From NCBI GenBank assembly GCA_021613535.1, contig CP075496.1, positions 5,270,001-5,334,000 of the forward strand: a DNA stretch of 64,000 nucleotides, given 5' to 3'. The translations under genes were made by a program, and so were the position numbers. The number at the start of each line of letters is the position of its first letter. The first letter of the stretch is position 1. Shown one piece after another: positions 1 through 64,000 of this stretch. The notes under the pieces were generated by a model. It was not told the DNA's origin, did no database searches, and saw only the letters and a program-made list of their open reading frames with translations. Origin of the DNA: Adineta vaga. Its lineage: Eukaryota; Animalia; Rotifera.

Positions 1-798
1 CATCGGACGGAAAGAAGTATTGTAAGTATAGATTCTCCGATCAAATAATGATAAGCATGAGAGTTCTTACATTATTTTTGACAAGAAAATATTCTTTTTA
101 ACTGGACAGAATATATATATTTCTTCGAATGTCTTTATCAATATGAATGCGTGTTCATCATGTTAATGATGGCATGTGAGACCGTGCATAATATATGGGT
201 AGCCAGAGAAGGCACGGCTCACTTGAGACGGATATCCGGTTGGTTTCTCCCGTTTGAAGGGAGAGAGAGAGAGAGAGAAAGAACGAGTCAACTTCAAAAA
301 TGAACTCCTAAAATATAGAATAGAGCAAACTTTTCCATATGGTAAGTTAATTTTAACTCAAATAGAAAGACATATTCAAATATCAATCGATATTCCTTCA
401 AAACCAATTATTAAATTAGCTTTTGTTCGTTTTTAATCACAAATTTTGTTTTCTATCTACATCGATCGCATGCCGATAGAAAATCTATTCTATATCGATA
501 TTTTTTTTTTCTATAGAATTTGTTTTTATTTCATTGCCATTCAAGCTTGAATATCAATATCCAATAAGAACGATTAGTTCGTTGAGTAATTTTTCAAACA
601 AGAAGTATTAGTTATTTCCTTCTCATAGTTTTTACATTAATAATCGGAATAAGAAAAAAAGAACTTAAGGGTAAACATTAATTCCCAAGTGAACATTCAT
701 ATTGAAAAAACGACAGACAGAGACAAAAAGAAAAGAAATTATAGAAATATATATATATATATATCTTTCAGATCAATAAAGCAATGTTCTTTGATTAA

Positions 799-3608
799 AT
801 GGCACATTTTACACGTTTTGTTTTATTTGAAGATAAACTTAGTACAAAGTATGAAATAAAATTAATACGACAAGAAAAATGAAATTTCGTCTTTTATTTT
901 TTTCTATTTAGTTTATTTACATTTATTCTTCCAAGTTCATTTCTATTAGGAACAGAAGAAAAACTAACAACACGAGAATTTATCTGTCGACATGTACCAT
1001 TCGTATTAACATTTGTTAAAAATGGTGATCAAATCAATGCATTTCTACTTCATCGTAGTCGAGATACTGAACGACTTGAAATGACACTTGATCTAAGTAT
1101 TACTCTATTATGTCGAGAACATTTTACACGGAATGAATCATTTACAGAAAAGAACTGTAAATTTACGAATAAAGTTACTTTACATGGACGAAAATCGTTT
1201 ACATCAGTTAATCGTTTATGTTCCGTCGAATATATGGATGAACGTGGAAATATTCAATGTGAACTTGAAATTAAAAATCTTTCGATATCATATATAACTG
1301 AAGTTCAATTAAGTCCACAATTAATCAATCCTCAATATGCACACGTTATTCAACCAATGCACAATCGTCAACCAATCGATGCAAAAATCGAAACACCTTC
1401 ATTCTTCTATTCCAATTATGAATGGAATATTGTTATTCAACCTAAACTTGATAGTGTTGGACAACTTGGACATTTTCGTATGTATCTTCAACGTTTAACT
1501 CAATGTGATTATTCTATTAAACTATCTTATCGTGTTAAATTAATTGCTGGAACGTACACATGGGATTCGTATCAAGAACGTAAATCAGCTAATCCAAATG
1601 ATACGAATACATATGAAATCAATTATACGGATGTTCATGGTCTATGTCGACCATTTCGTATTGATCGTGTTCGAGAATTACTTCAAACAGATGGAAAATT
1701 TACGGTGACAGTTGAACTCAAAGATGCTGTTAGTAAGTATATTGAACAAAAATCATATTTCGATATTGAATAAATCCGGAAGAGGAAATCGAGAAATTTG
1801 AGAGACTTACATAAATACGATTTTAATTACTAGTTTTATGAGAAGAATCTCAAAAACGGAAAAGACTAATGATAGGATGTTTTCATCATTAAAGAAGTCA
1901 ATGTTGAATGTATTAGATTAAACAGCATGTCAAATATATTCTGCACGAACATCAATAGATTAATTGTTTTGATCAACATAAAAACGAAACAAATGTTTAG
2001 AAGATTCAAAAAAAAAAGATTTCATTGATAAACCAAATAGATTATTAATAAGAGAGAGTATCAACGAGTGTTATCCCATAGAGATTCAATGTAAAACACG
2101 ATATATAAACTGTGATTCTTAAAAGTGATCATAAATTATTCTCTATTTCAATGATGATTTGATTTGAGTTTGGTTTTTGAAAGTTTTTTTTTCTTTCTTT
2201 TTAATTTACGGATTACTTTTTTGTTCGCTTGGTTTTCTACTTCCTGCTCGATGTATTTATTCATGCAGATAAAACAGAAGCAAATAGTACCTTTTCCTTC
2301 TTTTTCTACACATTAAATTGTCTATAATAAGTCTTAAGCATCACAATCATTTGATGCACACAGTATTTCCCAGGTCATTGACAAATCAAAAAAATATCTT
2401 CATTCCGATTCGATTATTTTCTTCGTTGTCAAAATTGATAAATCAAGATGAAGTTCATTCATATTTCGATTGTTTTTTTAATGAGTTTTTTTTTCTCTTT
2501 CTCTCTCTTTCTAGCTGTCATTCCAATTATTGTTGATCCATTTGCTCCCAATCCAGTTCCTATTCCATTTCTTGATAAAGATCAACAAGCATGGACTGTT
2601 GAAGCATATATTGAAGAACAATGTTTTATTATACGTTTATACTATTCGGATATATTTAAAATTCCAGTCGATTATATACGTTCGATATGTTTCAATATAA
2701 CTGTTCGAAATTTTAATGATTCAAAAATAACGACGAGTGTTTTTCCTAAACCAGTTACAAAATATTATTCACAAAAAGAAAGTGATGAAGGTTTAGAGAT
2801 CAGTACAACATTGGATGTTGATGAAGTAAGCTTTTTTTCTAGTTCTACTTAGAATTGAACATCATTTTCGGAATTGTTTTTTTTCTTCAGTTAAACGAAC
2901 GTGGATATTTAAACGAACAACAAGGTGTAACAATTGAAATCGAAATCTTCTTTTCTCATCTAATGTATTTACCTGAATATTCACCATTGGATGATATTGT
3001 TCGAAAACAAAAGCAACAGATAATGTACGTTCAAAATTGCAATCATAAATCATATGGCTGTTTTTCTTCTATTTTATCTCTATAGGCGTGAATTACAAAC
3101 AGCACAAAGTGAAAATTTTCAATTAGAAAAGAAAATTCATGAATTACAAATGACTTTACAAAACCCATCTATGTCTAGTCGATTGTCGGATTTTGGTAAT
3201 GGTACACAAAGTGGTTTAAATCCAGGTGCAACACCTGAAGTTGTTCGAAAATATTATGAGAAAAAATATGGTGATAAAAGTTCGACAAGTAATCCGCCAT
3301 TATCAACATATAATAGTGCGACAAGTTTCGATGGCAGTGGACAATCAAATTCTTTACCTATGCGCAATGGTGGAATTGGTAAAGGTCCATCATCATCTAT
3401 TCCTCAACCAAATGTTACCGTGGGTGCACGTAGTTCAACATTTAAATTTCCAACGAAATTACCTGATTCAATACAAAATACGATCAATACAACAAGTCAA
3501 TCATTACAATCCAAATTACCAGCTAGTTTACAAAAATTACCAGCAAGTTTTACCCAAGGACCAACTATTAATATGCTGGCAAATAAATTACAAAATGCGT
3601 TTTCATAG
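799..3608 (+). CDS. Multi-exon uncharacterised protein with tandem MATH/TRAF-like beta-sandwich domains, a C-terminal coiled coil and a S/T/P-rich tail
   Basis: ATG 799; exons ~799-848, 912-1732, 2515-2825, 2891-3024, 3086-3608 join in frame across GT-AG introns. MATH-like segments: LSITLLCREHFTRNESFTEKNCKF...GNIQCELEI and TPSFFYSNYEWNIVIQP...FRMYLQRL...GKFTVTVEL. Coiled coil: RELQTAQSENFQLEKKIHELQ. Confidence 0.7.
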
Positions 3609-4491
3609 AAATAATATTTCGGTTTTTTTTCTTGTGTATTTTATGTTATGTGTGTATGTGTGATACCAATTCTTGAAATTATCCCATTACTGTGATCCCT
3701 TATATTTCTCTAAACGAATTTCAACGAGAAAAAAAAATAGATAACAATATAAAGATTACAATGAAATACGATAAATTTTGATATTAACAAAAAACGACTC
3801 TCAACATAGTGAAAGGACGCTTGAAAATTGTGATGAGTGCCTACTCTTGCTATAAAATTATATTCATTTTATTGGGATTTATTTGTTGAAATAAAACAAA
3901 AAATGAATACCATCTGCTTTTTTCTTTTACAATCTATGAGTTTCTATTTTATTGATTAGACAAATTTTCTTCAAATGACATATGAAATAAATGTTACGCA
4001 CAAAACATCTGTATGATTCAAAGGTTAGAAGAAATTTTCATCAATTATTCATATTTCATAATGATAATGCAAACATTTTCAAGGACATATCTTAGTCATT
4101 CATCGATGATTACGAAATATATACCTAATCAATAGAATCTCATTTTTCATTTCTTTTGATGCCAAATACTTGAATAGAAAAACTTACGTTATTATTATGA
4201 CATTCATAAAAGAATGATATCATGTAAAAAACAAAATTTATTATGGAAAAATTCACATTTTATTTGTATGTCCATTAACATACTATGATTTGATTTAAAA
4301 AAATACAAAATATGCTTTTCATTAGAACAGAAAAAGCAAAATAACAGTTACTGTACAAAGAAAAATTTCCTAGATAACAACGAAACAAAAACAAAAAGAT
4401 GGAAGAATTATTCAAAGGATAAAACAAATAATTTTCTCTGTCATTCTTTGGTATTAAAAAAATTGACATTTAAATTGATTATTTATATCCA

Positions 4492-5790
4492 TTAAACATG
4501 ATTGAGCACGTGTAGATTTCCTGATGATGGATCCGTGGTATTATTATGTTTCTTTTCTATCGTATTCGTATTTCTTGCTTTCTTTAGTCGAGTTTTGCTG
4601 GAAACAGTCATCGATGGTTCTTCATCATCAGCTTCATTTTCGATTGATTGATGTTTTGCATGTTTATCTACGTCGTGATTAGATGACTTTTTTGTTGAAC
4701 GAGATTCAGTAAGAGTTTCTTCATCATCATTATCAATTGCTGTTAATGGTAAAGATTTTGCTAATTTACTTTCAATACCATATGTTTTTGCCCAGAAGAG
4801 AAGATCATCAAATGAATTTTGTTGTGTTGTAACTTTTTTCGATAAATTTTCGAATATTTCATTTAATTCCGTCGTTTGTTTTTGTGTATGCATGGCTTGA
4901 ATGAAATCTAATAAAGTTTCTCGAATTTGATTTAATCGTTCTTCTTCTTCATATTGACACTGTTTAAATATTTCCATGGCTTTATTTCGATAAACTTTCT
5001 GAGCACTTTTATGTCGATGTTTTGTTTCAATAACTTTTTCTTCAATATCACTTAGAATAATTCGTTTCTTATTCTGATCATCATTGGCACGTGCTAAATG
5101 CTTTTCCGTTGTTGATGGATCTAATTCAAGGATTTCACAAGCACGTTCAGCTGTACGTACAGCTTCTTGTGCTTTCTTCTCTTGTGCACGAAGTTTATCC
5201 AATTCATCAGACACTTCACGTAATGATGCATAAGCAGTTTTGAATAATTTCTTAAATTCATTGGATCGACGATGTTTCCGACTAGAACGGAAGCGTTCAC
5301 TTATATATGTTTCATCGATATGTAGACGATATTTGTCAATGACTTTTTCAACTTCATTACTAGTTGCTTCTTTAACACGAGCAAGTTCTTTTGTCATACG
5401 AACAACATCAAGTTGAGCGCGTTTTGTTGTATGATACGAGACAAGAGACGATTGTTGTTTTATTCGTGTCGTCCATCTTTCAGCAAACGAAATAAAGATA
5501 CGAGCTTGTTCGCGTTCGTTATCACGGTAATCTTCCATTAATGCAATCAAATCCATTGCAATACCATACCCTACAAAAGAAAAAAGATAAGAACAAAAAT
5601 CAATTATAAAGAAGAAAATAATCAAATCAAACTTACCGTTATCAAGACGTTCGAGTGCAGCACGGTAATTTTCTTCATCAAAAAAATTCTTTCCAATGTA
5701 TTCATTTAGTGGATAATTATCAGCGTTTCCACTAGTTAATCGATTAGCAGCAAGTGCTTCTTTAAATCCGACACAAGCACCAATATTCAT
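4492..5790 (-). CDS. PACSIN/syndapin-like F-BAR domain protein lacking the C-terminal SH3
   Basis: NFFDEENYRAALERLDNGYGIAMDLIALMEDYRDNEREQARIFISFAERW resembles the PACSIN F-BAR start ([25 protein letters not shown]...W); later EEERLNQIRETLLDF and DDLLFWAKTYG. One 66-nt stop-free intron (5571-5636) is read through by the ORF track. Confidence 0.75.
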   Translation of the reverse strand: MNIGACVGFKEALAANRLTSGNADNYPLNEYIGKNFFDEENYRAALERLDNGKFDLIIFFFIIDFCSYLFSFVGYGIAMDLIALMEDYRDNEREQARIFISFAERWTTRIKQQSSLVSYHTTKRAQLDVVRMTKELARVKEATSNEVEKVIDKYRLHIDETYISERFRSSRKHRRSNEFKKLFKTAYASLREVSDELDKLRAQEKKAQEAVRTAERACEILELDPSTTEKHLARANDDQNKKRIILSDIEEKVIETKHRHKSAQKVYRNKAMEIFKQCQYEEEERLNQIRETLLDFIQAMHTQKQTTELNEIFENLSKKVTTQQNSFDDLLFWAKTYGIESKLAKSLPLTAIDNDDEETLTESRSTKKSSNHDVDKHAKHQSIENEADDEEPSMTVSSKTRLKKARNTNTIEKKHNNTTDPSSGNLHVLNHV

Positions 5791-8700
5791 TGTAGTTTTA
5801 ATTTATGTTAGGAATTTTATCACACGGAACTTTAATTTTATCTGGAATGAAATCGCATTAACCGACAGGTTCTCAATAGAAAGAACGATATTAACAAAAT
5901 GAGTGACACATCAAGTTGCCATATATATATATATATACATAGATATGCATTTTTCCCTCCCTTGAGTGGGAAGAAGTGCAAGCGAAGAGCGAAAAAAAGA
6001 GAAACAGAGAAAGAAACGATGAATTCAGAAGTAAATATGTTGATGATTCATCGAAAACGTAGTGTTGGGGTTGAAGGACTAGATAAAGGAAGATGAAGAC
6101 CTTCGTATCAATTCTCTTGTCGATGAGTAAGGAAGAAAATTATCGACTACTTGTTTTTCATTCTTATCCGCATTTCTAGCATACTATAACTCTCTCTCTC
6201 TCTCTTTCTGACAATTGTCTTTCCTGTTATACAAACTTGTAATTATGCAATAATGTTCTTTCACTTAATTCCATGCAATTAAAGACAAAAGTACGAAACA
6301 GAAAGAGTTTTGTAGTAGTAACGAAAACATTACCTTTATTCTTATAGTTCTTCATCATTACTTAATCTTTCATCAGATTGATGATCAAAAAAGAATACGT
6401 CATAATAACCACCGATGAATCATCATGTCAATAAAATCATATATCATCGACTACCATAACGGGATATTTGAGGTTGCATTACCTACAAATATATTTAGTC
6501 ATCTGTATAGATGATTCATGAACTTAATCTATTGTAAAAAAAAGAGCAAGAAAGATCATATTTATGACTTTCAAAAGCTATTCTCTTATCCGATCATGTC
6601 TCTTCAAACTCCACCCAACTCAATCAACTACTAGAGAAAAATAACGAAAAAAAAACGAGTATCTCTATTCTTTTCTTCGATATGAAAATATCGCTTGAAG
6701 TACAATACATATTACTATACTTGTCGAAACATCTTGATTTGCTTTTACATAAGCATAAGTATGTATATGTACTTGGAATAATTTTTTACTTGATATTACC
6801 TTGAAATTCACTTTCAATCGTCGTTTGTTTGTTCACTACTAAAAAGAGAAGTAGGAATTCTCTTTTTCTTCTTCGTTTTTTTTCTTTATTGCTTATGTCA
6901 CTTGGGTAATTTCCATTTTGACAAAAAAAACAAAAATGAAAATTCTATAATCAAAAAATAAGTCAGTGAAGAAAAAGAAAACCATACAAACTTCAATGCC
7001 AAATAAATTTATTAGTTAGATATTTAGAAACTAAAATTGATTTTCGAGAGATTATATATGCGATTGTTGACTTCATAAATATTTGCGTCACTCATCACCT
7101 TTTTTTCTTTTTGAAAATAGGTGTCAATGGCATATGTTTTCAATCAATCAGCTCTTTTGTGAAAGTTTTTCATCAATAGCCTTGATATTAAACTGCTGCT
7201 ACTGCTTTATAACGACTCTGTTTTTGTTGTAAAATGATCATCTCATGGTCAACAGATGGAAAAGACGTTGTCTTTTTTTTCTTCTTCTTCTTTCTTTGTT
7301 GCCTTTTATGCTCTATACATAGCACAATGGAAGTAATGATCGATACCATCATCGTTCGCTTGGTTACATATCTCAGTCGTAAAGCATATTCATTTTTTAC
7401 AGTTTGTCAGAGACAAAGAATGATCATTATCGTCTATTGCAGACACAGACAATGAAATGCTGATGCAATGCGAATATTATTATTGTTTGAGAAAATGTAA
7501 AGGACATTACATCAGATCCTTGACGAACAAAAAAAAGATTCACAAAAGTTATAGATCATTACGTTTTTTCAATGCAAAAATAAACAAATAGAATCTGAAT
7601 ACTATATTTGGATACAAGGAAAGTTTTATTTAATTCTATCATAATATACTGGGAAAAGATTTTCCCTTGTTGTCGATGGAAAACGAACAATTAGTCTAAC
7701 TAATTACTTTCTAAAGCTGTGAATTGCTTCTTACACACGGAAAGAATTGAGATGTACGCATAGTCGATGATAGCTTAATGATTGAGGAAAAATATTATAG
7801 CTGTATCAGAAATCAGTAATGTCGAAGATCATTTCATTTCGAAAAACTGTCAATCAATGTCATTACCGAGTGATAGTTTACAGATATGATAAAATTCAAT
7901 GATGAATCTTTGCTTATATTTAACCGTACAAGTAAAATTACTTGTTTTAGATATTGAAGGAAGAATTTTCTTGGATACATCTTTAATTCATTTTAAATGT
8001 TCTTCTTAGTGTAGTACAATATTCATAAAATAAAATACGTAATACATCATCGTTTACGTTATTTGTATAATACTTTGAGTATCAATGAATTATTCATATA
8101 ATAATTACGATTTTATCTCTAAAGTGATTATCAACAGTTGACCAACAATTCATGTATAGAAATTGATTGATTATCTATCTGTTGTAGTATAATTAGGAGT
8201 ATCTGATTCTCAACGAGCTGTAATTTTTCTTCTGTGGTATTCAAACATATGTACACATATTAATTGTCAAATACTCAAGTGTATTCTACTGGTTTTTTTT
8301 TATAATATCAAATTTAAAAGTGGGATTGATTTACGACTTAAAGAAAGTAGTACGTATTCATACAAAATACTTTTCGCATGTAACTTCGTATGGTATGGTA
8401 ATCTTTTTTGGAATTTGAATTAAACACGTCTGATTGTTGACTCGATCAAAATGTTATATATCACATGCAATTCAAAAAGAATAAATCTTTGCATCCACGG
8501 AAAAAAACAATTTCTTTCTAGCATATTGTATTGAACTAACAATCTTTTATCTTATAAGTGCAAATGAATATATATATATACCTATGTTAAACCATTTTAT
8601 TCTATTTTTCAATACTCGCGAGAACGTAATGCTTTTATTATAAATAAATAGAACAAAATATAATTTATACAACAATCAGGAAATCATTTATAATACAAAT

Positions 8701-9512
8701 GAACACTTGACAACAATATTAACGCGATTATACTGACTTCTCTGGATAGAAAAATGAACACAATCATTTACATAAAGCATCAACCATTGTTATTTTGTGT
8801 TTACTAGATAGATTTTATTTATATTGAAGAGAAAATAGACATTTTTTTATCTTTTTCAAAAGACTAAATTCAACGATCATAAATATCGAGATTAAACATT
8901 TTTATCTTTTTCTCTGACATTCGGCGCCCTCTTAAACGATTGTTCGTTGTTTGACATCTTCTCTCCTCCAATTGAAATCATGACTCTACCTTTTTTTGTC
9001 TTTTCTGTTTTCTCTTCTCTCATCTCGTTCTATTCTTTTCTCCTTTCGTTTCACACACCTGCTATTCTAACTAAATCTCATTTGATTCTTTTCTAAGAAA
9101 GAAAAAAAACATATTTCAATTCTGTAAGTTACACAAATTACTCATTATTCAATTTTCTTTCACTTCATTTTCTTATAATTATATAAAATCATATATAATT
9201 ATCTACATGTCATTTGCTCGTTCAAAAGAACATACACATATGAATGTATACGTGTTCTAGACATCGACCTATTGATCGATCTCTTACTATTTTGTTCCCT
9301 CCTCTATCGAATAGTCTGCATGTACATATAAAAAAAAGAAAAAGAAGAAAGAAACATTGCTCATTTACGTTGTTGTTGTTCTTCTCTCTCTCATTCTTCC
9401 GTGTGCATCGTTAAAATCATCATCATTATCGTGTATACATTCTTTTTCTCTCTTTCTTTTCTAGTTCTGATAAGATGCATTGTCTGAATAACTATTCAAA
9501 GAATCATATATC

Positions 9513-12500
9513 ATGAAAGTAATTGTAAATTTTGGTGAAAAAAAAGTTGTTGTACCGTGTGGTCCAACTGGTGATTTATATATTCGAGAATTAATTCAAA
9601 CAGCAACAGCAAAATATTCCAAATTAGTAAGTATCAATAATTTGACAGACACTAACCATATGCCCATTGATCTTAAATGTTAGTCATGCAATTATTGATT
9701 TTTTTTCTGTTTCTTTGTAGTCCGCATATAATAATGTTGTTAATTTAAACAGTGAACAAATTCAATTAAGATTGAATAATGGTGCTGTTGTTGATCCTGA
9801 TGATCGAGTTTGCGATGTAGTTGATGATCGAGAAGAAGTAAAATTTTGTCTATTTGATTAAAAGATTATCTAAACGAAATGATTTCATTCTAGTTATTTG
9901 CTGTTGTTGAATCACATTCAACAGTTTTAAATAGCAATGGAGAATTATCTTCGAGTATCACAAGTTCAAATTTATCAACGAGTCTATCTGATCAAGAACA
10001 ACAACGTCCTGGTGTACCACCACCACTTCCTAATTCATCATTATCTAATCGCCATGAAGTCATTGTTACTGATGCTGATCTTCGAAGTATGTATTATTTA
10101 ACCTCTAGTCTTATCATGTTTATCATAAATGATTGGTATTCGTGTAGAATTAAACTTATACGTGTAGATGGAGAAATGAAATGTCTATGAAAAAACACTT
10201 GACAGAATCCTTTTAACTGTTCGTTTTTGCTAAACATGATTGAACTTGTTGGATAAATAGATGAGAATGATGATGTGTCTATGTAATCCTTATGTGTATA
10301 TGTCAACAAATGAATAACAGGCAGTTGAATAAGTCTTCATACTATCAATTTCTATGGTAGTTTTGTTTTCACCATGATATTTTTGTGTGATTAAATGAAT
10401 ATGTATATACATGGATTTGAAACGAACTTATATAAAGCCTTTTAGAAATCGAGAAAATGTTTGCATGAATGATGAAAATATTCGCTTGTAAATGTATTCA
10501 ACATTATTTACGGAGTTTTTCATACGAATATTTTATCTTCATTTAGCTCGATCTTTACGAATTAAAACTGAACCAAATAATATCCATCAAGTAAGAATAG
10601 AAAGTCTACTTTGTTTATTCATTTAAAATATTATTATTCTATTCTCTAGTCGAATGTAATAAATATCAATCGTTCAAATCATTCGCCATCAATTCAATCA
10701 TTAGATAATAAAGGAATGTACAATGTTCACATAGATGAAATAACTGGTGACAAAATCTTTTATATATCCTTACCAAAAGAAAATAGTCCACTAGGTATTC
10801 ATGTTATACCGTACAATACAGATGAAAATCAAGTGAATGGATTACTTTTACAAAATATTGAATCAGATGGACGAATAAAACGGCAAGGTATCTTAGAAAT
10901 AAATGATCGTATTATTGAAATCAATCGAATTAATATTGAACAATGTTCATTTGAAAGGTTAGTTAAATTATTTTCAATAGAATATCATATTTTTCATATG
11001 AATAAACAAAATTTAGAGCTCAATTAATTTTTCGTAATGCAATGTTAGAATCCGAACTTGAATTAAAAATTGTTCGAAAGAAATCTTCATCAACATCATT
11101 CTTTCTAAATAATAAAACAGAAATCAATCAAAATACGAAACGTTTAGGAAAAATTCTTAAAATCATCTTAACAAAAGGATCCGATGGATTAGGTTTTAAA
11201 TTAGCTTCACGTGATAATCCAACGGGTATTGCCAATCCTATTTATGTGAAAACTATTTTCCCGAAAGGTGCAGCTATTGAAGATGGTCGTTTACGTAATG
11301 GTGATCGTTTATTAATGGTAAATTCGATTGATGTTACTCAAATGTCATTACAAGATGCAGTTGGTCTATTACGTGAAACACGTATTGGTGAAACTGTTCA
11401 TTTATGTATATCAAGACAAAATGATGGTTCTTTACCCAAAGATTTAGTAAGTTATTTGTATAAATGAGAAATAGAAAGTTTAAAGAAGAAATCTTGTTTG
11501 ATTTTAGATAAATGATGAAGTTAAAACACAATTGATGACATTTGATATACCATTGAGAGATACATCATCAGCAGGATTAGGAATAACATTGAAAGGCAAA
11601 ACATCGATTATTGATGGACAATCAGTTGATTTAGGAATCTTTGTTAAAAGTATTTTAACAGGTGGTGCTGCTTATCGAGTAAATTTTGATTTTGTTTTTT
11701 GAATTCGAATCAATGAATATTTTAGGATAATCGACTTTATCCAAATGATCAAATTCTTATTATTAATGATTCTTCATTAGTAAATATGTCAAATCTAGAA
11801 GCTGCTGCTATTTTACATGATGCTGTACGAAAAGAAATTCATCCTGGATATATAAAAATAACTATATCACGTGTTCTAAATGATGAACAAGAAAGAAATT
11901 CAAAATATGTTAAAGAAACAGAATTATTACCACCGATAGCAACAACGAATAATGATGAGAATGAATTAGATTTAACAAATTTCGTTCCATTAGTGAATCA
12001 AAAACCTCCAATAAGTAAAAAAATAAACTTATTAATGTTTTTCTCTTTGTATCAATTGATCTGTTATAGAATCCACTAAATCAATTGATTCTGAAAACCG
12101 ATCGACAATGAATGCATCACCTATGAGAAATAAAACAACATTGAGTGAAAAACGTAAGTTTAAATGAATATCAATGTGCGCATTTACTACTTTGATGTTA
12201 TTTTTATTTCAGAAAATCAAGAAGAAATCGTTAATGAAGGGTAAGTTTCTCTTTTAAATTCTATACACATATATCTTAATATTCAATATTAACATCTATT
12301 CTAGTGCAAATCCGTTTGAACGTGAAACTCCATTTCGACAGAGCATTTCTGAGAAACGTCGTTTAACTCAACAACCAAACAATCAAGTTGTTCAATGGAA
12401 ACAACGATCTTTTCACGATGCTCGAACAAATAGTGAACGAAGTAAGTTTAAATCAATCTATTTCAATAGACTTACCATTCAAATCTCTAAATTCAATTAA

Positions 12501-13518
12501 GCTTTTCGTCGTACTAGAATTATTAGTAAACTCTGCTTCTCTAGACTTAATTGCCTATTAAAGACGAAAGATATTTCTTACATTGATATAATGTTTTTCT
12601 TAGGACAACCAGCTCGACCATTACCGGAATCATCAACAAAACTACCACGTTCATCATCCTATGAAAGTATTCATCGTCCAATCGAAGATGAAGAACGTAA
12701 ACGTCAAGCTAAACTACGTAATCGTGCTTGTAATGATTCATTTCGACATGCTGTCGATAAATCCTACTGTCAAAATAATAATCAAGATGGTAAAAATCTG
12801 ATAAAATTCTATTCGATAAAATCAATCGTGTCTGATATTTTTAGAATCCACCAATGGTGATAAAGTTAATAAAGGAGAAAAACAAAAATTTAAATTTTCA
12901 AATTTATTTACAACAAAGTAAATTCAAATATTTTCTCATACCAATCTCAAACTTTCTATGTTTAGATCAAAACGAAAAGAAAATCAAGAAGAACGGTATA
13001 AGAATATAAAAGAACAAAGAAGATAATTTGAATATGTAAACTTTCTCATTTTATTTAGATCACCATCGAATCAAACAAGGAAATCAATTCTTGTTCATTC
13101 TCAATCTTCTCATGACAATCAATCACCATTGTATCCACCTCCACCAGCTCCATTTAGTTCTCGATCAAATTCATCATCATCGAAACCACAAAATGTAAAT
13201 CTATTTTCTTCTAACAAACGATTCGTTTTGTCCGAAGAAATTCTTTAATCGATTTATTATTTTTCTTTTTAGAACGAACGTTTACCGAATGGATTTGTTC
13301 ATCCTTCCAATACACAACAACAAGGTTATCAACCATATCGTTTTGATTCAAATCACATCTCTCACAATTCAACTGTCATTGATCAGTTTACTCCACCACG
13401 TCACGAAGCTCAAATCATGTCTGGTAAATCATCGTTATCCAGTAATCTTCGAAACCAACTCATCCACCAATTCCACGACAATTTCTACAATCAAATATTA
13501 ATGGTACACAATCATTAA
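9513..13518 (+). CDS. PARD3: Partitioning defective 3 (Par-3/Bazooka) homolog: CR1 oligomerisation domain, three PDZ domains, aPKC-binding region
   Basis: N-terminus MKVIVNFGEKKVVVPCG (CR1); PDZ loops PLGIHV, DGLGFKL, AGLGITL; aPKC site FERETPFRQSISEKR; RSSSYESI and RNRACNDSFRHAVDKSY motifs. Many short exons. In-frame stop at 13516-13518, but see the frameshift finding (the alternative tail ends at 13700). Confidence 0.93.
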
Positions 13519-16500
13519 AACATCACCAAAATAAGTCACGTTCTCCATATCCACCGACATTTGCTGTTCAACCCGATCAATTTCCTCCTCGTAATCAACA
13601 TATCGATTTTCCGATAAATACATCTCAGTCAACGAAACCACCAGGTTATCCACCGAGATCACGTGTTCATTTACAATTCGAAAATCCGGCTAATGTTTAA
13701 ATAATCAAAAAAAAGAAAGTTCTCTAGCTCAAGTAAATATCTTTTACTGCTAAGCTATTTTTCTATTCATTTCTGTTTATTAACCTTGATCAAATTTCTA
13801 TACGTGTGTTTTGGGATTGTGTCAGATATTCGATTAGTTTGCTTTTTTTCTATTGTTTATATTCTCTGCTCGTTTTCTTTCTTCGTCGCCTTTGTTTTGT
13901 CTCTCTACACCATCATGTAAAGTAACCAAAGAGAATAAAAAAAAACGAATGTACATGTTTATAATTATCACACATTTTTTTTCTGCTTTGAATAAAGAAT
14001 ATAACTTTAACATAAAAGAAACTGAATCAATATTATTAATTGATTCTCACCTCTAACAAAGTCAAGTTCGAGAATATGAAATTACTCATAACCTTGAATG
14101 TTTTTCATGTCATATAATCGAATATCGTATCGTTAGCAATTGTAAAAGTATATAAGAAATAATCATAAATAACAATATTCCTTTGACATTGAAAAATCTT
14201 GCATAGAACAAAAAAAGGCGAACGACCTCCCATTTATTCAATACTTTTCACCATGAGCTTGATGTCATGTTCCCTTCTTTTTTTGTATTCAATTCGTTTA
14301 CATATCTATTCGAATCTTGACAAGTGCTATTAACATAAACGGTAGGTAAAGAGAAAAAAAGCGGCTGATTATCATTTATATATAGGCGAGACATTCATTA
14401 TACATTACTTTTTGTTGATACTGATTTTTCTATATTCTTCTTTATTATCAAATATATATTTGTCTAGAGACTGAGTCTATATTTAAAAAAAAAGGAAGAA
14501 GATCTATATGAAGAAAATCAGGCATGCCTTGAAGATTGATTTGACACATACAATCTTTATCTGATTTTGTTGTCGCGTCAAATAGATCTGAGTAAATACT
14601 TCATACGTTCGTATTAACACGAACTGCAGCGTTGATATGACGGGTGAACTTGATTGAAAAACAGCAGTTTTTAATCCTTTCTTTTTCTTTTGTCTGAATG
14701 ACACGATAGCTTAATCGATGTAGAGTGTATATGTACATATGTGTATGTTAATCAATTCATCAAAATGAGATCATTGGTAAAAAGATATATCTATTCTTTC
14801 TTTTTTTATTTCTGTCTACATTATGAACGTGATGGACATTCTATTGTTGCATTAATTGAGCAGCCATCCGTTCAAACAATAGCCTATGATCAATGATTTG
14901 ATTTCTTTCTTTCCTTATTCTTCTTCTTTTTTTTTCAATAACATACAGCGTCCAGACAGACGATGTGTTGTCTGCATCATATGATAGATTTTGTAACAAG
15001 CACATACCTATATAAATATATATATATATATACACGTATGTATGGTAGATTATAGAGAAAATGTCATCGAAAGGCTTCGAGCTATTGGCATAAAACAATA
15101 CTTTTGTCAACGACCAATAGCCTTTACTTTGAATTATGAAATTTTTCTTGTTAAGTCCAATCAGTCAATAAACTAAATCTTTCAAAAGACAATCCAGGTT
15201 ATGTAATTGTGGGTATACATTTTCTATCTAGTAGTCAGCAATGTTGACCAGCTGTCTCTTTATTTATTTTGATTTTCAATACAAAGGTAACACAATCGAA
15301 GCTTAAAGTTTAGATTATTAAGTATATTTCTATTATTGTTTAAGGGTGTAGAAGAAAAATAGAAGGTAAGTTCTTAATTCCTTCAATAGATTAGTTCACA
15401 CATTACCGATTTCTTTTTCTTCTTAAAAGAAAATATATAAATATCATACTTCAATTCTTGTCAAAATATTTTTCGATTTTCAATTGACAATACTTATTTC
15501 TTATTATGAAAATAAATTTATCTAATATGCATGAACGACATCGATGTCATTTTAAAGCACTAATGAATGAAAATGTTGACACGCTATAGGTACATCATTA
15601 GATAATCAATTTCAATTACTCATGTATTCTATCATGAGAAGGCAGCTGTCTTTGTTCAAGTGAGTGTTGTTCTCTTTTCTATTAGATTTATTGCTTCGAT
15701 GAAACAGGGGAAAAAATGATTTTTTTTCTCCTAAATGATGATACGGAAAAGAAGTAGACGACGACGACGAAGACGAAGAGAAAAAGCAAACTAACAGTTT
15801 GTCGCCGGTACCATCGACAAAAGACGGCATCGATGTTTGGGTAAAAAAATGCATTATGTGAACGTGTGAAAGGATGTATTGTAATGGTAGCTGTAAACGT
15901 CCAGGAGAACAAACTCCGTGCACATATACACCATGTATTGACATACGTTTATTGTTCTCCATTTTTTTTTCTTTCTTTTTCTTCTTCTCTTCGTTGCTTT
16001 CTCGTTTTTCTTTTATTTTTTATACAACGGAAAAAATCGAAGTATTAAGAAATCAGATTTGGCGTTAGTTATCGAAGAAAATAACGACACAGTTTCAATG
16101 GTAATTGAATGTTGTTCTATTAAATCATTTGTAGGGTTTTTTTTATTTAGATTTCAAAGTCATTTAGATGGAGGGAATGATGACATTGTTATCGATTTTC
16201 TTTCAAATATTTATCAGTCTTTATTTAGTGTAATGTTTCACTGACTCGCAGACAACCTTGATACAACAAGTTGTCTGTTTTTAGTGTACTGCTTCTGCTG
16301 CCACTTGAGTAGATGTTTTTACCTTGATGAATAAGTATAGTTATGTTAATATTTTTTAGTAATAAAATGGAGTCTTTGAAAGTATTCGAAAAGGATATCT
16401 TAGAAATGAGAAGTGAATATAATTAAACAAAGTAGTCTCTTTATCCTTCTCTATGAATGGCGCGTTCATTATCTTTGAATCAATACATTTAGATGTAACT

Positions 16501-17356
16501 ATTGGACATCTTTTTTAGATAATACCTTTGTAAGTTTGTTTCTCTTCGATATATGTGTTTTCTTTCTTATTTTGTCGAAAATGGCGTTAATATAGAGTGA
16601 AATCAATAACGGGCGTATGTTTATTGAGATCTGAATTAATCAAATTTAATGAACATTTTATATAGAAGATACAAAAATTCTATCTCCTGTAAACATAAGG
16701 ATTAAAAGTTCATAGATCTATTTGTTTAAACCTTTTTTCTTCTTATCACTTTCTCATTAAGTATAGATAGAAACAATTATTACTTAAGTTTGTATTACTT
16801 TTAATGAATAATCTTTATGTCAATGAATGTTTTGTCATTCTTTTTTTCTTCTTCTTAGAGAACATTGATTTGGTAAGTATTTAAATCTATAAATCAAAAT
16901 CGACTTAAACTTTATTTTTAAACGGTCAAGGTTAAGGAATACAATTAAATAAACATCATTCTTTTTTTTTCTCATTCTCGCTCTCTTTCTCTCGTCTTTT
17001 TACTCAATGTATATGTGTATACAGCTCAATATAAAATAGTAATACCTGATTCGTTATTAAGTATTATCTAAGAAAGAGAACGAGTTTACTATAGACAATT
17101 TTTTCCACTCGTGCGCTTCTAATGAATAGTAAATACTAATGACTATGAGACACTGTGTTTTCCTTTCATTTTTGCTTCTTCTTTATCATTATCATGATCA
17201 GTCTTCTCTTTCGAAACTCTTGCACTTCTGAGGAAAGAAAAAGCTGACACTGAATATAGAAAAAAAAGGAAATTAAACGCATTTTCTTCCTCTTCTTTTG
17301 TAGACAAAAAAAACTTTTCATCTATCTTGTCATCATCCCGGTAAATACTATCAATA

Positions 17357-18627
17357 ATGTTAAATTCTTTACGAATTGTATCATCATCCATAATTATTTA
17401 TATATTTGTCTGTATTATTCTTTTATCTAAATCGGTTCAAAGTTATACAACAACAATAATTAATTTTGAATATTATACTTCCTCATCAAATTATCAAAAC
17501 CGAACGGAAGATGGTCGAACAAATGGAATTGTATCAACGAAAGGAAGTCAATCAAAAATTTCTTTGAATCAAGCGTTTGTATTATTAGATGGAAATGGAA
17601 ATTATGATGGATGTCAAGAATCTAATCGTCCTTTAAATTATTCAAATGGTATTGCAATTATTCAACGTGGTGGAAATTGTACATTTAGTGTTAAAATAAC
17701 ACGTGCAAAACAATATGGAGCAGCAGGTTAAACATTTACATGTTCAATGAATCGAAAATCTTTCTTTTTTTCTTTCTTTCTAGCTGTTATTATTTTTGAT
17801 CCACAAAATCCAGGTTTTGAAATGTATAATATGATTCAAAACAATTCCGATATATTATCCGTCTATGTTCAGAAATTAATTGGTTCATTTTTATTTAATT
17901 TAGCAAAAGATCCTCGTGCACAATTGAATCTAACATTACAACCAACAGATATGGACTATGATGATTATACTCATGAAAGTATTTGGTTTGGTTCTCAATC
18001 GGCAACGATATTTATTGCTGTATCAATTTGTATTCTTATATTATTATGTATATCCTGGTTAGTATTTTATTATTGTCAACGACATCGTGCACGTACAGCA
18101 AAAGATCGATTGCAAAATCGTTTATCAAATGCAGCAAAGAAAGCACTTACAAAAATACCTTTAGTTAATGTAACTGAAAATTCTCCAACAGAAGACTCAT
18201 GTGTTATATGTTTAGATACAATTAAAACAGGTGATACAGTACGGCAATTAGGTAAGCATATATAATATATACGACAAAAAGATATATTCGTTTTTCTTCT
18301 TCTTTAGTTTGTGGTCATTCATTTCATCAAAATTGTGTCGATCCTTGGTTACTCAATCATCGACATTGTCCATTATGTAATCTGGATATACTTGCTGCAT
18401 ATCGTATATCATTACCATCGACAACAAATCGTCGTCGTCAATCAACTATAAATAATCATACGAATTCGAACGTATCTCTAGCTATAACATCTGCATCACC
18501 GATTGTTGAACAACCAATGAATACAAATTTACCGAGTATATCAGCGACTATAAAAGATGGATTTTATGATGTTCGAATACATGGTGAACAGAATCCATCA
18601 TTTCGATCAGATGAAAATGTTTCATAA
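17357..18627 (+). CDS. PA-TM-RING-H2 E3 ubiquitin ligase (Goliath/RNF130/RNF150 family)
   Basis: Signal peptide, PA domain ([31 protein letters not shown]), TM ([22 protein letters not shown]), RING-H2 CVIC...[24 protein letters not shown]. Exons ~17357-17726, 17783-18251, 18307-18627. Confidence 0.92.
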
Positions 18628-20862
18628 ATGTACAATTTTGTTTGTGTTGCGTTTTATTTTTTTTAAATTTCATGACTATGTTGCTTTTTTTGGCGAAAAG
18701 AAAATAAATCAAAAGATCTTTGATGTTTTCTTTTTCATTCTAAATTTTTATATATATTTCGAAGAGATCTATCATCATCATCATCATCATCATCGTGACC
18801 TATTAAGTAAGACTTCAATAAGAAGAACATATAGAAAGTAATAAACTAAATCCTTATCAACAATTTAATCCTTTGTCATTTTCTCTTTCTTAATAATGAT
18901 GATAATGAAAAATATCATGACTTCGAACTTCTTATATTTCATGTTAAGAAAAGGAATATATCAAATGAATGCTTTTTCAAGGTTTGGTAACAGACTGTAC
19001 CAAGATTTAACGACGAAATAATCAGGATTAAAGAATTTTTCTGACATCTTTGACGTCATTTTTATTCAACTTAATAGTATTAAAATGTCAATTTTCTGAA
19101 CTTCGTCATTGTGCCTTCGAATAACCTTGAATTCTATGAAATTTAGACAAACTATTAATATTTGTTTCCATTTTGTTGTAGACAAGGTGAAGGAAACATA
19201 TATCGATCGTTTTTATATAACCAAAATAACGTTATGGTTGAATAATGAAGGATACAAGATTTCAATAGTAAGACATAATTTGTCTTTTTTCATTAAACAT
19301 CACCTGTCATACAAAGAAAAGGTCATATATATATATCAATCACAAACAGCCATTTGTAGGCGATATGGTTTAAACAGATTAAAACAAATATTATCGTTCG
19401 TCTTTATCAATAATGGCGATGATACTTTTCCAAAAATCTGCTATAACTTTTTTCTATTGTATTTGAATAGAATTAAAAACCTATTCATTTTGCAAGACTA
19501 TATCTTGTGAAGGTTAAATCAATGAATGAATAGAACAGGAAACGATCGAGAGTACATGAATAGATATTTTCCAATGAAATTAATTTGATTTTTTTTAGCA
19601 ATAATTTATCATCAAAATGATATTTGATTATCATATGACACATGTCGAAGTGTTGAGATCGACATGATCAAATATCTCTCGCCTAACGAAATATTCTCCA
19701 ATGAACTTTTTCTTTTCATACAACTCAAATATCTTTGGATCTTTTCTTTTAGAATATCTTAATATATATCTCAACTTTACGGTCAATAAAATACGTTCAT
19801 GATTTCATAGTTCATCATCACGAAAGATGACAAGTTGATAGTTAGTTCTTCTTTTCAAAATGATTTATATGTTCTTCTGAACGAATAAATACGATCTTTA
19901 ACCTTCATTCTCAAACTGTCGAAATATCGTATCAGAAAAATTGTATCTTACAAATATTTTTCTTTTCTGTTTTTTTTTATATATTATTTTTAAATTAATT
20001 TAGTGTTTATTTTGATTCTAACATATTTGTCCAGGTTAGAAAACGTACTCAACCGCGAGACATGTCAGTCATAGAAAATTATCAGTGAAAACGTTCTTTT
20101 TTTTATAATTATATTGCCAATTTTGATCAGATATAATCAAATTAGATTTTTTTCAAAAATATTATCGATGACCATTTTTTTTTATCGAAGATGAAAACTA
20201 GACAAGAAATTGTTGTACAAATTCGAATAATCAATCATTCATCGTTTAGTTCGATTAAGACAGTTTCAACATCTATGACATAAATGTTCATTAGCAAGTA
20301 TCACTCGTTGTGTATTGCAAAACGTAATATGTCGAGAGATGGACACATTTCTCTTGTCTTCTTCTTCTTCTAGTTGTCATAATATATGTAAAATGTACGC
20401 CTATCTATTTTCATTATGACGTGTCAGTGTACGATCAATTTATGACAGACTTGATGTGGCCAAAAAAGCAATCATTTGAGCAGAGAGCACGTTGCAAAAC
20501 CTCAAGTTACTCGTCCTATTTAATGATTTTTTTTCTACATGCTTATTATTATCAAAACGAGGAAAAAAAGAAGAATACAAATCAAGCGTGACTGTTGAAA
20601 TAAGAAGAAATAGAATATGTCCATACATTTCTTATTGACACTTTTGTTCTGTAGCATTGGTCAAAGTTGAAAGTAAGGAAGAAGTCTATAATTAAATATA
20701 GTTGTCGAGTACGACGACGTCGAGAACGCGAAAAGTAGAAAGTGAGAAATACACATATATCAAACATTGCTATCAAAGGTTACTTGATAGCTCTATTAGT
20801 TTTCCACACGGTTTTGTTAATATTCAACATTTCAGATCATTTGTTTAACAAATACATCGATT

Positions 20863-21819
20863 ATGAATCAATTAATAACATATAATAATCCGAATGATGG
20901 TGTCTCCTCTCGACGGTATACAGCTTTTCCACTTAATTCAACTTTAATAAGTACATATACATCAGATACAATTCGTAGTATTATTAATCATGCTATTACT
21001 GGAAAACCTTATAGTAAGTTGTTTCTTTCTTTTTCGCGAAAATCTTTATTCAACGATTGAACGAATGTGATCTTGTTTTGTTTTGTTTTGCTTTGCTTTC
21101 TCTTAGCAACAGCTGTTTGGATTCGCATTAGTCGAGTTGGTATCCAAATCAAAGCACAAGATCCTCAAATAGCTCGAACACGTATACCAGTTTTTATTCC
21201 TATTGCTCATGTTCATGATATTTTTATGCAACCAAACATTAATAATGTGATTTGTATTGTTTATGAAGAAGTCAAATCAAATATGAAAGGTGTTCTTCTT
21301 TATGTTGTTCATCCATCCGATGCGCATTTAATACGTGATGATTTTCGTCACGTTAAACAATTATCATATGGAAAAGGTATCGAAAATCAAATTATGGTTG
21401 AAGCGAAATCACCTGATAATAAGCAATTAGTATCACCAACGTCGCAAAAATCTAATGATATTTTTCGTAATAACAAAGCCAATCGACAACAATCACCCAA
21501 ACGAATTCTATATGTACGTGATAGTGATATTAATGCAACAAGAGAAAAGACACCATCATCAGCACCACCATTGCCACAACTTAGCTATACACCATTCAAT
21601 AACAGTTATCATAGTAGTCGAGATGAAAGTGCCAATTATAGACGTCATAAGAGTCCAAGAAAAAACAAGACAGAACAATCATCGAGTAAAACAGCAAGTG
21701 ATAGTGGAAGTAAACATCGACGTAAACATCGATCACGATCACCACAAAAAGCATCGAAACCAAAAGTAGCTGAGGATAATGTAAGTCAACAATCACCACC
21801 AGAACCACAGGCGGATCAA

Positions 21820-21851
<32 letters not shown>

Positions 21852-22669
21852 ACAGCAATTACAACAACAGCAGCAGCAACTACAGCAACAACAACAACAA
21901 CAACAATTACTTTTTCAGCAGCAACAAATTGCTGCTTGGCAAGCTGCTCAACAAGCACCTGTTGTTCCTATGGGAATTTATAATCGGTAATAAGCTTATT
22001 TAATATTTATTATAGTTTGTGTTATCTTCAAATTATTTCTCTTCTAGTTATGTACCTAAAGTAATACCATTACCCACGGGTGAAAAAATCAAAACGACTC
22101 TTTCACCATCGGATACGAATGGTATGATTGTTGCTCATATTGAACCTCAACAAGCTACGAATAGTGATTCATACAGTCATTCTCCAACACGTTCTCGTTC
22201 TGCTTCACCAAAACGTCCGGATCAACCTTATCGAAGTCGTCCATTAAGTGCAGAAAATGCTGAAGCATCTGCTATTCTTATTCAATCATCTCACCATCGT
22301 CATCATCATCACCATCGACGGCAACAGATGAATGGACAAAGTCATTCAGTTTCGAAACCCGAATCAAAACTTTATAATACAATATCTCATCCATCTCGTA
22401 TACGTTTAAAATATGGTCCACCAACGAATAACAATAATAATAATAATAATACGGAATCAGAAAGTGAAACCAAACAATATCTAAAACGACTAATTGATGA
22501 TATGCATGCGATGAAGGTAGAAATGAATAAAATGCGTTTGGCATCTTCATCAGTTGGGACTTCGCGTGGACGTTCAGATTCATTACGATTGAATTTAAAA
22601 GAATTACGCAGTGATATTGATGCTATTCGTGCTCGAATGGCAATGACACCACGAGTTTTTCAGCCATAA
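20863..22669 (+). CDS. Unidentified protein: N-terminal PTB/PH-like beta-rich region, RS/basic linker, polyQ, His-rich patch, C-terminal coiled coil
   Basis: Three exons (~20863-21013, 21107-21986, 22049-22669) with canonical splice sites and long open frames. The fold call rests only on sequence pattern (VWIRISRVGIQIK...IPIAHVHDIF...VICIVYEE...AHLIRDDF). Confidence 0.65.
21817..21906 (+). repeat. Coding CAA/CAG polyglutamine tract
   Basis: Mixed CAA/CAG codons giving ~28 Gln interrupted by two Leu. Confidence 0.9.
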
Positions 22670-22833
22670 ATTCTTTTCTCTTTTTGTCTCTTTTTTGTTT
22701 TTTATTTAAAAATTTTTACAATGTCTAAGGAAGAAGAAAGAAAGAATCATGCAAAAGTAGTCTCTTACAGATCTAAGGAATAGGCAACTAATAGGAAAGA
22801 AAACAATGTTTATGTATCGATTGATCAATTCAT

Positions 22834-23672
22834 TTATAGTTGAGTAATACCAGCCGCAAGAAGAACTGAAAGAACAAAAATCACTGCACTGATCTTTTCA
22901 AAGTTTTCAAATCCTTTTCCTGTATCCCATGCCTAGTGAAAAAGAAAACGAACCAAAGTTAACAATATATATATATATATATTCAAATATTCCATGAAAT
23001 CAATACGTACTAAATGACGAATACCATTTAATGAATGATATGAAATTCTGAAAAACAAATGTCAGAATAAATAAAATGAAGAATATAGAATCTACTTACG
23101 GCCATGCAATAAACATTTTTACAGCAAAAATAAACCAACTTGGAATATCCATTGTATAGATATAATTTAAAATTTCTTGGCTATGTCCAGTAGCAAGAAA
23201 TGCAAGTGGACCAGCAGTATAAAGCACTAATATATACAATAGTCTTTTGTTTATTAAGAAAAATAATTTCAGTATTCTTACTTCCATTTAACATCAGGCC
23301 TGAAATTCGATGAAAACCTGATGACCATACTTGAAATGGAAATCTGAGATGAAATAACACATTTTCTTATTCTTATTTTTATTATGAAATAGAAAGAGAA
23401 ATTAGAATTACCGATAGATTTGTATATGGGGTGACACTGGTCGTTTGTATTTGTTTTCATTGACTGCAACCCATTCAGAAGATTTAGTTCGATAGTTAGC
23501 TACTTCTGGTGTGACAGTGCTTGAAGTAGCTTTTTGTTGTCTAAATAGTTGAAATAAATTAGGAAAAAAGTCAATATTTAAAATATAAGATTTACGTGAT
23601 TGCCAAAGGACCAGGACGAGTTAATGCTCGTGAAAGTAACTGGCGATTGAGATGAAAGAGTGTAATAGACAT
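22834..23672 (-). CDS. SDHC: Succinate dehydrogenase cytochrome b560 subunit, mitochondrial
   Basis: Six small exons giving a transit-peptide-like N-terminus (MSITLFHLNRQLLSRALTRP), RPVSPHIQIY, GFHRISG, YHSLNGIRHL|AWDTGKG and three TM helices; stop at 22834-22836. Confidence 0.92.
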
Positions 23673-24498
23673 TATTTATCTAAACGAAAAACAAACTATT
23701 GATGATCATCGATTAATCGAAATAAATACAATGTAAATCACATATTGATCTTTTCTATGTTATTGAACAACTTATTACATATTATTATCTCTATTTGAGA
23801 AAAATCTACCTAACCTACTTAGGTACTTTCAAAAGTATCGCTAATGTCAATGAGTATTTCTAACATTGCATTGATAACTCGCTCATCTGTTCCTAATCTG
23901 AGCTGATTTACAAAACGTTATACCTCTGATTTTTCTCTTCTATTGAAACTTCTTTCTAAGATGTAAATTACAATCAAATCACTTTCATCCTTTAGAAATG
24001 TTTGGACTCGTTTTTTTCTTTATATAATTGTAATTGTAAATATATCAGTCAATAAAAACCTTTTTATTTATTGGTTCTTTATTAATCAATTCAATCTATA
24101 GATGTCACTGATTTTGTTTCTTTTAAAGATATGTTTAACAAATCTAATAAATAAATATTCAAATAATATTTTCTCGTCTAAATATATTTTTAAGTATAAG
24201 AAAATTATTTCTTTCAAATTATTTCTCTTTTTTGTAAACAAAGTTCAGCCAGTCATTCATATCTCTTTGATCGGTCAAAGTGATTGGTTTGTTTATTTTT
24301 TTTTGTTATCCGTGAAATTTCATCTTCATCTATATCTCATTTTCCTCTTCTCCTCTTTTTTATTTATTTCAGTGTATGGCTGTTCAGATTAAAACATTGT
24401 ATATTTCAATTGATATTCACAAGGTAAAATCCTGAGATTTCTTAAACAGTCGTCGTTCTTCTAATCCGAATGACATATTTAGGAATAATAAATACAAT

Positions 24499-25961
24499 AT
24501 GGAAATTGATCCTAATGCAACATTTTCGAACAATAATCAACGTCTTGATCCATCACGTTGTGTAGATTTAATTGTACTTGGAATCAATTATCGATCGAAT
24601 GAAGATGATGTCAGAAATTATTTTCAACAATTTGGAGAACTTGTCTTTTGTGAAGTAGGAAAGATTAGTTTTTTTCTTAAATTGATTTTTATATACTTTT
24701 TTATTTTGAAAGATAAAACGTGATGGTCAAGGACAATCACGTGGCTTTGGTTTTGTTCGTTTTAAAGATTATGAATCACAATTAAATGCATTAAATAAAC
24801 GTCATCATATTGATGGACGAACATGTGACTTGAAAATTCCTGATTCTAAGGTAGATTGAATTTAATTTTTGATTTAAAATATTCATTCATTTCTAGAATC
24901 CTGGTATGCATGAACCTGAATGTGCACGTAAAGTGTTTGTAGCACGTCTTCCAGGTAAGAAGAAAAAAGATCTTCATTGAATAATAAAAACTATGTCTAT
25001 TTTTTTTTCGATACATAGAAATTGTTACTGCTGATGATCTCAATCAATATTTCAAACGATTTGGGGAAGTAACTGATGTGTATATTCCTCGTCCATCAAG
25101 AAGTTTTGCTTTTGTTACTTTTCTCGAATCATCTATTGTTCCATCTCTGTATGGTGATCATTTCATCAATGGGTAAGAAATCAAATTTATAGATCACGTA
25201 ATTAATTCGATTGGTGTTTATTTTAGATGTAGTGTACATGTCGGACCGGCAGAACCAAAAGGAAAACCGAGTGACAGTCAGTTTAAACGTTCTAAACCAG
25301 GTATGTCTATCAAATGTGTACAATAGTACTTTTATCTTACTAATAGTTGTTAGTACCTACTAATGTCTTTGAGAAATTCCATATGAGCTTCACGTAAGTG
25401 ATTTCATCTCACTTACAAAATTTTGTCCTAGATTTCACTTTGGTAATAGATGATAAGGCATAGACTAGACTATCTCGTAGATAATGAAAAAGAAAGAACA
25501 TGTAAATTTTATTATAATATAATCTCATTTTAGATCGCAATTTTCATAATGTTCGCTCGATACCACCTACAAATCCGCATCACTATTCGTCGTATTCTCA
25601 ATATGGTGCAGGAAATAACATGATGCCTCCTGGTGGCAATACAGGTGGTGCTGCAGCATCTAATAATCCAGATCAACAACAACAACAATTACTGTTACAG
25701 CAAATGCTAAATCCAAATATGATGCAAGCGTTCCTTCAAGCCTTTCAACAGCAGCAACAACAACAACAACAGCAACAGCAGCAGCAGCAGCATCAACAAC
25801 AAGCAAACAAATACGATGCAAATAATTGGGCGACTGGTATTAATGAACAAGCAACGAATGCATATAGTCATCATCACTATCCCAATGGTCCATCTTCGGC
25901 TGGAAAATTTAATGAATTTAATAATGATCCATGGGGTCCACAACATCATACATATCGATGA
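24499..25961 (+). CDS. TARDBP: TAR DNA-binding protein 43 (TDP-43) homolog: two RRMs plus a Q/N/G-rich C-terminal region; N-terminal domain absent
   Basis: DLIVLGINY...SRGFGFVRFKDYESQ...RHHIDGRTCDLKIPDSK (RRM1); RKVFVARLPE...FGEVTDVYIPRPSRSFAFVTF...SVHVGPAEPK (RRM2); MLNPNMMQAFLQAFQ resembles the conserved C-terminal helix INPAMMAAAQAALQ. Confidence 0.9.
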
Positions 25962-25971
25962 GATTCTCCTA

Positions 25972-26250
25972 TGTGTATGTGTGCGTGTTTGTCTATCTCC
26001 CTCTCTCTCTCTTCTTTCTCGCTCTCGCTTTTCTTCTTCTCCTGTTCTTGCGATCTCATGTTTTTGAGTAGCTGCAATAATACTCGCGCGTGTGTACGTT
26101 TTCTTCATTTTTTTGCAGTGTGTGTATGTCGTTAGTCTAACGAAAAAAAAAGAATTTTGTGTTCTTGTGTTCGACATTTTCCCTTTCTTTTTAAAACGAT
26201 CTGTTGTGCATTTGTGTGTGCGTGCGTGTGCGTGTGTGTGTGGTGTTTGT
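25972..26250 (+). repeat. Clustered (TG)n/TGCG dinucleotide tracts in the TDP-43 3' region
   Basis: TGTGTATGTGTGCGTGTTTGT (~25972), GCGTGTGT (~26088), GTGTGTGTATGT (~26118), TGTGTGTGCGTGCGTGTGCGTGTGTGTGTGGTGTTTGT (~26213-26250). Confidence 0.85.
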
Positions 26251-26334
26251 TGCATAGACAATGTGATTTTCTTTTTTTTTGGTATGTTTATATGGGAAAG
26301 AAGAACATAATTGAATTGATCTTCTAGATATTAA

Positions 26335-27826
<1,492 letters not shown>

Positions 27827-28105
27827 AAATATCAAACAAATTTATAGAAGACAAATAAACTTATATAATTCCGATTTATAAAACTAGTCAGACATCTCTC
27901 TGAAAATGAACTAAACAAACTTGTTGTTTTCTTGTTGTTCTTGTTTGTTTCTAATTATGCTTGACAGTGTTACTTCTGATTCGAATGTGTTTTGTTCAGA
28001 AGATAAAACAGAAGAATACATAAATATCTATAAATCATCGTGCTTATTTTGTTTTTTGAGATTATTGAAAAAGGAAAAAATAAGAAAAAAGAAAAGAAAA
28101 AGGTA

Positions 28106-29994
28106 ATGATTCGAACATTTGTGAGATGTTTAACAACAAAAGTACCGTTTCAACCGAAACCATTAGTACCACGAAAACCAAAAGCATCTATTGATTTCGT
28201 AAGTAGGAAAAGAATGAAAATGATGTGTATATGTATATATGAAATATTTCATCTAGGATAATGAATTTCAAGATGAACTTGTAATTCGATTGGTTGCAGG
28301 AAAAGGTGGCGATGGTAGATCGTCATTTTCAAAGACATTTCAGAATGAATTCGGTGGAGCTAATGGAGGAGATGGTGGTAATGGTGCTCACATTATTCTC
28401 CAAGGTAAAATATACAATGCATAATAATTCTATGAATTATTGACCTGTAGTAATATGAATAACCACATACTAAGAATGTTTGCACCGAATTGTTTTTCTT
28501 TTTAAGTTCGATTTTTGTGAAATCTTTCATCAAAACACTTCAGTAAAAGTCATTCACAGAACTAGTTACATTCATAAGTGAAGCACAGAGAAGTACAAAG
28601 ATATTATCGACTTTTAATGCAATAGCCTATGGCTATAACAATTAACAGAAGCCATATTCGTAGTTGATTCAATAGCATACAGTTAAATAATATATAATGT
28701 TCTATACTTGAAAATCACTTATAGTTCTTTAGAATTCAAGTGTATGAGTCCTTTCAAAGAAATCATTGAAAATTATTGCATCACATGCTACATATAAAGA
28801 TTTCCATTGTGTTAATAATCTTTTCTGACAATTCGACGCTGATGTTGAAGATATATTTTAATGTAGAAAATAATAACGCGCAATGAAAACATCAAATTCG
28901 TTTTTTTAGCATCAAAACATTTGACATCACTGAATAATATTCGAAAACTATATATCGCTGATAATGGTGCACCCGGTGAAGCAGGTTTCAAAAAAGGCAC
29001 ATCAGCTGAACATCTTACAATTCAAGTAACTTTGTGACAGCATTGATCTCCTTTTTTTGGTATTGTATACATTATTTACTAGGTACCTACCGGTACGATA
29101 GTCAAGAAAATTAATGGAAAGACAGTTTGTCTATTACAAAAACATGAACAGAAATTCATTGCCGCACGAGGAGGTTTAGGTGAGATTAGGGTAAGTATGT
29201 CTCGATAAAAGACATCTTTATTGTATTTCTCTAGGTGGAAAAGGAAATTATTATTTTCTAACAAATATGAATCGAGCACCAACCGAATTTGAATTGGGTG
29301 CTAATGGTGATAAGAAAAATTATAAACTCGAACTTCAACTTATAGCACATTTTGGTTTAGTAAGTCATTTGTTTTCACACACTTGTTTATTTGATTTCAT
29401 TTTCTTTCTAAGCTTGGTTTTCCGAATGCTGGTAAAAGTAGTCTTTTACGAACGATCTCTCGAGCACGACCTATTGTTGGTGATTATGAGTTTACTACAC
29501 GTCAACCACAGCTTGGTTCAATTGAATATGATGATTTCATTCAAATTCATGGTTTGATTCGATTTTCTTCTTAGAACTCTAGAAACTGATTTTGTTCGTA
29601 TGTTTTTATAGTCGCTGATGTTCCTGGTATTGTACCTGGTGCTAGTAAACAAGAACATGGTTTAGGAAGTAAATTTTTACGTCATATTGAAAGATGCTTA
29701 GCATTACTTCTTATTATTGATATGAGTGTTGAACGTCCATGGGAACAATACGATCTATTAATGAATGAATTACGTGAATATAAAAGTGATTTAACACAAA
29801 AACCTATTACTATTATTGGTAATAAAATGGATGATCCCGATGCTAAACTACAACTTGATCAAACTCGACAATACATTCCATATCCATTGATACCGATTTC
29901 AACAATTGAAAAAATCAATATCGATAAATTGTTGTTATATTTGAGAAAACAGTATGATGAATTGATTACTGATGAATGGCGTGAAAGAATATAA
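28106..29994 (+). CDS. MTG2: Mitochondrial ribosome-associated Obg-family GTPase (MTG2/GTPBP5)
   Basis: Obg glycine motifs [20 protein letters not shown]|GGKGN; G1 [10 protein letters not shown]2 YEFTT, G3 ADVPG, G4 NKMD; mitochondrial-type N-terminus [12 protein letters not shown]. Confidence 0.88.
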
Positions 29995-30025
29995 TAAATA
30001 GTAAACAAAATATCGAAAAAGAAAA

Positions 30026-31129
30026 CTAATCGTATGAAATTTCATCTTCAGATGGTAGTTGAGACCAGTCGATTTCAGACAAACCAACAGATTTCAGATA
30101 ACTATTAGTTTTAGAAAAATGCTAAAAAAAACAATAGATGAAGTTTGTTTATGCAGAAAAATGTCGATATTTTTCGTCTACTTTGCAACCGAAAAACCCT
30201 CTACTAGCCGATAATGGCGATGGATGTGCAGCGGTTAAGACGTGATGACGAGTCTGAAAATAGAGAACCGAACAACAGACATTTAGCAATAATTCTATTC
30301 ATTTTCTACTTTATCAATTAGTGATTCTTTTGTTTGAGCATCTCGACCCCAAAGTAGGAAGACAATATTTGATGAATGATCATTAAGATATTGAATAATA
30401 GTATCCTAAATAATATCTTGTTGACAAAAATATATACACAATGACATATATCATACTGTAAATATCTCCCATCCTTTGCCTTTATGAGAATTTGCTCGAT
30501 GATTTTCAACAGTCAAACAAATATTAAGTAATAAAACACCTTGGCTCGCCCAACCAAATAATGTGCCATGCTTTGGAATACGAACAGCAGGTATATCACT
30601 TTGAAGTTCTTTAAATATATTTCGTAGACTAGAAAAGCACATAAAGTTGATTTTATACAGAGAAAAAAACATCATTCAGACAAACCTCGATGGAATAGGT
30701 GTATTCTTGCGAACGGAAAAGCTAAGACCATGCGCTTGATTAGGACTATGATATGGATCTTGTCCAAGAATAACAACTTTTACTTCATCTAATTTACATA
30801 ATCGTGTAAATGTAAAAACTTCTTGTAATGAAGGATAAATAATAACACCTTTCTTTTGTTGATCAGCAAGAAACTTTGTCAACTATTGTAATAATAGAAA
30901 GTATTGTGATGATACAAAAAAGAAATAGATTAATTACTTTTTGAAAATATTCTTTTGAAAATTCATTTTGAAATGTTTTATACCAAGATATATCGATATT
31001 ATCAAGTAACTGATGTCTCACTAGATCTTTCTTGTCTTTAATTTTCGATTGATAAGACAACCATGTTAATGTTCGTGCGAATCGTTCATTTACAACAAAC
31101 TTGAATATCACTGCTAAATTATTCTTCAT
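30026..31129 (-). CDS. UNG: Uracil-DNA glycosylase (family 1)
   Basis: [54 protein letters not shown]; six exons; stop at 30026-30028. Confidence 0.95.
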
Positions 31130-31535
31130 CTTAATTCTTTCTTTCTTTCTCTCTTTTATCCCTTTATATATATCTCAGTTCGAGCAGTACAGATGGCGTT
31201 AGTTTATGTACAATTAAATAATAAAATCAATGTGTGTATTATTTCAACAATCGAAAAAATCTCTTCAAACAACTTTAGTTTTTCGTTGAATAGCGATGAT
31301 TTAGAAAACGTTCAGATGGTGTGGTGTTTTTACTCTGTCAATAAACTTTCCTTGATGTATTTGTTCTTTGACATTGCTTGATTTAATTAGACAAAGTGTT
31401 CCAATGAAAAAAATAATTTTTTTCATGAAAAACTCATTCTTTTATTTAGAAAATTATTTTCAAGAAATTTTCTATGAAAATATAAATCATTTTGTTCAAT
31501 GTTTATTCGATGATTTTTGACATCGATCTTTGATT

Positions 31536-31548
31536 GTTACTAAGCAAC
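31536..31548. promoter_or_regulatory. RFX X-box-like element upstream of rootletin
   Basis: GTTACTAAGCAAC fits the GTTRCY-N-RGYAAC inverted repeat; it lies in the divergent UNG/rootletin spacer, upstream of a probable 5'UTR donor GTAAGT at 31811. Confidence 0.6.
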
Positions 31549-33179
31549 GTATTCATTGAACAATTGTATATGGCAAGCAAGCAATCAACGATTTGTATGT
31601 TCTTCGATCAGTAATCTGCGGTTACTTATTCTTGTTTTTGATATTTTTTCTTGTAAAGTGTTTAATAGAAAAAAAAGTCCTTTAGGCTGTCAGCTAATTC
31701 ACATCACATTAAAAATCAACCCATCGAATCGAATTAGATTTTGTTTATTTACATCAATCTCATCTCTTTTCATTTTCTTTAGATTAAAACATTTTTTATT
31801 GTTTTTTTTTGTAAGTATAATATTTTTTTTATGAATGATAAAACTAAACTTAAACGACACGAGCCTTTGTATTTTACCTTTAAATATGATCTTCTATTTA
31901 AAAATCAGTTTCTATTTCTAATTCGATCTCATATTTCATCGAACATTGACTTTATCCATGGTAATATAAGTTTACCTCCATGAATATCTGAATATCCGTT
32001 GTTATTCTTAAATATCCCTGAACAAAACATCACAATGTATGCGGCTTATTAACGAAAAAGAAACAAATTTCAAGTAGGAAAGAAAAATGAGTCTTTTTTT
32101 TTCTTCTTTCAAAGTATATATCGAGTAGAAATGATAATTTCAGTAGAAGCCATTACATATCATTGATCGAACGAACGTACTTGATTTAAAACTGTATGTT
32201 GTTTGTCTTTGACTTTAACAAGCACATTCGTTTGTTAAAAAGAGAAAAAAAAGTGAGCGACTATAAGACCTTGAAATAACAAAATGAAAAAGAAAAGATG
32301 AATATTTCAATGTCTGAGGTATTTAATAAAATTTTATCAACTAATTTTTCTTGATGAAGTTTTCTTTGCAGTTCAAGATGAATTCTGTTAGTATTGGTAT
32401 TAAAAGTTTAGTTCGCGGATATTTTTCTTGTTTCATATCAAAGATATTTGAGCTGAACATGTTCAAAGGCATGCGACTTGAATTTCAAGTTATGTTGACG
32501 AGTATGCTAGATAAACATCGAAGAATCGTTTTGACTCGCATAATCGATTTTAGTTTATGATTAACAAGGAAAGGAGAAGAAGAAAAAACGAAACGAAGAG
32601 AGAAAGAAAATAGTCTGTGAAGTTTGATGCTTGATCTTTACATTTGAAAAGACTTTTTCTCCTCATTCGATATATGAAAATACAAAAGACTATGCGATGA
32701 ACGCTTTATCATATCATTTACAAAAAAGTATACAGGTAATTTTTTGACTTGCCCTCTTCTCTTCATCTTTGTAATCACCTGAACATAACATATCATATAG
32801 GTTCCTTACCTCTTTATGTTGAAACAAGTCAAAATGATCTGTTCTTCGATTCATTTTCACATACATATTTCTATGAATCAATCAAACATTTCTTGAGATT
32901 CTTCTCGTGTCATTGAAACATATGTGAGCGCAAAGGAAACCATCACAAGTTTTCATAGTCTATTAGCCGATTATAAACAAATAATGAGAAACTTTTTTTA
33001 TTACTTTTTTTCTTTCTAAATTTATATTCCCGACACAAAATTTTTCTATTTCTTTTCTTTTTGACTATTCATTCATTCAGTCATTCATTCATCGTCATAT
33101 TAGTTAGAACACAGTTAGTATCAATTGACACATACGTCAGCTAATTAATTGTAATTTGAAAAAACTCTTTTGATTTTCT

Positions 33180-36100
33180 ATGGCGAATGAAAATATTGTT
33201 GAATCTATTGTTGTACGTATAATATATCCACTTAATGATTACAAAAATCTGTTAAGAACAAACACAAATAAATTTCTTTTTTCTTTCAGCGCCTTGAAGA
33301 AGTTCTTTCAAATGATGATGACATCGATGAAAATCATACTATTTCGAATCACGACCGACTTCAAGACAATCGTTTAGGTCGTGCTAGTGCTCCTCTCATC
33401 ACACAATCTCGATCATCACCACGTTCCATTTCACATCGAATTCCAAATCGAAATATTATGGCTACAGCAAACCCTGTTCAATTAGCTGAAGAAAATCGCT
33501 TTCTAAACGACGAATTGAATCGTGTTGAAACAATGCTTAATTTAACACGAGCAGAAAAAGATGAATTAAGTATTCGTTACAATGCTCTATCTGATCGCGT
33601 AAGTATTGCAGTAGAACTAATTTTCTATTTTTAAAACCTTGTTAAACAAAAATAATAAGAAGAAAAATGAGAGAACGAAATTTTCGAATGTAATGAATGA
33701 TAAACATTTGTCGCGTCTATTAACAATTCGATTAAATTTAAAAAGAAACCTATTTTTCTTTTTTTGAAAAATAATCAAATGTTTTGCTTATTGAAAAGAA
33801 AAAGAAAAGATGAAGAATAAGTAGTAAAGCTTATTTGTACTTTTTATTTAGCTCGAACAATCATTACGTGCACAAGGATTAGACATGGCATCAGATATGA
33901 ATAGTGGAGAATCCGAACGACATGTTCTTGTTCAACAAAATATTGATTTACGTCGAAAACTTGAAGAAGAACATCAAAATTATAAACGAAAATTATCAAA
34001 TTATCAAGAAGGACAACAGAAACAAGCAGAATTAGTTCAAAAACTTCAACAAAAAGTAAATCAAACAGTCTTTTTTTCTTATCTTGAAATCATTTCTTCT
34101 TCAAGGTTTTACAATATAAAAGTCGATGTACAGAATTAGAATTGTTGATTACACAACACCAAGCAGATATGGATCGTCTTCGACAAACAGTATATATCTA
34201 AAATTGAAGTTCGATATCTATATATATATATTCGTTCTTTCGATCTATTTAGGCAGCTAGTCAACGGCCATCATCAAGATCAACACTCATATTTGAATCT
34301 CATACGACAGAAAATGAAGACGAGCAAGATATGACAACAATTACACTTGAAGGTGAAAAGCAAAAGTAAGTCATTATTGAACTAATGTTTTATTTTCTAT
34401 ATTTGAAAAAAATATTCAAATGAAAAGAAAGAAGGAAATGAGATTTTGAAATATACTTCACATATATTGTTGCTTTCATTGATGAAAGTAGAAAATGTAA
34501 AAAAGAGACAAAATCTAAGTTATAGTTGTTTATCAGGTCGTATCAACATAATTTATATATACCTACGAACTGATACAAAAGTATTCAATAAACAATAATA
34601 CTGATTTATTACTCATTTGTTCGTGAATTTTGACATAACTGAATAATTAAATGTGATTTGTCTTTGATCTTGATGATAATCAATCGAGAATACTAAAAAA
34701 ATTCCTTCTGAATTGTATCTCTCAAGAGTAATTTTGTATTAAATTTAGAACTACGAATCTTGTACAATTGAATACAGTTTTACGCGATCAAATTGACCAA
34801 GCTCATTTAGCTAATCAACAATTAAGTGAAGAATTACGTCGTACAACTGCTGAATTGAAACAAGTTCGCGATGAATATACACTAAAAACACGAGATTGGA
34901 AAGAAGAAGAACGAGTTCGTTCGCACCTTAATATCATTGACTTCTGATAAACAGGGAATTCTCTCTAGGTTTTTACTCAATATTACAATAAAGAGCATAA
35001 TTTAATGTATGAATTATGGCGTGATATTGTCTCATTTCGTAAACAATTCACTGAATTGAAAGGCACAACTGAACGTGATTTAACACGCGTTCGAAATGAT
35101 CTTGCCCAAACAGGTCGTTCATTAACAAGTGCTTGTTTCGGATTTTTAACAGCGTCAAAAACAGCTGAAACTCAAGGACAGGTACTATGAATATAAGGTA
35201 ATCTTTTCGTTTATCTTATTGAATCATTGTTTCAATAGGCGACAATTGAACGTGAACGTAATGATCGTGCAAATTTAGAAAGTCAAATTCGGGAAAAATC
35301 ACGAGAAATTGCTGAATTGAAACAGAAGTATGTTATTTTCTTCAAATTTTTAAATAGATAATGTATTTTGTTTGTCTTTGAAAACTTTAGATCACAAGAT
35401 TTGACACAATTGAACGAGAATTTACGTCTTCAATTAGCTGAAAAAGATGGCACGATCAATACCTTAACACGTGCTACTAAAATACAACATCAACCAACGG
35501 TTAGTTTCGTTTTTTTTGTGTCCAAAAATTTGATCGAAAAAAGCCGTGTAAGTTTTGGTAATCTTGTATCAAAACCTTAGAAAGTCTCCATTTCAATACA
35601 GTTATAACACTGTAACCATCGTGTAAAAAAAACGTAATGTGTCCTTGATTAATACTTAGTTTCGAACAATTTTCTGCCTTCATACCACTGTCAATTGATG
35701 CGAAAAGCATCTAACGCTAGCTGGTGAGAGAGAAAGATAAAGACAGAAATCACACTAAACAATGATAATTAAAATTATTGTCATGATAGTGACATTATTA
35801 TTAAAATAATATTTTGAGTTCATTAATTCGATATGTTGAAATCATTATGATTTACATAATCGATAGCTATTGATGATAGTTAAACAATTTAAGTGTTGAC
35901 TGCATTATATAATGAGTTCTTATCATCGATAAAGAGCTTCTGGTAAGACGATAACGTCGTGTCCTCGACCCCATATTTATATCTCGAATAATATGTTTCA
36001 TCTAAAAAAGAAGATTTATAATTGATGCTACGCTCTCATTTAGGTGGAAATATAATGTGAGAAGACTAATAAATGATATATATATATGTATATACATTTT

Positions 36101-39100
36101 TAAATATTATTTCATGTTAATTATAAAATAGAAATTCTTAGAATATTTAAAGTAGCTTTTATTGTCTTGATGATTGTTATTTTATAAGTTATGGCTTTAG
36201 TAAAAATAATACATCTGATTTCAATTGCTTCTCGATATGACTAGACTAACATTATAAACTTGTAAGTTAGACATCTACTATATGTATGATAATCATTAAG
36301 ATACCTTACAATATCGATACTATGAAGCAGAATAAAGCTCACGATAAAGGAAGAACGTTTTCTGAAGTTCAAAGTACATAAAGGCGAAATATTTCACGTG
36401 AATTTTTTTTCAAATATTGAAAATATCTATCAATCTTTTCTTTTATTAATGGATTAAAAGGTATTTTAGTTAAAACATGAGAAAATACTTTGATGAAGAA
36501 ATTTTGATTTTGAAAGATTATTAACAAACCGACTTTTTAGTTGAGTACTAATGGAGAGAATGTTTTTTTGTTCTCAATCAGCTTTAGTTGAAGAATTTGA
36601 CTGAAATAAAATTTCTCTCATCTGTTCAATGTATATTTCGCATTACATTTTTTTTGAAATTCGTCACAATTCAAAAACAACATTTTATTACCAGAAGAAA
36701 CAATCGATTGCGTCTACTAAGAAAACTTTTTTTTTCGTTTCACTTCTCTTCAATCTCTTTTCTTTGTTTATTGACAATGCAGTATTCTTTACTAAGCTAC
36801 ATATCAGTCAATTTAAATGACTAAAGAAAAAGAAGTAAAAGAGAAATGTAAAGAAATTGACAGAGAAAAAAGAAGGTATTTTGATCAGAGAAACCTACTA
36901 ATATATTACATAGTAGAGGACGCGATTGTTTACTCTGCGGCATTAGTGACGACTGTGCTGGAAAGAAAATCAAACAACAACTAGTAGCATTAGTTGTCGA
37001 TCCTTCGTTGTTTGCGGCTGATTCTTATAGAGATGTTGCAACGTAGCGCGGTTGCGAAGGTGAGTGTATAATCTAGATACAATTCCATCTATTTATTATT
37101 TCTCATTTGCCTTGTAATAAAATCTTTCAAATTATTTTGTCGTCATTTATTCATTGAATCTCTCGTTAGTCGTTTTCAACCGATGTAAAAATCGATTAAG
37201 TAAAAAATATTGATCCTGCTTAGGTTGAATTCCATTAGAATTCAAGAAATTACCTTGACTATCGATCTCAATCGATAGCGATTTTTTGAAAATACGATAG
37301 CGAAATATATAGACAAATAAAAGTGTAACATAGACAGTAGTTATAGCAAATGATAAGAAAATAAATGGAACTTCATATTGATTAGTTGTTGATATTTCGG
37401 ATTCAGCATTACTGATTGTTATAAACAAAATAGATATAAATAGTATCGATCGATTTTTCATCATTAGTATTAGCACTTGAAAATTTTGATAAGGAATAGT
37501 GTCAGACACTTGTAATTGAAGAATAACACCGATGGGCGCCGCCTGCCAAAGATCTCATCTTGCTCATTAGTAGTAACAACACGAACAACATAAGTTTAAA
37601 TCAAATTTGAGTCTGAGACCGCAGACTAACAACTGTGCATCTCTCTAGAAGCCAAATAGGCATTTGGTAAAAGAAAAGTTGTTTACAAAACTTGCTCAAA
37701 TTTCTATTTTGACGACTCGTCTTCGTCTAATTTTAATGAAACTCTAACAGGTAGCTAGAAGTATAATAGAAGAATTTGCAAAATGAAATAAGATGCTGCT
37801 GGTAATGTTTGATGGTATTCTTTCTTTTCTTTTTGTTAAAAATATTTTACATGGAGAAAAAAAGAGAGCAAACGACCGGGAAAGAGAAACACAGTGAGAG
37901 AGGGAGAGGGAGAGGGAGGGAACGAAGAAAAATTCTCTTCATCGTCGTCATGCGGTGTGCATAAGTACTACCACCTTCAACATCAATTCTTCTCTTTTCT
38001 TCTTCTCGTGTTTCGTTTTCATTCATTCATAAAAATTGTTGATTTGATTTGCGGTTCTTGTCTGACCACCATCATTATGTATCGACGAACACAGGTATGA
38101 AAAAATGAATGTAAATCTCATCATCAAAGTTCTTTGTATGTCTCTTACTCGTGAGAGTAACAACGGAAATGCGTGGTCAACTATATAAAAGAAAATTACC
38201 AGAGCAATACGTCAGTCTTTTTTGTTCATTGTTCTTGCAAACACTTATTAACTTCTTGAAAGTTTCTACTTTCTTTTTTTACTTTGTACATTACTTTATC
38301 AAATGACCGCATATATCTATCGGGTTCGTCTATTAGAATTGAATAAATAAATACTAGAACAGATGAATAGCGAAGTAAAATTACTATTCTTCTATTTTCT
38401 AGGAAAACTCTTCTTCAAATCTTGAAACACGTACAAGAGAAATCAATGCTGATACTGAACGACTTCATCAACGATTACGTGATATAGCACAAGCTGTACT
38501 CAATGATGAAGATGATCGTTATGATGGGCACGATGCAGGTAGAACATCACCACGACGTTTATCACCAGTTCGAGGTGGCAGTGGTGGTAGTGGTGGTGGT
38601 ACTGATCGATTTGATTCACCTGATCGAGTATATAGTCGGTATGTAGACTACTTTTTTTAAATTTGTTTATTAGAAACAAAATACAGTAGAGAAAATAATT
38701 GAATATATAACACGTTCACATGCTTTAACTATTCCAATTCTATTCTTCTTCAACCTTAGAATGGTCAGAAAGCTTTTAGAATTAGAAAAATGAGAATATT
38801 TTTTCTCCTAAAACTTATTTACAAAGTATCTTTTCTTTTTTTCTTGTATTTTCTATGATTAATGTAAAAGAAATTATATCGTTAGTTTTGATTCTGAACA
38901 GACGCGACCAAACAGTTCCTTTTTAGTTTATTTAACTAGAGAAAAGAAAAGATTCTTTAAAGAATTCGAAAAAGCAAAAAGTGTGATATTTTAAAATAAA
39001 TTTTCTTCAAGGCTTTCAAACGAAAGAGAGATGAATGAAAGAAATACAACAACAAAAATTACAATAACCTTGACGAAAACTATGCTTAAGAAATTGATCC

Positions 39101-42100
39101 ACTTGATAAAACGACTATTCATTATATTAGTGGATGCAACAAAAGAAAACGAGAAAACTTTTTATGGAAAATGATAATAGAGATGAACTTTTCAACATTA
39201 TCTTTGTCAGTTGATCTTCTATGAAAACATCAAGGTTAGAGTTATTTTATAACGGACATGTCAGTAACTGTCGGAATGTTGCACTGCATTGTTAAATGAG
39301 TTAGAAAGATTAATAGAATTATTTTGATTGACCTTGAAAGAATAGAAACTTCTTCTTTTTCTTTGCTTTTTCTTCATGGTTACATATACAATTTTAATTT
39401 GTCAAAAGCCTAATGTTATTTTTTAAAATTTGTTTGTTCAATTCTATATAGTATTCTGATTTTTATTTACATGAACAACATCTGATGAATTATTTAGTAT
39501 GTAATATAGTTCTGAGATTTTAGAAGATCATGACAAATTTTAAGGTTTGATCAATTAACAAGAAAAGTTTAACATAAGTCAGAAGAGAATATCATTAAGC
39601 ATTTTGACTATTATAAAAACAGTGTTATTTATTTGATATATGACAAAATAAATAATGAAACATTTTAAAAGCAAGATTAATCTTATGTGAATGTGAACTG
39701 CTGAGTTGTTTGATATGTACTTATATTCGAAGGGTTAAGACTATAAAATTTCGAGGTTATGCTATTAATTCAACATCTTGAGATTATCAATAGTATTGAA
39801 AGTTAACTTTAACTTAATTCTTCAACGAAAAAGTATGAAATTTTGTAAAGTAATAATCGATAAGAACTTCGTAGAGAATGTGAAGAGTAACATCGAGTTA
39901 AAGTACTGAAATAATAAGTTTTCAAGAGTGTCTAGTCTTTCTAATTTAAAATACACATTAATGTACTTTATTGAAATAATCATTGAATTATTCAACTACT
40001 ATTATTCATCGTTTCCTATTTTAGTATTCGTTCACCTCGATCACATTCACCTCAACGTGCTACCCAAGCGTCTCGACCACATTCACGCAATGTTTCACCA
40101 TCCTACGGTGACAGTACATTCAGTGCTGTCCATGCTGCTTTGAATAAACGTCAAGTTCAGGTATGAAATTTCGATTTTCATTTTTCTTTTTCCCTTTTTC
40201 ACTTGATGCTCTCTTTCATTTCTTTGTAACATACTAAAAATGAAAAACTTTCCTTCCATCCTCCGTTTAGATTCCATTTCGTTGGAAACCTAATAATTAT
40301 TTGATCCGAAGAGGAGGAGTACTTTTCTAAAACGCAAATATGTACACTAAACAAACTAAACTAAACTATTTACAATTCAACTTTTCCTTTTATTTATTGC
40401 TTGAAATATATTCAGGGGTCCCATCTTATCCATTCATTGTCACGCAATGACTTGTTCATGTTTACTACTGATTTATTTTTTCTTTCATTTATTTTAATAA
40501 TCAATAAAACCCAAATCTCAAAAATTCTAAATATCGATATTTATTTACATGCGTTTATTATTTTCATATTTTTCTCATCAAGGTTCACGATTTACAAACG
40601 AAATTAGAGGGAGCACGAGAAACAATTCAACAACTGAAAGATCAATTGAATCAAAGTGATTCTGAACGACGACAATTAGATCAAAAAGCAGCATCCTATA
40701 AATTACAAATCGATGAATTACGAAGACAATTTGATGATACAGCGAATGAACGTGATCGCTCGAAATCAGCACTTGAAACATCGAATTATGAACGAACAAA
40801 TATGGAAAAATTACGTCTCGTAAGTTTCTTTGATTTTCTTTGTAGTTCTACGAAAGTCTTTATTCTAGACACTTAATTCACAAATTGATTCCTTACGTGG
40901 TGATTGTGATCGTTTACAACAAGCAAATACGGATATTCAACGTCAACGTGACATTCTCGACGAAGAAAAGGAAGATTTAATCAAAGACAAAATTCGGCAA
41001 GTAAAAGAAAATGAACGTTGTATAAAAGTGATCGAAAATTTGGAAAATAAAATTTCACAATTGAAACAAGATGTAACAGAATTACGTGAACAATATCATA
41101 AAGAAAAATTAGCGAAAGATGTTCTTACACAAGAAAAACTTGTTTTTTGTAAGTTTGAATTTACTTTGAAAAAAGGAACAAAGAAGATTATGAATTATTT
41201 TCTTGTTGACTTTTTTTTCTAGCGGATGCACTTTCACGATCGGAATCGTATCGATCTGAAATTGAACTTGATCTTAGTAAAGAACGAAGTGAAATTGCAG
41301 CTTTACGAGATCTTCTTTGTAAAGTTCAAGCACTCAATGAAGGTTTGGCTCAGGATAAAATCGAATTGAATAAAATCATTCTTCTGGTAAAATCAATAGA
41401 AAATTAGATCTTAAATCTTCGTCTTTCTTTTAAAATGTAGGTTGAACAAGAGAAGAATGCTATTCATAGCGAAAAATCTGATGTTGAACTCGATAAATCA
41501 ACACTTCGACAAGTAACTATTTGCTAATGAATTTAATAAAAATGAATCATTTCATGTTCGTCATTTTTTAGGAATTGGTTAAAGTTGAACAGGAAAAGAT
41601 TGATGTAGAAAATGAACGTGATAGTAAGTATTGGACTTAAAAAGGATTTCAAAATATATATGGTGCGTTACAATGAAATGTCATTCTTATTTGTTTTTAG
41701 CTATTCATCATCGTCTTCAATTAACTGAAATTAGTCGTCAACAAATTGAAGAAGAATTAAACATTGTTAATAAAGAAAAAGCCGAAATTATCGAACAATT
41801 TCAACATGTAAGATTTGATTTCCACATGAAAACAATATCAACATCTAATTACGAATTGTTCGATTTTAGATGACTCGATTGAAAAATACATTAGCTGAAG
41901 ATTTAATTGCTGCGAAAAAAGATATTCAACGATTAAGCGATCATAATTTACGTTTGAATAAAGAAAAAGAAGAATTAACAAAAGAACGTGGTAATCTTGT
42001 GGTTGATTTAACTGGTACTGAACGTGATAATCAAACGTTAAATTCAGTAAATAAATCTTTTTCTATTTATTTGTTATTGGATTGAATATCATTTCTATTT

Positions 42101-45100
42101 TCTTTTAGACGATTAGTGCTTTACGTGCTGAGTATGTTGAATGATTCATCTTGATGATAATGATGATTTTCTTTTTTTTTTCTAGCAAAGAAGCTTTGGA
42201 AACCAATCTCTATGAAGCACAAAGTACTATCAGTCAACTTGAAGTTCGTAAAGAACAATTAGAAGGCGAAAATCAAGAATTACTTCTTCGTAAAGAACAA
42301 TTACAAAATGAAATTCAACGACTTCATTTGGAATTGAATGGTGAAATTGAAAAATCTGCTCGTACACGCGATCAATTACAACAACGTTTAACACAATTAG
42401 AACAAGACAAAGAATCAGCTATTCGTCAACATCATCAGGCACATGAAGATGATATCGAACGTATGACACGTGAACGAGAAAAACTTCGTCATGATTTAGA
42501 AACATCACGAGAAGAAATCATTCGTCAATTATCACGTGAAAAAGATGAATTAACACAAAAATATGAAAAAGAAAAAGAAGATTTACATTATGAATTAGCA
42601 AATATTATTACAGAACGTGATCAAGCTTTGATTGAAGCAGAAAATGAAAAACAAAAAGTAAGAAGTTTTTCAAACGAGAATTTGTTTATCTTTGACATGA
42701 TTCGATTTTCTTCTAGCTTCTTTCAATTGCCCAATCTGAACGTAATGCATTAGGAGAAAAATTATCATTAACAAAAGATGATTTATTACGTTTACAAGTT
42801 GAATTTGATAAAGTTCGTCGTGATGCAGCTTTACATCATGAACAAGATCGTCAAGTGATCGGTTCTTTACAAGATGAATTGAAAAAATTCCATATCAAAT
42901 TTGAAGATATTACTCTTGCCAATGATCGTGACATCAAAGCATTAACATCGGATATCGAACAACTGCGCCAACAGAAACAATTACAAAATCATGAAAATTT
43001 TGAATTAAAAACTCAATTAAAACTAACAGAAGATAGTCGTGATCAATTGAAACGTGATTTAATTGAAAGTAATCGACGTATTCGTGAATATGAAGAAAAT
43101 TTAACACTTCAACGAAAAGAAACTCAAGATTTAAAACGTTATTTACAAGATGAACAACGTGATAAAGAATTATCTTTAAGATCGGCTGATGATTTACGTA
43201 CGAAATTGAAGAGTGTAGAAAATGAAAAGATTGATCTTCGACAATTATTAGAAGAAGCTAAACAACGAATTATTGGTACATAAAGAAAAATTGATTTTGT
43301 TTTCTATTGAAAATCTTATTCTTTGTTTTTTTTAAGTACTTGATGAACAAAGATCACAATGTCAAAAGGATGCTAATGATCTACGTCATAATTTACGTGA
43401 TGTCGAACGTTCTCGATTAGAAGCTCGACGTGAATTGCAAGAACTTCGACGACATGTGAAAATGCTCGATGGTGAAACAAAGAAGAAATCCAAAGAAGTC
43501 GAAGATTTAGCTGATCGTGTTCGATTAGATGAACAACGTGAAGAAGAAATGCGCCGAGAAGTATTTGGACAAAAACAAAAATTTGTTGAAGCTGAAGCTT
43601 CACGAGAAGTTCTTCGTAAGGAATTGGCTAATATTCAACGTCATTATGTTGAATTAGAAGATGAACAACGAATGAAAGAACGAGATTATCAATTAGCTAT
43701 CGAAGATTCTCGACGTCTTGGTAACATGAGAAAGTTTTCAAAGAAATAATTCATCTTGTATTTTTCCTTATAGAACGTAAAGCAATTGATGAAAGACGAA
43801 ATGTTGAATTAACACTTGAAGGTGCTAATCAAATGATATCGGAATTACGTGTTATATTATCGGGTGCTGAAGGACGAGCAAGTGCCCTTGATACACAATT
43901 AGCACGGTGAGTTGATGTTTATTTTTGGTAAAGACATCATGAATGAAAATCTTATCTTTTTATATTTAGTGTCGAAGGAGCAAAACGTGATGCAGAATAT
44001 AAATTAGGTAGCATTGTTTCCAGCTTACGTCGTACAATTGGATATGGATCACGCAGTAGCAGTGGTGCACGACTTCGAAGTCGTTCACCAAGTCCAAGTA
44101 TTCGTCGTCGACCGATTTCGCCAACGAAAGGTTTTGACAGTAATGAGAATCGAGCATCACCCATCTTACGACGAGCATCACGAAGTCCACATCAACGTTC
44201 TCGATCACCTGATTATGATGGTGAACGTGCTCGTTCACCTGGTTCGACCTATGTGGATGTTGCTGATGTTGATCCAGAACAAATTCGTACAGCTTTACGT
44301 GATTTTGTTCAAAATTTCATTACTACTGAACGTGAACGAGATGATTGTGCTGGTAAGAAAATAATTCGAAAGAAACATACATTAGAATATGTTTTTCTAT
44401 ATCATTTAGCTGAAGCTGCCGTACTTCGCCGAACAACTAAAGAATTAGAAGATAATCTTCTAAGAACCGAACAACGTTTTAATCAATTACAAAAAACATT
44501 GATGTCATTTGAAGAAGGTAAATTATCTCAAATTGATTCTTCAAACTTTATTTGTTTGTAATCTCTCTCTCTATATATATATATTCAGCTCTCGTTTTTG
44601 TCCTATACTTTTTCTCGGAACATCTAAGTCGTAAGAAAAAAAAGCTGCTCTACTATTGATTCTCCATAGTTAATTAATTTCAAAAGATTGTTTAACTTGA
44701 ACTTATTTTTCTTCATAGACAAAAAAGGTGTTGATACTCGTTTACAAAGCGCCCAAAATGCTTTACTATTACAAGAAGATACTATTCGACGAAGTGAACG
44801 TGAACGTAAAACGATGTTAGATCAAATGACCGCACTTGAACGACAATTATTATCGTTCGATAACGAGAAGAAACAACTCAGTGTAAGTTTGTCTCTTTTC
44901 AAAAATGAATATGATCCCTTTTCTTTTATTTAGGAAAAAGTTGCCTTGTCTAAATCGACTGAATCACGTTTATCGGATGAAAAACGTCAATTAAAACGTG
45001 CATTAGACGAAACTGAAGCTCGTGCAACTGATCTGGAAATGAATCGACGAGGATTAGAAGGTGAACTTCAACGTTTAAATATGATTTTGACCGATAAAGA

Positions 45101-46749
45101 TACTGAAATTCAAGTACATCAAGAACGATGTGAAACATTGATTAGACAAATTCAAGTAAATCAATTTAAAGAAGACTGATTCGATTTTTGTATTAATTAA
45201 AACACAACTATCTTTTAGGATCGTGAAGAAAAATGTCAATCATTGCAATTGAGTGTTGATCGTCTTTCTCTAACATTGGCAAAAGCTGAAGAAGGTGAAT
45301 CAAGTTTGAAAACTCGTGTACAATCACTAAATCAAACATTATCTCAAACAAACTATCAAGCAGCTGATTTACAACAAAAACTTGGTGGTATTCAAGGTGC
45401 CTTACAAAGTAATGAATCTGAACGTCGCGTTCTACAAGATAAACTCGAACAATCACGGTAAAGGATATTCTTTGATTGAATATTTCTTTTCTATAAGATT
45501 TCTTTTTTATTTTGTTAAGATCACAAGTTGCAGAACTTAAAAAGCAAAATCATGAATTACTTGAACGTGTACATCATCTTCAAAATGAAGTTACGGATTC
45601 GGATATGAGACGACATGAATTAGAGAATCAATTACGAAATGCGAATACAGTATGTCATATAAATCATAGAAAAATGCATAGATTGATGTGAATGTTGTTG
45701 TTTTTGTAGCTTCTTGTTCAACGTCAAGAAAGTGAACAAGAAGTGATTCAGAAAATTTCGATTTTAACTACTGATAAACAAGCATTACAAGAGAAGAATG
45801 CTCTTTTACAACGTCAATTAGGCAATCTTGATCTGGAAAAACGCGAAGCTGAAAGATCGAAATTACGTTTAGAAAAAGATAAACATGTTTTAAGAAAAAC
45901 ATTAGACAAGGTTTGTTTTAACATATTATTTTATTCGTATTCAATCAATGATTTGACTTTTTTATTTCAATTTGAAATAGGTCGAACGTGAACGTGTAGT
46001 TACTGAAGATATTATTCGTTCATGGGATCGAGCTGAATTTGATCGACAATTCCGTCGATTGGAAGAAGAAAATATAGTTTTACAACGACAAGTTGAACAT
46101 TTGCAAGCAGCTTTAAATGAATCAGAACAACAACATGCTCAACGGTAACTCATTTTCTAAGTTTTAAGGACTAAAAGATAATGACGAATTTTACTGTATA
46201 GTTTGATTGATTTTACAACAAGAAATCGTCGTGAAACTGAAGCTGAAACTGAACGTATTCGATCTTCTCAAACCGCTGCTGAACGTGCTTTAGAAGCACG
46301 AGAAAAAGCACATCGAGTCCGTGTTAAAGGTCTCGAAGAACAGGTAGATTTTTCTCATTTTCTGTCAACTATATCAATTATACTCTTGGTATCCCTAGAT
46401 TACAACAATAAAAGAGCAACTTCATCAAGAAATGCGTAAACGTCAATCATTTCTAAATCGTTCCTTAGTAAATGGCGACGAAATCAATGCACTTCGTCGA
46501 GAAATTACTGATTCTCTCTCATTTGTCTCACAAGATCCTCATGGTCTTGATCCCGTACTTTTAGATCATGAAACAAAACGATTAGCTGATATTCATGAAC
46601 CACCTGTACGTCATTCATCACCAACACGACGTACACTGTCACCATCAATAGCTATACGTTCAATGCGAGCTGCAGCTGCATCTTCGCCATCTCAACTCGG
46701 TTCTCAATCACCAGGTACACGTGCTCGATTATCAAGACCACGTTATTAA
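33180..46749 (+). CDS. CROCC: Rootletin (ciliary rootlet coiled-coil protein), many exons
   Basis: Very long coiled coil with rootletin motifs RRKLEEEHQNYKRKLSNYQEGQQKQAELVQKLQQK, LWRDIVSFRKQFTELKGTTERDL, RLRDIAQAVLND, STFSAVHAALNKRQVQV, KEALETNLYEAQ, AEYKLGSIVSSLRRTIG, DVDPEQIRTALRDF, ERALEAREKAHRVRVKGLEEQ. Includes a 23-nt microexon at 42109-42131. Confidence 0.93.
37147..37464 (-). CDS. Putative small single-pass membrane protein nested antisense in a rootletin intron
   Basis: MMKNRSILFISILFITISNA (signal-peptide-like), short polar spacer, TM PFIFLSFAITTVYVTLLFVYIF followed by basic RYRIFKK. The 3' end is uncertain: possible donor after IDSQ and possible extra exon near 37030-37075. Confidence 0.45.
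   Translation of the reverse strand: MMKNRSILFISILFITISNAESEISTTNQYEVPFIFLSFAITTVYVTLLFVYIFRYRIFKKSLSIEIDSQGNFLNSNGIQPKQDQYFLLNRFLHRLKTTNERFNE
38077..38094 (+). other. Candidate alternative first coding exon of rootletin (MYRRTQ)
   Basis: ATG TAT CGA CGA ACA CAG|GTATGA is phase 0, matching the phase-0 acceptor at 38402; a GA-rich tract lies at ~37896-37920 upstream. Confidence 0.5.
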
Positions 46750-46813
46750 AATCTAAAACTCTTCAACTTTATACATATTTTTTTTCTTCTTTTTCACTTC
46801 ACATATTTCTTTT

Positions 46814-46843
46814 TGCCTGCCTGCCTGCCTGCCTTCCTGCCTG
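46814..46843 (+). repeat. (TGCC)n/CCTG microsatellite in the rootletin 3' UTR
   Basis: TGCCTGCCTGCCTGCCTGCCTTCCTGCCTG, ~65 nt after the stop codon. Confidence 0.8.
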
Positions 46844-49045
46844 TGGAGACTAGACAACACACACACGTCGAACTCTTTCAGAACAGTGTGACCAACCGTT
46901 GTGAAACATAGAAAAAACAAGTATTCGTCTAGAAGCCTTAGTTCTCAAAAGAAGACAAAAAAAATTACGAAACCAGTGTCATCATTTTCTAACAGTGAAT
47001 GTCTTTTACTTTCTGATTGCCTTAGACTAGTTTGTCATTTTTTAACTCGATTTAAACAAAAAACAATCCTACTTGTATTAATCTCTTCTTCTTCTTCTTT
47101 CTTTTGCTTTTGCATTTCGCTTCTTTTAATATTCTTAATCTCATCGTACCGTCCATAACTATTTTCTTGTAGTTTTATCTAGAAATGATTTTGCCTTGTG
47201 GATGTGACAAATATTTTTTTGGGCTTTTTAAATGAACATGTTTTTTTCTCCTATGTTTTGTCATATTCGTGTGCTGAAGACATTTTTATTATTGTACGCT
47301 GTCTCTTTAAAAATATTCATTTACATTTCTCATCATTCTATTTAGATACCTATCTTTTACTTTTGGTTTGCATTGCATTTTTTTTTCTATTTGAAATAAA
47401 TAAGATGTATTCTTCAAGTCTAATAATTCAGAAGAAATCTTTGGATAAAAATCTTTCAAAATTTAACAAATGATACTCACCTACGATTGTCACAGATGTA
47501 AATATATATTAGTAGCAATGAGTTACTAATTGACTCATCCACTCTACGATATGTTTGACCTGTGAAGTTTATGTTTATTAGTGTGTCAAAAGTATTGATG
47601 CGGGCGACATTCATCAATATTACCTCATCTACAATTGAAATTTAATGTTCTACGTTTAGAGCATTCAGTTCTCTATTTATCATGCATACAGTGAAACTTC
47701 TATCGATAAAATTTCCATTAATTAAACTTTATGTTATTCTTTCATTTAATTTTGTTTGTATTATAAAACTTCGTCGTTTTCTAATTCTATTTTTTTTTGT
47801 CTCTAGTGATTCAATATCATTATTAACCCAATTAACCGATTATATCTTTCATCTTGTTCTTTCTCTTGAACAACAATGATTTGACACATATTGCTCAGAT
47901 TCATTCTTTCTCTTTTTTGTCTTCTAATTCTATTTAAGAAGAAAAGAAAAGATTGCACAGATGTACTGCGAGAGACAAAACACAAAAAAAAATCATATTC
48001 GTTCATCGAAGCATATAAGACAACTTTTACTTAAATTGAACAAGTTGAGAGCTTTTTTGTTTAATTAAAATCAACCAAATGGAAGAATTCAAACACAAAA
48101 TAATTAATGAACTTTTTCGCTTTGTCAAAAAGTTTCTTTTTAATAAGAAACATTGATTTGAGTAATGACATCGACTTAAAACTAAACTCACACAACAATT
48201 AATCTTCTCATATAGATTCTTTTCTCTCTCTCTCTCGTAGAGAAGTGTTAAAATGTTTCATCACAAGTTATTCCTTTGAGATTTTCCGAGAGAAAAAAAA
48301 GAAGATCGATGTCGATGTGTTGTATATGTAATTAAGTCGACAATGAACATCTTCATTTCATTCATAGGAAATGATCTTGAATGATTACGAAGAATTGAAC
48401 TAAAAATGTCTACGATAAATTAATCATTGGTTGAAAGTGAAAAAAAAAGAAAATTTTAATCATTTCTTATTGGTTAAAAAGAAATTTTCTTTTTCATTTG
48501 TGAAATGGATGTGATAAATAAATTGAAATGAACAAGACTTGTGATTTGAAGATAGACAAAAGAGAAATGTTGTTACTTAATCTATTAAACAAGAAACAAC
48601 GAACTCAGTCCATTCTCAATTCTCCTGAGAGTAGAAAAAAAACGGACGAGCTTTTTTTCTTTCTCTCTCTCTGTCTCTCCCCCCTCTTTTTTTATATAGT
48701 TCGAATTCTTTTTCCTCAAAATATCATTGATGCATATCGATTCGGTACAATAGTTGTTGTCGTCTCCTTTAATCAAGTTTCTCTCTTTCTCTCAAACAAC
48801 TGGAGACGAATCATTGGCTTTTCTTCGTCATTTGGCACTGTGTGCGCTTGGAGAAATATTCAATCTATCATATATATATATATATACATACATTCAACAA
48901 GCAGTAACGCTCTATTGGAGACTTTTCTCTCTCTTCTTCTCTGTTGCCGTCGTCGTTGTGCTTCTGTCTATCTTTCTCTTCCCTTCATTGACTTTTGAAG
49001 ACTGTCTCTTGTTTGTGCAAAAGAGACTTGTTACTGTGCGAAACC

Positions 49046-51067
49046 ATGTTTCCGTTCAACCAGTTCGTTGCAGCTCAATACCGATATTCTAAATTCGGTA
49101 GGTACTCTGTATTTTTTCCCCTATCGATTCTTGCCTCCCTCTCTGTTTTTTTATCCCTCTGTGCTCCATTGAATCGATCTTATCTATTATCGGAACTCAT
49201 CATTTCTTTAGTGACAAATATTTCTTTCTACATAGGACATGGAGGTATCAATCAACTCGGTGGAGTTTTTGTTAATGGTCGACCATTACCTGATCTTGTT
49301 CGTCAATCAATTGTTGATTTAGCGAAACAAGGTGTAAGACCATGCGATATTAGTCGACAATTACGTGTTTCACATGGTTGTGTTAGTAAAATTCTTGGAA
49401 GGTAGAATCGAGTTATGATTATATCTATGAACAATCAACAAAATGGGTATTATTTGAATGTTTTAGATATCATGAAACAGGTTCTATTCGTCCAGGAATT
49501 ATTGGCGGAAGTAAACCAAAAGTTGCAACACCAAAAGTTGTTGATGCTATAAGTAATTATAAAAATCAAGCACCAACTATGTTTGCATGGGAAATTCGAG
49601 AACGTTTAATTGCAGATGGAATATGTGATTCCGATAAAGTACCAAGTGTTAGTTCGATTAATAGGTAAATTGAATGGATTTTTTTTCTGTTCTATTGTAT
49701 GTTATGTGAATTAAAAGAATCAATGTTATTTGTCAACTAATGACTCGCAACGACATTGATTTGCCGACTCATTCTCATTTGTTTTTTTCTTCTTCTGCTT
49801 TGATCATTTTTGTCTATTGAATTCCTCTTTAGAATTGTTCGTAATCGTGGAAGTTTAAATGAAAATTGTAAACTCAATAGTCATCATACGAATTCATCAC
49901 CCACAACATCAATAGAAACGACAACAACAACAGAAGGAACAACACCAAATGTTGTCAATAGTACAACAAGTAATGAAGATGATAGTCGAAGTCATGCAAC
50001 AGGTGTTTCATCATCACCAAATGGTTATAGTATTCATAGTTTACTCAATCATTCTCAATATAATTTACATTCCAATGAATATTCAACTAAACGTTCACAT
50101 CATCATCATCATAATCATCATGGATCTCGTTCAAGTCATCATATCGGTAAGAGAGATCATTAGTCAAACTGTCAAAATGATGGACTAGACAAAGACCAAA
50201 TGACGAAATTCTCGGAGGAATTAGAATAATTTTTTCTTTCTTTCTTTCTTTCTTCATTTAGAAATGCAAGACCAGAAACATTTTTCGGCCGAACAAATTG
50301 ATTTTTTGGATAAATTTTTCAAAGATAATCCATGGGCTGAAAATGCTCAAATTGAATCCATTGTTAAAAGCACTGGTTTGACTGAATCAATCATTAGAGT
50401 ATAATAAAAAAAAAAGAAAAATCTTTCGTCAAAAGAACTAGCTTTCTTTGTTTCTTTGAAGGCTTATATTGATCAACGTCGTGCAAAATGGAATTCAATG
50501 TATCCATCAAATAATTATTTAAATTATAGTACAAATGATTTTGCAAATGATTTATCGACTCAATCATCATTTCATAATACAAATCAACAATTCATAGGAA
50601 ATAATACAATGAAAAATGATTTTGATATATCAGCAACACGTTTGTTTTCTTTTTTCATTTTGTTTCGTAATTTGTTTTTTCTTTTGTTTTAGAATCCAAT
50701 GATATTTTTTGTTCATCATCAACATCTTATCCACCATCAACAGGACCAAATTTCGCAGTACCACCACATGCATCAGGTATATTTGTACAATGAACATACG
50801 AAAAAAAGAAAGAACTAATCAAAAATTCATTTTTGTTTTTAGATTATTACTCATCATACCCATATTCAACTGATTGGCGTTATTCATCTTTTCCGAATTT
50901 TAGTAAGTAATGCCAATGTGTAAGTACATAAATTTTGAATTAGAAACCATGTTTTACATAATGATATTTGATTTGTGTTATTAAATATAGATCGTGATAC
51001 TCAACAATATCATCCTTCACATGTATACGATTCATCGCTCAAAACCGAACCTATTCCATTAAAATAA
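49046..51067 (+). CDS. Pax2/5/8: Paired-box transcription factor, Pax2/5/8 (PaxB-like): paired domain, octapeptide and full-length degenerate homeodomain
   Basis: [20 protein letters not shown]...[21 protein letters not shown]|[10 protein letters not shown]...[11 protein letters not shown]...PSVSSINR (Q-R-H residues of the Pax2/5/8 type rather than I-Q-N of Pax6); octapeptide YSIHSLLN (50026-50049); C-terminal YPYSTDWRY. Exons ~49046-49097, 49236-49401, 49467-49664, 49833-50146, 50262-50398, 50462-50639, 50693-50776, 50843-50902, 50991-51067. Confidence 0.9.
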
Positions 51068-51250
51068 CCTGTCATTTGTTGTCTATTTTCATGTTTAAAA
51101 GTTCCTTCATATAAATAAATGTGCATTCTTTGTTCTTGAAAATTCATTTTGTTTTTCGCTTTTTCTTTTACTTCGATTATATGCGAAACAAATAAAAAAT
51201 ATACACACGTACCACACACCCAAAAAAAGACGAAGGAAAAACGTTATTCT

Positions 51251-54200
51251 TTAGAAAACATCATCGTCATCGTCGTGTTCAGGAATATTTTTCATCGATT
51301 GTTTTGAATTATTTGGATTTTTTCTTGTTGGCATATGAGAATCATCCGAGATCATAGGACGAGATGGTCGATCATCATTGGAAGGTGAAAATGAACGTGG
51401 CTAAATATAATGAAATAGTTATTAAATAGAGAATAGTTCAATTGAAAGAAAAATAATTACTATTTTTGAAGCTGAATCTCGTTCGCTAGATCGTATTCGA
51501 CTACCTGAATCAACTTTACCTAAACAAGGATAGGAGAGAATGAAAAATTGAATGAATACAGTTTTCTATACATACTTCTATCATTTGGTAGACTCTGTTT
51601 GGAACCACTAATTTTACCAACAGTAGGCGATGTAGATCGAGGATTGTCAAACGGCGGAGAAGGAGTTCGACGCTAAGATAACAAAATAAATTATAGAATT
51701 CTGAACGCGTATTTCCTTATAGAGATTACCATCGAAGGTGGTTCTCGATCCTTTGCTCCGATTCGATGTCCTGTTGCAAGATTAGCTATAAAACAGAAAA
51801 TGGGAATAATTGAAGACAACAAGTTTCAGATACACACGTCGATCTGAAGACATCGGTCGAGAAGAAATAGAACTTCTAAAACCAGGCGGTGATTGAGAAC
51901 GATGATCGTTGCCTGACGGAGACATAGGACGGTGCTAGTATTTAAGAACAGTAGAAATCAGCTATATTATATATATATATATATTTATTTTGATATGCGT
52001 ACCATCTTTGATGGTGATTCTCGATCATTGAATGAGATTGGATTACCTGAACCCAGTTTATCTAGATTACATAGAGTGATACAGTGAAAAACAATCAATT
52101 TAAATGCATACTTCGACCATCAAATGAATCGTGTCTGGAGCTACTAATTTTACCTACAGCCGGTGATTGAGATCGTTCATCAAGAACAGAAGGAGGTACG
52201 AAACGACCCTAGAATGCAAGAAGAATAATAACTAATCTGTAAAAAAAGCGAAGTCATATATACCGGTTTTGAACTCATTTCACGATCTTTTACTGATATT
52301 CGACTGTTCGATCCCAATTTAACTAAATAAAATAAATTTAAAGGCTATTTTAAATTGATTTCATGACGTACTTCGATCATCAAGTAAATCTTGTTTGGAA
52401 CCACCACTTTTACCTGCAAGTGGTGATGAAGGTCGTTGATCATGGGATGAAGGAGGTTGTCTCTATAAAAAAAAAAGTTATTACGAGCGTAACTAAATAC
52501 ACTATGAACTTACAATTCTTGTCAATGAATCTCCTCTTGGTCGATCAGGTGATTCATGTCGGTTTCTTTCTCTAAAACAAGATCGAGTATTATCTTATTT
52601 ATCATTGTTGTTGTTGCTGCATGTCTTACGGCGAAGATTTTGCTTTCGTGGTTCTTGATGGAGTCGAAACAAAATCTTCACCATCACTGTCGGCAGCTCG
52701 AAATCTATCGCTGCGAGATGGTGATTTCGATCGAGCTCGAGAATCGAACGATCGATCTTGATTTTTATCAATTTCATTGCGATTTAAATAACCACGTAAT
52801 GAAGCTTGAACAGTTTTTAAGGCATTCTATCAATAGTTCAAAATAAATTTGCTACTATCTTAAACTCTTCAAGTATTACTTCATTTAAATTATTCGGTGA
52901 TGACGGCCGATTTTTCATTGTACCACTACCAGGTCTTCCAAAAGTGGGACTTGCAGTTGATGATAGTATTTCTGATGGTTTCTAATAGTAACAACAAACA
53001 AAAAACGAGAATTCATTGTCAAAATATCAGATCGATGTTGTGCTTGAAGTATAACTTACCGCTGAGGAACCGAGTTTTGAACTCCACTAAATAAAGATAA
53101 ATAAATTTGACTGATAATATTAAGAAATACGAGCTTTTACTTTGTCCAGATTTACTTGTCTCATTTTTGCTGGATCTTGTAATGGCTTTTTACGTGATTT
53201 ATCATGACGTCGCCATTCTCGTTGAATGACAGTAGCAGCATGTTTTTCTCGGAAACTTTTCACACGTCTATCATCTTCTCTAGAAAATGAAGACATGAAT
53301 ATTTATTTTCTTTAGAAAACGAAAAAAGCATTCAATCTTACGGCGTCCAATTCTTATTACGTATATTTTTTGTCGAAAGTTTCAACGGTATAACTGCTTT
53401 TTTCTCAGTGAATGAAGAATTAGGCGATCCAGTACGAGATCGAATTTGTCCACTTGATCTTCCAAACGAAGTATTTACTCTAATGAAGCTATAAAACATC
53501 GTTTCAATCAAATTTTTCTTCTTACTTTTCTGAACCTGAAAAAGGTTCCTCGTCTGAGGAACCACGACGAGGCGCGCCCTTCGATAGTTGTGATATTGGT
53601 TTGCGTTCAAGAGGCGATTGAGTTCGTTGTGTAATAGGCGTTCTCGGTCTAATATCTCCACGTATTTCATCATCGTATCTTGATAATGGTGACGAACGAC
53701 CTCCTGGTTTCTGTTTATATTTATCATGTTCACGTTGCATATTCTCAAGATCATCATTAGTTCGTTCGAGTTTTTTCCGAAGTTGATCTCGTTCACGTTT
53801 TATTTCTTCGAGATCTTCATTAGCTTGATCAAATCTATCCCGAAATTGATCACGTTCACGTCGCATTTGTTTAAAATCATCTTTCATTTGCTCAAGTTCA
53901 TGTTCGTAATGTTCACATTCTCTTTGAAGTTTATCAAATTTTTGGTTAAGTTCTTTATCATTACCACGATCCTATAAATATTAAACTCATGTAAGAAGCT
54001 ATTTAATAATGATCAATAATAGTCTACTGTTCATTATATATGCACTCAAAGAAAAGTATCGTAGACATAGGTTAGGTGCCGAAAGGAAAACATACCACTG
54101 AACGTGAAGATAGCTGACCAATGTGTCCGCCTTTTTCAAAATCATCGATTCTTTTCTTTAAACTTTCATTTTCTGTTTTTAATTCATCTTTTTCTCGGTG

Positions 54201-55372
54201 TAATTTTCGTACAGCATTCTTTTGTTCTTCATTCAATGAAGCCATATAATCACTAAATAATATACATTAAAATTAATTTCAATTCTTTAAGAACAACATC
54301 TTGTCTCGTTTACTTTTGAATCAAATTCGATCTTGCTACTTTTTGTCGTTCTAATTCACTGAATAGTGCACGATTTTGTATTTCAAATTCTGTACTTTTC
54401 GTCCATCTGGGATCACTTTTCATTTCACTAGATTTGAAAAAGATATCAATATATCTTAGCTTTTATTGATATCCATACTCAATCGTTGTTTCTTTCTGTT
54501 TCAATTGAGATTCCAATTTGAATACTCGTTGTTTTAAGCTCATTACGACATTCTAAAAATAAAGATAATCGATTAGTTCGAAAGAAAAAGCAAAAAAAAA
54601 GAACAACGAACTGCTGTAGATGAATTATTATTTCGATCTGTTGATGGTCCAGTTAATGTTCGTCGTAAATCTCCATCCTGAAAGAATAGTTTTCATAAGA
54701 GAGTACATTTATTCAGTGGTATACTTTATTTGTATTGTATAGAGCATCGATTTCTTTCATTTTTCGTACATTATCTTCTTCCAATCGTCGAATTTTTGCA
54801 CGAAAATTACTATTTTCTTCTCGTAATGTTTTCATTTCCTGTATTAGAATAGAAAAAACAATCTCTGTGAAATAATTTTAACAAAATTTTAAATCGAACT
54901 TGTTTTAATGATTGTATTTCGTCATAATAATCTTCTTGTGCTTTATATTTTGGATTTCCCATTGTCGATCGATTGACTACGGATACATAAAACATAATTA
55001 AATCAAATTGAAAAGAAAAATCATGTGATCTTACCACTATTTCTCGGAGTCATTTCACTTGCACTTTTTGTACGTGGAATATTTTTTGCTAACATCAATT
55101 CAGTTGGAATTGAAGAATCTTGTTGTGTTAAATGTCGTAAATAATCAGGTGTACTTCGATATGCAAAATCAATATCATCCGTAGAATTTAAATGAGTGAA
55201 TGTTTTCCGTTTTTTATTCATATATCCCGTTAACCCTTAAGATAAAACAAACAATTTCAATTAGATTAAAGTTTTTCTCTTGAATTCAAATACCTCGACC
55301 AGAAGGTAATTGTTCAATATAAATTTCACGTGCATTCTTCATTCGTACTCCTCCATTGCTCATTTTTGACAT
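51251..55372 (-). CDS. IQCE: IQ domain-containing protein E homolog with a repetitive S/P/R-rich C-terminal extension
   Basis: YKAQEDYYDEIQSLKQ|EMKTLREENSNFRAKIRRLEEDN...VVMSLKQRVFKLESQLKQKETTI resembles IQCE (EDMYDEIIELKK...KLRRLEEEN...LKQRILKLEQQ); IQ-like motifs AATVIQREWRRH and KTVQASLRGY; stop at 51251-51253. Confidence 0.8.
51461..52462 (-). repeat. Four tandem copies of a two-exon coding module in IQCE
   Basis: A exons 52372-52462, 52112-52208, 51838-51934, 51576-51672 (91/97/97/97 nt, phase 0 to 1); B exons 52264-52322, 52003-52061, 51730-51785, 51461-51519 (59/59/56/59 nt, phase 1 to 0). Confidence 0.85.
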
Positions 55373-55428
55373 GATGATAGTCTGAAGATATATTGATCGA
55401 AGAATTACGTGTAGATATGCATTTTATT

Positions 55429-55442
55429 GGTACTATGGAAAC
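55429..55442. promoter_or_regulatory. RFX X-box-like element upstream of IQCE
   Basis: GGTACTATGGAAAC (reverse complement GTTTCCATAGTACC), one mismatch to GTTNCCATRGNAAC, ~57 bp upstream of the IQCE ATG. Confidence 0.5.
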
Positions 55443-56186
55443 AACAACCATTATGAAAGATCATCAACAAGAGACGACCTCTATCAAAATTTTTTTTCAG
55501 AAGTCACTCGTAATTTAGAGCGACGCGATTAAAAAACTATTGATGATTCTGATTTTCTAGGAAGAGAAGCAACAGAGAGAGTTCCTTATTATGTGTATCT
55601 CTCAAACAGTATGATAAGACTATTTGTTAGAAAAAGCAAAAACTATGTTGAATTCTTGTTTTATTCATCTTTTCACTTTCACCTTTAACCGAGCATTGTC
55701 CTTGTATCAGTCAAATAATGTGTCATAACTGTTTGAAAAACTTGAAAAAGATAAAGTATGATTATTATCATAGATTACTTGTTAAATGAGATCATGGTTC
55801 TTCAAAGAACTATTATCGTATTCTCTTCTAATTAAATTGAATGCCTATATGCATCGTTTTTGTTGATCAGTTTTTATGCTATCTAGAAAATCAAACATAT
55901 CTTCTTTGACAAAAGAATAGACAACTTCAGATACAAGTAGTTAAATATTCTGCTCGTGTGCCTATCTTCTATTATTTGTATTTGATTATCATTCATATCG
56001 AATGCACTATGTAACACTAACAACAGTCCTTCATTCGTCTCTTCTTTTTCTTTCACTTCACTACCTCTTCTCGCTCATATGGAGGCATAGATATATACAT
56101 AAAAACTAAGAAATATATAGGAGACATCTGGTGTAACCTTTTTCTATTTCTTCTTTCAATAAAAGTTTTATTTCGTATCTGTTAAC

Positions 56187-58139
<1,953 letters not shown>

Positions 58140-59352
58140 ATTTTGTTTTTTTTTGTTAAAAAAATGCATCTATATGATCAAATTGATTTTCGAAAGATAA
58201 TAATATCGATTGAATATACATCTTTCCTCATCATACTGATTCATGAATTGTAATCTGTATAGTTAGTTAGGAAAATTTCACAAAACAACAGAAAACGGTA
58301 ATTTGATAAAAATAAAAAATAATACATCTACGAATTTTTTTTTCAAACGAGATCATCTTAACCATATCTTGAAAACTCTCTGGTTAATACTATGTCCTAT
58401 AGAAGCCTTTCAAGATTATTCTTCTTTTATTTGCCGTATTAACGGATGTTTTCTAGTATGATCTCATTTTTATTTTTTGTTGTTCTATAATTAGTAGTTT
58501 TATTTGTCTCCCTTTCTAACACACTCCTAAACACGTTTGTTATTCTCATCGTAGAGTTGGTCTCTCCTATTTCTAAGGTTAGAGACCTTATCAAAGCAAT
58601 AAATAAAGACGTATTCTCATTCTTGTCGTAGAACCATTCGTTCTTTTTTCAGCTTTGTCATGCTGAGAGTGTTCTTCGTACATAGAAAGGCAAGAGATTA
58701 CATTCAGTAGTATTATATGGGATGTCGCAGAATACGAAGTTATTATCGTAAAATAAGACTTTTGCTTTGTCATGATGATTGTTAAATTTTTCTTCATTTT
58801 CGATTCTTGTATAAAAACCGATTTATACGTTTCTCTTTGAATTATAAAATACGAAAACATATAAGTTAAATACTTTAAGACAATAACTCATTCGTATTTA
58901 ATTGTGAAAATTATATTATTTTGTATTATTTTGATATATAAGTGTAAGTACATTTAATTCTTTTTCTATTAGTTAAAAACATTTATCGAATTTATGATTC
59001 GATCATTTTTCAAGGTTTGTTTTCAAGACATCTATATATTCTTCCAGAAGACGTTAGCGACATTACTATTCTCGTATGATAGATTGAGAGGAAAGATGTA
59101 AGCACTTATCGATTCTTTCCCATATAGTTATTCTTCTGAAGCAAAAATTTTTCAAGATAACTTCCCTTATCGACTAAAACCTAAGACAAATTGATACGAT
59201 TTGGATTCACATACATACACACACACCTCTTCTATTCTTTTCCTTTTGTTATCGATAAGAACATATATATATATATATAAAGATAACATGCTCTTATTTG
59301 AAAAAAAAAACATTCACATATCATTCATCCTTTTCTTAATAGAGAATCTATC

Positions 59353-61215
59353 ATGTTACAAAATCAAAATCAACTCGTACCATTTAATAAAGTTCAAGGA
59401 GTTGCATCGACAAATGTACATGCATATTCCAATGGTGATGATGATTTTTTCTCTGTTGAACGTCATTATTTACATGGGATTTTTATGGGTTTCAAATGGC
59501 AATGTGTTGAATTTGCTCGTCGATGGTTATTAATGCGTAAAAGTTGTGTCTTTCCACCAATTCCATGTGCGGCTGATATGTGGAACGATTTGAAATATGT
59601 CGAATGTGTTATCGATGGTAAACAATTTTCATTAAAATGCTATCCAAATGGTTCACCGCATTCTCCTAAACCTGATTCATTATTAATCTATCCTCGTAAT
59701 GAACAATTTCCATATGGTCATGTTGCAATTATTTGTGATATTGTACCTGGTTTTATACGTATTGCTGAACAGAATTATATTTATCATAGTTGGTCAGATA
59801 ATTATGCACGTGAAATATCTTTAAAATGTAAAGAAGATGGAAATTATTATATAGAAGATGAAGATGAAATATGTGGATGGATAGAAATTGATGATAATAA
59901 TCAATTGAAACCATTAGATGAAACACGACTTGATTTAATTTTAAAACAATATCAAAAAGCAACACCAATTGGTAAATTAGAACGTTCATCCATAACTGAT
60001 AAAAGTTTTCATTTAATTGATCATTGGTTAAATGAAGAAGATCCTGCGGAGAAATATTTTATAAAATTATATGGACCTAATTTAATTCGTGCTGATACGG
60101 ATACTTTACCTTATTATAAAGTTGATCAAGATTTAACTTTATCAATTGGAAGTACATCGAATGAATTACATCAAATGTTTTTAGATGCAACGAATTATGT
60201 TGTTGAAAATGATGATTTATTGAAACGATTTTGTATACCTGAAGTTTTCTGGCCAAAACTTCGTCAATCATGGTTAAATGAAAAAGATTTAAGTCTAACT
60301 GGACGATTTGATTTAGCTTTTGATGGTCAACAATTGAAAGTTTTCGAATATAATGCTGATAGTGCATCAGCTTTATTTGAAATTGCTGTTATTCAAGAAA
60401 AATGGGCACAAGCAGTCAAACTTGATCATACATTCATGTCGGGATTTCAAATTCATCGTTTATTATTGAAAAATTGGCAATTAATTTGTACAAATTTAAA
60501 TGTTAAACGTGTTCATTTACTGATTGATGATGATCAAGATGAAATCTTAACATCTTTATATATGCAATATGTTTTAAAACAAGCAAATATTGATTCGAAA
60601 TTATGTATTTTATACAATGATTTATTTTGGAAAGATTCGAAAATTGTAGACAATGAAGGTTATGAAGTTGAATTAGTTTGGAAAACATGGATGTGGGAAA
60701 GTATATTTAGTGATTATCTTGAAGGAGAAAAAACAGGAAAATTAAATGAAAAAATAAATGGACAACATCCGCGTCTATGCGAAATCCTATTAAATGATCA
60801 GATTAAAGTTATTGAACCTCTATGGAAAGTTATTCCAAGCAATAAAGCAATTCTACCTGTTCTATGGTCAATGTTTCCTAATCATCCACATCTTCTACGT
60901 AGTGAATGGACACTACCTGATGATTTAAAACAAAATGGATATGTTAAAAAACCAATTGTTGGACGTTGTGGACATAATGTCACATTATATGGTGCGAAAG
61001 GAGATTCTATACTTGATGAAACACAAGGTAAATTTACTGATCGCGATTTTATTTATCAACAATTATTTTCTTTACCAAAATATGATGATTATTATGCAAT
61101 ATTTGGTAGTTGGATAATTCATGGTCTATTTTCAGGATTTGGAATACGTGAAGATAAAAAATTGATTACCGATGCCGACAGTCCAGTAACAGCATGTTGT
61201 ATAGTATGGAGATAG
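59353..61215 (+). CDS. Bifunctional trypanothione/glutathionylspermidine synthetase-amidase (N-terminal CHAP amidase plus C-terminal ATP-grasp synthetase), intronless
   Basis: 620-aa single ORF. Amidase triad motifs KWQCVEFARRW (Cys), GHVAII (His), IAEQN (Glu); synthetase motifs GRFDLAFD, FEYNADSAS, WKTWMWES, EPLWKVIPSNKAILP, KKPIVGRCGHNV, GIREDKKLIT. Confidence 0.93.
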   Translation: MLQNQNQLVPFNKVQGVASTNVHAYSNGDDDFFSVERHYLHGIFMGFKWQCVEFARRWLLMRKSCVFPPIPCAADMWNDLKYVECVIDGKQFSLKCYPNGSPHSPKPDSLLIYPRNEQFPYGHVAIICDIVPGFIRIAEQNYIYHSWSDNYAREISLKCKEDGNYYIEDEDEICGWIEIDDNNQLKPLDETRLDLILKQYQKATPIGKLERSSITDKSFHLIDHWLNEEDPAEKYFIKLYGPNLIRADTDTLPYYKVDQDLTLSIGSTSNELHQMFLDATNYVVENDDLLKRFCIPEVFWPKLRQSWLNEKDLSLTGRFDLAFDGQQLKVFEYNADSASALFEIAVIQEKWAQAVKLDHTFMSGFQIHRLLLKNWQLICTNLNVKRVHLLIDDDQDEILTSLYMQYVLKQANIDSKLCILYNDLFWKDSKIVDNEGYEVELVWKTWMWESIFSDYLEGEKTGKLNEKINGQHPRLCEILLNDQIKVIEPLWKVIPSNKAILPVLWSMFPNHPHLLRSEWTLPDDLKQNGYVKKPIVGRCGHNVTLYGAKGDSILDETQGKFTDRDFIYQQLFSLPKYDDYYAIFGSWIIHGLFSGFGIREDKKLITDADSPVTACCIVWR

Positions 61216-61771
61216 ATCACGAGAGATTTCTTGTCGTTTTTTGTTAGTTTAACTTCATGTTTTAACGTCAACCAAATAATTAAGAAAATATTCCATTTCG
61301 TTGTATAACCTCTCTTCTATTTTTAGTATCTTTTATCGGTTGTTTATGTGCTTAATATATATACATATACATATATTTGAAATAGTTATTCATGGATGTA
61401 TTGAAAAACTAAATATCGACTTGAAACTACAAAGTCAAATAACTATCCGAACTCTGATATAATTCAGATTTATCAATCGATATTCTACGTTGAATGACAT
61501 TCTATTAGTAAATAAAGTCAGATTAATATTTTTAGCTCATTAGCACTTCTATTTCTTATTAAAGCAACGGGCAAAAAATTTCTCCAAGGTAGAGCAATAC
61601 GTCAGGTGTGTACAACAGAGGTCACTAGTTAATTAAGTAAAAGTAAAAAAATTAATCATACAAGATAAAATAAGTAAATCATATAAAAAGAATTCTTTCT
61701 TCCATCATAATTATCTCGGTTGGTTTTTTTTTACCAAATATTATGAGTTAATGAATATATTTTTTATGGTC

Positions 61772-61784
61772 ATTGCTAAGCAAT
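61772..61784. promoter_or_regulatory. RFX X-box-like palindrome upstream of CFAP52
   Basis: ATTGCT-A-AGCAAT is a perfect inverted repeat ~117 bp upstream of ATG 61901 and shares CTAAGCAA with the element upstream of rootletin. Confidence 0.5.
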
Positions 61785-61900
61785 AGTATAAAGAAAATGG
61801 TTGTCAACATTTCGAGACATTAAATTGCAAAAAAAGAAACACTGTGTTAGTGTTTTGTTACTCTTCTTTCTCGTCATCACAAACTAAACGATCGTACACA

Positions 61901-64000
61901 ATGACAACCACTAATAATCAGCCCGAACGACTTGATACATTACAAAGACTTGAACTTGAATCAACTATTGGATTTGAAGGTGAATATCTTTCTCATCATA
62001 AAATGAATCTTCTTCGGGTTGGAAATGTTTATTTTTGTCTATTGATACTTTAGGAAAAATTCCTCATGGTCTTAAATTACACCCCGATCGTATTCATATG
62101 GTTTATCCATTAGGATGCAATTTAGTTATTGAAAATTTACAAACACGACAACAAGAATTTCTTCTTGGACATAATAATAATATTTCATGTGTCACAATTT
62201 CAAATAATGGCAAATATATTGCTTCAGGTCAAGTAACATTTATGGGTTTTAAAGTAAATTTTTCATCTCACTTCTGTTTTACTGTAAAAAAATGTATTTG
62301 GTGAAATTCTTTTCTAGGCTGATATCATTGTTTGGGATTATGCAAATCGTGAACCATATGCTCGTCTTGTTTTACATAAAGTCAAAATTGAAGATTTAGT
62401 TTTTTCAGCATCCGATCGTTTTTTGATTTCACTTGGTGGACAAGATGATGGTGCTATTATTGTTTGGAATATTGATACGAAAGAACCCGTATGTGGTAGT
62501 CCAGCTCAACATAAAAGTGCGGGCATTACTTATTGCTTAGCTGCATCGAAAGAAGATGATTTACAATTTTATAGCGCTGGAAAGTAAGTCAAGAAATCGA
62601 ATGATCGTCTTATATCATAAATATATTCCGAAATTTAGTGGTACTATTCGATTCTGGCAATTAGATGTAGCTAATCGAAAAATTCGAGCAACTGATATCA
62701 ATACAGGTGTCATTAAACGTATTGTCAAATGTATGACTGTATGTAAATCAAACGTTTGAATTGATAGACAGAAAAAGAAGGCGTCTAATATTTGCTATCT
62801 GTAGGTATCACCCGATGGTATACATCTCTATTGCGGAACAACAACAGGTGATATACTTATGATCTATATTCCGGCTACTCAATTTAAAACAATGGGACCT
62901 GAAAAGAAAAAATATTCGATGGGTATTACGGCCATGCAAGCATTAGTGAATGGTGATGTTTTAATTGGAACAGGCGAAGGAAAAATTCATTTGACAGAAA
63001 AAGAAACATTCAAATCGTTAAAGTAGGCTTTAACCAAGATTAAAAAAATAAATTGTTAATCTTCGGTCTTTCATCGTAGATCTTTACAAGCATTGGGTGA
63101 AGTTACTTCATTGGCATTGAGAGGAGAAGGTCACATGGTATGTTATGTTCCTAATCACATTTAGTAATAAAATATACAGAAGATGGTTAAACTATTTTGA
63201 GAGTACCATACATTTTTCTAATTGGTACCATTACTTGAAACTTGCGATTGTTTTATGTAGATTTTTATTGGCACAGATCGATCACATATCTATAAAGTAA
63301 ACTATGGTGATTGGAAAATGGAATTAATTAATACATGTCATAATTCACCAATCAATGATGTTGCTTTTCCATTGTAAGTGTCGAATAATAATTCAAGAAT
63401 ATATGTATAAATCTCTCATTTTATTTCTCAGTGGTACTTCGGAGTTATTTGGTACATGTAGTTATCAAGATATTCGGTAAATGAGAAGAAAAATCCTTTT
63501 CAAATGTTACCATTTCCTCTAATTTTAGTATATGGCATGCACCAACTGGAAATGAATTATTACGAATTTCTCAAGCAAACAAAACATGTAATTCCCTTTG
63601 CTTTACTCGTGATGGCAAAATGATCGTTAGGTAATACAAAGATTTCATTGTATTTATGAAAAATGAACGTTTTTTTTATACATCTAGTGGTTGGGATGAT
63701 GGTCGTATTCGTGCATTTTATCCTGAATCAGGTCGTGAAATGTTTACTATCAATGATGCACATCATCGTGGTGTTACAGCCGTTGCTGTTACAAATGATT
63801 GCCGTCGTATAATTAGTGGCGGTGGTGAAGGTATGATTCGAGTTTGGCAAATCAATGCCAAGTCACAAGAACTATTAGCAACAATGAAAGAACATAAAAA
63901 TGCCGTTGTTTCGATTCGTATCAATAAATCTGATACAGAATGTGTTACAGCATCACTCGATGGTACTTGTATCATTTGGAATTTGAAGTAAGAAAAATGA
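61901..64000 (+). CDS. CFAP52: Cilia- and flagella-associated protein 52 (WDR16), 5' part; runs off the window
   Basis: LELESTIGFEG|KIPHGLKLHPD..HMVYPLG, YIASGQVTFMGFK|ADIIVWD, SLGGQDDG, SGWDDGRIRAFYPESGR, ISGGGEGMIRVW; WD40 repeats. Confidence 0.92.

What the first reader, a model, noticed from the sequence alone, without database searches (positions are those of the whole stretch)
59353..61215. Intact intronless trypanothione/glutathionylspermidine synthetase-amidase in an animal chromosome: likely horizontally acquired thiol-polyamine redox system
Seen: the only long intronless gene among intron-rich neighbours (GPT, CFAP52), with host-like AT-rich codons and intact amidase (C-H-E) and ATP-grasp motifs. 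From my recollection of the family, diagnostic segments (AYSNxxDxFFSxER, RRWLLxRK, DSLLIYP, WKTWMWES, KKPIVGR, GIREDxxxITxxxSP) look closer to kinetoplastid TryS/GspS than to E. coli Gsp. Knowledge: these enzymes conjugate glutathione to spermidine, are typical of bacteria and trypanosomatids, and are absent from typical animals. Inference: a domesticated foreign gene providing Gsp or trypanothione as an antioxidant, plausibly for desiccation or radiation tolerance. I recall foreign trypanothione-synthesis transcripts being reported in bdelloids, so presence may not be new; the product and partner reductase are the open questions. No reductase or tryparedoxin is in this window.
Basis: partly seen in the sequence, partly recalled or inferred. 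Interest (0 to 1): 0.8.

Follow-up and report, generated by a model that had tools for sequence, protein, structure and literature searches.

The report
Foreign trypanothione-synthetase-like gene in bdelloid rotifer
A bdelloid rotifer (Adineta vaga) chromosome carries an intact, intron-free gene for an enzyme that joins glutathione to spermidine. The gene was acquired long ago from a non-animal source and is still under selection, but its presence in bdelloids was already published in 2012.

Summary
Window 59353-61215(+) is one uninterrupted 620-codon ORF. It encodes a full-length CHAP amidase plus ATP-grasp glutathionylspermidine/trypanothione synthetase, and every catalytic residue I checked is intact.

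- **Location:** the genome has the size and layout of the Adineta vaga chromosome assembly, and the gene sits mid-chromosome between intron-rich GPT and CFAP52.
- **Not an artefact:** the same gene order occurs in A. ricciae and Rotaria assemblies. A second A. vaga copy on another chromosome shares the upstream flank.
- **Constraint:** GC3 is 12% (host-like) and dN/dS is 0.05.
- **Origin:** bdelloid sequences form one clade whose best-supported sister is kinetoplastid TryS (88/92). An AU test does not exclude another placement (p 0.33).
- **New here:**
  - A. vaga has four full-length intronless paralogs.
  - It also has five amidase-only derivatives.
  - It has no trypanothione reductase. The one GR/TR-type gene looks like a glutathione reductase.
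  - It has many tryparedoxin-like WCPPC genes.

Foreign GspS/TryS transcripts in bdelloids were published by Boschetti et al. 2012, so the core finding is already known. The product (Gsp or trypanothione) and the recycling route remain untested. The scan had also flagged a paralog of this gene elsewhere in the same genome.

The parts
59353..61215 (+). Complete intronless CDS (620 codons plus stop) of a bifunctional glutathionylspermidine/trypanothione synthetase-amidase homolog
   Evidence: ORF listing. Pfam CHAP + GSP_synth. End-to-end alignment to PDB 2vob and 2io7. The A. ricciae ortholog is 90% identical with the same length and start. AF2 model pLDDT 91.7.
59380..59883 (+). N-terminal amidase (CHAP, papain-like) domain, residues ~10-177. 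Catalytic codons: C51 (59503-59505), H123 (59719-59721), E139 (59767-59769). Oxyanion residue N141 (59773-59775).
   Evidence: Match to the E. coli Gsp amidase fragment 3a2z, residues 10-177. Pfam CHAP 45-141. Residue mapping onto LmTryS C59/H130/D146/N148.
60112..61200 (+). C-terminal ATP-grasp synthetase domain (GSP_synth), residues 254-616. ATP/Mg/transition-state residues R318, D320, E332, N334, K498, K533, R599. Polyamine-site acids E343, D392, D396, E397.
   Evidence: Pfam GSP_synth, 260 bits. Residue mapping onto LmTryS R328/D330/E344/N346/K513/K548/R613 and E355/D403/E407/E408.
61183..61212 (+). Short C-terminus ending ...ACCIVWR. It lacks the ~18-residue acidic tail that blocks the amidase site in Leishmania TryS. 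The Cys-Cys pair is present in all bdelloid sequences in the alignment.
   Evidence: Alignment of C-termini. Description of the LmTSA tail in PMC2427367.
56196..58139 (+). Context: upstream neighbour, an intron-rich alanine aminotransferase (GPT2-like) gene with at least 7 exon blocks
   Evidence: tblastx exon blocks collinear with the C1 homoeolog. Last exon 111 bits to human ALT2 3ihj. Aminotran_1_2 gene at the same position in A. ricciae and Rotaria.
62035..64000 (+). Context: downstream neighbour, the CFAP52 (WD40) gene, which runs off the window end
   Evidence: First exon piece 104 bits to CFAP52 chains. A 624-aa WD40 gene sits at the same position in A. ricciae and Rotaria.

Best explanation
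This is a real, functional A. vaga nuclear gene that descends from a single ancient horizontal acquisition of a TryS-type glutathione:spermidine ligase-amidase. The acquisition predates the Adineta-Rotaria split and the duplication that produced the C4/C1 gene pair.

**Inferred mechanism, from conserved residues and solved homologs.**
- The ATP-grasp domain phosphorylates the glycine carboxylate of GSH. R318 acts with Mg2+ held by D320/E332/N334, and K498/K533 bind the phosphates.
- A spermidine amine bound by E343/D396/E397 attacks the acyl phosphate to give glutathionylspermidine (Gsp). A second round may give trypanothione; I put this at about 50-60% for at least one paralog.
- The N-terminal Cys51-His123-Glu139 amidase hydrolyses the conjugates back to GSH and spermidine.

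**Inferred recycling route (about 40-50%).** The genome has no trypanothione reductase, the amidase site is not capped by a C-terminal tail, and five extra amidase-only paralogs exist. I therefore favour an E. coli-like, reductase-independent cycle.
- Oxidative stress would inactivate the amidase cysteine, so conjugates accumulate. They would then protect protein thiols and feed the tryparedoxin-like oxidoreductases.
- On recovery, amidases plus ordinary glutathione reductase would recycle the oxidised conjugates.

**Shown:** gene integrity, domain and residue conservation, genomic integration, purifying selection, the paralog census and the absence of TR.

**Inferred:** catalytic activity, the product, the recycling route and the physiological role.
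For: - **Identity:** Pfam CHAP + GSP_synth. 475 bits to LmTryS and 358 bits to EcGspSA. All catalytic residues are kept. The AF2 model has pLDDT 91.7. Its whole-chain TM is 0.75-0.78 at 4.3-4.7 A to LmTryS, against 0.65-0.66 at about 11.5 A to EcGspSA.
- **Integration:** the GPT - gene - CFAP52 order is conserved in two A. ricciae and two Rotaria sp. assemblies. The C1:7.18 Mb copy (67% identity) has a collinear upstream flank. GC3 is 0.12.
- **Constraint:** dN/dS is 0.053 against A. ricciae.
- **Foreign origin:**
  - The gene is intronless among intron-rich neighbours.
  - Apart from bdelloids, no animal appears among the named hits of the top 120.
  - The bdelloid clade has 100/100 support and is sister to kinetoplastid TryS, including Bodo, at 88/92.
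  - Boschetti 2012 found no significant metazoan match.
- **No TR:** TIGR01423's best locus is the GR-like gene. Its exons sum to about 265 bits against a cut-off of 738. Its exons score 119-128 bits to GR against 72-110 to TR.
- **Amidase radiation:** five CHAP-only ORFs have intact catalytic residues and nest in the bdelloid clade.
- **E. coli precedent:** the amidase + GR recycling model and the Cys59 sulfenic-acid switch are described in PMC6272389.
- **Tryparedoxin-like genes:**
Against: - No biochemical or expression data were obtained.
- The NCBIfam equivalog for E. coli-type GspSA is not reached (501 bits against a cut-off of 882).
- The sister position to TryS has only moderate support. 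An AU test does not reject bdelloids lying outside a TryS+GspS kinetoplastid clade (p 0.33).
- No sequence feature I could find separates Gsp-only from trypanothione-forming enzymes. The R222-E614 pair and the loop length are shared with kinetoplastid GspS.
- The TR-independent cycle is an analogy with E. coli, not an observation.
- The tryparedoxin-like genes are almost as similar to mollusc nucleoredoxin-like proteins (52-56%) as to kinetoplastid tryparedoxins (50-55%), so they may be native.
Confidence: 0.8

Rival explanations
1. Trypanosomatid-style redox system. The enzyme makes trypanothione, which drives the expanded tryparedoxin-like oxidoreductases and peroxiredoxins. A non-orthologous reductase, such as a TrxR/Trx pair or an adapted GR, re-reduces trypanothione disulfide.
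For: - The ML sister is the TryS clade, not GspS.
- The predicted inter-domain arrangement is TryS-like.
- There are at least 21 WCPPC Thioredoxin_8 loci. Their best solved matches are tryparedoxins (119 bits), and they group beside kinetoplastid tryparedoxins on the tree (88/87).
Against: - No TR ortholog exists.
- The only GR/TR-type gene keeps GR-type N-terminal features: GGVRSSR with the Arg equivalent to human GR R37, and no TR insertion. I read these from the sequence against remembered GR and TR sequences. It also scores higher to GR.
- The tryparedoxin-like genes carry an intron and are nearly as close to mollusc NRX-like proteins.
Confidence: 0.3
2. Gsp-only enzyme. All bdelloid paralogs stop at mono-glutathionylspermidine, as E. 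coli GspSA and kinetoplastid GspS do, and 'trypanothione synthesis' is only an annotation label.
For: - TR is absent.
- The protein has a short C-terminus like E. coli's.
- The AU test allows bdelloids to lie outside the TryS lineage.
- The published claim rests on KEGG/EC assignment of transcripts only.
Against: - The protein scores higher to TryS than to any GspS: 475-508 bits against 265 for kinetoplastid GspS and 358 for E. coli.
- The loop at Lm 251-261 has TryS length, and the E. coli loop is shorter.
- T. brucei TryS also has a short C-terminus.
Confidence: 0.35
3. Assembly chimera or contaminant DNA (a protist or bacterium) wrongly placed in the rotifer chromosome.
For: The gene is intronless and has no animal relatives outside bdelloids.
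Against: - The same three-gene order occurs in five independent assemblies of three species (and the window).
- A homoeologous copy has a collinear flank.
- GC3 is 12%, matching the host.
- Four paralog lineages are each shared by Adineta and Rotaria.
- Boschetti 2012 mapped the transcript to a genomic contig that also holds metazoan genes.
Confidence: 0.01
4. Vertical inheritance from an early eukaryote, with loss in nearly all other animals.
For: Homologs occur in scattered eukaryotes: prokinetoplastids and ciliates, oomycetes and Plasmodiophora per PMC7052976. Unnamed eukaryotic contigs also carry them.
Against: - All four paralogs are intronless.
- No opisthokont other than bdelloids appears among the named hits.
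- The bdelloid clade sits beside a kinetoplastid clade rather than in a species-tree position.
- This reading would require very many independent losses.
Confidence: 0.03
5. Neofunctionalised ligase/amidase. After transfer and duplication, the paralogs act on different amines or thiol peptides (for example other polyamines, or phytochelatin-like peptides) rather than on GSH + spermidine.
For: - There are four diverged paralogs at 55-67% identity.
- One paralog is paired tail-to-tail with a phytochelatin-synthase-like gene.
- A Rotaria-only clade has lost catalytic residues.
- Some amidase-only copies have secretion-like signals.
Against: The window copy keeps every GSH-, ATP- and polyamine-site residue that was checked, with only conservative changes (E407 to D, S571 to T). 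It is under strong purifying selection.
Confidence: 0.1

Closest known systems
Kinetoplastid trypanothione synthetase-amidase (e.g. Leishmania major TryS, PDB 2VOB/2VPS; T. cruzi, T. brucei and Bodo saltans TryS)
   Same: - It has the same two-domain architecture.
- Identity is 40-43% over the full length, with 475 bits to 2vob.
- All catalytic residues are shared.
- The predicted domain arrangement is TryS-like, TM 0.75-0.78.
- It is the ML sister clade at 88/92.
   Different: - The bdelloid genes sit outside the TryS clade, not within it.
- The amidase acid is Glu (as in E. coli) rather than Asp.
- The acidic C-terminal tail that blocks the Leishmania amidase is missing.
- The bdelloid end is ...ACCIVW[KR].
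- The host genome lacks trypanothione reductase.
- The product has not been determined.
[quoted passage not shown]
   Same: - It has the same domains and catalytic residues, including the Cys-His-Glu amidase triad.
- It has a short C-terminus.
- It also operates in a genome without a dedicated Gsp or trypanothione reductase.
   Different: - The match is weaker: 358 bits, 33-34% identity.
- It falls below the equivalog cut-off (501 vs 882).
- The R222-E614 pair is absent in E. coli, and the E. coli loop is shorter.
- Whole-chain superposition is poor (rmsd about 11.5 A).
- It forms a separate clade.
Kinetoplastid glutathionylspermidine synthetase (Leptomonas/Lotmaria/Crithidia-type GspS, ~719 aa)
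   Same: It has the same family and domain order and keeps the catalytic residues.
   Different: It is much more distant (34% identity, 265 bits), longer, has insertions, and forms a separate 100/100 clade.
Foreign GspS/TryS transcripts of Adineta ricciae (Boschetti et al. 2012, PLoS Genet, PMC3499245)
   Same: It is the same gene family in a sister species. The A. ricciae ortholog of the window gene is 90% identical and syntenic. The paper already proposed HGT from a trypanosome relative and an antioxidant role.
   Different: That work was based on transcripts and KEGG assignment. The paralog census, ohnolog synteny, amidase-only derivatives, TR absence and tryparedoxin-like expansion reported here do not appear in the passages I read (tryparedoxin: 0 occurrences).

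Membership tests
Bifunctional glutathionylspermidine/trypanothione synthetase-amidase family (CHAP + GSP_synth) | N-terminal CHAP/papain-like amidase domain with a Cys-His-acid triad and an Asn oxyanion residue | tested here: met
   Pfam CHAP 37.6 bits (cut-off 26). C51/H123/E139/N141 align to LmTryS C59/H130/D146/N148.
Bifunctional glutathionylspermidine/trypanothione synthetase-amidase family (CHAP + GSP_synth) | C-terminal ATP-grasp synthetase domain with the seven conserved triphosphate/Mg/transition-state residues | tested here: met
   Pfam GSP_synth 260 bits (cut-off 29.3). R318 D320 E332 N334 K498 K533 R599 are all conserved.
Bifunctional glutathionylspermidine/trypanothione synthetase-amidase family (CHAP + GSP_synth) | Full-length collinear similarity and fold match to solved members | tested here: met
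   Residues 8-615 align to 2vob (E 3e-141) and 31-617 to 2io7 (E 8e-106). Foldseek E is 1e-57 to 1e-61 for both.
Bifunctional glutathionylspermidine/trypanothione synthetase-amidase family (CHAP + GSP_synth) | ATP-dependent ligation of GSH to spermidine, and hydrolysis of the conjugate | not testable with these tools
   This needs recombinant enzyme assays.
Trypanothione synthetase sensu stricto (EC 6.3.1.9) | Placement inside the kinetoplastid TryS clade | tested here: inconclusive
   The bdelloid clade is sister to the TryS clade, not inside it (88/92; 80/71 on the reduced set). AU p 0.33 does not reject bdelloids lying outside TryS+GspS.
Trypanothione synthetase sensu stricto (EC 6.3.1.9) | Second glutathionylation (Gsp to trypanothione) | not testable with these tools
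   No diagnostic residue was found. The pocket contacts described in PMC3581523 are mostly backbone, and R211-E600 is shared with GspS.
Trypanothione synthetase sensu stricto (EC 6.3.1.9) | Co-occurrence with trypanothione reductase in the same genome (system-level feature) | tested here: not met
   TIGR01423 has no hit near its cut-off (best locus about 265 bits summed vs 738). PF02852 loci are GR-like, TrxR-like and DLD-like only.
E. coli-type GspSA equivalog (NCBIfam NF007801) | Score at or above the curated equivalog cut-off | tested here: not met
   501.4 bits against a cut-off of 882.
Horizontally acquired bdelloid gene | Linked to metazoan genes, no metazoan homologs outside bdelloids, nested among non-metazoan sequences, and host-like composition | tested here: met
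   Synteny. Named hits are bdelloids and then kinetoplastids. Tree. GC3 0.12. The absence claim rests on the top 120 and top 150 lists only.

The most novel reading that the evidence does not exclude
Bdelloids run a polyamine-thiol system that came from a TryS-type gene but works without trypanothione reductase. Four ligase-amidase paralogs make Gsp and/or trypanothione. A radiation of stand-alone amidases derived from the same gene, some apparently secreted or membrane-anchored, controls turnover. Oxidised conjugates are recycled through amidase + glutathione reductase, as proposed for E. coli. Reducing power is passed to an expanded family of tryparedoxin-like WCPPC proteins. This would be a hybrid architecture not described in any organism.
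Probability: 0.3. Interest if true: 0.7.

Novelty: already known. Interest (0 to 1): 0.4.

Why it matters
Bdelloids survive desiccation and very high radiation doses, and unusually strong antioxidant protection of their proteins has been proposed as the reason. A foreign glutathione-spermidine conjugating system is one candidate for that protection. Its presence was published in 2012, but no paper in the searched library reports a chemical test of it in rotifers.

This report narrows what remains open:
- The gene is old, fixed, duplicated and under strong constraint.
- The classical partner reductase is absent from the genome.
- The amidase half has multiplied on its own.

That gives two concrete experiments: thiol LC-MS, and recombinant enzyme assays. 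The first would show whether an animal makes trypanothione or glutathionylspermidine. The second would show how it recycles them without trypanothione reductase.

Tried and rejected
- **The look-up of encoding contigs for the window protein:** not on record. I used the orthologs instead.
- **Downstream synteny of the C1 homoeolog:** no CFAP52 within 10 kb. Only the upstream flank is collinear.
- **Bacterial relatives:** the pattern scan of GTDB genomes returned a single locus, a Desulfopila MAG at 35% identity. Its patterns are tuned to close relatives, so this says little about bacterial diversity.
- **AU test on the full 52-row mixture-model set:** it did not finish in three attempts. I reran it on 31 rows with LG+G4.
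- **A residue or loop signature separating TryS from GspS:** none was convincing.
- **The sixth Pyr_redox_dim locus (C2:2.32 Mb) as a hidden reductase:** it gives only weak DLD-like matches.
- **Foreign origin of the tryparedoxin-like genes:** unresolved.
- **Spliced gene models:** the GR-like and tryparedoxin-like genes were searched exon by exon by reference. The joined coding sequences were not assembled or searched.
Full report
**1. Observation**

Window 59353..61215 (+) is a single ATG-initiated ORF of 620 codons, the longest in the 64-kb window. At about 30% GC, roughly 8% of random codons are stops, so a chance open frame of this length has a probability near 1e-22 (my estimate).

- Pfam finds CHAP at residues 45-141 and GSP_synth at 254-616.
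- NCBIfam's E. coli-type bifunctional equivalog NF007801 matches end to end but below its cut-off (501 vs 882 bits).
- Against solved structures the protein aligns over residues 8-615 with Leishmania major trypanothione synthetase-amidase (475 bits). It aligns over 31-617 with E. coli GspSA (358 bits).

**2. Organism and genomic setting**

The window is C4:5270001-5334000 of a 100.8-Mb, six-contig genome. The paralogs found in it match NCBI proteins of Adineta vaga (I4U23 locus tags) on contigs of the same lengths, 18,146,847 and 20,354,754 bp. The gene lies at 5.33 Mb of a 15.2-Mb chromosome, so it is not subtelomeric.

- The upstream piece at 57858-58139 is the last exon of an alanine aminotransferase (111 bits to human ALT2). 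That gene matches its homoeolog in at least seven separate exon blocks.
- The downstream ORF at 62035 is the start of CFAP52 (104 bits).
- Gene GC (0.30) equals window GC (0.305), and GC3 is only 0.12.

**3. Not an artefact**

- The A. ricciae ortholog (90% identity, also 620 aa) lies in the order PAX - unknown gene - aminotransferase - this gene - WD40/CFAP52 in two assemblies.
- The Rotaria sp. Silwood1 ortholog (80%) lies between the same two neighbours in two assemblies.
- Within A. vaga, the copy at C1:7.18 Mb (67% identity) has an upstream flank collinear with the window's GPT and the gene before it. Its downstream flank is not collinear.
- In the tree, the window lineage and the C1 lineage are sisters (100), and each contains Adineta and Rotaria members. 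The gene was therefore already next to GPT before that duplication and before the Adineta-Rotaria split.
- Two Didymodactylos sequences also fall in the bdelloid clade.
- dN/dS against A. ricciae is 0.053, with dS about 1.

**4. Family census in the genome**

A six-frame search finds four full-length, stop-free, intronless copies: C4 (the window), C1:7.18 Mb, C3:14.99 Mb and C1:11.44 Mb. They are 55-67% identical to the window copy. It also finds five ORFs of 217-247 codons that cover only the amidase domain.

- The amidase-only ORFs hit Pfam CHAP and keep the Cys, His, Glu and Asn residues.
- They fall inside the bdelloid clade on an amidase-domain tree (95), so they derive from the same acquisition.
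- Some of them, and some relatives in other bdelloids, have signal-like N-termini and hydrophobic C-termini.
- A Rotaria-only clade of full-length proteins has lost catalytic residues in both domains.

**5. Relatives and origin**

In the word-index search, the named hits down to about 44% identity are all bdelloids (Adineta, Rotaria, Didymodactylos). They are followed by kinetoplastid TryS at 39-43%. The exhaustive representative search gives 244 clusters at E<=1e-30. Those I could name are:

- prokinetoplastids (Papus, Apiculatamorpha);
- kinetoplastid GspS at 34% and 265 bits;
- Bodo saltans TryS.

A careful ML tree (LG+C20+F+G4 PMSF, 52 rows) gives bdelloids 100/100, TryS 100/100 and bdelloids+TryS 88/92. 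Kinetoplastid GspS, the E. coli/Desulfopila clade, the prokinetoplastids and unnamed protist-like clades all lie outside.

On a 31-row set the same sister grouping has 80/71 support. An AU test does not reject a tree in which TryS and GspS of kinetoplastids are one clade with bdelloids outside (delta lnL 6.75, p 0.33). So 'TryS-like donor' is the best-supported reading, not a proven one.

PMC7052976 reports homologs in Stentor, Plasmodiophora and oomycetes. I also saw eukaryote-like metagenomic contigs carrying it.

**6. Catalytic anatomy**

I took residue roles from PMC2427367 and PMC3581523 and mapped them by alignment.

| Role | LmTryS | Window protein |
|---|---|---|
| Amidase triad | C59 / H130 / D146 | C51 / H123 / E139 (Glu, as in E. 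coli) |
| Oxyanion residue | N148 | N141 |
| Triphosphate / Mg / transition state | R328 D330 E344 N346 K513 K548 R613 | R318 D320 E332 N334 K498 K533 R599 |
| Polyamine / GSH contacts | E355 D403 E407 E408 T457 M459 S462 | E343 D392 D396 E397 T445 M447 S450 |
| Pair absent in E. coli and Desulfopila | R222-E614 | R211-E600 |

- The R222-E614 pair also occurs in kinetoplastid GspS, so it does not discriminate between products.
- The protein lacks the roughly 18-residue acidic tail that plugs the amidase site of Leishmania TryS. It ends ...ACCIVWR, and the Cys-Cys pair is present in all bdelloid sequences in the alignment.
- An AlphaFold2 model built from a 55-sequence alignment is confident (pLDDT 91.7, pTM 0.89).
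- As a whole chain it superposes better on LmTryS (TM 0.75-0.78, rmsd 4.3-4.7 A) than on EcGspSA (TM 0.65-0.66, rmsd about 11.5 A). This agrees with the different domain orientation of the two crystal structures described in PMC2427367. It is a prediction, not a measurement.

**7.

- *Reductase.* PF02852 finds six loci.
  - By sequence they are one GR/TR-type gene (C4:7.46 Mb), two TrxR-like genes, a DLD pair and one weak DLD-like gene.
  - The trypanothione-reductase equivalog TIGR01423 has no hit near its cut-off. Its best locus is the GR-type gene, at about 265 bits summed over exons against 738.
  - That gene's N-terminal exon scores 119-124 bits to glutathione reductases and 72-77 to TRs. 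Its C-terminal exon scores 128 against 110.
  - Read directly from the sequence against what I remember of GR and TR sequences, it has GGVRSSR, with Arg at the position of human GR R37. It also lacks the TR insertion before the redox-active CVNVGC.
  - I conclude there is no TR ortholog in this assembly.
- *Tryparedoxin.* PF13905 finds at least 21 matches, including a four-gene tandem array.
  - They carry CPPC(R) motifs split by an intron.
  - One exon's best solved matches are tryparedoxins (119 bits, against 68 for nematode or chelicerate 16-kDa thioredoxins).
  - The nearest non-bdelloid proteins are kinetoplastid tryparedoxins (50-55%), closely followed by mollusc nucleoredoxin-like proteins (52-56%).
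  - A small tree puts the bdelloid clade on the kinetoplastid side of an 88/87 split.
  - Their origin is unresolved.
- None of these genes is in the window.

**8. Mechanism**

*Shown:* an intact, constrained, integrated gene with all residues needed for both activities.

*Inferred from the solved homologs:* ATP-dependent formation of a GSH acyl phosphate, attack by a spermidine amine to give Gsp, possibly a second round to give trypanothione, and hydrolysis by the Cys51 amidase.

TR is absent, the amidase site is uncapped and the amidase domain has multiplied. I therefore favour a cycle like the one proposed for E. coli in PMC6272389.
- Peroxide converts the amidase cysteine to a sulfenic acid.
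- Conjugates accumulate and form mixed disulfides with protein thiols.
- Amidase plus glutathione reductase later return everything to GSH.

A trypanosomatid-style flow through the tryparedoxin-like proteins is compatible with this and may coexist with it. My estimates are:
- Gsp formation, about 90%;
- trypanothione formation by at least one paralog, about 50-60%;
- TR-independent recycling via amidase + GR, about 40-50%.

**9. What is known**

- Boschetti et al. 2012 (PMC3499245) reported foreign GspS and TryS transcripts in A. ricciae. They attributed them to a trypanosome relative, proposed an antioxidant role in desiccation tolerance, and mapped the transcript to a genomic contig that also holds metazoan genes.
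- Eyres et al. 2015 (PMC4632278) looked at glutathione and trypanothione orthologs in Rotaria.
- A 2020 review (PMC7730656) states that rotifers produce trypanothione but cites only the transcript study.
- My full-text searches found no biochemical demonstration.

The core finding is therefore already known. The additions here are the paralog and ohnolog structure, the amidase-only derivatives, the absence of TR and the tryparedoxin-like expansion.

The scan had also flagged a paralog elsewhere in this genome next to a half-size phytochelatin synthase (s1-498767). I confirmed a 237-aa Phytochelatin-domain ORF tail-to-tail with the C3:14.99 Mb copy.

**10. Limits**

- No expression or read-level test could be made.
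- Absence from other animals rests on the named entries of two top-hit lists.
- The product cannot be read from sequence.
- Spliced models of the GR-like and tryparedoxin-like genes were examined exon by exon only. The joined sequences were not searched.

Noticed in passing
G000 loci L005 (C5:15.17 Mb), L006 (C3:3.9 Mb), L007 (C4:8.59 Mb), L008 (C2:1.94 Mb), L009 (C5:4.1 Mb): Five stand-alone amidase-only (CHAP) ORFs of 217-247 codons derive from the same foreign gene and keep intact Cys/His/Glu/Asn. Some (L006, L009, and relatives P0173 and P0225) have signal-like N-termini and hydrophobic C-termini, which suggests secreted or anchored forms.
   Followed up: partly
Proteins P0065, P0066, P0068, P0071, P0077, P0103 (Rotaria spp.): This Rotaria-only clade of full-length family members forms a long branch. 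P0065, the one member examined, has lost catalytic residues in both domains (Cys to Ser; R/D/E/N/K/K/R all replaced), so the clade may consist of pseudoenzymes.
   Followed up: partly
L019:217-930 (-), i.e. G000:C3 ~14.9914-14.9921 Mb: A 237-aa phytochelatin-synthase-like ORF (PF05023, 83 bits) lies tail-to-tail with the C3:14.99 Mb paralog. Together they form a pair of glutathione-modifying genes, both of a kind unusual in animals.
   Followed up: partly
G000 loci L030-L049, e.g. the tandem array at C2:805375-808205, plus C4:14.26 and 14.35 Mb: There are at least 21 tryparedoxin/nucleoredoxin-like Thioredoxin_8 matches with a CPPC(R) motif interrupted by an intron. Several end in Cys-rich CaaX-like tails. 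Their best solved matches are kinetoplastid tryparedoxins, and whether they are native or foreign is unresolved.
   Followed up: partly
L025 (G000:C6 ~3.7347 Mb, - strand): The thioredoxin-reductase-like gene has a last exon ending ...AAGCGGGSCG. From my recollection this resembles the Cys-x4-Cys C-terminal redox centre of apicomplexan TrxR rather than the GCUG of vertebrate TrxR.
   Followed up: no
L017:7331-8374 (+), downstream of the C1:7.18 Mb ohnolog: Two adjacent ORFs carry histidine-box motifs and a FA_desaturase Pfam hit (55 bits). To me they look like a carotenoid ketolase (CrtW)-type gene, possibly another foreign gene.
   Followed up: partly
L064 (metagenome scaffold ERZ19036562, 287 kb): A CHAP-only gene and two tandem CHAP+GSP_synth genes sit beside ankyrin and kinase genes. 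The called gene does not translate to the stored protein with code 11, which hints at another genetic code or a different gene model. The organism is unknown.
   Followed up: no
window 4492-5790 (-) and 21067-21990 (+): These are the two other long ORFs in the window (432 and 307 aa). Neither has a Pfam match.
   Followed up: partly
window 61183-61212 and bdelloid homologs: A C-terminal Cys-Cys motif (...CCIVW[KR] in the window lineage and its closest paralogs) is present in all bdelloid sequences in the alignment. It is absent from the kinetoplastid and bacterial enzymes, and its role is unknown.
   Followed up: no
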